Shown piece after piece: positions 1 to 64,000 of a stretch of 64,000 nucleotides of DNA (position 1 is the stretch's first letter; every line of letters starts with the position of its first letter). Below the pieces are notes generated by a model, which was given only the letters and a program-made list of their open reading frames with translations, did not search any database and had not been told where the DNA came from. The stretch lies in NCBI RefSeq assembly GCF_001194135.2, contig NC_068986.1:6181067-6245066 (forward strand), written 5' to 3'. The DNA comes from Octopus bimaculoides (lineage: Eukaryota). A program made the translations under genes and the position numbers.

Positions 1-990
1 GTAGTGGTAGAGAACCCCTTGTCAGCCCTGTTGATGATAAGCCAAAACTACATGTTGGGATATGCAGAAAAGAGTAAAACTAAGATTATGCACACAAATT
101 TTTGTTAGGTACTCTGAGTGTACAACAGTCTCATATGACTCAAAGGAAATTGAATTGGCCTACATAAACAGGAGCTTGGAGGAGAAGCACTCATTATTCC
201 AACAGAAAGTAACACATGAGTACATATGCTACAAACTAGAAGATAACAGCAGCATTGACAGAAAGATTAACCTCTGCTGGATCTGTGACAGACACATTAT
301 ATCCCACCTAGAAAGATATACCTTCACTATCCAGGAACAAGAGACAGCTACTAAATACCTGATAAACTAGAGAGACAAATATACCACTGCATTGTGATAG
401 AAAATGTCAATTATGCTATACATGTGTGGAAGACATCACCTCCTTCATCAGCAGCTTCCCCAAAATGTTTTCAAGATACTCTTGAGACATGATATAGTTG
501 TAAAAATTATTTACAATTCTATCTGCAAGAAGGATTGCTCTGATTGATACATCAATGGCATGGCAGAACCAGAATGTATTTACACCTTTAAAAACAAGAA
601 ATACTAGTGGAATATTCTAATAAATATAGCAATTTGGTGCAAACACCACGGACCTGATATTGTTTTGTGAGACAGAGAGCCAAAATCATGTACTATTGTA
701 GAAGACTATGGCAGCTGTCCAATGGATGTAAACATACCATCAAAGGTTCAGGAAAAAAGAGAATATGGTGAACTAATGGGAGATTGACAGCTCTTGTATC
801 CTGGCTATAGATTTTCATTTGTATCCATCATCAGAGGTGCATTAGTTTATGTAATAATGGATTTGAACAAAAAGTGAGAAATACCAAGATTCTTTAAGAA
901 AGAGCAAAGGAAACTGATGTGCATCCTACAAATCCAATCTATCAGTGACATAGTAAACATCTGCAAGACATTCTCAAAATTCTTCTTTGG
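1..990 (+). mobile_element. Decayed 3' part of an R4/Dong-like non-LTR retrotransposon with restriction-like endonuclease (RLE)
   Basis: Across frameshifts: ...TIQEQETATKYLIN, a degenerate zinc knuckle CDRKCQLCYTCVEDITSFISSFPKMFSRY (~393-480), LRHDIVVK (~483-506), PDIVL (~651-668), SCPMDVNIPSKVQEK, LLYPGYRFSFVSIIRGALVYV and terminal LQIQSISDIVNICKTF. This is the motif order of RLE-clade ORF C-termini. Confidence 0.7.
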
Positions 991-1586
991 GGATTCTTTA
1001 AATGAATATACGCATGCATTTGATTGTATATATCTACAAAATCACATAGGTAAAAAGATGATTATATATACACGCTCACATGCACATGTTTAAGTGCTAC
1101 AGAAATGTGTTTAAATAGAACATAGGTGCAGATGCACCCACCAAAATATATGGCTACACTGACTCAACCATGTAAAAACCCTGGGAACTGTCTTAACACA
1201 AAAGGTTTTGTCACTTTGTCACTTTGTCAGTAACGCCATGAATAAGCACTTAGAAGACAGGTCTTTTAACACTCAGTGTTATTAGGAAGCGTCTCTGTCT
1301 TTCTATTCTTGTATAATTTATTCTTTTATTTGTTTCGGTCATTTGATTGCAACCACGATGAAGCATGGCTGCACAGACATTTCCAGTCCATCAAAACAAC
1401 CCCAATACTTATTTGAGGTTCATTACTTATTATATTGCTTGCACTTTTCTTTCTCTTTTTTTTGTTTGTTTTTGCCAAACTGCTGTGTTACAGAGTTGTC
1501 AAGTGGTGAGGAGCAAGCACAAACATGTGCACACATACACACACACACACACACATACAAATGTTTATCTTCTGCCATTAGTGCAT

Positions 1587-1618
<32 letters not shown>

Positions 1619-1636
1619 ATACTTCTATATTCTTTT

Positions 1637-2218
1637 ATTCTTTTTTTGTTTCAGTCATTTGATTGTGGCCATGCTAGGACACTGCCTTGAATGGTTTTAG
1701 TCGAACAAATTGACTCCAGGACTTATTTTTTTATAAAGCCTAGTGCTTATTCTGTTGGTCTTCTTTTGCCGAGCCGCTAAGTTATGGAAACGTAAATACA
1801 CCAACACCAGNNNNNNNNNNCAGGCACAACAGAAACAGGAAGAAAGAATGAGAAAAAGTTGTGGTGAAAGAGTACAGCAGGGTTCGCCACCATTCCCTGC
1901 CGGAGCCTCGTGGAGCTTTAGGTGTTTTCGCTCAATAAACACTCACAACGCCCGGTCTGGGAATCGGAACCGCGATCCTATGACCGCGAGTTCGCTGCCC
2001 TAACCACTGAGCCATTGCGCCTCCACATACATACATACATACATATATACATGATGGTCTTCTTTCAGTTTCTGTCTACCAAATCCACCCACAAGGCTTT
2101 GGTCAGCCCGAGGCTGAGGTAGAAGACACTTACCCAAGGTACCACATAGTGGGACTGAACCCAGAATCATGTAGTAGGAAAACAAGCTTCTTACCACACA
2201 GTCCCACCTGCACCTATA
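1637..2218 (-). mobile_element. SINE family A (tRNA-like head, internal microsatellite), interrupted by a SINE B copy
   Basis: 3' half at 1637-1810 and head at 2040-2218 match the full copy at 19141-19547. Confidence 0.85.
1821..2021 (-). mobile_element. SINE family B (tRNA-derived head GGCGCAATGGCTCAGTGGTTAGGGCAGCGAACTCGCGG...)
   Basis: A-box/B-box tRNA-like head; near-identical copy on + strand at 23088-23290. Confidence 0.85.
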
Positions 2219-2220
2219 TA

Positions 2221-3414
2221 TTAGGTCATCAAGTATGAAATTTGTAGTAAGGTATATTTTGACAATCTTTATTTTTTGTGCTTTATAAAGTATTTATAAA
2301 TCTTTTTTTTGCTATTTTTGTTTAGAGATGGATAAGTCGGAAATTTGTACGGTTTTGAAATATGAGTTCTTTCTTGGAAATACAGCATCACAGACAGCTC
2401 GGAATATTAATGGAGTATTTCATTCTTATGTTATTACACAGCAGATAGTATCAAATTGCTTTGCAAAATTTCATTCTGGTAACTTTGACCTCACAAATGA
2501 GCAACACAATCAACCAGAAGCAAAAGTGAATAATGACAAACTGAAAGCCACTGTCGAGTCAGATCCATCTAAAAGTGCTCATGAATTATCATTGTTGTTT
2601 GGTGTTAGGAAGCAAACAATATTGACTCACCTAGTTCGAATTGGTAAAGTGAAAAAGTTGGATAAGTGGGTTCCACATAAACTCAATGAAAATCAGAAAC
2701 AGCAACATTTGGAAGCCTGCATTATGCTACTTTCTCATCACAAAAATGAATCGTTTTTGACTCGAATTGTAACATGTGATGAGAAATGGATCCAACACAA
2801 CAACCATAAACATTCAGCACAATGGTTGGACAAAGACAAGCCACCAAAACCCAGTCCAAAAAGCAAAATTCATCAAAAGAAGCTGATGTTGTGTGTTTGG
2901 TGGTCTGGCGCAGGTGCGATCCATTATGATTTCATTAAACCTAGCTCATCTGTCACAGCTGAAGTATACTGCAGCCAACTGGAGCAAATGATGCAGAAAC
3001 TTACAAAAATCAACCTAGATCAGTCAACAGATCCACTCCTATTTTATTGCAAGACAACGCCATATTACACAATACAAAAATGACATTGGCGAAACTACAA
3101 GAGTTGTAGTTGGAAGTTCTCCATCATCTCACCTGATCTTGTTCCCACTGACTACCACTTCTTCCAGAATTTGGATAATTTTTTGATAGGAAAAATATTT
3201 AATTCCGATGATTCTGTAAAACAGGCCTTCCAAGATTTTACTGATTCTAGATTGCCAGGCTTTTACAGTTCTGGGATGGACAAGCTACCGCTGAAATGGC
3301 AAGTGTATTGACAATATGGGTGCATACTTTGATGAATAAAACTATTCATTGTGCTTATAAAACATTAGCAAACTTTTTTTTTCTTTTCTATAAATTTCAT
3401 ACTTGATGACCTAA
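2221..3414 (+). mobile_element. Near-full-length mariner transposon (cecropia/Hsmar1-like)
   Basis: Perfect 23-bp TIRs TTAGGTCATCAAGTATGAAATTT (2221-2243 / 3392-3414), each flanked by TA; encloses a transposase. Confidence 0.95.
2328..3339 (+). pseudogene. Mariner transposase pseudogene (D,D34D)
   Basis: GKVKKLDKWVPHKL, IVTCDEKW, LLQDNA, SPDLVPTDYHFF and C-terminal CIDNMGAYFDE*. Frameshifts near 3030, 3130 and 3300, and an in-frame stop. D34D spacing is recovered if the deleted PPY is restored. Confidence 0.92.
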
Positions 3415-4139
3415 TATTTATACTCGATCTATCATCTAGTAAAGAGATCTTTTACATAGCGGGCCCCTTACTTTAATGAAACCTCAACTGTTAGCTGTTT
3501 CAAGGATCACATTAGTTGTATGTCTGACTCTAGCTAAAGAGAAAGCACTACAATAAGGTCATTTAAATCATACTTCTCTTATCTCTTAACTAACATTAAG
3601 GAATTAGAGAAGTGTAAACTTGGATAGACAGGACTTCCTTTGGTTAACAGACAAGCATTTTCCGCTGGCACAGAAAAATATTCAGTAGCTATGTCTTGAG
3701 TGTCCACCTAATATAAAGCAAATTTTAGTTAATAGGCTGAAATCAAACACATCCCTGTAGCTCATATACCTTTCCTATATTCCTACACTCCTGTATATCT
3801 TTCTCCTTCATCTCCTTATTTTCCTCCATATCTCTCTTCCTCATTTTCTCCTTCTTTCACCACCTTGCCTTCCCTTTATCATAAACAGTTTTCTGCTACC
3901 CATGTATACATACAATACACTTCAGCAACCTGGCTATTTATCCCTCATCTTCTTATTCACCTCTTTTTACATGCACATAAGTGCTTGGAAGACCATTTTC
4001 ACATGAACTGGGCTCAGGAGATGTAACATTGATTTCACAGGTCAATCTAAGGAATGTAAATCTGGAAGGACTTGATGTTCCTTAGATCAGGAGTTCTCAA
4101 AAATATTTTACCTATGGTTATCTATATTACATAGCACTG

Positions 4140-4420
4140 GCATGGGTGGATTTTATGTGGCACTGGCACCTATGAGCCCACAAGATTGGGAATGAAGGGA
4201 GGTGAAGGGGATATGCCTATATACAACGACAATCACGTATCTACTTAGTCTGACATATCCTCTCAAGCACAGCAAACTGCCTTGGATCCCTGTGATATCC
4301 TCTGTGAGGCCTAGCATCTGAAGATCCTTTCTCACCACTTCTTCCCATATCTTCCTGGGTCTACTCCTTCCACATGTTTCCTCCACAGTAAGAGCTTGAC
4401 ACTTCTTGATTGCTATATTA
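4140..4420 (-). mobile_element. RTE LINE 3' coding fragment
   Basis: Minus-strand CQALTVEETCGRSRPRKIWEEVVRKDLQMLGL, the RTE GRGRP..W...V..DL terminus. Confidence 0.85.
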
Positions 4421-4559
4421 TTCTGGTGGACCCCACCCCATAGCCATTTGATGTTTAGAAACTGGTTTTATAGAAATTTCTCTCAAAATTCTAATTTTCC
4501 TTTTCATACGTTAATTGTAGGTTGAACTATGTAAAATGCTAGAGAAAGAAACCTATCTG

Positions 4560-5080
4560 TTTTTGCACCAGACCCTGGTCTGATTTGGCATGGTTTCTAT
4601 GGCTGGATGCCCTTCCTAATGTTAACCACTTTGCTGAGTGTGCTGAGTGTTTTTATGTGGCACCGCACAGACACTTTTATGTGATACCGCGTGGGCGTTT
4701 TTATATGGCATCACCATAGGTGCTTTCACAACCAGAAGGATCAGTCTTAACACTTCTGCTGTGGGGTACAGGTCCTCTTGTGTATGACCAGGTGCCAGGT
4801 ATCTCGCTCCTTTGTTATCTCACCTGAAAGATCCAGCTTCCTAAGGTTGTTCTTCAGTATTTCATCCTATGTTTTCTGGGTCTCCCACTTCCACATGTTC
4901 CATCCACTTTGAGAAATCAACACTTCTTTTTGGAGCTGTTGGCATCCATCCACATCACATGACCAAACCAGTGCAGTCACCTCTCTTGTACACAGCAACA
5001 AATTCCTCTTATGCCTCATTTCTCTCTCAGAACATTGACATTGTTGAACATGTACACTTACATTACACATCCAAAAGTAA
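4560..5080 (-). mobile_element. RTE LINE fragment (RT C-terminus plus 3' UTR part)
   Basis: MCNVSVHVQQ... and the 3' UTR motif GGATGCCCTTCCTAA shared with other RTE tails. Confidence 0.75.
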
Positions 5081-5785
5081 AATTTTTTCAGGGGCCTGTA
5101 AAATACTATTGTGGCTCCTCAATTTACTATTTTGTTGCATGGATCCCCCAAAATCTTATATGGAACCCCAGGGGCTGTATGGACCCTGGCTGAGAACCAC
5201 TGTCTTAGATTGAAATTGAATATTGTGCTGCGTTATTTTTTTTGCACTTTTTAAAAAATTCATTTTTTGTTTCTACAATCAAAGACTTCAGAACTTCTTG
5301 ACTGAATATATTCTTTCTAACAACCTGTACAAAAGAGCCCTAGCCATACATATTTGCCATATCTCATGAATATCTGATTATTCCTCCCTTATAGGGAACA
5401 TTAATTATTTACAAAAACCATCTGACACCCTTTGGCTGCATATGAAGCTTGATTTATCATGCTATAATAAATAATAAACTGACCCAGTTGCCTTGTATTG
5501 AGTGTACTCTTTCTGAAGCCTTCTCAGACAATGGCATGCATCTCCTCCTCCTCCTCCTCNNNNNNNNNNNNNNNNNNNNNNNNNNNNNNNNNNNNNNNNN
5601 NNNNNNNNNNNNNNNNNNNNNNNNNNNNNNNNNNNNNNNNNNNNNNNNNNNNNNNNNNNNNNNNNNNNNNNNNNNNNNNNNNNNNNNNNNNNNNNNNNNN
5701 NNNNNNNNNNNNNNNNNNNNNNNNNNNNNNNNNNNNNNNNNNNNNNNNNNNNNNNNNNNNNNNNNTGCTGCTGCTGCTGCTGCTG

Positions 5786-5854
<69 letters not shown>

Positions 5855-6441
5855 TTCCTCCTCCTTACTCTCTTTACCCTCTCATATCGTTACACTCTCA
5901 TATCGTTACATTCTCTATCACCCTCGCCCCCCCATTCCTTCTATCTGGCACTCCTTTACTCTTTACCTTCTCATCTCTATTACTCTCATATTTTTCTCTC
6001 TCTCTATCACCCTCACCTCCCCATTCCTTCTATCAATTTATTTTGACTGACCACTAACCACTACACTCTCCCTCTCTTCATTTCTTTATTATCTCTCTCC
6101 CCTGTTTTCTTTTCTTTTCTTTTTTCTTTTTTCATTTCTTTTTCGTCTCTTCCTGTTTTCGATTTGACCTTACAAATACATTCCCAACTTTTATGTCACT
6201 TTAAAAAACCCCTCGATTTAATAACACTGTTTACAAACTCTATGCTTGGAATGACCAATTTTAAATACTATTGGAACTTACTCACAGGCTACAGGAATCT
6301 TATATATACACCATTCTGCTTAAATAATGGAACTACAGATACAATATCCCTGCATATCTCACATCTATTTTCATTCCTCCACTTCACTCTTTATTTCATA
6401 TCTTATCTAGAATAACTATTACTTAACCATTTTCTCACACC

Positions 6442-6489
6442 GTCTCTGATGAAGGGATATATAAAGTATCGTGGAAACAGCTGTAAGAC
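6442..6489 (+). ncRNA. Minimal type-I hammerhead ribozyme motif (Penelope pLTR-type)
   Basis: gtct-CTGATGA-agggatatataaagtatcgtg-GAAA-cagctg-TA-agac. Stem I gtct/agac, stem II gata/tatc (outer pairs decayed), palindromic stem III ACAGCTGT, GUA cleavage triplet. Confidence 0.7.
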
Positions 6490-6829
6490 CTTCTATTTAT
6501 AAATGTTCTGAAATCTTTCACAGCCTTGGATTTTTATCTCATTCTGTTAATTTTTTAATATATACGCATGCTGATATATGACCTACGTTGGACTCTTCAT
6601 TCGCATAATCACTGAACCTGGAGCTTAACTATAGTCTGTCCATACTGCTTACTCAACATTACCTGACACCTTTGGGTCTTATTGACACCATTACCTCTCA
6701 TAACCTCTCTCTCTCTCTCTCTCTCCCCCTCTCTCTCTCTCTATATATATATAAACAAATAATAAATGAGTATATGCATATATACGTACAGGTATGTGCA
6801 TACCTACGTCTACCTGTATATATAGGTGC

Positions 6830-6860
<31 letters not shown>

Positions 6861-7136
6861 CACATACACACACAATATATTTATATACAAAGTCATAAAT
6901 GACAGAAATAGTTTGATGAAATTTTTTTTTAACAATAAAAAAAATTCTTACATCACAACAAATTGTTTCATAGCTTAAAAACATGTAAATAATTTATATT
7001 ATTATATTTAATAATAAATAAGTCATTTACATGTTTGCATTAATGCAAAATTCCCCAAATCCTTCAAAATGATACAGTTAAGGAACTTTTTTCAGGAGTA
7101 GTATCAAATTACTTGAATCCATATATTGAAGCTTAA

Positions 7137-7198
<62 letters not shown>

Positions 7199-7262
7199 AC
7201 ATACACATATATATANNNNNNNNNNNNNNNNNNNNNNNNNNNNNNNNNNNNNNNNNNNNNNN

Positions 7263-7293
<31 letters not shown>

Positions 7294-7701
7294 CCTTCTT
7301 TATTTTCGCTTTTCAGTCTCATTCTTTGTATATTACACCCTTCATGATAAGTTACATCCTCAAAATGTAGATATGTAATTTCCTCATAAGGGATTGTTAA
7401 TAACAATCCAGATGCCAACTGGCTTTATCAAATATATTGACAAAGAAAATTGCTTACTGCAGTTTCTGCTATAAGGTGCAATACACACAAAGTTGAGTGC
7501 TTGAGTATAACCCTATAGCTTCATCAGAACTTAAAATATTTCCACTTGCTATTTATTTATTTTTTTTATTACGATCTGTACTCAACTAATGTTTCTTTCT
7601 GAAGCATATGTAAACTGAGTTATTCGTACCATTACACCTGAGTGAACTATGTATGTATGTATGTATGTATGTATGTATATGTGTGTGTGTGTGTGTGTGT
7701 G

Positions 7702-7741
<40 letters not shown>

Positions 7742-7974
7742 TATATGAATGTATGTAAATGAAATGATAAATGTCTCTTACAGGAAAAAACCATTAGAGA
7801 GACAATTTGTCTGTAAATGTAACAGAACTAGCCTTGTAAGTGTTACTTATCAATAAATAAATTAGTGTATCATCCATTTGATCTATTGAATATCTTTATT
7901 TGTTGTTTCATCTGTTTCTGATGGCATTACTAACTACATACTTACATGCATACATACCTTCAAACATGTGTATA

Positions 7975-9340
7975 TCATCATCATCATCATCATTTAATGT
8001 CTGTTTTCCATGCTGGCATGGGTTGGACAGTTTGACAGGAGATGGTCAGCTGCTGAGCAGTCCAGGTTCCATGTCTGTTTTGACATGGTTTCGACGGCTG
8101 GATGCCCTCCCTAATGTCACCCACTTTACAGAGTGTATTGGGTGCTTTTACATAGCACTGGCATGGATGCTATTGTGTGGCACTAACATGAGTTCTTTTT
8201 ATGTGAGCCCAGCACCCAAGAGCCCACAAGATTAAGAATGCTCAACTGGAGAGGGATGCACTGGGATATGCTCATATGCAAGGATGACCACGTATTTTCT
8301 TAGTTGACATGTCTTCTGAAGCACAGAAAACTGCCAGAAGTCTCAGTTTTCTGTGAGTCACAACATCTGAAGATCCTTTCTCACCACTTCATCCCATGTC
8401 TACCTGGGTGTACTCCTACTACACGTTCCCTTCACATTTAGAGCTCAACACTTCTTAATGCCATTGTCTTCATTCATACGCATTACATGACTGTACCAAT
8501 GCAGTCTTCTCTCTTGAAAACTACATCTGCTTTTCTCTCAAATCACTTACACTCTGTCGTATATGCACACTGACATTAGCCATCCACTAGAACATACTGA
8601 ATGCATTTCTTTCAAGCCTTCGCGTGTCCTCAGCAATCACAGCCCATGTTTCATTGCCATGTAGTATAACTGTTTGTACATAGACATCATACAATCTGCC
8701 TTTACTAGCAGAGGTAGCAGCTCTCTGAACTTTGCCCTGCCTCTTATTCTAGTGGCTATGCTTTTGGAACAACCTCTGCCACAGCTAACTTGGTCATCTA
8801 AGTAACAGAAACTGCCTACTACTTCTAAGGATCACCCACTGACATTTGACAGAGTCTATATTTTGTACATTCCTGCTGTTTAATGTACCTGCACATCTTC
8901 CACATCAAAGACTACTTTCTCAGTTAGTCTTCCCGTGATACTGCTGCACCTCTTATGTGTTAATAGCTTGCACTCGGTACATCTTATGCAGTTTCTCTCA
9001 ACACCTTTTCTACATATCAAGCAGGGCCATCTCCTTGAAAGGAACTGTGGATTGTCTGTTTTCCGACTTCTAGGTCTTTGGTTTTTGCTAAATTAATTCT
9101 AAGGCCCTTTGATTCCAGGCTCTGCTGCCATACCTGAAATTTCTTCTCTAGTTCTGGTAGTGATTCAGTAAAACAAACACAGTCATCAGCATAGAGGAGT
9201 TCCCAAATGCAGCCAATATTAAATTTCTCTGTTATAACTTGGAGGAATATGATAAACAAAAGTGGGGCTGAGAACTGATCCCTGATGGACTCCTAGTTGT
9301 ACATTAAATTCCTTGCTATACTCATTGGTATACTCCCTTG
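7975..9340 (-). mobile_element. 5'-truncated RTE LINE with RT core, PHD-like finger, 3' UTR and (GAT)n tail
   Basis: GVHQGSVLSP, ELLYADD, GLRINLAKTK, WPCLICRKGVERNCIRCTECKLLTHKRC...CGRC, then the RT C-terminus, 3' UTR and (CAT)n on + at 7975-7993. Confidence 0.9.
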
Positions 9341-10552
9341 TTTGAAAATCAGGTAAGGGTTAGTAGCAAGAATGGCATCCAGCTGTAAAACACTGCTTTA
9401 ACGATATTTATTCATCTAATTCATGTTAATATGGGGAAAATGGATGTAAAAATGGATATGAACAAACGAATAAATATATAAGAGTAAGCAAGAACATACT
9501 AAGCGGAACACAGAACACAAATACAACAATAATAAATAATATGGACAAAGAAATTCCTGCATTCAGTTTTTAAAATAATTTTATGAACATTTTCATTGTT
9601 GATGATTAAAACATTTCACTTATCTCTCTTTTGGCATTGAACTGAAAAAAATGGCAGTTTTCTGTTTATTCAATGTTAGATAACATGAAAATACACGATC
9701 TAAATATTATGTTAAGTTTCCAGGGCCAAAAACATAGTCTAAAATCAAATGAGAAGATTAAAATTAATAATTTTTTTAATAGTAGGAATTAATGGTTCAC
9801 ATATAATACAAGAACAAAGAATTAATTTTTCTTTGACAAAAGGAATCTGATTTTAAATAGGCCTATTGATGTGTGCATGTATGTGTGTGTTGTATGTGAG
9901 TTTTGTGTGTGTCTGTGTGTGTGGGCGTATGAGTGTATATGTATGTGTGTGTGTGGGGGTGCGTGTGTGCGCACATGCACACACACGATTGGTATGTTAA
10001 GCGACAACAAAGCTATGTGGCAACATTATGAAGTAACATTGAGACAATGAGCAGTGAAAAATTAAAACAACTGGTGATTGAATCATGTGATGAGAATATA
10101 TGAACAGAACTAGATAAAAATGCACTATTTTACATTTGACAGTATAGACTGTATCAAGCTCTAATTCTTGAATTAGTTTGATGGAAAAACTTCATTCAAT
10201 AAGCTAATTTTCTGCAAGGGTAGAATATCATGTTCCTCGATTTTACCCTTTGTCTTACAGTAATGAAAATAATAGTATAATATAGTATTGCCACGTAGCC
10301 TAGAGGTAAATAAATTTTAGTTGCATCCTGTCCAAGTTTAAAAAGCATATTTTTTCTGTCCTTATCTCACAGACAAAAAACATTTTTCATGACAGGTGAA
10401 CTCATTAAACTCTCCTATTGATTAATTTATGCTGACACAAATCACCACTAATTTTCTTAGATTCTGGAGTTTAGCCTATTTACTTCTACAGTCTTTTTTT
10501 TCAGTGATTAAGTGATTCTGGGGAAAACATGGAATAAAGGAAGCACGCTTGA

Positions 10553-12044
10553 CCTAAAAGTATTAGAATTAACAGGAGAAATAGACTTAATGGTTAACCT
10601 TTTTGTTACTATATTTCTGTTAAAATAAACCGTCTTTGTTTCAACTAATTTTTAAAATAATGAAGAATAAAATAACATTGTCATTATTATGTTGGTGCTT
10701 GAAACATAAATTAACATGAAAATTTGATGAAAGGTTTTAATTTAGATCACTTCAGTCTTGGTCAGGTTGATCTCAAAAGGTTTAAGTAACAAGGACATTC
10801 TTTGGTGCCCTCTTTATATAATAGAGAAAAGCCCACCTTGCTAGAATTTGCAGCCAATTATCCCTTAAATTACTGTATTGAAAAAGGAAGGACTTGGTAG
10901 ACAATGTAGTCCTGGACCTAGATATATAATGCTTGAGAATTAAACCTAGTCAGGTTGGTCACATCTGAAATGACTTTAATTCTAGGTCTTGCAGATCAGG
11001 GCTGACTTGAAGTCAAACAGCAGCAGCAACAACCACAAGAAGTGTGGCAAATGAATAATTAAAATGATTTAGGTGTAAATTCTTTTTAAAACTTGAAATT
11101 CAAATTTCTGACTGGTAGATTTTTTCTCCAATTTTGAATTGTAATTTTAGGCAACATTCATGAAACCCACCATGACTGATAGCAAAGATTATCTCAAGAT
11201 TAATTATATAATTCTTGATTCCAAAGTTCTCTACATATATATCCCTTAATTATTTCAAAGAAAGAAATTTAAAGGAATATTGTTTGAATATTTCTGTTTA
11301 TTTTTCATGCTTTATTTTTTTCTTTTAAAAAAAAAATCAAAACCAAATAAATGATAATAATGGTATTTTTTGAATGCATTTGATAAGAATAACTGTTTCT
11401 TTAATAGTGGCAAAAACCACAAACTATAAGAGAGAGGCACTGTCAATTGAAGTGCATATATACCTAGCTTTTATTTTACTTTATACTCAGGCTAAATGGT
11501 AAAAAAATTTTGCTTTACAATCATGAGGTCCCACTGCATGGCATCTCAGACAATTTTTATTTTTGATAGCTTCAAGTTGACTCATTCAAAAAACATTTAA
11601 GTTTTGAATAGGATTAGTGAACGGAAATTGTAAGGAATTTTTGCATATATAGACATACTTCAACTGATGTCAATAACTGGCTCCAAGGTGTGACTTAACT
11701 TGAAAGATAACATAACATGGAAAATCATTAAAAGAAATTTATTAGCTTATATCTATTTTAATAAATGACTTGTATAAATTTTCACAGGTATTTCATTTGA
11801 TTTTTCATATCAGTATTGCCTAAAAGTATTAGAATTAACAGGAGAAATAGACTTAATGGTTAACCTTTTTGTTACTATATTTCTGTTAAAATAAACCGTC
11901 TTTGTTTCAACTAATTTTTAAAATAATGAAGAATAAAATAACATTGTCATTATTATGTTGGTGCTTGAAACATAAATTAACATGAAAATTTGATGAAAGG
12001 TTTTAATTTAGATCACTTCAGTCTTGGTCAGGTTGATCTCAAAA
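10553..12044 (+). repeat. Identical 226-bp direct repeat (10553-10778 = 11819-12044)
   Basis: Base-for-base identical by eye, offset 1266 bp, and includes about 45 bp of non-MITE flank. Confidence 0.9.
10598..10781. mobile_element. piggyBac-type MITE (TTAA-flanked)
   Basis: TTAA-CCTTTTTG...CAAAAGGT-TTAA; duplicated with flank at 11819-12044. Confidence 0.55.
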
Positions 12045-12576
12045 AAGGCTTTTCTAAAAAGTTGTCATACTTTTAAATATGTTTGTTGAAAGTGACATAA
12101 AGTTGAATAAATCAACTGATGTTGTGGTTTATTTCTTAAAAAAAAAGAACAAAACAATGTGAAATAAAAAAAAGAAGACATAATTTGAAATGACATATGT
12201 TGAAGTTTACTTGTATAAATATAAATATCTACATATGTGTTGCTAAAGTAAAAACTTTCTTTGCTTATGTACATTTGTCTATTTTTGTATTTTTTCTAAT
12301 ACTGTCCTTTTATACAGACTTCTCTTATATGTTATTTGTGTTTTTGTTACTGTCCATATCTCAAATTTCCTGTCCTTATTCATCTATCATGTCTGCTCAT
12401 TTATAACCAAGCAGTTTTATGTTGCTAACATCATCTAATCGAGCAATATTATTAGGTGCTGAAATTGTAATGATCATTGTTGACAACTGATGAGGGGTTG
12501 AGTGTCTGCTTTCATTCTGTGTTTTTTTTGTTTTTCTCACAAATTCCATTGTCATCTCTCTTTACCCACCTTATTT

Positions 12577-12632
<56 letters not shown>

Positions 12633-12959
12633 TGTGTGTGTGTTTGTGTGTGCATGCTTGTGTGTTGTTGCATTTATACGTCTCTAAAAATCACGAGGTA
12701 CAAAAGGTGGTATTGTCATCATTTCTCCCATCAATTAATCATCCACTGGCTTAGTGTTTTCAAATATGTGCAAAATCAAAAATCTGCTGTCAAAAAAAAC
12801 AGGAAACATTTAGTAAAAAGAGGGGCATCGGGGTGTAAAATAATAATACTCAATCATATATTTATCTCATTTATGTTAGCATGGAAAAATGGACCTAAAA
12901 TGAGCCAAAGACGGAGTATGGCCGAAATGTTTCTAAGTTCATTTTGCAAGCATGGAATC

Positions 12960-13255
12960 TTGAGTTAGATGCCACTGTGGCATCTTGGGGGAATATTTTC
13001 TGTAGCCTCAAGTCACCCTATTTTTGTTAGTGAAAATTGGATTAAAGGAAACTGTATAGAAGCCTGTTGAATGAATTATACCTGCAATTGAAAAGATACA
13101 ACCTTGTCACACGTTGCATATTGTGCCTGAAAATTATGTTAAGGATACACATATGTCTGTGGAATCCTCAGCCACTTATATGCTAATTCAATGGGCAAGT
13201 AATCCAGTTGATCAAACAAGTGAATTCTCATTGTTGGAAACAACAGAGAGTCGTC
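12960..13255 (+). mobile_element. Chimeric SINE: family A head followed by a different tail
   Basis: A-type GGAAACTGTATAGAAGCC followed by ...AAGGATACACATATGTCTGTGGAATCCTCAGCCACTTA..., unlike the A tail at 19141-19340. Confidence 0.55.
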
Positions 13256-14300
13256 CACCCATATTATACACCCTGAAGGAACAAATGGGATAACCAGGTA
13301 GAATTTGAAACCAGATTGTAAAGGAGTGAAAACACATATTGCATGTTACTGAGTCTTGTCTGCTACTGTTTCTGGCACTCCATCACCTTTGTTGATAAAT
13401 CATTGGAAAAAGCTTTATCAATAGACTCAAGTGCATTATTGATTCAGGTACTGTTAAAAGCTTTCTGGATATTGAAGCAAATAATTTTATTCTCAGTTAT
13501 TGTATTATTAATATTTATCAGAACATCACTGTAGTAGAATTCTGAACAGTAGCAGTTGTCATGCAAGTTGTTGCAAAAAGTAAAATATCAACAATTTAAG
13601 AAAGAAGATCAATCATTTCTCGCTGATATAGCCAGTTTGCTTAGATAAACAATCAGATAGTAAAGTGATTGGATTACTTGCTGAAGCATTTGATTTAGAC
13701 CTGATAGCTTTTTTTTAGAGTAGCATCAAAACATATATATGTTTAGTGGGTGAAAATGTTTGATAAAAATAATTGGTAATGTTTATCTTAGAAACCAATA
13801 ACATTTAATATTTCTGTTTCTAACTGACCTTGGATTCAGTGGTTTGTGTCGTTATTATTTAAATGGGAAGCAGGGCGTATGGTTAAGAACTTCATTATGC
13901 AATGGTATATGTCTGAATTCAATCACACAGCATGACATCTTGGCAAGTGTCTTCTATTAGAGTCTAAATGCAATTTGCTAGACAAAACTGTGCAGAAGCC
14001 TATTCTATAAGGTGAAAAGCAACATTGACCCTGATAGAAATTCAGCTCAGACCACAGTAAGTTTGCTGCCATTGAACATCAACTATGCTGTTGTTATCGC
14101 TTAGCCCCAGGTCAGCCCTAATTAAGAAAATCCATGATCAAAAATATTCCAGTCATGGCAGCCATTTCTTTCCTTTTTTATGTAGCACTATATTCTCTAA
14201 TGTGTTCTTTATTAAGACAATGGAGTATGATTTGAGGGAGGTCTGGCAGCTACTTCATGTAGAGTGATTGCAAAGAAGTAGCTGTTTCAGTGACTGGTTT

Positions 14301-14350
14301 GCTATATGATTATCCCTATCTGTGAATCTAGATAGGGATAATCATATAGC
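14301..14350. repeat. Perfect 21-bp hairpin with 8-nt loop
   Basis: GCTATATGATTATCCCTATCT-gtgaatct-AGATAGGGATAATCATATAGC. Confidence 0.95.
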
Positions 14351-14720
14351 TTGAGGCTATGGGCATTGCTTTGCTTCTTCAGACTAAGGATTAAAGTAAA
14401 TATACTGAATGAGTAACCTATTGTAATTACAGAAGCAAGAAGAAATAGTTGGTTTATTATATTATTACATTATATTTAATTATATTATATTATGAATCAA
14501 AGTATTAATACTAGAAAATATCTCTCAATAGAACAAAAAGGTGTTTTCATGCAAAATTTATCAGAATACTCAATAACATGAATACACTAAATCCAGAGCT
14601 CTAATATGATAAGATATATTAAATAACATATATGAAAGGATGACTGAAAATGCTTCAAATGCATATATTAAAATAAATATGTATATTTTAGGCTAGACAG
14701 ATTTTCTCTTCTGGCACATT

Positions 14721-14918
14721 CATGCTGGTGGCACGTAAAAAGCACCCACTACACTCTCGGAGTGGTTGGCATTAGGAAGGGCATCCAGCTGTAGAAACTC
14801 TGCCAGATCAGATTGGAGTCTGGTGTAGCCATCTGGTTCGCCAGTCCCCAGTCAAATTGTCCAACCCATGCTAGCATGGAAAGCGGACGTTAAATGATGA
14901 TGATGATGATGATGATGA
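14721..14918 (+). mobile_element. Young RTE 3' UTR / SINE-tail copy with (GAT)n
   Basis: TGGCACGTAAAAAGCACCCACTACACTCTCGGAGTGGTTGGCATTAGGAAGGGCATCCAGCTGTAGAAAC...GGACGTTAAATGATGATG; CpGs retained. Confidence 0.85.
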
Positions 14919-15804
14919 TATTCTTGAGAAGACCCATTTAGCTAAGTAAAACTGAGATCATAAAGGATTGTCATCTATGTCGATGCCCTGCACCATGCCC
15001 GCACACAATCTTTCCCTGACAAGCCCCTCCCCCACATCTCATCTTTCTAACACCTCCCCCTCTCTCATCCATGTTCACTGCTTGCTGTATTCTTCTTTCC
15101 TTTATCTCCCACTGTCATGCGGACCTAGCTGCACACAATATGTTCCTGTCAAATGACAGATTCATTAGGGCACTGGACAAAATGCCTTGTAATATCTCTT
15201 CTAGCTATTTACATTCTGAATTCAAATCTTGCTGCATTAAATTTTGCCTTTCATCCTTTCGGTGTCAATAAAATAAAGTACCAGCCAAATACTGGTGTTA
15301 ATGGTGTTGATTAAGCCCCTTCTCACAAATTTTAGGTATTGTACCTATGTTTGAAACAATTATTTTATTGCCCTGAATTTGTTGTGATCAGATAATAAAT
15401 CAATTTTTTTGAGCACTCTGTTAGACTTAGCATGAAAATATTTTCTCCTTGTACACTGTTTTTTCTTTGATCACGGCAATGGAAAGAAACATCTTGCCAT
15501 AAGTCAAAATTATTGAACTTATTTGTGTATAAGTCACAGTATTTTGTACTTGATTTTAAATGAAAAATCTAGGGTGCAATTTACTCATAGGGCAAATCTA
15601 AAACAATGGAACGAAAAATTTTTTTAATAAGATTTAACTCTAAACAAGGGATGCATCTTGCACATGTGTAAACACAATATTTAGTTTTTTTCATCGGTAA
15701 AACAAATTTTTGCTTGGTGAAATGGAGTATATCATATAATTGTTATGCATGTGTTGCATTGTAATTTCCTTTATTTTTTTCATTTCATTTATACAACAGA
15801 AATT

Positions 15805-16020
15805 TGGTGGCAGGCTGGCAGAATCATTAGCATGCTGAGCTAAATGCTTAGTGGCATGTTGTTCATCTTTATGTTATGAGTTCAAATCCTGCCAAGGTTT
15901 ACTTTGCATTTTGCTCTTTTGTGATCGATAAAATAAGTACCAGTTGAGCACTGGGGGTTGATGTAATTGACTTACCATCTTCCCCGATTGAGCTGACCTT
16001 GGGCCAAAATTTGAAACCAA
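15805..16020 (+). mobile_element. SINE family C (GGCAGGCTGGCAGAATCATTAGC...GAGTTCAAATCC...TTTCATCCTTT...GATAAAATAAGTACCAG)
   Basis: Same consensus recurs at ~15160, 27130, 28810, 32265(-), 36090, 38815(-), 42280, 42440(-), 43010, 43300, 43550, 45170(-) and 51370(-). Confidence 0.8.
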
Positions 16021-16796
16021 TATTTATATTAAACTATAACATCCTTAACATTCATATATAACTATTGTGATCTACATGAATTTCATCAGTACAAATTGAT
16101 GGTGGATTAATTATGCTATATTATGGCATTATGAAAGGATTGAGAAGGAGAGAAAGGAGAAATTAATTTATCAAAGGGAAAGAGAAAGACGTTATATGAA
16201 GGCATTTCCTTTGGAATTTTTCTTTTGTTTGTCACAGTCTGTTCGTTATTGCAGAAGGTGGGGGAGAGAAAGAGAGAGGTGGTGAGAGGGGAAGAGGGGT
16301 GAGGAGAAGAAGAAAGAGGAGGGAAAGAAAAAGAGGAGAGGGTGAAGCAAACTTAATGTAAAATTATGTACAAATTAGTATGAATAATCCTAATTCATTT
16401 TCTTCTTTCATGTGAAAATAACCATTTCCAGTTGCAGGTGAAGTCAATAATGGTTGCAAATATTTCCATAGGGCCATATTTCAGATGCACTATTTATAAT
16501 GAAAATACGTTTAATTGCAGGGATGTGTGATCTGTGTGTTCCCTTGTGCAAGGTTGGTTGGATAACAGTTTACTTAACTATGCACGTTCCTGACAAGCCA
16601 TCATGCATTACTAATGGAGGCTCACAGATTTTCAGCTAGAATTTTTGCTATTCTTGCAATCTATTAGCATTATTGAAGGTCATGTCAAGATGTCAGTATT
16701 TAAATGGCATTAGGTTAAATAAATAATTTAATTTTGAAGATGTTATTATTAGGCAGTCTGCAAATTGCCTGGAATTCATGACTTCTGATTGGAACA

Positions 16797-17021
16797 CCCT
16801 TTAGCATTCGGATTGCTCTCTCTCTCAAATATAATGCTTATTTATTCATATTGTTTTAAATTAATCAAGCATTATCTCGTAGCTTTGAGTTTTCAATGAT
16901 GTAATTGTTTATTTTTAGGATGATATAATAGGGTAGATGCTAGAGGATGGAGCTGGCTGGTTTGAAAATGAAGCAAAGTAGAATACATGGGTCGGATATG
17001 GCTGGTTTAAATGCTAAAGGG
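16797..17021. mobile_element. piggyBac-type MITE
   Basis: CCCTTTAGCATT...AATGCTAAAGGG-TTAA; same family as 45035-45754 and 58325-58495. Confidence 0.7.
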
Positions 17022-17319
17022 TTAAATACTTTAATTAGTGAATAGTAAATAGCGGATATAGTTGCTGCATTGATAATTTTATTACATTACCAGTTTATAG
17101 TTCATGAGTTCATAGTATTATATTAGTATATAGTATATGTACAGGTATTATATTTTATTTGTGAACAAAATGCTTGATTTTGTTGTTGTTGTTGTTGTTG
17201 CTCAGTGACATTGGTTGTTCCCTCTGGAGCAGATATATGAAGTAGAGGTGGGCAGTTAGACCTTCAAAAGCAACACATAACCCACCTTCTTTTGTATAAT
17301 TATACGTAGTAGGATAACG

Positions 17320-17550
17320 ATGATGACGACGATGATGATGATGGTGATGATGATGATGGTGATGATGATGATGATAACGATATCGATGAAAATGATGGCA
17401 ATGGTGGAGGTGGAAGAGGTGGTGGTAACTTTGGTGATGGTGGTGGTGGTAATGATGGTGGTGGTGGTGGTGATGGTGGTGGGGTGATGATGGTGGTGGT
17501 GGTGGTGGTAGTGATGGTGGTCGGGGTGATGGTGGTGGTGGTGGTGGTGG

Positions 17551-17582
<32 letters not shown>

Positions 17583-17695
17583 ATGGTAGTGGTGATGATG
17601 ATGATGATGATGATGAAGGTGATGATTCTTGTAGTGGTGGTGATGGTGGTGGTAGGGATGATGATGATGATGGTGATGATGTTGTTTAGTCCATG
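17320..17695. repeat. Compound (GAT)n/(GGT)n trinucleotide microsatellite
   Basis: Directly visible. Confidence 0.95.
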
Positions 17696-18469
17696 ATGAG
17701 CGCTAACTCAAACAACTTATGATTAAAAGCATTATAGCTATTACCATTCACTTTTTCGTCTTTTCTTTGTGTGCCGTTGTATAATGTGATTTCCTTCATT
17801 TAAGATGTTAGGCGTGTGAACTAAAGGAGATTTCACTGCTATTTCTAACAGCTCAGGCAACTACATACTACACAGAGCTTCATTCTCATCTCTCATTCAT
17901 TTGTTAGAAACAGATCTAGTTTGTCGTGTCATTGTGAGTCTAACTTGAGCAGCTCATCAATATTTTAGTTGTGATTGTCCCATCTTTATGGTGGCACATG
18001 TTTAATTAAGATTGTATTCATAAAACATGGTTCACTGACCACTTCTGAAAGTAACAAACAGGCACCAAACACACACACACACACACACCACACCACACAC
18101 ACATTCACACACATGTGCACACGCACGTACACACACACACACACACAAGCACACATATGCACACAAACAGGCGCACATACATATACATACATATATGCAT
18201 ACGTACAGACATATAAGCATACATACATACATGTATACATACATACATGCATACATATAAACATACATAAGTACATGCATGCATGCATACATACATACAT
18301 ACATACATACATACATACATACATACATACATACATACATACATGCATACATACACACATATAAGTAAAGAATGGAAGACAGGACTCTCATAGCATGAAG
18401 GAAATGGTTGTTGTCTATTTGCAGAAAAGAAGTCAGTAGAAGTTCCATAAGGTGTGCCCTTTGTTAACA

Positions 18470-18810
18470 ATGGACACACTAAAGGTGTAATGGAATCAAG
18501 GTAAGCTAAAAGCTAAGAGAGCAGGTAGATTTCACATGCAGCAGGTGCACTAGGGCAATAAGCACTAACAGTGCTCAGAAAACAGATTCTCTCAAATGCT
18601 TCTGTGGCTCCCAAGAAGATGTTGAATGCTTTTGTTTCCTAGGTGGTCTACTTAGCAGAGGAGGAAGGTGTTTCAAAGGTATCGTAGCCTGAATAAGAAT
18701 GAATTAGAGAACTTCTTCCCTAATGTCAAGGGTAGATTGTATGATGCTTGTGAGCAAAGTGTGTTGATGCACAACAGGAGGACATTGGTCTTATAGTTGC
18801 TTACAATTTT
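18470..18810 (+). mobile_element. RTE LINE fragment including the PHD-like finger
   Basis: SIRCALC*QWTH*RCNGIK...FTCSRCTRAIS, then F.FLGGLLSRGG and VKGRLYDAC. Confidence 0.8.
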
Positions 18811-19140
18811 TGTGATGACTGGAAAGAAATGAAGCAAGTATGTTAATGGACATAAATGATGAAGTTCAAATGACTTAAGAAACAAACTGGGAATGGGGGA
18901 AATCACATTTCATGTGAAAGAGGGGAGACTGTAATACGATGGTTACATGGGGTGAATGGAGGAAGATAACTGAATAAGCAAGAGTTGAACTCTGAGAGTG
19001 AATGATACCTGTAAAGTGGAAGGCTAGGGATGAGGTCATGAAAAATATATATATACACATATATATACATACATATATGTATAATATATATATGTACATA
19101 TATATATAGATAATATATACTATATATGTATACATACATA

Positions 19141-19547
19141 TACTCTTTTACTCTTTTACTTGCTTCAGTCATTTGACTGCGGCCATGCTGGAGCACCACC
19201 TTAAGTCGAGCAAATCGACCCTAGGACTTATTCTTTGTAAGCCTAGTACTTATTCTATCAATCACTTTTGCCGAATTGCTAGATTACAGGGACGTAAACA
19301 CACCAGCATCGGTTATCAAGCGATGTTGGGGGGACAAACACAGACATGCAAACACACATATACATATACATATACATATATATACGACGGACTTCTTTCA
19401 GTTTCCGTCTACCAAATCCACTCACAAGGCTTTGGTCGGCCCAAGATTATAGTAGAAGACACTTACCCAAGCTGCCATGCAGTGGGACTGAACCAGGAAC
19501 CATGTGGTTGGTAAGCAAGCTACTTACCACACAGCCACTCCTGCGCC
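19141..19547 (-). mobile_element. SINE family A, full-length copy
   Basis: On minus: GGCGCAGGAGTGGCTGTGTGGTAAGTAGCTTGCTTACCAACCACATGGTTCC head, internal (TA/TG) tract, tail ending in (AAAAGAGT)n. Confidence 0.9.
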
Positions 19548-19601
<54 letters not shown>

Positions 19602-19627
19602 TACATACATATATAATATATATATAT

Positions 19628-19664
<37 letters not shown>

Positions 19665-20344
19665 TACTTTTGGACCAATGATTATGGATTAAATGTTTTT
19701 TCACTCTCAGACTTATCTTTGAGAATTTATTCTAAGTGGCTGGACATAGTTTCTTTGAACTTGTTTGTCAGTCCTTAGAAGTGTATCTGCAAAAATACTC
19801 ATAAACACAAAGAAATATGATTAGTCATTGAGAGTTAATTGTTTGCTTCACCCACCAAAACAAAAAAAACAAAAAAAAAAAGTGAGTAAAAGACCCGAAA
19901 CAAAACAGTATATGCATCACACATTCATTTATTCAATTGTTATACATAGAACACATGATATATTCAACTATTCACCTGAAAAAAAAGAAATAACACATGA
20001 TATTCTGATGTCTTCAATATCATACATGGAACATACAAAAGCAAGAAAGCTGGCTATTGTAATAGATATTACAGCCTTTTGCAATTTTGTATAAAAGATT
20101 GGAATTAATGAATCCTTGCAGAAACTTCCTATCAATAACTAATGAGGAATCTTCAACTACAAAGTGTTTCCTACATAATGGATTTGTCTATTCCTAGAAA
20201 AATGGGTATATATTGATAAAAAATATTCAACATTAAAACTTCATTAGCAATAGATACTTCTTTGCTTTTGTGTGAGTTATACACATGATATTGAAGACAT
20301 TAAAAAATATCATGTGTTTTTGTATGTGAATAGATGAATATATA

Positions 20345-20497
20345 GGCGTGGGAGTGGCTGTGTGGTAAGTAGCTTGCTTACGAACCACATGGTTCCGTGT
20401 TCAGTCCCACCGCATGACACCTTGAGCAAGAGTCATCTACTATAGCCTCGGGCCAACCAAAGCCTTGTGAGTGGATTTGGTAGACAGAAACTGAAAC

Positions 20498-20590
<93 letters not shown>

Positions 20591-20963
20591 TGTTTGTGTG
20601 TCTGTGTGTGTGTGTGTGTGTCTGTCTGTGTGTCTGTGTTTTTGTGTGTCTGTGTTTGTCCCCCTGACATCGCTTGACAACCGATGCTGGTGTGTTTACG
20701 TCCCCGTAACTTAGTTAAGTTAGGGGTACATAAACACACTAACATTGGTTGTCAAGTGATCGTAGGGGGACAAACACACACACACACACACACATGTACG
20801 ACGGGCTTCTTTCAGTTTCCATCTACCAAATCCACTCACAAGGATTTGGTCGATCTGAGGCTATAGTAGAAGATACTTGCCCAAGGTGCAACACAGTGAG
20901 ACTGAACCTGGAACCATGTGGTTGGTAAGCAAGCTACTTACCACACAGCCATGCCTGCACCTA
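20345..20963. mobile_element. Two SINE A copies fused tail-to-tail (+ 20345-20712, - 20713-20963)
   Basis: Both copies truncated at about the same internal TAACTTAG position. Confidence 0.85.
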
Positions 20964-21009
20964 TATATATATATCTATATATATATATACAAATATATAT
21001 TTATATCTT

Positions 21010-21218
21010 CTATCTTTTACTTGTTTCAGTCATTAGACTGGCCATGCTGAGGCACCACCTTGAAATTTTAGTCAAATGAATCAACCCCAGTACTTATGTT
21101 TTTTGTCAAGCCTGGTACTTATTCTATTGGTCCCTTATGCCACACCACTAAGTTATGGGGACATAAACACACCAACACCAGTTGTCAAGTAGTGGTGGGG
21201 GACAAACACAGACTCAAA

Positions 21219-21260
<42 letters not shown>
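21010..21260 (-). mobile_element. SINE A 3' half
   Basis: Matches the tail of 19141-19340. Confidence 0.8.
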
Positions 21261-21265
<5 letters not shown>

Positions 21266-22253
21266 ATACACAAGCACACACAGTTATATATATCAAATGG
21301 ATGTCCTATAAAAATATTCCACACATACAATAACAGCCATACCAATAATCCAACACACCTTCATCATCAGCTGCCCCACAAATATCACTATGATTTCGAC
21401 ACCTGGGTAGTACCATTCGATCTGGGGGTGTCAACAGCACTAAAATAAGTGTTGTTTGGGAACAAACATACCTTAGAAATCACCACACATACACGCATAC
21501 ATACACAGGCACACACACAAACACACACTCGCAAACACGCACGCACACATGTATATACAGATTTGTAGTTGTGAGATTTATAGTGGAATAAGTAACAGAG
21601 TAGACACCAATAGGGTGTGTGTGTATATAAGAGATGAGGGAAAGAAAGAAAAAATGAATGTCTAGATGTGAGTCTACATGCAGATTCCTCTACAAGAACC
21701 TACTCTGTGCCCCCTTCTCATAGTAATCCTTTTGTCCCCTAACATGAAGCTGACCTCCCCATCGAACCAGATTTCATAATCTTCTGTGCTGTATGGTGAC
21801 CTCAATTCTGCAGGTGGCACAGAAAAAGCATGGATCATGAAAAAAATCTGGTAAGAAGAAGAGACAACTTTGTACATATTTCTGCATCATTTTGGAATCA
21901 TCAGTAAAGTATAACCTTATTATAACTTGCTATTTTTCTAAGAAATAGCATATTTGTTACTATAAATAAACATAGAACCATTTAGAAATGGATTATTCTG
22001 ACAGGCCATTGACCAGAAAAACAATAGGTAAGAGGTTATCAGTTTATCTAATTATCTTGATAATTCGATAGTGATAATATCATTTTACTATACTGGAATA
22101 AAGCCACAAATTTCAAAAGACCTAAAATTCAGTCATGGGAACATAGCTAAACATATTGGTAAATACACACACACACACACTCATCGATACACACACACAC
22201 ACACACACACACAACCACACAACCATAGACACACAAACATCTATCTATCTATC

Positions 22254-22299
<46 letters not shown>

Positions 22300-22857
22300 N
22301 NNNNNNNNNNNNNNNNNNNNNNNNNNNNNNNNNNNNNNNNNNNNNNNNNNNNNNNNNNNNNNNNNNNNNNNNNNNNNNNNNNNNNNNNNNNNNNNNNNNN
22401 NNNNNNNNNNNNNNNNNNNNNNNNNNNNNNNNNNNNNNNNNNNNNNNNNNNNNNNNNNNNNNNNNNNNNNNNNNNNNNNNNNNNNNNNNNNNNNNNNNNN
22501 NNNNNNNNNNNNNNNNNNNNNNNNNNNNNNNNNNNNNNNNNNNNNNNNNNNNNNNNNNNNNNNNNNNNNNNNNNNNNNNNNNNNNNNNNNNNNNNNNNNN
22601 NNNNNNNNNNNNNNNNNNNNNNNNNNNNNNNNNNNNNNNNNNNNNNNNNNNNNNNNNNNNNNNNNNNNNNNNNNNNNNNNNNNNNNNNNNNNNNNNNNNN
22701 NNNNNNNNNNNNNNNNNNNNNNNNNNNNNNNNNNNNNNNNNNNNNNNNNNNNNNNNNNNNNNNNNNNNNNNNNNNNNNNNNNNNNNNNNNNNNNNNNNNN
22801 NNNNNNNNNNNNNNNNNNNNNNNNNNNNNNNNNNNNNNNNNNNNNNNNNNNNNNNNN

Positions 22858-22901
<44 letters not shown>

Positions 22902-22924
22902 CATATATACATATATATGTATGG

Positions 22925-23290
22925 TGCTTCCCAACCACATGGTTGTGGATTCAGTCCCACTGCGTGGCACCTTGGATAAGTGTCTTCTACTATAGCCTCA
23001 GGCCAACCAAAGCTTTGTGAGTGGATTTGGCAGACGGAAACTGAAAGAAGTTTGTCGTATATATAACTATATATATANNNNNNNNNNGGCGCAATGGCCC
23101 AGTGGTTAGGGCAGCGAACTTGCGGTCAGAGGATTGTGGTTCCGATTTCCAGACTAGGTGTTGTGTGTGTTTATTGAGCGAAACACCTAAGGCTCCATGA
23201 GGCTCCGGCAGCGGGTGGTGGCGACCCCTGTTGTACTCTTTTGCCCCAACTTTCTCTCACTATTTCTTCCTGTTTCTTGAGTAAAGCTGT
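22925..23290 (+). mobile_element. SINE A head followed, after a 10-N gap, by SINE B
   Basis: A head 22925-23075; B starts GGCGCAATGGCCCAGTGG at 23088. Confidence 0.8.
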
Positions 23291-23650
23291 GATGGACTGG
23301 CATCCTGTCCAGCTTTATCCACCTTTATTTCTGATCAACTGTGTTCCTCATTTGTGCGGTTAAAGTTACCAGAACAAAATTTTGAAAACCAATTTGATAC
23401 TGTCTGCTGTGTAATAACATTAGAATGAAATACTCCATTAATATTCTGAGCTGCTAACAAAAATAGAAAAAAACGTTTTATAAATACTTTATAACGCACA
23501 AAATGAGTTAGAATAAAGAAATTGATGTGTCAGTTTTCTAACAAAACATAAAGATTGTCAAAATATAATAATGGTGCAAAATGAGCAGCTGTCAAAGTTT
23601 ACCATATAGCTTACTACAAATTTCTTATTTGATGACTTAATATATATATA

Positions 23651-23869
23651 CTGTTGTGTCTGGGGAGGGTCATTCTCTTTTGGTGCCTTATAATTTAACA
23701 CACTCACTGGTAAAATTTCCACTTATTTCTTTTTTATTTTTCTAAAATTTTTGTTGAAAGACGCAACGAAAATTTTAGAAAAATAAAAAAGAAATAGGCG
23801 GAAATTTTACCAGTGAGTGTGTTAAATTATAAGGCACCAAAAGAGAATGACCCTCCCCAAACACAACAG
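23651..23869. repeat. Foldback element: 106-bp near-perfect arms, 7-nt loop
   Basis: 23651-23756 is the reverse complement of 23764-23869 with only a few mismatches. Confidence 0.92.
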
Positions 23870-24049
23870 AACATGCTTCAACACACGAACTCACATAAAG
23901 AATCTCACAAATCAAATCCCAAAACGAAATTAATATATATAGTCAATGCAAAAAAAAACAAAACAAAGAACGAAAACACAAGAAAACGTCAACATGCGGA
24001 CGTGGTACATGCAAAGTATTAAAAGATGCTCTGAGAAGGAAAGAAAGGT

Positions 24050-24087
24050 TGTTTAATGTTTCAAGCAAAAGCTCTTCTTCAGAAACA
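24050..24087 (-). ncRNA. Minimal type-I hammerhead motif (slightly decayed)
   Basis: Minus: tgttt-CTGAAGA-agagcttttgctt-GAAA-ca-TT-aaaca. Stem I tgttt/aaaca, stem II gagc/gctt; stem III ACAT is plausibly CpG-decayed ACGT. Confidence 0.55.
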
Positions 24088-24349
24088 GGAGACAGGAAAG
24101 TTCAAGAGAAAAGGAAGACAGAGGTAAAAATTCACCAACAATCCACATGTGGTTACATGTTGAAATGACAGGAAGGGAATGGATGAAGAAAAAGTTCTTT
24201 CTAAGACAGGAGAGTGTAAGAGGAGATAACTGTGTGTATGTGTGGGTATGTACGAGTGCACGAGTGTGTGTGTGGTATTAACTGTTTTATCTGTGTATGT
24301 CAGAGTGATCTTTGTGTCTGTTAATGTAGGAAGAATTCAGCAGCTATGA

Positions 24350-25330
24350 TAACAGAAGCGGTATTGTTTTGTGTATTTGTGAGTTTCTTCACATATGTGT
24401 GGATGGAATGGTCAGTCCGAAGGGTGTGCATGTGTGTGTATATATGTATGTGTGTGTATGTGTATGTTATGTGTGTGTTTTGTGTGTGGTGTGTGTGCAT
24501 GCATGTGTGTATGTGTATGTGTATGTGCATGTGTGTGTGTGTGTGTGTATGTGCGTGTGTGTATGTGTGTGCATGTGGGGTTGTGCATGAGTTTGTATGT
24601 GTGGAGGTATACATGTGCTCCTTTGTGTGTGTGTGCATGTGTGCATGCATGTGTGTGTGCATGCATGTATGTGTGTGCATGTATGTGCGTGTATGTACGT
24701 GCATGTGTGTATGCACGTGTGAATCTAATTGTGTGTGTATATGTATGAGTGTGTGTATGTGTGTGCATGTATGTGTGTGTTGTGTGTATGTGTCATGTTT
24801 GTGGGAAGAATATGTGCATTCATGTGTGTGTATGTGTGTGTCTGTGTGCGTATGTATATGTGTGTGTGCATGGGGTTGTGTGTGTGGAGGCATATGTGCA
24901 TTCCTGTGCGTGTGTGTGTGCGAGCTTGTGTGTGTGTGTGTGTATGTGTGTGTGGTTGGGTGTGCGTGTATGCATGTGTGTGTATATGTGTGTGTGTGAA
25001 TGTGTGTGGGCTGTGCTGAGGTATATGTGTGTTCCTGTGCATGTGTGCACGTGTGGGCACGTTTGTGTATGCGTGTATGTATGTGTGAGTATGTCCGTGT
25101 GTGCATGCATGTGTGTATGCGTGTGTGTGTGTGTGTATGTACGTGCGTGTATGTGTGTGCATGTATGTGTGTATTGTGTGTGTGTGTGATGTGTCTGGGG
25201 GGTATATATGCGTTCATGTGTGCGTATATGTGTATGTGTGTGTGTATGTGGTGTATGTGTGTGTATGTGTATGTGTGTATGTGAGTGTGTGGCAGTATAT
25301 GTGCATTCCTGTGTGAGCGTGTGTGTGTGC
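24350..25330. repeat. About 1-kb degenerate (TG/TA)n array with higher-order units
   Basis: Recurring ATATGTGCATTCCTGTG-like units at ~24830, 24890, 25020 and 25295. Confidence 0.9.
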
Positions 25331-25599
25331 GTATATGTGAGAAAAAAGGGAAAACTAGAAGATGAAAAAATAAAATGAAATAAATAAAAAAACAAATAAA
25401 ATAAAAAAGTAAATAAAAAATAACATATTCAAGATAAAAAAGGATAAATTAGAAATTAATGCAATTATAAAAAAAGAAAAGTAAAAGGAGATAATAAATA
25501 GATAAAATGAAATAAAAGGATCATAATAAGCAATAAAAAACAATAAAAGTCGATAAAAAATTAATAAAAGTGTAAAAAAGACAGTGAATATAAGACAGG

Positions 25600-25925
25600 A
25601 TAAAAAGTTAATTTTTTAAGGAGGGTGTAGGGACAGTCATTGAGAGGAGGGAGTTGTGTTGAGTCTGAAAGGAGTTTGTGTTTGTAGATGGAAAATGTAA
25701 CGCTGTTCCAGGTGGAGTCGAGAGTGTGTGGATCTGTGGTGGAGGGTGAGACCAAAGATGGAGATATTAGAGGTAGAGTAGTTGGCCAAGTGGAAATGAC
25801 GGGGGGAGGGTTCATGCATAGCCAAACATCTCGTGGATGTTCGGAGAACTGCTCGGCTTGCCAGCAGCCCGCCTGACCAACGTATAGTTCGTTGCAGAGA
25901 TTATAAAAATATATCAGTAGCTGAT
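25600..25925 (-). mobile_element. Penelope-like element, GIY-YIG endonuclease C-terminus
   Basis: CNELYVGQAG...QFSEHPRD, then RHFHLANYSTSNISIFGLTLH...RLHLEQRYIFHLQTQTPFRLN (PLE RHF..H..EQ..IF.L.T..P.GLN pattern). Confidence 0.8.
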
Positions 25926-25956
25926 AAAAAAATTGTCCAGCAGCATTTGTGGTATG

Positions 25957-25997
25957 GCTAGATGCATGTTTCTGCCTCTCTGCACTTCATCAGTAGC
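25957..25997 (-). ncRNA. Minimal type-I hammerhead motif
   Basis: Minus: gcta-CTGATGA-agtgcagagaggca-GAAA-catgca-TC-tagc. Stem I gcta/tagc, stem II tgc/gca, AUC triplet. Confidence 0.6.
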
Positions 25998-26227
25998 AAA
26001 TACAAACTGACAACTACATGGTAAGACAAAATCTGTCATCACTGATATAGGAAAATAGTTTCTGAAAAATCACCAATGTTGCAATTAGCTGGTAGACTGA
26101 ATAAAAATCTGTTATGTGCAACAGGAGCAGTATTGGTTAATAATGGCAATTTGCACAAAATTAGAAACCACACATTTTTCAAAACATTCAAGCCTTAATT
26201 TATATTTTTAAACTATGCAAAGCATCA

Positions 26228-26340
26228 AGATATCCCTTGTGACACATGTTTTGAGAAGTACTGTGATATGTTAGCATAAAGCATTTAGATATCCCTTGTG
26301 ACACATCTTTTGAGAAGGACTGTGATATGTTAGCATAATA
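26228..26340 (+). repeat. 59-bp tandem duplication
   Basis: AGATATCCCTTGTGACACAT...GTTAGCATAA at 26228 and 26287. Confidence 0.9.
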
Positions 26341-29300
26341 CTTGTCACTTTTACAGTTTTTTTCTACAAATCGTTGCAGCAATTGGCTGTACTCTCATTG
26401 TGTTTATCTATAAGATCATCTGGGCAGTTGAAGTTTTAAGTGTCTTATTCCATGATGCCATACAAGTGAAGAAATTGTGGGAAAGTGTGACAAGTTCAAA
26501 TACCATGAGGTGAAAAGAATTTGTTTTAGCACAAGGAAAATGGAGAGAAAATGGTGTTGTTGCTTGAACAATGGGCAAATACTTTAGTTTTGAACAATCA
26601 AAACCCTGATACTACGTTAACTCACCTTCTCTCTCTCTCTCAGAACCCTAAATATTAAACTTTATCATGGTAATGCAGCTGATTAAATTCTTCTTCTATA
26701 GATTAATTGTTGTCAATGGAGTCCATCAACAGTTCACTCTAATTTCAGGTTTTACACTGTACAGCTGTTTGGCTATTAGTCTGACAACTACCAACTAATT
26801 AATTATTAGTGTGACACCTATCAATTAATTAATTCTTACATACCAAGTAGATGCAAACAAACCATGCAGACATTGTATTGGATAATCAATTCTCAGTTTG
26901 TGAGTTTATATGTCATTGGTTGTATTTCTGTGTAGGACACTTAATTCTACATGCCCCAGTTTACATGACTGTTAGGTGGAGATTCCATAATTTGTAAAGG
27001 ATAATCATTAGCTCTCATTAATGGAGACCATTGAACATCCATTGATAAAGGCATTTGATGTACAATGATCAAGTAATTGATTGCATTTTCCTCTCTAGAA
27101 ACAGAGAAACACTTATTGTTTTCAGACTGAGTAGTGAGTCAGACAAAATGCTTTGTGGAATTTCTGCTGGCTCTTTATGATCCAAGGTCAACCCTGCCTT
27201 TCATCATTTTGAGGTCGATAAAATAAATACCAATCGAACATTGAGGTTAATGTAGTTGGCATATCACATGCCCTACAATTGTTGACCAAACATACAAACC
27301 ATTCTTTCACTGATTTCTCTCCCTGGACTGTGGTCATGCTGGAGTAACACCTTTATGAGTATAGTCAATTATACCAGCTCCTGTATGTGACAGGTGTTAA
27401 TTGCACTGATCTCAGAAGAATAACAATCAAAGTCACCCTGATTGCAATAGATACACGTAAAAGAATGTAAATAATATCAGAAGATATTTTGTCTGATGCT
27501 GCACCAAGTCTGCCAAATAAGGCATAATTTTTACAAGAAGGTTAAAATTAGAATAATTATTATTTTATATCTCTATCAGACTATTCAAATGTTCCTCAAA
27601 TTATTAACCCCACCCTACCACCAACAAAAAAATAGAAAAGATAAAACAAGGAGTTTGGGAATCTGGAATTTTTTGTATGTGAGACTAGAAAATATTTGTA
27701 AAGACTGAAAAGAGTGAAAACACAATTCAAGGAATATTCCTGACAGGAATTTTAATGAGAATACTTTCAATGCGATTCCTTGTGGAATATTGATAGGGTA
27801 TAAAATTCGTTAAAAAAGAGCTAATGAAGTGTTCTATTCTTTTGAAATGAATGACAGTGACTACATTGGACTTTTTCTTTTTCATATGGTAAAGTTATTA
27901 TTATATACCATATGGAATATCTTTATACATGCACTCCTTTAACAGATAATCTTCATGGAGATTATTAAAATTGAAGCTTACTTAAAGAATCTAATCTTTT
28001 TCAACATGTACAATCACTTAAAAATGCAACCGTGACATAAAGATAATACACCAAGACATGAAGACCCAGTCAAAGCTTGAATGCAGTAAATTGCAATCAA
28101 ATCTTGCTCAAATCATGAGTGACTATCTTAAAAAAAATAATAAACCCATTAAATATTAATGTTTTATGATATATTTTGAAAAAGACATCATTCTGGTATG
28201 AGTCACAGTACAAATTTTTTTCTTACAATAACTGTCAGAAATATTCTGAGATTTGTGTTAAATCTGTTTTCTGGCTTCACATACAAGAATCCTAAATTTC
28301 CAAACCCTTTGTTTGAATAAATTGAGAAATAACAGTAAAATCTGATGATCATAGCTATAATAATTTTAATCATTGTTCTGCTTGATGACTGCTGACCTGG
28401 GGCTAAAAACGCTGAGTAATATAACAAAATCAATACCTAAAAATCAATAATTCCCTTCTTCTGTCCGAACAAACATTATGCATGTTAATTACTTTACCAA
28501 ACTCTGTTTGTTAAAGTAATTAACTAGTAATTTGCCTACAGAACAATTGCTCTATTGTTATTGCAGTACAGAACTCTATTCTTGCAAGAGAGTGCAGCAT
28601 TGTTCCTGTCATGACTGCAATAACATATGTCTGAGGTTCTGTTCTTGCTTTCAAACATCTTATTGGTTGACTATGTTTTGAATTTCCTTAAGCACATACG
28701 ATGAATGCCTTCATAATGGTAATAATAATATAATTGTTTCAAATGCCATTTTGGCATTGGGGTGTCATGCTTGTTTGCAACAATGAAAAACCACCATTTC
28801 TGTAGTTAAGGTGGCAAACTGGCAGAATCATTAGCAGAATCATTAGCAGAATCATTAGCATGCCGGACCAAATACTTAGTGGCATTTTGTCCATCCTTAT
28901 GTTCTGATTCAAATGCTGTTGAGGTCGACTTTACCTCTCATGCCTTTGGGGGGGGGGGGTCAATAAAAAAGTACCAGTTGAGCACTAGGTTGATATGATT
29001 GATTTGCTCCCTCCTCTGAACTTGCTGGCTTTGTGCCAAAATTTGAAACCAGTATACTTGTTAGTATATAATGGCTGCATAATGAAATACAGTGAACAAT
29101 ATTCATCATCATCATCCAGTGTTTTAAATTTGGGTTTTGTCCCCGTTAATGGGGGTGGCCAAATCTACCTCAGTGCCATAGCAACTGAGGCAGGCAGGCG
29201 CAGACCACCCCAACCTTTGTACTAGCTGGTGCCCATTCTTCCTTGCTATCATGAGGCTTTTTTTGGAGCTGGATTTTCTATGGGGAGCATGCCATTGCTT

Positions 29301-29769
29301 AGCCCCAACCTCAGTTTCTAGACATGAGTGGTCCCGAGACCAAGGGCTCTACTACGATTTTTAAGAAATGTGGTGGAAAACTAACTCAGGAAAACAGGGA
29401 CACTACTCTCTGAGACCCCTTTCAGAGCCCTCCTACTTAATATTATAGTTGCATAATGAAATACAGTTGCATAATGAAATACAGCATTTAATATGTAGAT
29501 ACCAGTTGCCAGGAATGTGTTTAAAATGTAAAATTGATATATCTGTTTGTGTTACACCACTAAATTTGGTGGCTATTTAAGCAATGTGTTGTTGGCAGAA
29601 ATGTAACTAATAGGGGTGCAAGGAAAGTGACTGATGCTGAGCACATTTTCAAATTTGGTGCCTTTTCAACAAATAATATTCACTCTTTAGTTCACTTGTG
29701 TGATAAATGTTGAATCTCTCTTTTGTTTTGTTTATTGCAAGGCCTTGGAAGACCCTTAATTTGACCTAC

Positions 29770-29828
29770 CTACAGTGTTTCTGAACTGTCTGCTCAATCT
29801 CCTGTGATGTGTTGTTGGCCTCTGATAT
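29770..29828 (-). CDS. Candidate coding exon of an unidentified minus-strand gene (ISEANNTSQEIEQTVQKHC)
   Basis: Branch-like GCTAAT, acceptor tttgttttggttcttcag, donor AG|gtaggt, open in phase 0. No homology recognised. Confidence 0.35.
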
Positions 29829-30289
29829 CTGAAGAACCAAAACAAACCCCAATATCATTAGCTCTCAACGCTGGACAATCTTGTGGGGGTTTCATCTTTT
29901 TCATGTCTCACCTATATCACTAGTTGTCAGTTTCATACATAATGGCATTATTACTGAAACATGAAATTAATGAATGTAGAATATATTATAACTAATGAAA
30001 GGAAAATAAGTTAAAAATTGTTTGACATGTGTTACGGAACCTTTTTTTATGTGCTCGCATTCCCTAACTTTAGAACCTGGCCATGCTGTTGGTTTGGGGA
30101 TGGTTAATGGGTTGGGTGTGGGGTTGAAGAAGGAGCAAGAACTTCTGAAATATGCATATCCACCCTTTATGTATTTTTCTATCTTCAATCGCATTGTTTA
30201 TATGGATATAGTCACACATGAAAAACTTTCAGTACTGACTCTGGTTTCTATAGAAAATCTGTTGAGATAACTTTAAAAATTGATTATAT

Positions 30290-30485
30290 CTCCCATCTAA
30301 TAATTAAGTTCACTACTTAATAATTAAATCTGTTACTGACTAATCAAGTTTATAACCCACTAATTAAGTCTACCGTCCAATAATTATATCTATAACCCAA
30401 TAATTAAATCCTCAACTCAACAATTAACTCTACAATCCAATAATTAATTCTACCACCCAATAATCATTCAATAATTAATTCTACT
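30290..30485. repeat. Degenerate ~20-bp minisatellite (AATAATTAANTCTA...CCC)
   Basis: About nine imperfect units visible. Confidence 0.8.
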
Positions 30486-30489
30486 AATA

Positions 30490-30663
30490 TAAGAGCAGGT
30501 GTGGCTGTCTGATAAGAATTTTCCTTCCCAACCAAATGGTTCTGGGTACAATCCCACTGCATTAAACCTTGGGCAAGTATCTTCTATTATAACCCAAGGC
30601 TGAGCAAAACCTTGTGATGGAAACTGAAAGAAGTCCTCAATGTATATATATACATACATACAC

Positions 30664-30709
<46 letters not shown>

Positions 30710-31012
30710 GCATGTGTGCATGTGTGTATATATATGTGTGTACATCTGTCTATATCTGTGTGTATGTATTACTATCATACCTTGACATCACGTGATAGTT
30801 GTAAAATGAATGTCGCTATCATGCAAGCAGTATCTTTTGTTCCAAATCTTCTGTGTAAACATGTCTGATTATAGGGAAATATCATCTTACTTGGAATCAC
30901 TTGAGAGTTGCTGATTGGAAGAGCATTTGGCTGTAGAAAATTTGCCTCAACAAAATTCTACCCAACCCATGCAAATATGAGAAAGTGGTAGTTAGAATGA
31001 TGATGATGAATG
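30490..31012 (+). mobile_element. SINE A head joined to an RTE-type tail with (GAT)n
   Basis: A head 30490-30640, microsatellite, then ...GAAGAGCATTTGGCTGTAGAAAA...CCCAACCCATGC...GAATGATGATGATG. Confidence 0.65.
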
Positions 31013-31206
31013 GTGACTACTCTTATCAAAGTATAGACAAGATTTGACCTCTATCTGAAGGCTTAAATTCAATACCTGCTGCTTATATCATCTGGTACAT
31101 TAATGCATGATTTTTGTTGAGTTCAATAAAATTGAGTGAATGAATAAGATATTGGCTTATTGACTTCCAAGATGGTGGAATTCATAATCTGTTGTAGAAA
31201 ACATAC

Positions 31207-31320
31207 CTTATTCCTTTGGAAAATTAAAGCCTTTTTTAGAAAAGCTTTCATTCTAAAATTCCTCATTAATTTATCTATAGAGAACCAAAGCGTATTTAAG
31301 AAGATCTTAAACCTCATTCT
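31207..31320 (-). CDS. Candidate coding exon (RMRFKIFLNTLWFSIDKLMRNFRMKAFLKKALIFQRNK)
   Basis: Branch TACTAAT, acceptor cttgctag, donor AAG|gtatgt; 114 nt, phase 0-0, only one frame open. Confidence 0.35.
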
Positions 31321-31662
31321 CTAGCAAGTTGAAATTATTAGTATTCATCTAATAATATGATTCTAGGAATATTATAACCCAAAAGCAATCATTTTGTATC
31401 TGACACTTTAAGTTAATTAGGCTAAAGTGATATATGCCAGGACTACGCAACAGCTGTGGTGAGATATAATCTCATAAACCATTAAGTTGAGAGCTTGCTA
31501 TTGTAAACCATTCAGTAATTGAACATATCACTATAAAGTCTTCTGTAATACATTAAAGTGTTAAAGAACAATATATATACATATGTACATACATACATAC
31601 ATACATACATATGTAGGCATGAATATCTGTTCTCACACACACACACACACACACACGCACAC

Positions 31663-31983
31663 ATTAGATAAAGATAGTTATGACTAGGCTATGGGGTTAC
31701 ACTGGGTTTCACGTCCATTAAGTGCTTAGCTTTACAGCATCCCTTCAGACCCTAATGGCTGGCAGCCTATAACCTCTCTTTAAAGTGGAGGACGAAAAGG
31801 CCTCATGATTAGTTGTTGAACACATGGACAAACTAGCCACAAGATCTTTTCTTCCTCCACTTTATAGAGAGGTTATAGGTCAGCAGCCAATAGGGTCTGA
31901 CAAGACATATGTAAAACTAAGTGTTTTTCGGATGCAAAACCCTGTGTAACCCCATAAACTGGCCATAACTATCTTTATCTAAT
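31663..31983. repeat. 321-bp imperfect foldback (MITE-like) element
   Basis: ATTAGATAAAGATAGTTATG...CATAACTATCTTTATCTAAT; arms pair nearly to the centre (e.g. CCTATAACCTCTCT / AGAGAGGTTATAGG). Confidence 0.85.
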
Positions 31984-32029
31984 TACTGTACTGCTCTATA
32001 ACTTAGAAAGAGCACAGGCGTGCGAAGCC

Positions 32030-32214
32030 TAAAATGGCTGCCATTTAAGAGATGTCATTTTTGCATATGTGATGTAGTGGTATTGCAAAATTTGATTTGC
32101 ATATATTAATTTCAATTATGTCCTTTATATTGTATCAAAGTTTCCTGCATTTATTTGTAAAGTTAAGGAAGTTATCAAAAATTGAAACCCCTCAGTGACT
32201 TTTGGGACACCCTG
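32030..32214. mobile_element. Solo end of a Tc1/mariner-type element
   Basis: Ends ...GACTTTTGGGACACCCTG-TA (CAGGGTGTCCCAAAAG-type TIR plus TA); no partner TIR seen. Confidence 0.5.
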
Positions 32215-32891
32215 TATATATTCTTTACGTACACACATACATATGTAATAATCCTTTATGTTATAGATCCAAGGCCTTAAATTTTGCAGGATGAGGCAAG
32301 TCGATTACATCAACTCCAGTGCTCAACTAGTACTAATTTCACTAGCCCTGAAAGAATGAAAGTTAAAGTTGACCTTGGCAGAATTTGAACTCAGAATGAG
32401 AAGATGGATGAAATGTTGTGTTTTGTCTGGTGTGTAACAGTTCTGCCAGCTTACCACCTTACATACATAGATAATGGAAACTCAAAGAAGCCTGTTGTGC
32501 ATATATGTATGAATATGTGTATACATCTTTCTGTGTATGTGTCTCTGTGTTTGTACCCTGTCACTGCTTGACAACTGGTGTTTGTAGTTTACATCTTCTA
32601 TAACTTAGCTGTTTGGCAAAAAAGATCGATAGAATAAGTACCAGGCTTTGAAAAAAAAATAGGTACTGGGGTTGATTTACATTATTTACATTATATACAT
32701 TTGACAAATATTTGTCCTTTTCTTGTTTGTTGTTAACACAACGTTTTGGCTGATATACCCTCCAGCCTTTTTGGTTCTTTTCTCTAAAACTATATATTTA
32801 TATATTTTATACTGTGAAACTTAATTTAATTTTAATTTTTAATAAATTGAATTTAATTGAGTTTTTACCTGTAAATTTGGATTTTTATCCC

Positions 32892-32997
<106 letters not shown>

Positions 32998-34254
32998 TAT
33001 ACATATATACCTGTAAAAGAGTTCAGTAAAAGAGACCAATAGAATAAGCATCAGGTTTTGAAAGAAAATATTGGGGTCAGTTTGTTTGACTAAAATTCTT
33101 CAAGGCAGTGTTCCAGCATGACCACTGTTTAATGACTAAGGCAAATAAAAAAATAAAACTAAATTCCCACTGAGATGAACTTAGCATTTTACCCTTCTAA
33201 TGTTGCTTAAGATTTAGTCCCAGCTGTTGCTATTGATTATTCCAGATCAATAGCAAACCTGTGATCAAAGCCATCCCAGCTATAATGATTATGCTTTTCT
33301 ATGGGTGTGACTGGAACTGCAAGGCAACATCATGTAATTTGCAGGCAATTTAACTACTGTTTCTAGCAAGCTGATCAACTTTGTTGATGCCCTAATTTGC
33401 TTGTTTGATCTTAATGCCGAGATCAGCCATAATTGAGCAGACTAATGATCAAACGTTTTCCAGCTATGACCGTTCCATCTTTTCATACGTCTAAGATTAT
33501 ATGTTCTGCCATTTTTAAGACAGTAAGCTGTGATATGAAGGGATTTATCTGCTACTTTCGTTGGTCAACAATAAGAAAAAAAACCAAAGCAAATGGCTAA
33601 TTTGACTCTGGTAGTTTACTGGGGCAGATTTAGTGGATTCCATTTAGCAAAGCCTCTTTTACTGCAAAACTTTTCTTTGAGCTCAGTCACAAGAAAATAA
33701 TGTGTGTTGGTGTGTGTGTGCATGTGTGTGTGAGTGTATGCACAGGCATGTATGTATATGTGTATATGTGTGTGTGTGTGTGTAGGTTATGTGTGTGTGT
33801 GTGAGCATAAGTGATTAATATATATAGTAAAATATAGGTTAATCTCTCACTGTCTTGTGATAATTCTGAAGCTGTTTGGTCAGGAATTTAAGTTAATGTC
33901 ATAAATATTAGAGTCAATTGGATGATGAATTAAAGGAAATCCATGCTGAATAATTCTCTTATCAGTTGATAGATGTGTCATTAGAAATGGGGAAATAAAG
34001 GAGAAAGAGGAGATGAGAAAAAGAATAGGGAATGAGAGTGGGAAAGAGAAGAAGAAAGGGAAGGGAAGAGAGAAGGAGAAAGAGAGGGGAAAGAGAGAAG
34101 AAATAGAGGAAGAAAGAGATTAAATAAAATTGGTTTGACTGCTTGAATATTGAATTTTTTTTTTCCATAGGCACAAGGAGTCTTGAATTAAAAAATGGAA
34201 AATTCCTTTACCAATAGTGCTGACTTTGTGATTTGGTATTTTATAAATGTGTAA

Positions 34255-34380
34255 AGTATTTTTGGTAAGCAGCTAATATCATAACCTAATATCATAACCT
34301 AATATCATAATATCATAACCTTTTTGGTAAGCAGCTAATATCATAAGTATTTTTGATAAGCAGCTAATATCATAACCTGA
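34255..34380. repeat. Complex short tandem repeat (TAATATCATAACC / TTTTGGTAAGCAGC units)
   Basis: Directly visible. Confidence 0.9.
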
Positions 34381-34789
34381 GGTTATGAGTGAAATTTAGG
34401 AGATTGAAACTGTGTGAAAGCTTTTAGAAGGAACCCTTCCAATTCTGGATCTTGGGTGCTTTTAGTGGAATCCATTCTGTCATAGTATTTGAGCCAAGTC
34501 TTTGATTTGGTGATAACTTCTTCTTTCCCTCTACAGTCTTGAAGGCCATGAAAATGGTTACAGGCATTACTAGGAACACCACATTTTCCTCTGACCAAGC
34601 CATTAAAAGAAATTTTAAATTCCCTCAGCTATACCTATAAAAGTAGGTAACTACTATAAGATTGCAAAATCACTCTGCAATTTTACAGTGCTCTTGCTAC
34701 CTACTATAGTGAGCTGTTGCAGGGTGGGTCAAGGTTATTTGGTGAGTTGATCCCTGTTGTTTGTGGATATACCCTGGCATTTCGTCACC

Positions 34790-35400
34790 CTCTCTTTCCT
34801 GCTCCCTCTTGCACTCTTGCTGTCTTCCATTCTCTCTCTTTTTCTCTTGCTCTAGTTAGGTAACCATGTATCTCCATCACAGCAGCACACCTGTTTCTGT
34901 TTTTATTCTTGATCACTCTCTCTCTCTCTCTCTGCTCTCCCTCTCCCCCTCTCCCTCCCTCGTTTTATCTCTCTATCTCTCTGACTGGGTAACTAGGCAC
35001 CTCCTCTACAGCAAGACACCTGTTTCTGCCTGTCACACTTTAACCTTTCATCATCTGACACAAGATCACCTCCTCCAATTTCCCCCTCCTCTCTCAAAGG
35101 CCCTTTCTTTTGCCAAGTTACTTGGTAACCCTGCCAGTGCTGGTGCCATGTAAAAAGCACCCAGTCCACACTGTAAAATGGTTGGTGTTTGAAAGGACAT
35201 AGCCTCGCTTGTGCCAGTGCCATGTATAAAACACTCATTCCACTCTACAGGGTGGTTGGTGTTAGGAAGGACATCCAGCCATAAAAACCCTGCCAAAACA
35301 AACACAGGAGTCTGGTGTAGTCTTCTGCCTGGCCAGCTCCTGCCAAACTGTCCAACCCATGCCAGCATGGAAAGTGGACATTAAATGATGATGATGATGA
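34790..35400 (+). mobile_element. RTE long 3' UTR copy with internal CT-rich tract and (GAT)n tail
   Basis: CAGCAAGACACCTG motif and tail shared with the minus-strand copy at 62455-63500. Confidence 0.7.
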
Positions 35401-35543
35401 ATAGGACAGCATCTGTCTGCAATATGAACTGTTAACCCTTCAACTGGTAATCTGGCTCTTTATTGACTTTATATTAGAGGATGTGAGTGAGGTAGAATGA
35501 TTTTAAAACCAGAAATGAAATTCATGCCATAAATGCAGCTCAC

Positions 35544-35636
35544 CAGAAGTTTGTCTTCTACTTTATTGCTCTCGCATTTGATTGTTCTGATGATAATAAT
35601 TACGGTCTTTCCTTTCAGTTTGTCATCAACGACTTC
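35544..35636 (-). CDS. Candidate coding exon (EVVDDKLKGKTVIIIIRTIKCESNKVEDKLL)
   Basis: Acceptor tttcatgtttgaaag, donor CTG|gtgagc; 93 nt, phase 0-0 open. Confidence 0.35.
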
Positions 35637-36939
35637 CTTTCAAACATGAAACCCCCAAATTTATGGAGGCAAATCGGAAGAAGATGCAAGCAGTTTTTCA
35701 GAAGAGAAATAAATCAGAAGAAAAGATGAGAATCAAAGTAATTTCTTTCCTCCTCCTCCTCCTCCTCCTCCTGATCATCATCACCATGATTATGATGATG
35801 ATCCTCCTCCTCTTCATCCTCTTCCTCCTCTATGATCACGATCATAGTCATGATTATCATCACCACCACCACCACCACCACTCTCACCATCACCACTCTC
35901 ACCACCACCACCACCACCACCACCATTATTGTTTTCATTATTATTACAGTTGTCATGACATTTATATTACTTTTGCCATTCCATGCATATTTAGAGATAG
36001 ATCAATGGTGGTTACTTGTTCTTCATCAGCCATGACACATCATCAACTTGTACTGTTGCCTTCATGTTGTAACATTATAACTGAAAATAAAGTGGTGAGC
36101 TGGCAGAATTGTTACTCTGCCAGGCTAAATTTTCAGTGGCATTTCATTTTATGATCTGAGTTCAAATTCTGCCAAGGTCAACTTTGTCTTTTATCCTTTC
36201 ATGGCTGATAAAAGAAATACTAGTCGAACATTAGTGTTGCTGTAATTGACATATCTCATCTCCCAAAATTGCCTGGTCTTGTACAAAAAATTTGAAACCA
36301 ATATTATTATTGAACATCCATCCCTCCACCCATCCACCCATCCATCCACCCATCCATCCACCCATCCATCCATCCATACATACATACACCCCCTCCCCCA
36401 CAGAATTGGTAAAAATTCTGAAGCCTGAATTTTTGTTTTTGGCTCAAATGTCAATGTGTTGGCCGAATGCTATTTTTCTGNNNNNNNNNNNNNNNNNNNN
36501 NNNNNNNNNNNNNNNNNNNNNNNNNNNNNNNNNNNNNNNNNNNNNNNNNNNNNNNNNNNNNNNNNNNNNNNNNNNNNNNNNNNNNNNNNNNNNNNNNNNN
36601 NNNNNNNNNNNNNNNNNNNNNNNNNNNNNNNNNNNNNNNNNNNNNNNNNNNNNNNNNNNNNNNNNNNNNNNNNNNNNNNNNNNNNNNNNNNNNNNNNNNN
36701 NNNNNNNNNNNNNNNNNNNNNNNNNNNNNNNNNNNNNNNNNNNNNNNNNNNNNNNNNNNNNNNNNNNNNNNNNNNNNNNNNNNNNNNNNNNNNNNNNNNN
36801 NNNNNNNNNNNNNNNNNNNNNNNNNNNNNNNNNNNNNNNNNNNNNNNNNNNNNNNNNNGTGTGTTAGGGTTAAGTGGAGGATTAAGTTCATTCTGTGGTC
36901 CTTTTTTAGCAGGGGAATGTTTTGAAGGATGGTGTCGAA

Positions 36940-37165
36940 GGCTTCATTGTTAAGAGGGTTGTGTGTGGAGATGTATGGTAGGGCTTTTGGTTGTAAATTA
37001 AACAAAAGATTCGATGGGCACAGATATGACGTTAGACGTAATAACAGTAGTTTGACAGAACTTGCTGAACGTTTTACATCAGACGGCTGCAATTTTGAAA
37101 AAGACTTGGAAGTGCATATTCTCAGAAAATATTTTGAATCTGCTACACTTCAGCTAATTGGTGTT
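36940..37165 (+). mobile_element. Penelope-like GIY-YIG endonuclease fragment
   Basis: KLNKRFDGHRYDVRRNNSSLTELAERFTSDGCNFEKDLEVHIL. Confidence 0.65.
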
Positions 37166-37392
37166 CTGACTTTCATTCACATTATCTCATTATCTTTCTC
37201 TTCATGGGTGGCTTTATATTATGATTATTGCTTAAGTTCTACAGTGTTTCTACAACAGACTGGAGAGCATCAATTTGTTTCATCTTTTTCTTGCAACGTT
37301 GGTCTTTCATGAGGATTTTCCATTCTGTTTCTCAGTTTTGTGTCACACATTTTTGTGCAGGCTGTAGCAGCAGCATAGCATAACTTATTTAA

Positions 37393-37669
37393 CCCATTAC
37401 CTACCAGTGATCTCATATGAGATCACTTTAAAATGACAAATTTCATAATTATCTGTCAATATTTACACATATCTAACCTTTTTGCTATATCTACTAGGTA
37501 TATTTCTCTGATATTCAAATGAGGTTTGCTAATTTTTCAAACCATATCACCCTTATTTCTATTTAAAATGCTATTTTGATCATTCCAGCGTGTTTCTAAG
37601 GCTGTTTTATGCTAGAAATCAAAGTTTCATAAAAAAATTCCAGTTAATAGAATTATGGGAGGTAATGGG
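37393..37669. mobile_element. piggyBac-type MITE (second family)
   Basis: TTAA-CCCATTACCT...AGGTAATGGG-TTAA; internal palindrome GTGATCTCATATGAGATCAC. Confidence 0.8.
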
Positions 37670-37699
37670 TTAAGGATGTAATGTCTAATTCATTTCATT

Positions 37700-38800
37700 T
37701 ATAATCGATTTAAGAGCTGTGTCCACCTGGCAGATTATTTTGAAATATTTTTCCTTTTTGTTTTTCACTATTAAGAAGGTTACTGCATTCCTTCATGTCC
37801 ATATTTTGGATTTTGTTCCATTCAGCAAATACTTGTTCTTCAAGTTTGGTCAGATTATTTATTTTGTTATCTACGTTATTCATTGCTGATAAATTGTTCG
37901 TAATCTCATTAGTATGTTTCTCTACAATGGTTTAATTTTTAAGTAGTGTATTTAGGTTGTTTCTGCTTGTGGGTCTTGTTATTTACTTCTTCCTGTAAAG
38001 ATTTTTCTTCTATGACATTGACATAGTTTTTGGCTATTAATTTGCAAGTTGCATTTACTGGGTTGTTTCTCAAATTTGATTTTACATTTTCTTTTATTTG
38101 GTCACTTTCAATGTCAGTCAACTATTTCTGGTTTATAAACTCTCTTCAGACATTCACAACTTTGTTACTGTTATATTCAGCCTAATGTTTGGGTTCTTTT
38201 CTCTCCAAATTTGGTATGTTTTCTCAATTTTTGAAACTTCTTATGGATAATACATGGAAGTGTAATAAGCCACAAGGACTTGTTTATTGTTTTTCCTGAA
38301 CCATTTCTAGTTCTTGATTTGACTGATACTTGTCGGTGTTGGACATGGAAAGCCTTCAGAAAAATCTGTCCTGTTGTGGGAGACCTCTAGCCATATATTG
38401 CTAGGAAGGTTTCAACTAGAAGCAAAATTTTCACTCCCTGACTACTTCTCCTCAGGGTGACACAGCCTTTGTTCACCCAGGCAGTGACTGATCCAGTAAA
38501 GATTTTTATTGCCATTAAGATATGAGAGATTTGTGAGTAAGGGCCCGCAAAGATCGATGTTTTTAAAGTAACACCATCTCTCAATAAGTTATTCATTGTG
38601 TGATAGGACTCATTGTGTAGATAGGACTCAAAGAGTCCTATCTACATTTAGTTGAGGCAGGCTGTCTCATGTTGGTTGCCAATCCAGTATGTTGTCCTTT
38701 GAGGGTTTTATATCAGACTTCTTCATAAGAGCAGGAATGGAATTTGTTTAGTGGGTGCAAACTCAGGTCCAAAACTTTTGCAAATGAGGTCAATTTTTCA
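37700..38800 (-). mobile_element. Possible decayed N-terminal region of a Penelope-like ORF
   Basis: KSFGPEFAPTKQIP (~38730-38790) resembles the GL.F.PTP..IP motif; the rest is heavily stop-ridden. Confidence 0.3.
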
Positions 38801-39041
38801 ATCTTAATAATCCTTCCTACTAAAGGCACAAGGCCTTAAAATTGGGGGAGGGGGTAAGTCGATTACATCGACCCCAGTACTCAATTGGTATTTATTTTAT
38901 TGACCCTGAAAAGACGAAAAGCAAAGTCGACCAGGTGGAATTTAAACTCAAATTGTAAAGATGGACGAAATGCTGCTCAACATTTTGCCTGGTGTGCTAA
39001 TGATCCTGCCAGCTTGCTGTCTTAAACACAGGTATAATAGT

Positions 39042-41060
39042 GTTGCAGTCTAACATTGGATTGTTATAACGTCCATTATGGTATAGCAGTATAGTTAGTT
39101 AGGCAAGTAAAGACACAACTATGACCGACTTTGCCAACCTCTCGACTTCCTACATCACAGTATATGTAACAATTATCACATACCACTCATCATGTGAGAG
39201 GAGTGTTCCATTATTATTACCCCTATAACATCTCCCTTTTTAAATTTTTTTTCTTCAGGAGTGTAATTTTCTTTTTATTAACAATAATTTTTACATCACC
39301 CCACCTCCCTTTTTTTTTTGAGTTTTTTTTTCATACAGTTACAAATTTAATATTTTCTCATTTAGCATCCACTTTCAGGAACTCCATACATTTTTTTTTC
39401 TTTTGCTTGTGTATACTATATAATAGCTAATATAGTTAGCTAATATGACCTTTGTGTATTGTAGTGTTATTCGAAATTTTAGAGCCAGTGACTAAATTAT
39501 TTAGATATTTTCTCTATAAATAAGACTAGAGACTGCAGATTATTAAATATGTATGTACTATATGGGGTCAGAATCTAGCTAGGTGAAAGTAAACTGAATA
39601 ATTAAGTGGTTGGGGGTAAGTCCAGGAGTTGTGAGTTCAATGCCTGAATAGTGGCAGGCGGGATCAGATGAGGGAATTACCAATGAGAAAAGATCATGAA
39701 GTGATTAGAAATTAAAAATGGGGACTTAAGGCTTATTGTATTTAAAGGTTTTAATCAGTTTATGCATACAAGTTGGTTTGAATTCTGATCTTTTATTAAC
39801 TAGTTTGTCCTTCTCAGAGAATCTAATGATTTTCAATTGTTCTAAGGAACATAACTGGCAACCAGTTCTATTATTTTTATAAATCACTGCCAATCAAACT
39901 ATGGACCATCTAAGGTTAAAGTTAATATTTTCGTCTTTAAGTTCCCATATTCTACATGACAATGAAGTGCTATTAGTCTTATGCCTGAGTCTAAATGATG
40001 ACCTATGATTATAGAACCTAGATTTCCAGAAGGATGAGCAACCAGGGTAGGTGAGAGTATTTGCTTCCGTAATTATTTCACAAGAGTAGACTATGTTCTT
40101 TGCTAGGCAGTTTCCACGCAAAGGACATGTTGTTGTTGTTACACAATTGCACCCAAATTTATAATTGCCAGGCCGTCTAATGCTTGCATGTGGAGGGTAG
40201 CTGTTTATAGAATTGCTATCTTAGTTACTTCTAGGGTAATTAGAGTTTACGCCTACACTGTTGTTACTATTACTGTTATTACCTCTATTGGAGTTGTTCA
40301 AAGTTTCACTATCTCTATTCTTTCCGCCGTTAATACTGGTGCTATATCTATTAGCCTTATCAATATTATTGTTAATTATATTGGAATTGTGACTAGTATA
40401 GTTATTGCCATAATTACTGTTTGAGGTGAAACTGGTTATTCTATTAGTAGTAGCAGTATCGTTATTTAACGTCGAAGTACTATAGAGTGTGCCACTATTC
40501 TGTGTTGGGTCTTGATTTAATGATTCATCTAGTGAACTGTGATTTGATATTTGGATAGGGTTATAGGGCCTAATAATGTTGTTGTCATTACAATTATCAT
40601 TATTACTACCATTATCAACAATTTTATTATTCTCAGGATTATTAATTTGGATACTATCATTATTAGTTCTTGGATTATTGGGGTTAGACTGATTATTATT
40701 GTTTGTTCTTAATCTAGCTTTTTTTTTTATTTTGGTTTTATTATGTTTAGATATATACCGTAAAATTCACACAAAAACTTTTGTGAGTTTCATAACTCCT
40801 TGTAAGTTTAATTCTTGTGAGTTTGTTAATTTCTTGTGAGTTCCTTAATTTCTTGTCACCACTGCTGTAATCCAATGTTGGATTGTTATAACGTCCATTC
40901 TGGTATAGCAGTATAGCTAGTTAGACAAGTAAAGACACAACTCTCTATGACCGACTTCACCAACTTCTTGACTTCCTACATCAGTATTTGTAATGACTAG
41001 CACATACTGCTCATCATGTAGGAGGGGTGTTACATTATTATTATTATTATCCCCATAACA
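39042..41060 (+). repeat. About 190-bp diverged direct repeats (39042-39230 and 40864-41060)
   Basis: TTGGATTGTTATAACGTCCATT...GTAAAGACACAACT...GACTTCCTACATC...CTCATCATGT shared. Confidence 0.85.
39740..40760 (-). mobile_element. Penelope-like element: Asn-rich linker plus GIY-YIG endonuclease
   Basis: CNCVTTTTCPLRGNCLAKNIVYSC...FWKSRFYNHRSSFR...STSLSCRIWELKDENINFNLRWSIV...CQLCSLEQ...LVNKRSEF. Confidence 0.85.
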
Positions 41061-41568
41061 AATAGTAATAATTATTATTATATTCATACACCAAAAAAAT
41101 CAGATAATTCCAATGATAAAAAAGTAATATTTCAAATCAGTCTAAAAAGGTTTCTGTGTTTTCCAAGGGAAGGGTATTCAAAGCGTTTTCGTTATCCTCC
41201 AAAAATTGTAGGGCTGTGTGCTTGCTACCCCCGTACCCACTGTTTCTGAGTTTCTGAACTTCTTGTGTCCTAGACAGGCTGCCTTCACATGGCTTTATCC
41301 AACATGACAGAAGTCCTACCTACCCTTATTATTATCTCCCTCACAAAAAGAGAGGAAAAAACTATTTTGCCTTTTTACAGTTCATTGGTCCTCTGACAGA
41401 TATTGTTTTTCATGCTTCAGGGTGACCAAATAGAAAGAAAAACACCCACCTCACAGAGCATGGTCTATGGAGTTATTGGCTTAATCACTGATGGCCCAAC
41501 TTTGTGGATATGGACTTGAATCCAATCATCCTGATGTAATTTGATTGCATGCCTTCTTAATTATTATT

Positions 41569-41868
41569 AGGTCAGAGCATTGGGCTCACAATCACGAGGT
41601 AGTGAGTTCTATTCCTGGACCAGGCTGTGTGCTGTGTTCTTGAGCAAGACGCTTTATTTCACATTGCACCAGTTCACTCAGCTGTAGAAATGAGTTGTGA
41701 CATCATTGGTGCCAAGCTGTATCAGCCTCTGCCTTTCCCTTGGATAACATTGTTGGCATGTAGAGGGGAATCTGGTATGCATGGACGACTGCTGGTCTTC
41801 CAGAAACAAACTTGCCTGGACTTGTGCCTTGGAACCCTATAGTCATTCATGACCAAAGGGGTTTCCTT
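41569..41868 (+). mobile_element. SINE family D (tRNA-like head, GTGTTCTTGAGCAAGAC core)
   Basis: Minus-strand head fragments of the same family at ~44040-44200, 44220-44330 and 45865-45950. Confidence 0.7.
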
Positions 41869-41949
41869 ATCCTGTTATCATTATTAAGGTGATAGTTAAC
41901 AGAATTATTAGCCCATCAGGCAAAATGCTTAGTGGCATTTCTTCTAACT

Positions 41950-42265
41950 CTTTTACTCTTTTACTTGTTTCAGTCATTTGACTGTGGCCATGCTGGAGCA
42001 CCGCCTTTAGTCGAGCAAATCGACCCCAGGACTTAGTCTTTGTAAGCCTAGTACTTATTCTATCAGTCTCTTTTGCTGAATCGCTAAGTTACGGGGACAT
42101 AAACACACCAGCATCGGTTGTCAAGCAATGCTAGGGGGANNNNNNNNNNAAGGCTTTGGTTGGCCCGAGGCTATAGTAGAAGACACTTGCCCAAGATGCC
42201 ACGCAGTGGGACTAAACCCGGAACCATGTGGCTGGTAAGCAAGCTACTTACCACACAGCCATGCC
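41950..42265 (-). mobile_element. SINE family A copy
   Basis: Matches 19141-19547; internal microsatellite replaced by a 10-N gap. Confidence 0.88.
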
Positions 42266-42638
42266 TGCACCTTCACATTCTGAGTTCAATTCCAGTTAAG
42301 ATCAATTTTGCTTTTCATCCTTTTGTGGTTGATTAAATAAAGCATCAATCAAGTACTGGGGCCAGTGTAATTGACTTACCTCTTCTCATCAAAATTGCTG
42401 CCCTTGTGCCAACACTAGAAAGAATCATTATTCTTTTCTACTTTAGGCACAAGGCCTGAAATTTTGGGGGAAGGGGCCAGTCGATTAGATCGACCCAGTA
42501 TGCAACTGGTACTTAATTTATCAACCCCGAAAGGATGAAAAGCAAAGTCAACCTCAGTGGAATTTGAACTCAGAATGTAAAGACAGATGAAATACCACTA
42601 ATGCTATGATAATGATGGTTATGACAACGACAACGACT

Positions 42639-42677
<39 letters not shown>

Positions 42678-42946
42678 GTATTTCTTCCAATTCTTTATGT
42701 TTTGATTTCAAATCCCAGCATGGTCATCTTTGCCGTTCATTCTCTCATAAATAAGTCAAGTTATGGCGTCAATGGCATTGACTTATCTCTTCTCTCAGAA
42801 TTGCTGGCTTTTGTGCTTAAATCAGAAATCATTAGTATTATTCTCGTATTATTGTAGTAGTAGTGGTAGTGGTGGTGGTGGTAGTGGTGGTTGCAGTGGT
42901 AGTAGTGGTGGTGGTAGTGGTGGTGATGGTGGTAGCGGTGGTCGTG

Positions 42947-42982
<36 letters not shown>

Positions 42983-44729
42983 GTTAGTGGTGGTGGTGGT
43001 GGTGGTAGTAGCAGTGATTGGCAGGGACAGTAAAATGCTGGTTGAAATTAATTACATCATTTTACATTTGGAGATTAAATCCTGCTACGGCTGACTCTGT
43101 CTTTCATCTCATTAGGATGTCAATAAAATAAATAAATACAATACAACAATTTAATGAGGTTGATCCAATCAATCTCCACCCTCCATCACTCTGCCATGCG
43201 TTACACCAAAGTTAAAAATCATTATAATTATACTAACAGTGATAAGTGGAAAGCTTTGGTAAAAAATAGTTTTAAGTCAGATTAATATTTAGTTATGGTG
43301 AAGGTAGAAAGCTGGCAGAATTGTTAGCACACCAGCTAAAATGCTTACTGGCATTTTGTCTGTTTTTATGTTCTGAGTTCAAATTCCACTGTGGTCACAT
43401 TTGCCTTTCATCCTTTTGGAATTGATAAAATAAGAACCAGTGAACGCTGGGGTTGATGTATTAGGCTAGTCTTGTCCCCACCAAATTTCAGGCCTTGTGC
43501 CTTCCATAAAAAGTATTATTATTATTAATATCATTATTATTATTGTGGTGAATAGAATTGTTAGTACTTCAAGCAAAATTCTTAGTGGCATTTCGTCCAT
43601 CATTACGTTCTGAGTTCAAATTCCACTCTGGTCAAATTTGCTTTTCATCCTTTTGGAGTCAATAAAACAAACACCAGTGAATACTGGGGTCGATGTATTT
43701 GACTAGTCTCATCCCCACCAAATTTCAGGCCTTGTGCTTTCAGTAGAAAGGATTATCATTATTATTACGATAAAATAAGTACCAGTTGAGCACTTGGGTA
43801 ATGTAATTGCTGGCCTTGTGCCAAAATTAGAAATTTATATTTAGTTATGGCTATGCATGGTAAAGAAGCTAGGTTTAGGCATGGCTATATTGTTGAGAAG
43901 TTTTCTTTGAAACCACGTGACCTCAGGTTTCAATGCCATTGCAGAGCACTTTTGACACGTTCCTTTTCTTATAACCTTGACAAGTCTCTTAACTCCTTGG
44001 AGTTCACTACGGCCATGCAGCATATCTAGGGCAAAAAAAGCCTGGTGGAGCCCATCTCTCTCTCGGCTAAATTCATTTCTACATCAAAGTGGACTGGAGC
44101 AACATGAAATCAAGTGTTTTGCTCAAGAACACAATGGATTGCCCAGTCCATGGATTGAAACTACAATCTTTCAGTTGTGAATCCAACACCCTAACTACTA
44201 AGAAACGTACCTCCACTAGTGGAACTCATTTCTACAACTGAGTGGACTGGAGCAATGTGAAGTGAAGTGTTTTTGCTCAAGAACACAACACATTGCCTGG
44301 TCTAGGGATTGAAACCACAATCTTACTAGGCATTTTACCTGGTGTAGGCCCTAGGTTATAGGAGGTGTGTGGCTTAGCTAGAGGTTAACCCTAGGGCATA
44401 GGGTTAACCAAAAACCTTGTGAGGGAAGATGAAAACTCTGTTGAAGCCTGTTGTGTGTGTGTGTATTTGTGCATGTGTATATGCATGTGTGTTTGCATGC
44501 ATGTGTATGTATCTTTGTATTTGTCTCTCACCACCCAACAACCAGTGTTGGTTTGTTTGTTAGTTTCAACATGGATATTCAGCAACAACAAGAGATCAAT
44601 ACAATAAGTACCAGACATAAAACAAGCTTTGAGGTTGATGCGATCAACTTGGATGACATCTGAGATGATGCAGCTGTTATGTACATAAAACATCCTGGAC
44701 CACACCCTGAGAAGAGCCTCACTGGAATT

Positions 44730-44995
44730 CAACCACTTATGAACACACTCCTGCCTTTAGTATGCTGTCTCTTCTATCTGTTTATCTAATGCTACTATAA
44801 TGGCATCTGTTCCTTAGAGACAGCTAGCCATTGGAGATGGCTCCAGCAGTCAAGTATCTCTTTGCTATTCATCTCTCCATCTCTCATCAATTTTGATGCA
44901 TTCCTCGCCACCAATACTGTACTAACCACTATGCCTGGCTCTTTCTTCCAACAACATTGGCCTTTTGGAATCTTCTCTCTGCTGTAAGTGTTGAC
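44730..44995 (+). mobile_element. CR1/L2/Jockey-group LINE C-terminal remnant
   Basis: ...LFY..YYNGICSLE...TNHYAWLFLPTTLAFW resembles the conserved LFY.YY.G.CS...Y..SFFP....WN terminus. Confidence 0.4.
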
Positions 44996-45034
44996 TGCAA
45001 TAGATTACCTTCTTTATCACAATATTTCCATTAA

Positions 45035-45657
45035 CCCTTTAGCACTTAAACCAGCCATATTCTATTTGTTTTATGCTCAAACAGATCTGGCCTCTCATAC
45101 CTTACACTACAATGCCATACTAAAACTAAACAATTACATCATTGAAAATCTTGACGCTATGAAATATTCTTTTCTACTCTAGGCACAAGGCTTGATATTT
45201 TGTGGGCAGGGGACAGTTGATTAGATCGTCCCCAGTATGCAACTGGTACTTAATTTATCGGCCCTGAAAGGATGAAAGGCAAAGTTGACCTCTGCGGAAT
45301 TTGAACTCAGAGCATAAAGACAGACGAAATACCGCTAAGCATTTCACCCAGTGTGCTAATGTTTCTGCCATGAATAATTTGGAGGCAATGACCAAGACCT
45401 TTGTCATTATGTTGTGCTTGAGAAGAAGACCCATCAAGCCAAGTAAAATCAGCCATGGCAGATGCTGGTGTCATGCAAGTGGCACCTGTGCCTTTGGCAC
45501 ATAAAAGCACCCATTACAATCTCAGAGTGGTTGGTGTTAAGAAGGGCATTCAGCCATAGAAGACCATGCCAAATCAGACTGGAGCCTGATGAAACCTTCC
45601 TGCATGCCAGCCCAGTCGAACTGTCCAACTCATGCCAGCATGGACAATGGACGTTAA

Positions 45658-45695
<38 letters not shown>

Positions 45696-45754
45696 TTTAA
45701 ACAACATGAATAAATAATCATTGCATTTGACAGACTAATCTGAATGCTAAAGGG
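45035..45754. mobile_element. piggyBac-type MITE split by SINE C (-) and RTE 3' end (+) insertions
   Basis: TTAA-CCCTTTAGCA at 45031-45044 and TGCTAAAGGG-TTAA at 45745-45758; inserts at ~45170-45380 and ~45390-45692. Confidence 0.8.
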
Positions 45755-46129
45755 TTAAAATAGATAGTCTTTGATTAATTTTGAACATAATAAGTAATTT
45801 GTTAAAACGAGTTTGTTATTATTAAGTTTGTGTTTGGAATAGAAATTAGTATGAAGTTTTGATGCACTACCAGGTCTGGGAATTGAAACCACAATCTTGT
45901 GATCATGAGTACAATACCCTAACTCTCAGGCCATGCTTCATCACATGTAAAGTGTTTATTGGGGATTAGTTAAAACAATTATACCCAATCCTTCATAAAT
46001 TTGGTGCTTTTTGCCAGTGTAAGAAATCTTTTTACCTCACTGAAGAGTGGAACCTGTATCACAAATATTGTTCCCCACTATGTTGTTTTTTAACTGTTGC
46101 AGATTAAAACAAACAGGTTTTTTCTATCA

Positions 46130-46745
46130 AAATATAAAACCCGCATAATCGGAACAGCATGTCAGCTGTCTTCCATCCAAATGTTTGTAAACTGATGGTG
46201 ATCTGGTTGAATGTAATTAGATATTTTAGGAGGTGGTCTAATTAGCAGAGAAGGTAGGTGTTCTGAATGCATAGGAGCTAGAGCAAGGACAAAATGGATT
46301 AAGTTCAGGAAGCTATTATCTCTGTGGGTAACTAAGAGGCTTCATCTCTAAGTAAGGTGCAATGAAGTTGTGATGTTACTTGTTAATGAAACAGATATTG
46401 AATTAGAAGATGTGAAGGCTGGAAAGAAATGGAGATATAAATATTTGGTGTTGGTATACTTGAATGATGTAGCAAAGATGGGCTGAGTCAAGAAACTAAA
46501 TATAGAAGGAATCAGAAACTGCATATGTTGTGCAAAAGAGGTGACTACACTGGTATGGATATATGATGTGCATGGATACAGGGAGGATGTCAGTTGGATA
46601 AAGATCGGGAGAAGTGATCTAGGCTGAAGGAACCTGCGGAAGAAGAAGAAGCAGAGAGAATTTGTGACAATGGAGCACAGTATACTGAACTTCACAAAGG
46701 AAATGAGGATGGGATGCAACAAGTAGCAAGATGCTGTGCAGAGGT
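46130..46745 (+). mobile_element. RTE LINE RT C-terminal fragment
   Basis: Homologous to 8400-8860 (minus), with ..KFRKLL..., and KEVTTLVW region. Confidence 0.7.
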
Positions 46746-48609
46746 TGAGCCATCCAACAGCATAGTAAAACTGATAGTCAAGTTCTGTGAGTGGGAGAAA
46801 TATGCTACAATATTCTTCTAACTGGCAGTAGTACCAAGATCAAATACACCTATGAATAAAACCAACAAGAGACTCTCTATGAGAGTGCTTGACCTGCTAT
46901 GAATAATAGCCAACAAGGTGTGATTCAAGAAAAAAGAAAGGACACATTGCATGATGAAGTCCAGGATACAACATTTGTTTGTTTATGTGTTTACATCCAT
47001 TTTTCACTGCTAGTATGGGTTAGATGAATATAAATTATTGAGGGATTGTTTTATAGCTGAACGGTCTTCCTGTCATTAATCTTTATCTGTTTTTTCAAGG
47101 TAGGGAATTTTAACCCTACATGTCTTCAAGAAGCATTTTGCTAGCAGATGATATGGTGATGAGGAATGACAACAAACTTCTCTGTTAGTAGTTCAGTGCT
47201 GTTTTATATAACGTGCTGAATGGAAGCATTCAAACACAGACCGACAGACAGACAGACACACACACACGCACACATACAAACACACACATCACACATATGT
47301 GTACGCATAAAACACATACATGTACATACACACACATATATATGTATATGTATATGTATATATNNNNNNNNNNNNNNNNNNNNNNNNNNNNNNNNNNNNN
47401 NNNNNNNNNNNNNNNNNNNNNNNNNNNNNNNNNNNNNNNNNNNNNNNNNNNNNNNNNNNNNNNNNNNNNNNNNNNNNNNNNNNNNNNNNNNNNNNNNNNN
47501 NNNNNNNNNNNNNNNNNNNNNNNNNNNNNNNNNNNNNNNNNNNNNNNNNNNNNNNNNNNNNNNNNNNNNNNNNNNNNNNNNNNNNNNNNNNNNNNNNNNN
47601 NNNNNNNNNNNNNNNNNNNNNNNNNNNNNNNNNNNNNNNNNNNNNNNNNNNNNNNNNNNNNNNNNNNNNNNNNNNNNNNNNNNNNNNNNNNNNNNNNNNN
47701 NNNNNNNNNNNNNNNNNNNNNNNNNNNNNNNNNNNNNNNNNNNNNNNNNNNNNNNNNNNNNNNNNNNNNNNNNNNNNNNNNNNNNNNNNNNNNNNNNNNN
47801 NNNNNNNNNNNNNNNNNNNNNNNNNNNNNNNNNNNNNNNNNNNNNNNNNNNNNNNNNNNNNNNNNNNNNNNNNNNNNNNNNNNNNNNNNNNNNNNNNNNN
47901 NNNNNNNNNNNNNNNNNNNNNNNNNNNNNNNNNNNNNNNNNNNNNNNNNNNNNNNNNNNNNNNNNNNNNNNNNNNNNNNNNNNNNNNNNNNNNNNNNNNN
48001 NNNNNNNNNNNNNNNNNNNNNNNNNNNNNNNNNNNNNTCTTCTTCTTCTTCTTCTTCTTCTTCTTCTTCTTCTTCTTCTTCTTCTTCTTCTTCTTCTTCT
48101 TCTTCTTCTTCTTTATTTTTTCTTTGGTAAATTGTCGAAAATTTTAGAATTTGTCAGATGCAAAACAAAACAAAAAAGAAAGAAAAAAAGGAGGATTTAA
48201 ATTAAATGTTATTAGGTATTTTAGAATTTGTTTTTGTTTTATGTTAAACAGATTTAAATTACATTTAGAAAGGTGAAAGCATAGAAAGTAATTTATTCAA
48301 ATTAGTGTAAAGTAAGAGCTAACACTTAAAATATTTCAACCGAGGAAGCTTTTTAATCAATCAAGACTCCATCCCCATCTTTGTAAAGGTGGAGATAAAT
48401 GTTGAACCAATGCTTAAATTTTAATTGATTGGAAATTTGGTGTCATCAACCGTTTTAATTCTGGGAGATTTGTAGTTCTCTCCTGTCTCTGTCTTGAATA
48501 CATTTAGGCTTTGGTTCAATACTTATCATCTCTCAATGTGGATAGAATGTTGAATGAGTGTGTCTTTATATTTGTCTCTTACTGCATGACAACTGACAGT
48601 TCTCTATGC

Positions 48610-48965
48610 TAGAGAGACATGAAGAACACTGGGTAAATTGACAGAAAGCTAGAGGTGTTTCACCAAAGATGCATGAGAAGGATTCTAAGGACATACAGGC
48701 AAGACCACATAACCAATGAAGACATTCTAAAGATAGCCAACACAAGACCATTTGGCGAAATAATCACAGAATGAAGATTGAAACTAGCAGGTCACATACT
48801 CTGGCTACCAGAACAATACCATTCTAAAACAGCATTCAAATGGACACCACCAGAGAGACAAAGAGAAAATTAAAAAGTAGATGATGCAGCCATCAGAAAC
48901 CAGTGGCATCAGCTTGCTATGCTGTGTACTTGAGATCCCAGAAGGAACTGATACTGAAACTGACT
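48610..48965 (+). mobile_element. Second RTE-clade (Bov-B-like) LINE C-terminal fragment
   Basis: LEVFHQRCMRRILRTYRQDHITNEDIL...RLKLAGHILWLPEQYHSKTAFKWTP. Confidence 0.8.
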
Positions 48966-49849
48966 TGATGAATTGACAACTGGTGTTAGTATGTTTGCAT
49001 TGCCATAACTTAGCATTTCAGCAAATAGAGTCTGATAAAAAAAAGTATCAGACTCTAAAATAAGCAATTTGATTGACTAAATCTTCCAGGTTGGTGCTTC
49101 AGCATGACTACAATCCAATGACTGAAACAAGTAAAAGAATATAAGAATATATTATTTTCTATTCTTTGTTCAATATTCTTTTGGTTTATGATCATAAAAT
49201 GAAGGTGGAAGCCCTCCTCCTCCGCCTTCTCCTCCTCCTTCTCCTCCTCCGTCTCCTCCTCCTCNNNNNNNNNNNNNNNNNNNNNNNNNNNNNNNNNNNN
49301 NNNNNNNNNNNNNNNNNNNNNNNNNNNNNNNNNNNNNNNNNNNNNNNNNNNNNNNNNNNNNNNNNNNNNNNNNNNNNNNNNNNNNNNNNNNNNNNNNNNN
49401 NNNNNNNNNNNNNNNNNNNNNNNNNNNNNNNNNNNNNNNNNNNNNNNNCTCCTCCTCCTCTTCCTCCCCCACCATTGTTTTAATGTCCACTTATCCAAGC
49501 TTGCATGGGTCAGAGAGAACTTGAGACAATTTTCCAATGGTTAGATACCCTTCCTGTTACCAACCTCACCTTTTTCTAAGTACAGTAATATTTCTTCTTA
49601 GCAAGACATGTTTTTTGTGGAAGACTGGAAGTGAAGTATGAAGGAGACCTTTTATATTGTATGGTGGTGACACTCATTTACAACCATTGACTGATGTCAA
49701 GACAAGGAGACATTAACACACACATGCACACAGATATGAGGTAACAGCAAAAAGTTCCCAGACTAGTTCTGTAGTGCACCAACAGACGGCACCACATGGT
49801 TGCATATGCAGTGAGGGCTAGCAGTGACCTACATGAGACAGTGTGCCAA

Positions 49850-50118
49850 TTGACATTGCTATGTTTATTTTGCAAGTTGTGAAATTTGTGTTTTTGTGAT
49901 CACGTGTATGCTGTAGTCTGTGATTTTGTCATGGACAGGAACAAAGAGCCAACATAAAATTTTGCGTTAAACTTGGGAAGTCTGCTACAGAAACATTGAG
50001 CATGCTTCAGCAAGCTTACAGTGATGAGGCAATGGGTTGTATGCAATATTTCAAGTGGTACGGGTACTTCAAAAGCAGAAGAATGTCCCTGGAAGATGAA
50101 GAGCAATCTGGAAGACCT
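49850..50118 (+). mobile_element. 5' fragment of an irritans-type mariner transposase
   Basis: From ~49931: ANIKFCVKLGKSATETLSMLQQAYSDEAMG...KW..YFKS.R.SLEDEEQSGRP. Confidence 0.8.
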
Positions 50119-50149
50119 GTGAAGAGGTGCTGAGAGACAAAAAAGTTTC

Positions 50150-50495
50150 AAAGACACACACACACAAGACAGACTTCTTTCAGCTTTCATTTACCAAGTC
50201 CTCTCACAAGGCTTTGGTTGGCCCGAGGCTTTAGAAGAAGACACTTGCCAAAGGTGTCACTCAGGGGTACTAAACCCAGAACTATGTGGTTGGAGAGTAA
50301 ACATCTCACCACACAGTCATATATATACATGAAGGGCTTCTTTCAGTTTCCCTCTGGTAAATCCACTCACAACTCTCTGGTCAACTTGGGACTATAGCAG
50401 AAGACACATACTCAAGGTGCCACTCAATGGGAATGAACCTGAAACCAGTGGTTGAGAAGTAAACTTCTTAACCACACAGCCACACCTGCACCTGT
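50150..50495 (-). mobile_element. Two tandem SINE A heads
   Basis: 50150-50320 and 50330-50495. Confidence 0.8.
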
Positions 50496-50556
50496 AGGAT
50501 AAAAATGGAAAATCATAAATCTTCTTAAATCTCTGTCAGACGTAATCTCCATAAAT

Positions 50557-50810
50557 CTTATCACAGATTGTTGGTGTGCCTACAAACAACAGCAAAACCA
50601 TTCAGCAGTTAATCACAGTCTGCATTTTGATTCATCAATTAACAAAAAACACTACAGAAGTCATGTGGAGTAGAGTTAAAGAGAAATATCTCACCATGCA
50701 TGGGACATCAGATGCTCTGTTTCCATCTTATCAGCAAGAATTTTGCTGGTGCAGAAACAAAAGCCATAATAATGGTGCATTCAGAGAATTTTTGATTTGC
50801 TTCTTAACCA
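50557..50810 (+). mobile_element. Merlin/IS1595(ISXO2)-like DDE transposase fragment
   Basis: LITDCWCAY...VNHSLHF, then after a frameshift TTEVMWSRVKEKY..MHGTS..LFPSYQQEFCW. Confidence 0.7.
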
Positions 50811-51270
50811 CACTGGCAAGGCTGTGTGATTAAGAAGCTTGCTTCCCAATTACATGCTTCTGGATTCTGTCCCACAAAATGGCATCTTGGGTAAGTATCT
50901 CCAGCTAGAGCCTGAGGCTGACTTGACCAAAGTCTTGTGAGTGGATTTGGTAGACAGAAACTGAGAGAAGTCTGTCATATATATATACATATATGTATAT
51001 AAATAATATGGGTGGCTTATTAGCAAGTTAACAACCTAAAGGCAAATTTATAGATGTCACTAAAGTGATAGAAGGTAGTAAGTGGTACGAGTATTGCTAG
51101 AAATAAGAGTCAAAACAACTCAATAGCCACAAATGCACTATCTTAATGACTGACAAGGGAGACAAGTTCCTTAGCGGACAGCCAGATCACTGGTGATTTC
51201 AAATTTTGATGCAGAGCATCTTAATTCTCATTGGTGGCTCTTACCACGCCTAGGGTTAAACTCAACTCAC

Positions 51271-51306
51271 CTTGTCAGCTTATAAGAAATCCGTTGAACT
51301 CATACA
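51271..51306 (-). other. Candidate non-coding exon
   Basis: Acceptor tttactatttttgaaatcag, donor AAG|gtgagt; stops in all three frames. Confidence 0.25.
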
Positions 51307-51839
51307 CTGATTTCAAAAATAGTAAATAAAGAAAGAAATAGTTGGAGAAAGGGAAGAATTTTCTCCAATACTGATATTTTATTTATTGACCTTGAAAGAT
51401 TAAAAGGCAAAACTGACTTTGGTGGAATTTGAACTTGTGCACAGAGCTGGAATGGTTACTGCAAAGCAATCTATTTGATACTCTAACAAACCTGCCAAGT
51501 AGAATGAGGGGCAAGAAAGGAGTATAACTATGAGAAAGAAGGGGCCAAAACAGAAAAGGGTTTTTGTTGTAGTGGAGCTACATTATCTTATTCTTTTACT
51601 CTTTTACTTGTTTCAGGTTTTTGACTGCGGCCATGCTGGAGCACTACTTTAAAGGATTTTTTAGTCAGAGAAATTGACCTGCCATGCAGTGGGACTGAAC
51701 CAGAAACATGTAGTTGGGAAGTAAGCTTCTTACCACACAGCCACACATGCTCCAATGACTACTCATATTTTAAAAGAGAGGGTGGAAGTGACCAAATGGA
51801 GCTGAAAAGCAATAAAAAAGAAGTATTAATGGGTAGACC

Positions 51840-51930
51840 TTCAAGTCTTTTTGCTAAACCACTAAGTTATGGGGACATAAACACCAATACTGGTTGTCAA
51901 GCAGTGACAAGCAGGGACAAGCACAGACAC

Positions 51931-51993
<63 letters not shown>

Positions 51994-52150
51994 CAACAGG
52001 TTTCTTTCAGTTTCTATCTACCAAATCCACTCACTAGGCTTTGGTCGACTTCAGGCTATAGTAGAAGACACTTGCCCAAGGTGCCATGCAGTGAGACTGA
52101 GCCCTGAACCATGTGGTTGGGAGGTAAGTGTCTTACTACTTAGCCACACT
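51840..52150 (-). mobile_element. SINE family A copy
   Basis: Matches 19141-19547. Confidence 0.85.
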
Positions 52151-53029
52151 TGTGTTTATCCTAACATTTTCTTTACAAAATATTTTCCATGCAGATAGCA
52201 TTCTCAAGTAGTTTTGGTCACCATGGAAATTACTACACCAATCTCCTTCTGAAATAATTTAACCCATTATGTATGTTATCTTATTGGGTTCTCTTTTAAT
52301 CTTGAAGCAAGGACAATTTCAGGTTTGTATGATCATGTATCTAATTACGAATCCTTCATTTCATTATCAAGTTTAGCTAACCTAGTAATTAATCTGTAAT
52401 TACTTTCATGTCTATTAATTTAACTTCCTAATATGGAATGTTTCATTTGCAAAAAAAAAGAAAAAAAAAAAAGAACCCCAAAATCAAACAAAAAAAACCC
52501 TTTCATGTTTCAAAGAAATCACAAGCACAAAACACATTCACTCTATCCTCCATCTCTCTCTCTCTGTATGACCGCCTGTGTTTGTTTATTACTTTCTTTA
52601 TCTCTCTCATGTATATACAGTCACACCAATTAATGAATAAAGGCACAAGCAAAAGACATACATATATTTGATATATAATCGCATGCACATATGTATAAAC
52701 TAAATAAGCATTCAGTTATGCTAATAGACATATATAAAAAGCCATATGCAGTCATTTAAAACTTTATATGCATGCATATACACTCATACTTGAGGAACGA
52801 CAATCATACATACATACATACAATATACACACATGAATTCTTTCTCTCTCTTCATCTCTTTCTCTCTCTCTCTCGCACTCACACACACACACACACACGT
52901 ATACACATAAACACATAACACATATACATGTACACACATGAATACAGACACTGGAGTTTGGCACAGTCCTCTGGCTCACTTTCAAATCATCTGACCCATA
53001 CTGGCATATAAAACAGATGTTAAATGACA

Positions 53030-53052
53030 GTAACGATGATGACGATGATGAC

Positions 53053-53092
<40 letters not shown>

Positions 53093-53111
53093 GTGGTGAT
53101 GATGATGGTGG

Positions 53112-53167
<56 letters not shown>

Positions 53168-53171
53168 GTGG

Positions 53172-53228
<57 letters not shown>

Positions 53229-53444
53229 CGACGACGATGATGATGCTGCNNNNNNNNNNNNNNNNNNNNNNNNNNNNNNNNNNNNNNNNNNNNNNNNNNN
53301 NNNNNNNNNNNNNNNNNNNNNNNNNNNNNNNNNNNNNNNNNNNNNNNNNNNNNNNNNNNNNNNNNNNNNNNNNNNNNNNNNNNNNNNNNNNNNNNNNNNN
53401 NNNNNNNNNNNNNNNNNNNNNNNNNNNNNNNNNNNNNNNNNNNN

Positions 53445-53488
<44 letters not shown>

Positions 53489-53492
53489 GTGG

Positions 53493-53549
<57 letters not shown>

Positions 53550-53605
53550 CGACGACGATGATGATGCTGCTGCTGTTGCTGCTGCTGCTGCTGATGATGA
53601 TGATG
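53030..53605 (+). repeat. Expanded (GAT)n array, partly gapped
   Basis: Starts directly after an RTE-type tail end (...AAAACAGATGTTAAATGA). Confidence 0.9.
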
Positions 53606-54459
53606 AAAACACAGAATTTTAATCAGTACTTCAATAGCATTTTGTTTCTAATCATTGCCATGACAATTCTATTGTATAACACTTACATTATTCATCAGCT
53701 TGCTCTCTGTATACTTTCATTTCTTAATGAATATTCATGTATTTTCCATGCTAGACTGAATAGTTTTGCAAACTCATATATTTGGAAGAACAGTTACGAA
53801 TAGATTGGAGGTTTAAGGTTGGATATATCTTCTTTGTGTTAAAAATCCTTGTTTTCAGTGAAATCATGGGAATTTAGGTTAGTAGTTCAACTATTTAATT
53901 ACTTAGCTACTGTATTTCTGTACATATTGATTTCTTAGACAAGCACAATGACTCAGATTAATTAAAAGCAAGAGCAATGGGATGTTATGACCCACATCCA
54001 TTCTCCATGAACAACTGTGGTTTAAGGAAAATGAATTAGCCTTGTTTCTTTATTTTATTCTACTTTTTATTTTTTACCTGCAGCTGTCAACTTGTAAAGT
54101 ATTCAAGAACATTAATGGCATCTATCTCTTACCAATCTTGAAGAACTTATGAAAGCAGTGAGCACAGTTTCTTCCTCCAGACCATGTGAATGATAAAAGA
54201 CAACCAACAGAAACAAAACTAAGAACAGACATAGACGTGTGGTTCAGAAGCTTGCTGCGCAATCATATGTTTTCAGGTTCAGTTCTGCTGTATGGCAGCT
54301 TGGCCAGATGTCTTCTACTATAGCCCAACAACCAATACCTTGATAGTAAATTTCAGTACAATTGACAAATATTTTTAGGTTCTGCATTGACTATAAAGAG
54401 AACAGGAGTGTGAACTTCTTTCCAGTGCGACAAACTTCTTCAACCAACTGGTGAGCTAC

Positions 54460-54502
54460 TTCAGGCTGATGACGAGCAAAGACTCAGAAACATGTCCCTG
54501 AA
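54460..54502 (+). ncRNA. Minimal type-I hammerhead ribozyme motif with GUC cleavage site
   Basis: ttcagg-CTGATGA-cgagcaaagactca-GAAA-catg-TC-cctgaa. Perfect 6-bp stem I, gag/ctc stem II, palindromic stem III ACATGT. Confidence 0.8.
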
Positions 54503-54751
54503 TGCTGGCTAGGCTGGGTGGAGGAGTTTGTCTCCCCCTCGCAAACTTAAGGACACAGTAATTGTGTCAAGGCCGACAGGAAGCGGTCCAGCTTCCTAGA
54601 GCTAAACGGCAGTAGTGTATTCCCTTCTTGAGATTGTCACATTAAGTTGACAATATACTACAATGTTATCGCACCACTACTGCTTAAATCTCTCTGAGAG
54701 ATTTAGAAATATGATATTTCTAATTTATATATATATATATATATATAAATA

Positions 54752-55598
54752 CAGGGTGCGATGGGTAAATTGTTGCCATCTTATATTTTAAACTTCACGT
54801 ATGTGTATCGTTTGTATTTGATTTTGTCAACTACACAGCATAGTATGGTCAGTTGGGCACTGTTTGTGAGAAATCCAGCACCATGACACAATTCACTCTG
54901 CCAGAAATTTGGAAACAACATGCTGTACTGCTTGGCATTCATGCCAGAAACTCCAATACGAGCATTTCAGAGTGTTTGGGTGTCAATTTAAAAACAGTGC
55001 AATCTGAGGACATGTACTGAGAGTGATAAAAAACAAACATCCAGTCAACATCATGGTGTTTGAAGTGATCAGTAGTGATGGCAATCTTATGCCTCCATTC
55101 ATCTTCCCACATGGCCTCAGACTCAACATGGAGGCCTACATCAAGTGCCTGGAAGAGGTAGTGCTGCCCTGGGTCAAGAGGGTGACAGGTGGAAGACCTT
55201 ATGTCTGGCAACAGGACTCTGCACCATGCCACATAAGCAGGAGAACCAAATCATGGCTGTCATACAATTTCACTTCACCCCTAATATCTGGTCACCTCAC
55301 ACCCCAGACCGCAATCCCCTTGATTATTATGTGTGGGGTGCAGTTGAGCATGAGACCAACAAAATTCACTGTAACATCAAAGATGAACTGAAGGCAAAGA
55401 TTATGGCAGCATTCACCAACTTAAACAAGTCATGTGGAGGCCATGGTTGAAGCCAATGGCGATTTTATTGAATAAGTTTACTCTTTAGTATTTTAAGAAA
55501 TTCTTATGTAAGTTTGGTAAACATATCTGTTAAAATGAGATGTCAGTGTTATTTTCATTTTTGTGTAATTCTGATGACAGCTTATTCGCCGCACACTG
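54752..55598 (+). mobile_element. Internally deleted maT-like (DD37D-type) Tc1/mariner element
   Basis: TA-flanked imperfect TIRs CAGGGTGCGATGG / CGCCGCACACTG; N-terminus MTQFTLPEIWKQHAVLLG (54883) joined to VWQQDSAPCH...WSPHTPDRNPLDYYVWG. Confidence 0.75.
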
Positions 55599-55611
55599 TA
55601 TATATATATAT

Positions 55612-55669
<58 letters not shown>

Positions 55670-55830
55670 GGCTGCTTGGTAAGTAGCTTGCTTACCAACC
55701 ACATGGTTCCGGGTTCAGTCTCACTACGTGGTACCTTGGGCAAGTGTCTTCTACTATAGCCTCGGGCCGACCAAAGCCTTGTGAGTGGATTTGGTAGATG
55801 GAAACTGAAAGAAGCCCGTCATATATATGT
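55670..55830 (+). mobile_element. SINE A head (well conserved)
   Basis: GGTAAGTAGCTTGCTTACCAACCACATGGTTCCGGGTTCAGT...GGAAACTGAAAGAAGCCCGTC. Confidence 0.88.
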
Positions 55831-56464
55831 ATATGTATATATATATANNNNNNNNNNNNNNNNNNNNNNNNNNNNNNNNNNNNNNNNNNNNNNNNNNNNN
55901 NNNNNNNNNNNNNNNNNNNNNNNNNNNNNNNNNNNNNNNNNNNNNNNNNNNNNNNNNNNNNNNNNNNNNNNNNNNNNNNNNNNNNNNNNNNNNNNNNNNN
56001 NNNNNNNNNNNNNNNNNNNNNNNNNNNNNNNNNNNNNNNNNNNNNNNNNNNNNNNNNNNNNNNNNNNNNNNNNNNNNNNNNNNNNNNNNNNNNNNNNNNN
56101 NNNNNNNNNNNNNNNNNNNNNNNNNNNNNNNNNNNNNNNNNNNNNNNNNNNNNNNNNNNNNNNNNNNNNNATATTCACCTTTATATATTTATATATTTAA
56201 TCCTTTATATTGAACACTCAATATTTCATCTATTCAATAAGACATATTCCATATATTCAATAAGACATTCAATACTTTATTTCATAGTACCGTCCATTTT
56301 TATTTTATATTATATATTGTATATTATATTATATATTGTATATTCCATATTCTATATCCCACATTGGTTTTGCAGGAATATAAATAAAACATAAAAAACA
56401 GACAGTGTTGGAACTCTTTTAAACAAAATAATATATATATATATATATATATACATTCATATAT

Positions 56465-56496
<32 letters not shown>

Positions 56497-56628
56497 AGTT
56501 TGAATTTACCGAAAACAAAAGATGACAACAAGTGAGGGAACAACAAGCAGGTGTATTAGTTTGATGGTCAAGAGGAATGGAAAAGTCTTTGATGTTTTGA
56601 GATTATTGGTTCAACATGATGAAATGTA

Positions 56629-56666
<38 letters not shown>

Positions 56667-56712
56667 CATTTAAAATATAGAGATGCCTATAATAGGACAT
56701 CTACCCGCTAGA

Positions 56713-56979
56713 AAGAGTAGCAAAAAACTCTATACCACAAAAATAGGGATAATTTCGAAAGAGAGTGAAAAATAAAAACATTTTTACCAGTCTACACTCT
56801 GTACCATGGTTTCAAGCTATTTAGCTAGATAAAATTATATCTAACTCTGGGGCTTTCATCAGCAGAGATCCGGATTAGCGTGTAAACTGGTAAAAATGAG
56901 ACTGGTAAAAATGTTTTTATTTTTCACTCTCTTTCGAAATTATCCCTATTTTTGTGGTATAGAGTTTTTTGCTACTCTT
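56713..56979. repeat. Perfect 81-bp inverted repeat (56713-56793 / 56899-56979) around a 105-bp spacer
   Basis: Arms checked base by base; the right arm abuts an N-gap. Confidence 0.92.
56797..56867 (-). ncRNA. Type-I hammerhead ribozyme motif with extended stem II
   Basis: Minus: ctctg-CTGATGA-aagc[cccag agttagata taattt tatctagct aaata]gctt-GAAA-ccatgg-TA-cagag. Perfect core, stem I ctctg/cagag, palindromic stem III ACCATGGT, GUA triplet. Confidence 0.85.
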
Positions 56980-58004
56980 NNNNNNNNNNNNNNNNNNNNN
57001 NNNNNNNNNNNNNNNNNNNNNNNNNNNNNNNNNNNNNNNNNNNNNNNNNNNNNNNNNNNNNNNNNNNNNNNNNNNNNNNNNNNNNNNNNNNNNNNNNNNN
57101 NNNNNNNNNNNNNNNNNNNNNNNNNNNNNNNNNNNNNNNNNNNNNNNNNNNNNNNNNNNNNNNNNNNNNNNNNNNNNNNNNNNNNNNNNNNNNNNNNNNN
57201 NNNNNNNNNNNNNNNNNNNNNNNNNNNNNNNNNNNNNNNNNNNNNNNNNNNNNNNNNNNNNNNNNNNNNNNNNNNNNNNNNNNNNNNNNNNNNNNNNNNN
57301 NNNNNNNNNNNNNNNNNNNNNNNNNNNNNNNNNNNNNNNNNNNNNNNNNNNNNNNNNNNNNNNNNNNNNNNNNNNNNNNNNNNNNNNNNNNNNNNNNNNN
57401 NNNNNNNNNNNNNNNNNNNNNNNNNNNNNNNNNNNNNNNNNNNNNNNNNNNNNNNNNNNNNNNNNNNNNNNNNNNNNNNNNNNNNNNNNNNNNNNNNNNN
57501 NNNNNNNNNNNNNNNNNNNNNNNNNNNNNNNNNNNNNNNNNNNNNNNNNNNNNNNNNNNNNNNNNNNNNNNNNNNNNNNNNNNNNNNNNNNNNNNNNNNN
57601 NNNNNNNNNNNNNNNNNNNNNNNNNNNNNNNNNNNNNNNNNNNNNNNNNNNNNNNNNNNNNNNNNNNNNNNNNNNNNNNNNNNNNNNNNNNNNNNNNNNN
57701 NNNNNNNNNNNNNNNNNNNNNNNNNNNNNNNNNNNNNNNNNNNNNNNNNNNNNNNNNNNNNNNNNNNNNNNNNNNNNNNNNNNNNNNNNNNNNNNNNNNN
57801 NNNNNNNNNNNNNNNNNNNNNNNNNNNNNNNNNNNNNNNNNNNNNNNNNNNNNNNNNNNNNNNNNNNNNNNNNNNNNNNNNNNNNNNNNNNNNNNNNNNN
57901 NNNNNNNNNNNNNNNNNNNNNNNNNNNNNNNNNNNNNNNNNNNNNNNNTGGCAATATACTACACTTTATCGTGCAGTTACTGTTAATACTTCATTTAGAG
58001 AATT

Positions 58005-58051
<47 letters not shown>

Positions 58052-58151
58052 CTGGATGCCCTTCTTAATGCCAACCACCTAATAGTGTGGACTGAGTACT
58101 TTTTACATGGTGTGTGTGTGTGTGTGTTTGAATATTTATACATGTACTCAC

Positions 58152-58204
58152 ACTTGTATGTCTGTATATGAAAGTCTCAGCTTGTGAGACATATTTGTAA
58201 CTTT
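58152..58204 (-). other. Candidate exon (KVTNMSHKLRLSYTDIQ)
   Basis: Acceptor ttttttaatcaacag, donor AGT|gtgagt; one open frame containing ATG. Confidence 0.25.
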
Positions 58205-58650
58205 CTGTTGATTAAAAAACTAAAAGGAAGTATATATTTTCATCTATACATACAAATGTGGCTATTACAGAACACACCCATAATGCTACACATTACAAAT
58301 GAACCTAACTCAACACCACATGCTTGCATTTAAACTGGCTATATCCAGCCAAAATATTCTACTTGTTTTATCTTCAAGCCAACCAGACCTAACTTAAACG
58401 ATCACATTATAGAAATTTCATAGTCGAGATATGAGTAATTCAAAACAAAAATAATGAATAAACATTACATTTGACATTTGAATGTAAAGCGTTAACTTCT
58501 TATCCATATTCAAATATCTATTTGTCTTTGTGTGAACAAAAAGTTATATGTCTATAAGCAGCTATTTTTATTCATCTATATTGTACCATTCAGCATACTT
58601 TGGATTTCAATAACCCAATCACCATCTTGCTTTTGTTTTTCACTTCTATT

Positions 58651-58702
<52 letters not shown>

Positions 58703-59272
58703 TTATATATATATTGATCTATTTCAATGATATCCTTTTTAACGAGAAATAAAGTTTTCATTTGAAATCTAAAGATAGGATCTAGAATGAAAGTTAGCTT
58801 CAGTCTGCTTTGAAAATTGTAAGTTTGGAATTCTATACTATACTGATGTTTATCATGATAGCATCAACTCTTGTATACTTGCCAATCAAAGAAATATAAG
58901 GCTTATTTATAGCTTGAATTAAGAGATAGTTTTAATAGAGTTTGAAAAGGAATTCAATGGATCAATCGAAGAAATATATTTTAGGAAATCAATAAAAATT
59001 AAAGACAAACTTATTTTTGAAAAATGTTAAAACCTGGTAGAATTTTTATATATTTTTGCCTTTTTAAAGAAAACCTACTTTTCTTATGTAAGAATAAACA
59101 AACACACAAACACTAACCTAACTATTTTGTTATTCTTATTTCTATTTCCTGCTGGATAAATAATTGATAAAGTTATAAGATAACCAATACTATTACAGTC
59201 CATGACCATATCAATTGTTACTGATATATATATATATACTGATATGTATATATATATACATATATATGTGTG

Positions 59273-59339
<67 letters not shown>

Positions 59340-59532
59340 ATAGCAAGTATTTATGAAGTTTCTAATGGAAAGAGGTTGCTTTTTCACAGGGATGTATTTT
59401 ATTCAAGTGTACACCGGTTTAATGTACTTTGGGTTTAATTAATTTGTGTTAGTATTAGTGTTAACACTTATGAAGTTCCAGTTGTTGTTATAAGTGTTTT
59501 CATCCAGTCAATATAGGAGAACAGAATTTTAA

Positions 59533-60128
59533 TAATATAATATAAAGAAAATAGATAATTTGAACACAGGAAAATCAATTTATTTATATAATAGTCAATT
59601 TCATATCACTTACATATGTTTCAATTTCTAACCTTCATTCATATTTTGCAACTGAGATTGCATTATGCATTTAAAAATCTCTTCAGGGCAAAAATATTTG
59701 TTCACATCCTAATGGATGAAGAGTTGCTTACAGACTGAGATAGCATGCTTTTGTGCGTAACGGGTTAATTGCTTATCCATACTTGAATATCTATTTGTAT
59801 TTGTGTGAACAAAAAGGTATATGTCTGTAAGCAGCCATTTGTATTCAGCTATATTGTACCATTCAGCATGGTTTGGATTTCAATAACCCAATCCCTATCT
59901 TGCAATCTCAGTCTGTAAGCAACTCTCCATTCATTAGGATGTGAACGAATATTTGTCAATTTTTGCCCTGAAGAGATTTTTACATTTCAAATGTATAATG
60001 CAGTCTTAATTGCAAAATATGAACGAAGGTAGGAAATTGAAACATATGTAGGCAATATGAAATTGACTATTGTGTAAATAAATTGATTTTTCTATGTTCA
60101 AACTCTCCATTTTCCTTATATCATATTA
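59533..60128. repeat. About 600-bp foldback with ~210-230-bp diverged arms (59533-59745 / 59901-60128)
   Basis: Arms align with scattered, mostly transition, mismatches and two short indels. Confidence 0.85.
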
Positions 60129-60147
60129 TATATGTATATTTATATAT

Positions 60148-60650
60148 ATAATAACTATAATTATATATTATTTATATAATATATGGTCTATTTAAAGCAG
60201 CTAAACGTAAACAATTGACTGAAAAAATATGAGCTGAACTACTGAGAATTGAACATGACATCAATGCTTAAATGGCTTCGTGCACATCCAATTCAGTCAC
60301 ATAGCCCACCCATCAATTTCAGCCGATTTTAATGTATAGATAATTTTTGTCTAGTATACATATATTTATAAATTTGTTAACAAACCCGAAGGCTGTAAAT
60401 TACAGAGAAGAGTGACACACATAGGTCCTTTTTAATAATAACTATAATTATATATTATTTATATAATGTATGCTCCATTTAAAGTAACTAAACCTAAACA
60501 ACTGACTGAAAAAAAGATGAGCTGAACCACTGGGAATTGAACACAACATCAATGTTTACATAGTTCTGTATGCACCCACTTCAGCCATATAGCCCACCCT
60601 TCAATTTCAGCTGATTTTAATGTATAGATAATTTTAGTCTAGTATATATA
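60148..60650 (+). repeat. About 220-bp diverged tandem duplication (60148-60370 / 60434-60650)
   Basis: ATAATAACTATAATTATATATTATTTATATAAT...TTTTAATGTATAGATAATTTT shared. Confidence 0.85.
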
Positions 60651-60709
60651 TCTATATTTATTTTTATATATATATACATATACACACACATACATACATA
60701 CATACATAT

Positions 60710-60745
<36 letters not shown>

Positions 60746-62454
60746 ATATATGTGTATATATATATANNNNNNNNNNNNNNNNNNNNNNNNNNNNNNNNNN
60801 NNNNNNNNNNNNNNNNNNNNNNNNNNNNNNNNNNNNNNNNNNNNNNNNNNNNNNNNNNNNNNNNNNNNNNNNNNNNNNNNNNNNNNNNNNNNNNNNNNNN
60901 NNNNNNNNNNNNNNNNNNNNNNNNNNNNNNNNNNNNNNNNNNNNNNNNNNNNNNNNNNNNNNNNNNNNNNNNNNNNNNNNNNNNNNNNNNNNNNNNNNNN
61001 NNNNNNNNNNNNNNNNNNNNNNNNNNNNNNNNNNNNNNNNNNNNNNNNNNNNNNNNNNNNNNNNNNNNNNNNNNNNNNNNNNNNNNNNNNNNNNNNNNNN
61101 NNNNNNNNNNNNNNNNNNNNNNNNNNNNNNNNNNNNNNNNNNNNNNNNNNNNNNNNNNNNNNNNNNNNNNNNNNNNNNNNNNNNNNNNNNNNNNNNNNNN
61201 NNNNNNNNNNNNNNNNNNNNNNNNNNNNNNNNNNNNNNNNNNNNNNNNNNNNNNNNNNNNNNNNNNNNNNNNNNNNNNNNNNNNNNNNNNNNNNNNNNNN
61301 NNNNNNNNNNNNNNNNNNNNNNNNNNNNNNNNNNNNNNNNNNNNNNNNNNNNNNNNNNNNNNNNNNNNNNNNNNNNNNNNNNNNNNNNNNNNNNNNNNNN
61401 NNNNNNNNNNNNNNNNNNNNNNNNNNNNNNNNNNNNNNNNNNNNNNNNNNNNNNNNNNNNNNNNNNNNNNNNNNNNNNNNNNNNNNNNNNNNNNNNNNNN
61501 NNNNNNNNNNNNNNNNNNNNNNNNNNNNNNNNACAACACAAAACATTCAGACATGATACAAAAGAGGGACAAGAAAAAACATCGATGGGTCATTTGAAGT
61601 TTTCTTTCCTCAGTTGTGTTCCAGATTATCTTTGCAATTTCGGCTGATTATACTCGAGATTGCTCCAGTCTGGCCAGCCCCAAGAAAAAACTAAGCTAAG
61701 AGCATTAGATTCATTGGAAGAAAGCAGCGAATGTATACAAAAACAAGGACGGAAAAAAAGATGGAGAAATGGTACACAAATACAAATGCAAATAACAGGA
61801 CATAACAACAGTTGTCTTTCGGCTAAGGATGAATTAAATCAAGCTGGCATGTGTGGAAGTGAAGCCTTATGGCAGGGACATAAGAGATGACAGGCATGGG
61901 GAGGAATAATGTTGCATGGATGGTAGTTGAATCAAAAGAGAAAGGAAAGGCTTGGCTGAACACCGGTCACGTGGAGAGAGAGAGGAGAGAGGTAGAGGCA
62001 GAGGGACAGAAGAATTAGGGAGGGACGAGAAAAAAGGGAGAGAGTGAAGTGAAAGGGGGGGGGAAGGTGAGAATGAAGAGAAAGCCAGGAAACGTGAAAG
62101 AGGGGGAACGAAAGAAAGAAGAGTGGAAAGAACGAAGTGTGAAGGGGCTGACAGAAAGAAAGAATGAAAGAATAAAAGAGTCATATATATATGTAACTAT
62201 TTATTTGTATAAAAATGCATGTGTGTGTGTGTGTGTGTGTGTGCGTGTGTGTGCCTCTATATGTGTTTATCTTACATTTTTAGAAAGTGTGTCTAGATTT
62301 GATAATAAAATCATAAGAGATTATAAGACAATGATTAAGTGACTGATAACGTGCATTCTGTATTCTATGTGCTTGAACTGTATGGACAAATGTGTTCATA
62401 CAATACAGGTTTAATGCACACATAAACATATGCTTACACATACATGTGCACATG

Positions 62455-62854
62455 TATCATCATCAACATCATCATCATTGTCATCATCGTTGGCATCATT
62501 TAGCCTATTTTGTTTTCTGTGCTGGCATGGGTTGGATGGTTTGACACAGTCAAATGAACAAGAGGTTTGCACTAACTTCCAGTGTCTGCTTTGGCATGAG
62601 TTCTTCATTTGGCTGACCTTAACACCAACCATTTTCACAGAATGTGTGGGGTGTCCTTTTCATGGTACCAGCATTGATGAGGGTGCCAAGCATCCCCTAA
62701 CCTTGATCACCTCAACTGAGTGGTGAGGCGATAAGAATTGAGCAATTGGAATATAAAGTGGAGAGACAGTAGCAGGTGTCTTGCTGAAGAGGTGAGCACA
62801 TGACTTCCCCATATGGAGAGAGAGGGTGAGAGCAATAAAGAGAGAGAGAAAGAC

Positions 62855-62885
<31 letters not shown>

Positions 62886-63494
62886 TGTGAGGTCATGGTA
62901 CAAAGTGAATATGAAAGAGAATAAGATAGAAGAACATAAAAGGTGGATGTGTTAGCAAGTGCAGAGTGCAAGAAAGACAGAGAGAAAGAGAAAGGGAGAG
63001 AAAGAGAGAGAGAAAGAGAGAGGGAGAGAAAGAGAGAGAGAGAAAGAGAGAGGGAGAAAAAGAGAGAGAGAATAGTGTGACAGATGATTAGAGTTAAGAA
63101 ATGAATTTGATGCAGAGAACGTCAATTCAGCAGAAGGGAAGTGAAGGAAGGAAGGAAGAGAGAAAGGAAGGAAGGAAGGAAGGAAGGAAGTGAAGGAAGG
63201 AAGGAAGGAAGTGAAGGAAGGAAGGAAGGAAGGAAGGAAGGAAGGAAGGAAGGCACTGCTGAAGAGTAGCAGAAAAGTAGGTGTTAGGAGATGTGTTGCT
63301 GGGGAAGGTTTGACAAGAAACGTCCATTCTGCTGAGATGGACATGTCAGTTTTCTCAAGCAGAGCATATCACCATTCATCTTGGTTCTCCATCATCATCT
63401 GTAAAAGGCTCAACACTTTGAGGTCAGTCTTCACCACTTCATCCCATATCTTCCTAGATTTCCTGCTTCCACAGATACCTTCTATGTTCAGTGA

Positions 63495-63500
<6 letters not shown>
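62455..63500 (-). mobile_element. 5'-truncated RTE LINE with long 3' UTR containing expanded AG/GGAA microsatellites
   Basis: CSLNIEGICGSRKSRKIWDEVVKTDLKVL (63400-63500), UTR, then tail and (GAT)n near 62455-62500. Confidence 0.75.
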
Positions 63501-63539
<39 letters not shown>

Positions 63540-63955
63540 TGTGCGTGTGTGTGTATTGTTATATTTTAGGATGACCATTTTTTTTTCTTGCCAGATAAAC
63601 ACATGCACTATATATTTGTTATTAACTTATTTATTGTTTTTCTTATTTTATCTATGTCCATTGTCTGGAAATATTTTGTCACACACCTGTGACCTCTTCA
63701 GCAACCCTTCCATTCATTTGAAGTTGTCAGCAAAAAGCCATGGCTGTTGTTGACAACTTTTTCCACCTTGTAAGAGTAATTTACCCATCATTCCTGCTGT
63801 TTTAACAGCAATGTTGCGTTCGAAAAAGTATCACCTTCTTGTTTGTATCATACAATACACATTCAAACACTTCTTTATATTTATACATACATACATAGAT
63901 ACATACATACATAGATACATATATACATACATACATATGTATATATGTATGTATA

Positions 63956-63997
<42 letters not shown>

Positions 63998-64000
63998 TTG

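What the first reader, a model, noticed from the sequence alone, without database searches (positions are those of the whole stretch)
54380..54722. Intact hammerhead heading a ~300-nt, hairpin-saturated module (candidate retrozyme or circular-RNA element)
Seen: a canonical core at 54460-54502 (6-bp stem I, GUC site, palindromic ACATGT stem III). Around it nearly every base sits in a stem: ccagt/actgg (54422/54447), agtttg/caaact (54525/54542), gacaca/tgtgtc (54552/54563), aggaagc/gcttcct (54578/54591), gcagtagtg/cactactgc (54609/54675) enclosing attgtca/tgacaat, and two overlapping terminal palindromes TAAATCTCTC-T-GAGAGATTTA and TAGAAATAT-G-ATATTTCTA. It is more GC/CpG-rich than its flanks and has no ORF. 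Known: metazoan non-LTR retrozymes are small non-coding monomers with type-I hammerheads that give circular RNAs, and Penelope pLTRs carry similar motifs. Inference: this may be a non-autonomous self-cleaving structured-RNA element of an undescribed family.
Basis: partly seen in the sequence, partly recalled or inferred. Interest (0 to 1): 0.85.

Follow-up and report, generated by a model that had tools for sequence, protein, structure and literature searches.

The report
Solo hammerhead ribozyme relic, octopus DNA
A real but slightly damaged copy of the hammerhead self-cutting RNA motif sits at the tip of a long hairpin inside a single ~340-base non-coding insert in octopus repeat-rich DNA. 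It is most likely a dead, single copy of a known kind of ribozyme-carrying mobile element, not a working or new system.

Summary
The motif is at the stated coordinates and is not chance. All 13 core bases are present, with a 6-bp helix I, a GUC cleavage site and a palindromic ACAUGU helix III. My descriptor hit the window once and 300 shuffles never. Rfam HH9 scores it 27.3 bits, below the gathering score of 52. "Intact" overstates it: helix II has three Watson-Crick pairs and a C·A mismatch at 10.1/11.1. The listed hairpins exist. The plus-strand fold beats shuffles (z -4.7; minus strand -1.8), but 7% of random stretches of this window fold as well. The architecture is the canonical metazoan type I hammerhead, which cleaves as a dimer. 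The module lies between an old SINE-like fragment and a (TA)n tract later split by a DNA transposon. It is a single unit with no tandem copy, no target duplication and no Penelope RT/EN coding sequence in 64 kb. I found no copy in 50 kb of Octopus vulgaris. Best reading: a decayed solo monomer of a retrozyme or Penelope-derived non-autonomous element, a new member of a known kind. Family size and activity remain untested.

The parts
54380..54428 (+). 5' part of the module. It folds as an imperfect hairpin (54384-54428). The left boundary is approximate, because it abuts the point where homology to the SINE-like repeat ends.
   Evidence: MFE structure. SINE homology ends near 54378.
54429..54459 (+). 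5' strand of the distal extension of helix I: 14 + 3 + 5 + 3 bp. It ends in the unpaired UAC (54457-54459), which forms the helix I internal loop (loop 1 position).
   Evidence: rod z -5.1. inverted repeat I1. The Rfam HH9 alignment covers this stem and loop.
54460..54465 (+). Helix I proximal stem, 5' strand (UUCAGG). It pairs with 54497-54502.
   Evidence: Direct reading. Descriptor hit.
54466..54472 (+). Conserved core box CUGAUGA (C3-A9).
54473..54486 (+). Helix II and loop 2: C | GAG | CAAAGA | CUC | A. There are three Watson-Crick pairs, and the pair next to the core (54473 C with 54486 A) is a mismatch.
   Evidence: The non-standard pair is flagged in the Rfam alignment. The same loop, CAAAGA, occurs in an independent real type I hammerhead (L002).
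54487..54496 (+). Core GAA (G12-A14). Helix III is A15.1-U16.1 closing a palindromic CAUG (ACAUGU), the dimer-type helix III. C17 is at 54496. The predicted cleavage is between 54496 and 54497.
   Evidence: Architecture as described for canonical metazoan type I ribozymes (PMC4209133, PMC7229834).
54497..54532 (+). 3' strand of helix I: the proximal CCUGAA plus the distal extension. The rod has 31 bp in all, 4 of them G.U.
54552..54597 (+). Two short hairpins: GACACA/UGUGUC (54552-54568) and AGGAAGC/GCUUCCU (54578-54597).
54608..54684 (+). Long hairpin closed by GGCAGUAGUG/CACUACUGCU, enclosing AUUGUCA/UGACAAU.
   Evidence: I16.
54685..54723 (+). Two adjacent 10-bp terminal hairpins, TAAATCTCTC-T-GAGAGATTTA and TTAGAAATAT-G-ATATTTCTAA, at the 3' end of the module.
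   Evidence: I7, I8..
54726..54751 (.). (TA)13 microsatellite abutting the 3' end of the module. It is a tail or an insertion target, and it continues at 55599-55669 beyond a later transposon insertion.
54226..54378 (+). Context: an old fragment of the window's abundant SINE-like repeat. Its homology stops exactly where intact copies carry their internal microsatellite.
   Evidence: The same repeat occurs in Octopus vulgaris locus L004.
54752..55598 (+). Context: a later insertion in the TA tract, probably an internally deleted Tc1/mariner-type DNA transposon. It has TA flanks, CAG(G/T)GTGCG termini and transposase-like ORF remnants.
   Evidence: Pfam found no domain, so the class is my own reading.
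57949..58005 (+). Tentative second, diverged copy of the last ~57 nt of the module. It lies just after an assembly gap and is also followed by (TA)n.
   Evidence: blastn E 0.07 without the TA tail. Local alignment score 33, against a maximum of 25 in 3,656 random 60-mers. nhmmer finds nothing.

Best explanation
The module (about 54380-54723, + strand) is a solitary, decayed genomic copy of a small non-coding retroelement. The element carries a canonical metazoan type I hammerhead ribozyme, so it belongs to the non-LTR retrozyme or Penelope-derived non-autonomous lineage.

In the RNA, the 37 nt before the core and the 36 nt after the cleavage site pair into a 31-bp helix I, with a UAC/U internal loop six pairs from the core. 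This presents the CUGAUGA...GAA core, a short helix II with a CAAAGA loop, and a one-pair helix III capped by palindromic CAUG. A helix III of this type is too weak in a monomer. Two ribozymes, from neighbouring tandem units or from two transcripts, pair ACAUGU with ACAUGU to form a 6-bp helix III, and each then cuts after C54496.

In an active tandem array, two cuts would release a unit of about 340 nt. Its ends would be held together by the long helix I for ligation into a circle, and a Penelope-type RT would copy that circle in trans.

What is shown: the motif, its significance, the strand-specific fold, the absence of coding capacity, and the single-copy context.

What is inferred: dimer-dependent cleavage, circularisation, mobilisation in trans, and insertion into the (TA)n tract of an older SINE-like repeat.

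This particular copy is probably inactive. It has a C.A mismatch at the base of helix II and no partner unit.
For: Motif:
- The core, helix I, the GUC site and palindromic helix III are all present.
- The descriptor gives 1 hit in the window and 0 in 300 shuffles. It gives none in 50 kb of Octopus vulgaris and recovers the positive control.
- Rfam HH9 scores 27.3 bits over the full model, including the distal helix I and internal loop.
- The dimensions match the published definition of canonical metazoan type I ribozymes: helix I 6 bp, helix II 4 positions, helix III 1-2 bp with a small palindromic loop, acting as dimers (PMC4209133). They also match the axolotl HHR_Amex1 description (PMC7229834).
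- An independent real hammerhead (L002; Hammerhead_1 33.3 bits against gathering 34) has the same 3 bp / UAC-versus-U / 6 bp geometry and the same CAAAGA loop, with different helix sequences.

Fold:
- Strand-specific structure: z -4.7 on +, -1.8 on -.
- The rod has z -5.1.

Element features:
- Size (~343 nt), lack of ORF and GC of 44% fit the 170-400-nt, <45-50% GC retrozyme units (PMC7229834).
- Dispersed monomers are a known state of retrozyme families (bioRxiv 10.64898/2026.07.22.740005).
- The module starts exactly where the flanking SINE-like repeat normally has its microsatellite, and it ends at (TA)n. (TA)n is a reported preferred target of several Penelope clades (PMC8557442).
Against: - No second unambiguous copy was found in 64 kb, nor in 50 kb of Octopus vulgaris. 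Repeat-family status is therefore not demonstrated.
- There is no tandem arrangement and no target-site duplication.
- There is no Penelope RT/EN in the window.
- The score is below the Rfam gathering thresholds.
- The 10.1/11.1 pair, normally a highly conserved G-C (PMC4209133), is C.A here.
- (TA)n tracts are so common in this window that adjacency to one is weak evidence.
- Folding as good as this occurs in about 7% of random stretches of the window.
Confidence: 0.55

Rival explanations
1. It is the 3' non-coding tail (pLTR part) of a 5'-truncated autonomous Penelope-like element. The ribozyme is the one such elements carry near their 3' ends, and the copy was truncated during insertion, just upstream of the ribozyme hairpin.
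For: Penelope-like elements carry hammerheads in their terminal repeats and near their 3' ends. Most genomic motifs are single and belong to truncated copies (PMC4209133, PMC8557442). (TA)n is a preferred target for some clades (PMC8557442), and the module ends at (TA)n.
Against: Metazoan Penelope min-hammerheads are described with helix II of 7-8 bp, helix I of 4-5 bp and a poorly defined loop 1 (PMC4209133). This motif has the canonical 6-bp helix I, a 4-position helix II and the canonical loops. No RT or GIY-YIG remnant was found by tblastn with Poseidon_Ac anywhere in the window at E<=10, and none is seen in the 2.7 kb upstream.
Confidence: 0.2
2. The hammerhead-like string is a chance combination inside an otherwise unremarkable, hairpin-rich piece of unique intergenic DNA.
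For: It is below Rfam gathering scores. Helix II is imperfect. No family members were found. The window is full of sequences that fold well.
Against: There were 0 hits in 300 shuffles of the whole window and 0 in 50 kb of real octopus DNA with the same descriptor. The Rfam E-value is 1.6e-5 locally. Features not required by my descriptor also match real hammerheads: the UAC internal loop six pairs from the core, the CAAAGA loop 2, and the distal helix I.
Confidence: 0.1
3. The upstream SINE-like head (54226-54378) and the module are one composite element: a SINE whose body carries a hammerhead. This would resemble the architecture I recall for the Schistosoma Sm-alpha SINE-like elements.
For: The two parts are directly adjacent and on the same strand. 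The precedent, a SINE-like element with a pol III-type head and a hammerhead, comes from my own knowledge of Ferbeyre et al. 1998. 'SINE' is a keyword of PMC4209133.
Against: At least five other copies of the SINE-like repeat in the window continue into a microsatellite and a different second half, never into this module. The junction falls exactly at the position of that microsatellite, as expected for an insertion. ARAGORN sees no tRNA-like gene in the head.
Confidence: 0.08
4. It is a host-domesticated ribozyme with a cis-regulatory role in a transcript, like the conserved intronic HH9/HH10 ribozymes of amniotes.
For: The best Rfam match is the HH9 model.
Against: The match is far below HH9's gathering score (27.3 against 52). 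The surroundings are repeats and microsatellites with no recognisable host exon. Helix II is damaged, and helix III is of the weak dimer type rather than the stable helix III aligned in the HH9 model.
Confidence: 0.03

Closest known systems
Canonical metazoan type I hammerhead ribozymes (Rfam RF00163 Hammerhead_1 and RF02275 HH9; newt, schistosome and axolotl HHR_Amex1 type)
   Same: All conserved core bases are present. Helix I is 6 bp, followed by an internal loop. Helix II has four positions and a 6-nt loop of the CAAAxA type (Rfam consensus CAAAUA or CAAAAA; CAAAGA here). Helix III is one pair plus a palindromic tetraloop, which implies action as a dimer. The site is GUC. (PMC4209133; PMC7229834.)
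   Different: The 10.1/11.1 pair is C.A instead of the conserved G-C. Scores are below both gathering thresholds. Helix I is extended to 31 bp. Cleavage has not been tested.
Non-LTR retrozymes of animals (Cervera and de la Pena 2020)
   Same: A small (~340 nt) non-coding unit of moderate to low GC, carrying one type I hammerhead, with a highly base-paired predicted RNA. Dispersed monomers are known for such families.
   Different: The defining tandem arrangement is absent here. Circular RNA, family copies and expression could not be examined. No cephalopod example turned up in the literature I could search.
Hammerheads of Penelope-like elements (min-HHRs in pLTRs)
   Same: A type I hammerhead with dimer-type helix III in a retroelement context, adjacent to a (TA)n tract. 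It has an unpaired base after A9 if the C at 54473 is read as a bulge, which then gives a G10.1-C11.1 pair.
   Different: The helix dimensions are canonical (6/4) rather than min-HHR (4-5/7-8). That reading leaves an extra unpaired A before G12. No RT-GIY-YIG ORF and no second flanking repeat are present.
Metagenome contig Ga0209678_1074477 (locus L002)
   Same: Identical non-helical layout: 3 bp, UAC, 6 bp, CUGAUGA, 4 bp, CAAAGA, 4 bp, GAA, palindromic helix III, H, 6 bp, U, 3 bp. The helix sequences differ.
   Different: L002 has a perfect G10.1-C11.1 helix II, an 8-nt palindromic helix III and a 1,434-nt unit. There is no sequence similarity outside the ribozyme.

Membership tests
Hammerhead ribozyme, type I | Conserved core: C3 U4 G5 A6 N7 G8 A9, G12 A13 A14, A15.1-U16.1, H17 | tested here: met
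   CUGAUGA at 54466-54472, GAA at 54487-54489, A54490...U54495, C54496 (descriptor).
Hammerhead ribozyme, type I | Helix I open, formed by the flanking strands; helices II and III closed | tested here: met
   UUCAGG/CCUGAA plus a distal extension; it forms in the MFE.
Hammerhead ribozyme, type I | Stable helix II starting with the conserved G10.1-C11.1 pair | tested here: not met
   C54473 opposite A54486 is a mismatch, and only GAG/CUC pairs. A G-C pair comes next to the core only if one unpaired base is allowed on each side.
Hammerhead ribozyme, type I | Score at or above the Rfam gathering threshold (RF00163 34 bits; RF02275 52 bits) | tested here: not met
   No gathering match. The best score is 27.3 bits to RF02275.
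Hammerhead ribozyme, type I | Site-specific self-cleavage 3' of H17 | not testable with these tools
   This needs in vitro transcription of monomer and dimer constructs.
Canonical metazoan type I hammerhead (as defined in PMC4209133) | Helix I 6 bp and helix II 4 bp with interacting loops; helix III 1-2 bp capped by a 2-4-nt palindromic loop | tested here: met
   6 bp, then UAC/U loop; four helix II positions (one mismatched) with a CAAAGA loop; A-U plus CAUG. An independent hammerhead, L002, has the same layout. The loop-loop contact itself is inferred.
Non-LTR retrozyme | Head-to-tail tandem repeats of ~150-450 bp, each with a type I hammerhead | tested here: not met
   There is a single unit. 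TRF and self-BLAST find no tandem copy. One hammerhead in the window.
Non-LTR retrozyme | Non-coding unit, GC below about 45-50% | tested here: met
   No ORF above 30 aa inside the module. GC is 0.437.
Non-LTR retrozyme | Multi-copy family in the genome, including dispersed monomers | tested here: inconclusive
   Only two weak candidates in the window: 57949-58005 and 25953-25993. None in 50 kb of Octopus vulgaris. No whole genome was searchable.
Non-LTR retrozyme | Expression as linear and circular RNAs of unit length | not testable with these tools
   No transcriptome could be searched by nucleotide sequence. Exact-protein look-ups of adjacent ORFs found nothing.
Penelope-like element (pLTR with min-HHR) | Ribozyme lies in a repeat flanking an RT plus GIY-YIG ORF | tested here: not met
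   tblastn with Poseidon_Ac found no hit in the window at E<=10. No coding remnant upstream. Sensitivity is limited to Poseidon-like sequences.
Penelope-like element (pLTR with min-HHR) | min-HHR dimensions: helix II 7-8 bp, helix I 4-5 bp, unpaired base between A9 and G10.1 | tested here: not met
   Helix II has 3-4 positions and helix I has 6 bp plus an extension. An unpaired C after A9 is possible, but only together with an extra A before G12.
Penelope-like element (pLTR with min-HHR) | Insertion bias for (TA)n microsatellites (some clades) | tested here: inconclusive
   The module ends at (TA)13 and begins where a SINE-like repeat has its microsatellite. However, TA tracts are frequent throughout the window.

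The most novel reading that the evidence does not exclude
Octopus genomes harbour an undescribed family of ~340-nt hammerhead-bearing non-autonomous elements. Their ribozyme sits at the tip of an unusually long (31-bp) helix I. They insert at (TA)n microsatellites and, in tandem copies elsewhere in the genome, give rise to abundant circular RNAs. This locus would be one dead monomer of that family. It would extend ribozyme-made circular RNAs to cephalopods.
Probability: 0.3. Interest if true: 0.5.

Novelty: new member of a known kind. Interest (0 to 1): 0.3.

Why it matters
Hammerhead-bearing retroelements are a known and widespread source of small circular RNAs in animals. The searchable literature contains no cephalopod example, so this locus is a lead to such a family in octopus genomes. 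On its own it is one damaged copy and changes nothing. The value lies in using it as a query against whole octopus genomes and transcriptomes. That search would show whether a live family exists, whether it depends on Penelope-like elements, and whether the long helix I matters for ligation.

Tried and rejected
1. Rfam scans of the whole window at gathering score, and of 501 nt by E-value, gave no hammerhead. Only an 81-nt scan let the match through the filters.
2. An exact-pattern scan of JGI metagenome contigs for this ribozyme's sequence found 0 hits. A looser pattern found one unrelated real hammerhead and two chance matches in bacterial coding DNA.
3. I tried to reach other octopus DNA.
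   - Three protein searches with window transposon ORFs yielded only two Octopus vulgaris loci, 50 kb in total, with no copy of the module.
   - Exact look-ups of window ORFs found nothing.
4. I looked for a Penelope ORF.
   - Pfam on candidate fragments found only a LINE-type RT and mariner domains.
   - Two fragments that looked GIY-YIG-like to me (36926-37309 +, 39897-40220 -) gave no Pfam hit and no tblastn hit to Poseidon_Ac.
5. A single-sequence covariance model of the ribozyme rod found only microsatellite hairpins elsewhere.
6. MAFFT misaligned the two hammerheads, so no two-sequence model was built.
7. The 'second copy' at 57949 first looked strong (E 2e-10). Most of that score came from the shared TA repeat.
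8. The CUGAUGA-N14-GAAACAUG site at 25953-25993 (-) aligns weakly with the module, but it neither folds nor scores as a hammerhead.
9. Bacterial promoter/terminator and tRNA scans were uninformative.

Full report
**Source of the window.** It is a repeat-rich eukaryotic draft assembly with 13 runs of N, many microsatellites, and transposon ORFs. A mariner ORF at 2328-3083 has its best named relative in Octopus vulgaris, at 80% identity. The window's abundant ~170-bp SINE-like repeat is also present several times in an O. vulgaris chromosome segment (locus L004). I therefore treat the window as octopus DNA. The species was not determined.

**The motif.** On the + strand, 54460-54502 reads UUCAGG CUGAUGA C GAG CAAAGA CUC A GAA ACAUGU C / CCUGAA.
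- This gives every conserved hammerhead core base, a 6-bp helix I, a GUC cleavage triplet with C17 at 54496, and a helix III that is one A-U pair around the palindromic tetraloop CAUG.
- The weak point is helix II. The position next to the core pairs C54473 with A54486, so only GAG/CUC form Watson-Crick pairs. 'Intact' is therefore too strong.

**Is it chance?** I wrote a relaxed type I descriptor. It requires:
- CUGANGA;
- helix II of at least 3 pairs, with one mismatch allowed at its base;
- GAA;
- an A...U helix III that is either a hairpin or a palindrome;
- H17;
- helix I of at least 5 pairs.

It hits the window once, at this site. It hits none of 300 dinucleotide-preserving shuffles of the whole window on both strands. 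It finds nothing in 50 kb of O. vulgaris DNA, and it recovers a positive control.

Rfam gave no match at gathering score and none in a 501-nt E-value scan. The speed filters explain the second result. When only 81 nt were given, the Hammerhead_HH9 model aligned 54451-54519 end to end at 27.3 bits, E 1.6e-5. By my arithmetic that is about 0.01 when scaled to the whole window. The score is below the gathering scores of RF02275 (52 bits) and RF00163 (34 bits). The motif is real, but it is sub-threshold by curated standards.

**Architecture.** Cervera and de la Pena define the canonical metazoan type I hammerhead as follows: helix I of 6 bp and helix II of 4 bp that interact through loop nucleotides, and a helix III of 1-2 bp capped by a small palindromic loop. 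Such a ribozyme is poorly active alone and cleaves as a dimer (PMC4209133). The axolotl HHR_Amex1 ribozyme is described in the same terms, and the weaker HHR_Amex2 has a U.U mismatch at the base of helix II (PMC7229834). The octopus motif fits this definition.

It also has the expected internal loop, UAC opposite U, six pairs from the core, followed by three more pairs. The HH9 model aligns this feature.

A pattern scan of metagenome contigs returned one unrelated, genuine type I hammerhead (L002; Hammerhead_1 33.3 bits against gathering 34). The pattern was TAC-N6-CTGATGA-N4-CAAAGA-N4-GAAAC and did not require any helix. L002 has exactly the same layout: 3 bp, UAC, 6 bp, core, 4 bp, CAAAGA, 4 bp, GAA, palindromic helix III, H17, 6 bp, U, 3 bp. 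Its helix sequences are entirely different. The unpaired parts of the octopus motif are therefore those used by working ribozymes.

By contrast, the min-hammerheads of metazoan Penelope-like elements are described with helix II of 7-8 bp and helix I of 4-5 bp (PMC4209133). That does not fit this motif.

**The surrounding structure.**
- As RNA, 54380-54725 folds to -109.5 kcal/mol, against -85.9 +/- 5 for shuffles (z -4.7). The complementary strand gives z -1.8. The asymmetry comes from G.U pairs: 8 of the 107 pairs.
- The most striking element was not in the finding. The MFE extends helix I into a 31-bp imperfect rod, pairing 54429-54465 with 54497-54532. The ribozyme sits at its tip (-46.0 against -29.1 +/- 3.3; z -5.1).
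- The 3' half (54535-54725) has z -3.7.
- As a control, I folded 110 random 346-nt stretches of the same window. Eight reached the module's z-score, mostly microsatellite or inverted-repeat sequences. 'Hairpin-saturated' is true relative to shuffles, but it is only about the 7th percentile of this genome's local background.
- GC is 0.437 and CpG o/e is 0.43, both somewhat higher than in the flanks.
- There is no ORF.

**Context.**
- Directly upstream, 54226-54378 is an old copy of the SINE-like repeat (74-78% identity to other copies). Its homology ends exactly where intact copies carry an internal microsatellite followed by a different second half.
- The module ends at a (TA)13 tract. That tract is interrupted at a TA by an 847-bp insertion, 54752-55598. 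The insertion has CAG(G/T)GTGCG termini and transposase-like ORF remnants. I read it as a Tc1/mariner-type remnant, although Pfam found no domain.
- The microsatellite resumes at 55599-55669 and is followed by a younger SINE-like copy.
- The simplest history is that the module inserted into the microsatellite of the older repeat. I hold this loosely, because TA tracts are everywhere in this window.
- There is no tandem copy and no target-site duplication.

**Relatives.** Inside the window I found only two weak candidates.
- 57949-58005, just after an assembly gap, resembles the last 57 nt of the module and is also followed by (TA)n. Without the shared TA repeat the evidence is modest: blastn E 0.07, and a local score of 33 against a maximum of 25 in 3,656 random 60-mers. 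nhmmer found nothing.
- 25953-25993 on the - strand has CUGAUGA-N14-GAAACAUG and aligns with 54413-54494 at score 42, against a maximum of 38 in 300 shuffles. It neither folds nor scores as a hammerhead.
- A covariance model of the rod found only microsatellite hairpins elsewhere.

Outside the window, the collections I could search by nucleotide hold no octopus genome. Through protein look-ups I obtained 50 kb of O. vulgaris, which contains the SINE-like repeat but no copy of the module and no hammerhead.

For a link to Penelope-like elements, I took the Poseidon_Ac protein from the supplement of PMC11167929 and ran tblastn. There was no hit in the window at E<=10.

**Mechanism.** The following part is inference from the anatomy and from established hammerhead and retrozyme biology (PMC4209133, PMC7229834).
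- The flanking strands form the long helix I. Two ribozymes pair through ACAUGU to build a 6-bp helix III. Each then cuts after C17, leaving a 2',3'-cyclic phosphate and a 5'-OH.
- In a tandem array this releases a unit-length RNA. Its ends are held by helix I for ligation by a tRNA ligase. The resulting circle would be copied by a Penelope-type RT in trans.
- A 2026 preprint argues that animal retrozymes derive from Penelope terminal repeats, and that dispersed monomers are their immobile offspring (bioRxiv 10.64898/2026.07.22.740005).
- This locus fits the 'monomer offspring' state. It has one unit, a mismatched helix II base pair and unrelated flanks, so it is probably inert.

**Comparison and verdict.**
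- It works like a canonical metazoan type I hammerhead. It does not pass the curated Rfam thresholds or the G10.1-C11.1 criterion.
- It has the size, composition and non-coding nature of a non-LTR retrozyme unit, but it fails the defining tandem arrangement at this locus.
- It fails the tests I could make for a Penelope pLTR.
- No report of hammerheads or retrozymes in cephalopods turned up in the searchable literature.
- I classify it as a new member of a known kind, of modest interest. It is a good query for a genome-wide search, which is the decisive step I could not run.

Noticed in passing
L002 (metagenome contig Ga0209678_1074477), 1-1561; hammerhead at 888-932: The first and last 127 nt of the contig are 100% identical, so it is a 1,434-nt circle or tandem unit. 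It has one near-threshold type I hammerhead (33.3 bits against gathering 34) and no ORF above 96 aa. It may be a retrozyme-like or viroid-like element from an unknown eukaryote.
   Followed up: partly
window 25953-25993 (- strand): A second CUGAUGA-N14-GAAACAUG string has the same spacing as the main motif, a 4-bp helix I, and weak similarity to 54413-54494. It does not fold or score as a hammerhead. It may be a badly decayed relative, or chance.
   Followed up: partly
window 54752-55598: An 847-bp insertion splits the (TA)n tract. It has TA flanks, CAG(G/T)GTGCG termini and transposase-like ORF remnants, so it is probably an internally deleted Tc1/mariner-type element. Pfam found no domain.
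   Followed up: partly
window 19448-19532, 20360-20447, 20859-20957, 22925-22997, 42169-42267, 50386-50477, 51679-51738, 52054-52119, 55670-55847: There are many copies of a SINE-like repeat with an internal (TA/TG)n microsatellite and a distinct second half. New copies often sit next to TA tracts. The same repeat occurs in Octopus vulgaris (L004). ARAGORN does not call its head a tRNA.
   Followed up: partly
window 36926-37309 (+) and 39897-40220 (-): Two ORF fragments have motifs that looked GIY-YIG-like to me (…YGRAFGCKLNKRFDGHRYDV… and …IVYSCEI…YPGCSSFWKSRFYNHRSSF…). They gave no Pfam hit and no similarity to the Poseidon_Ac endonuclease. Their nature is unknown.
   Followed up: partly
window 8640-9292 (- strand): A LINE remnant: an RT fragment (Pfam RVT_1, E 7e-9), followed by a weak, sub-threshold PHD/C1-like zinc-finger match. 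The closest named relatives are hypothetical proteins of Octopus vulgaris and O. bimaculoides.
   Followed up: partly
window 2328-3083 (+) and 49924-50130 (+): Mariner (Mos1-type) transposase remnants. The first has HTH_48 and Transposase_1 domains. The second was judged by eye only.
   Followed up: partly
window 56980-57948: A 969-N assembly gap lies immediately upstream of the tentative second copy of the module's 3' end. The rest of that copy, including any hammerhead, is therefore missing from the assembly.
   Followed up: no
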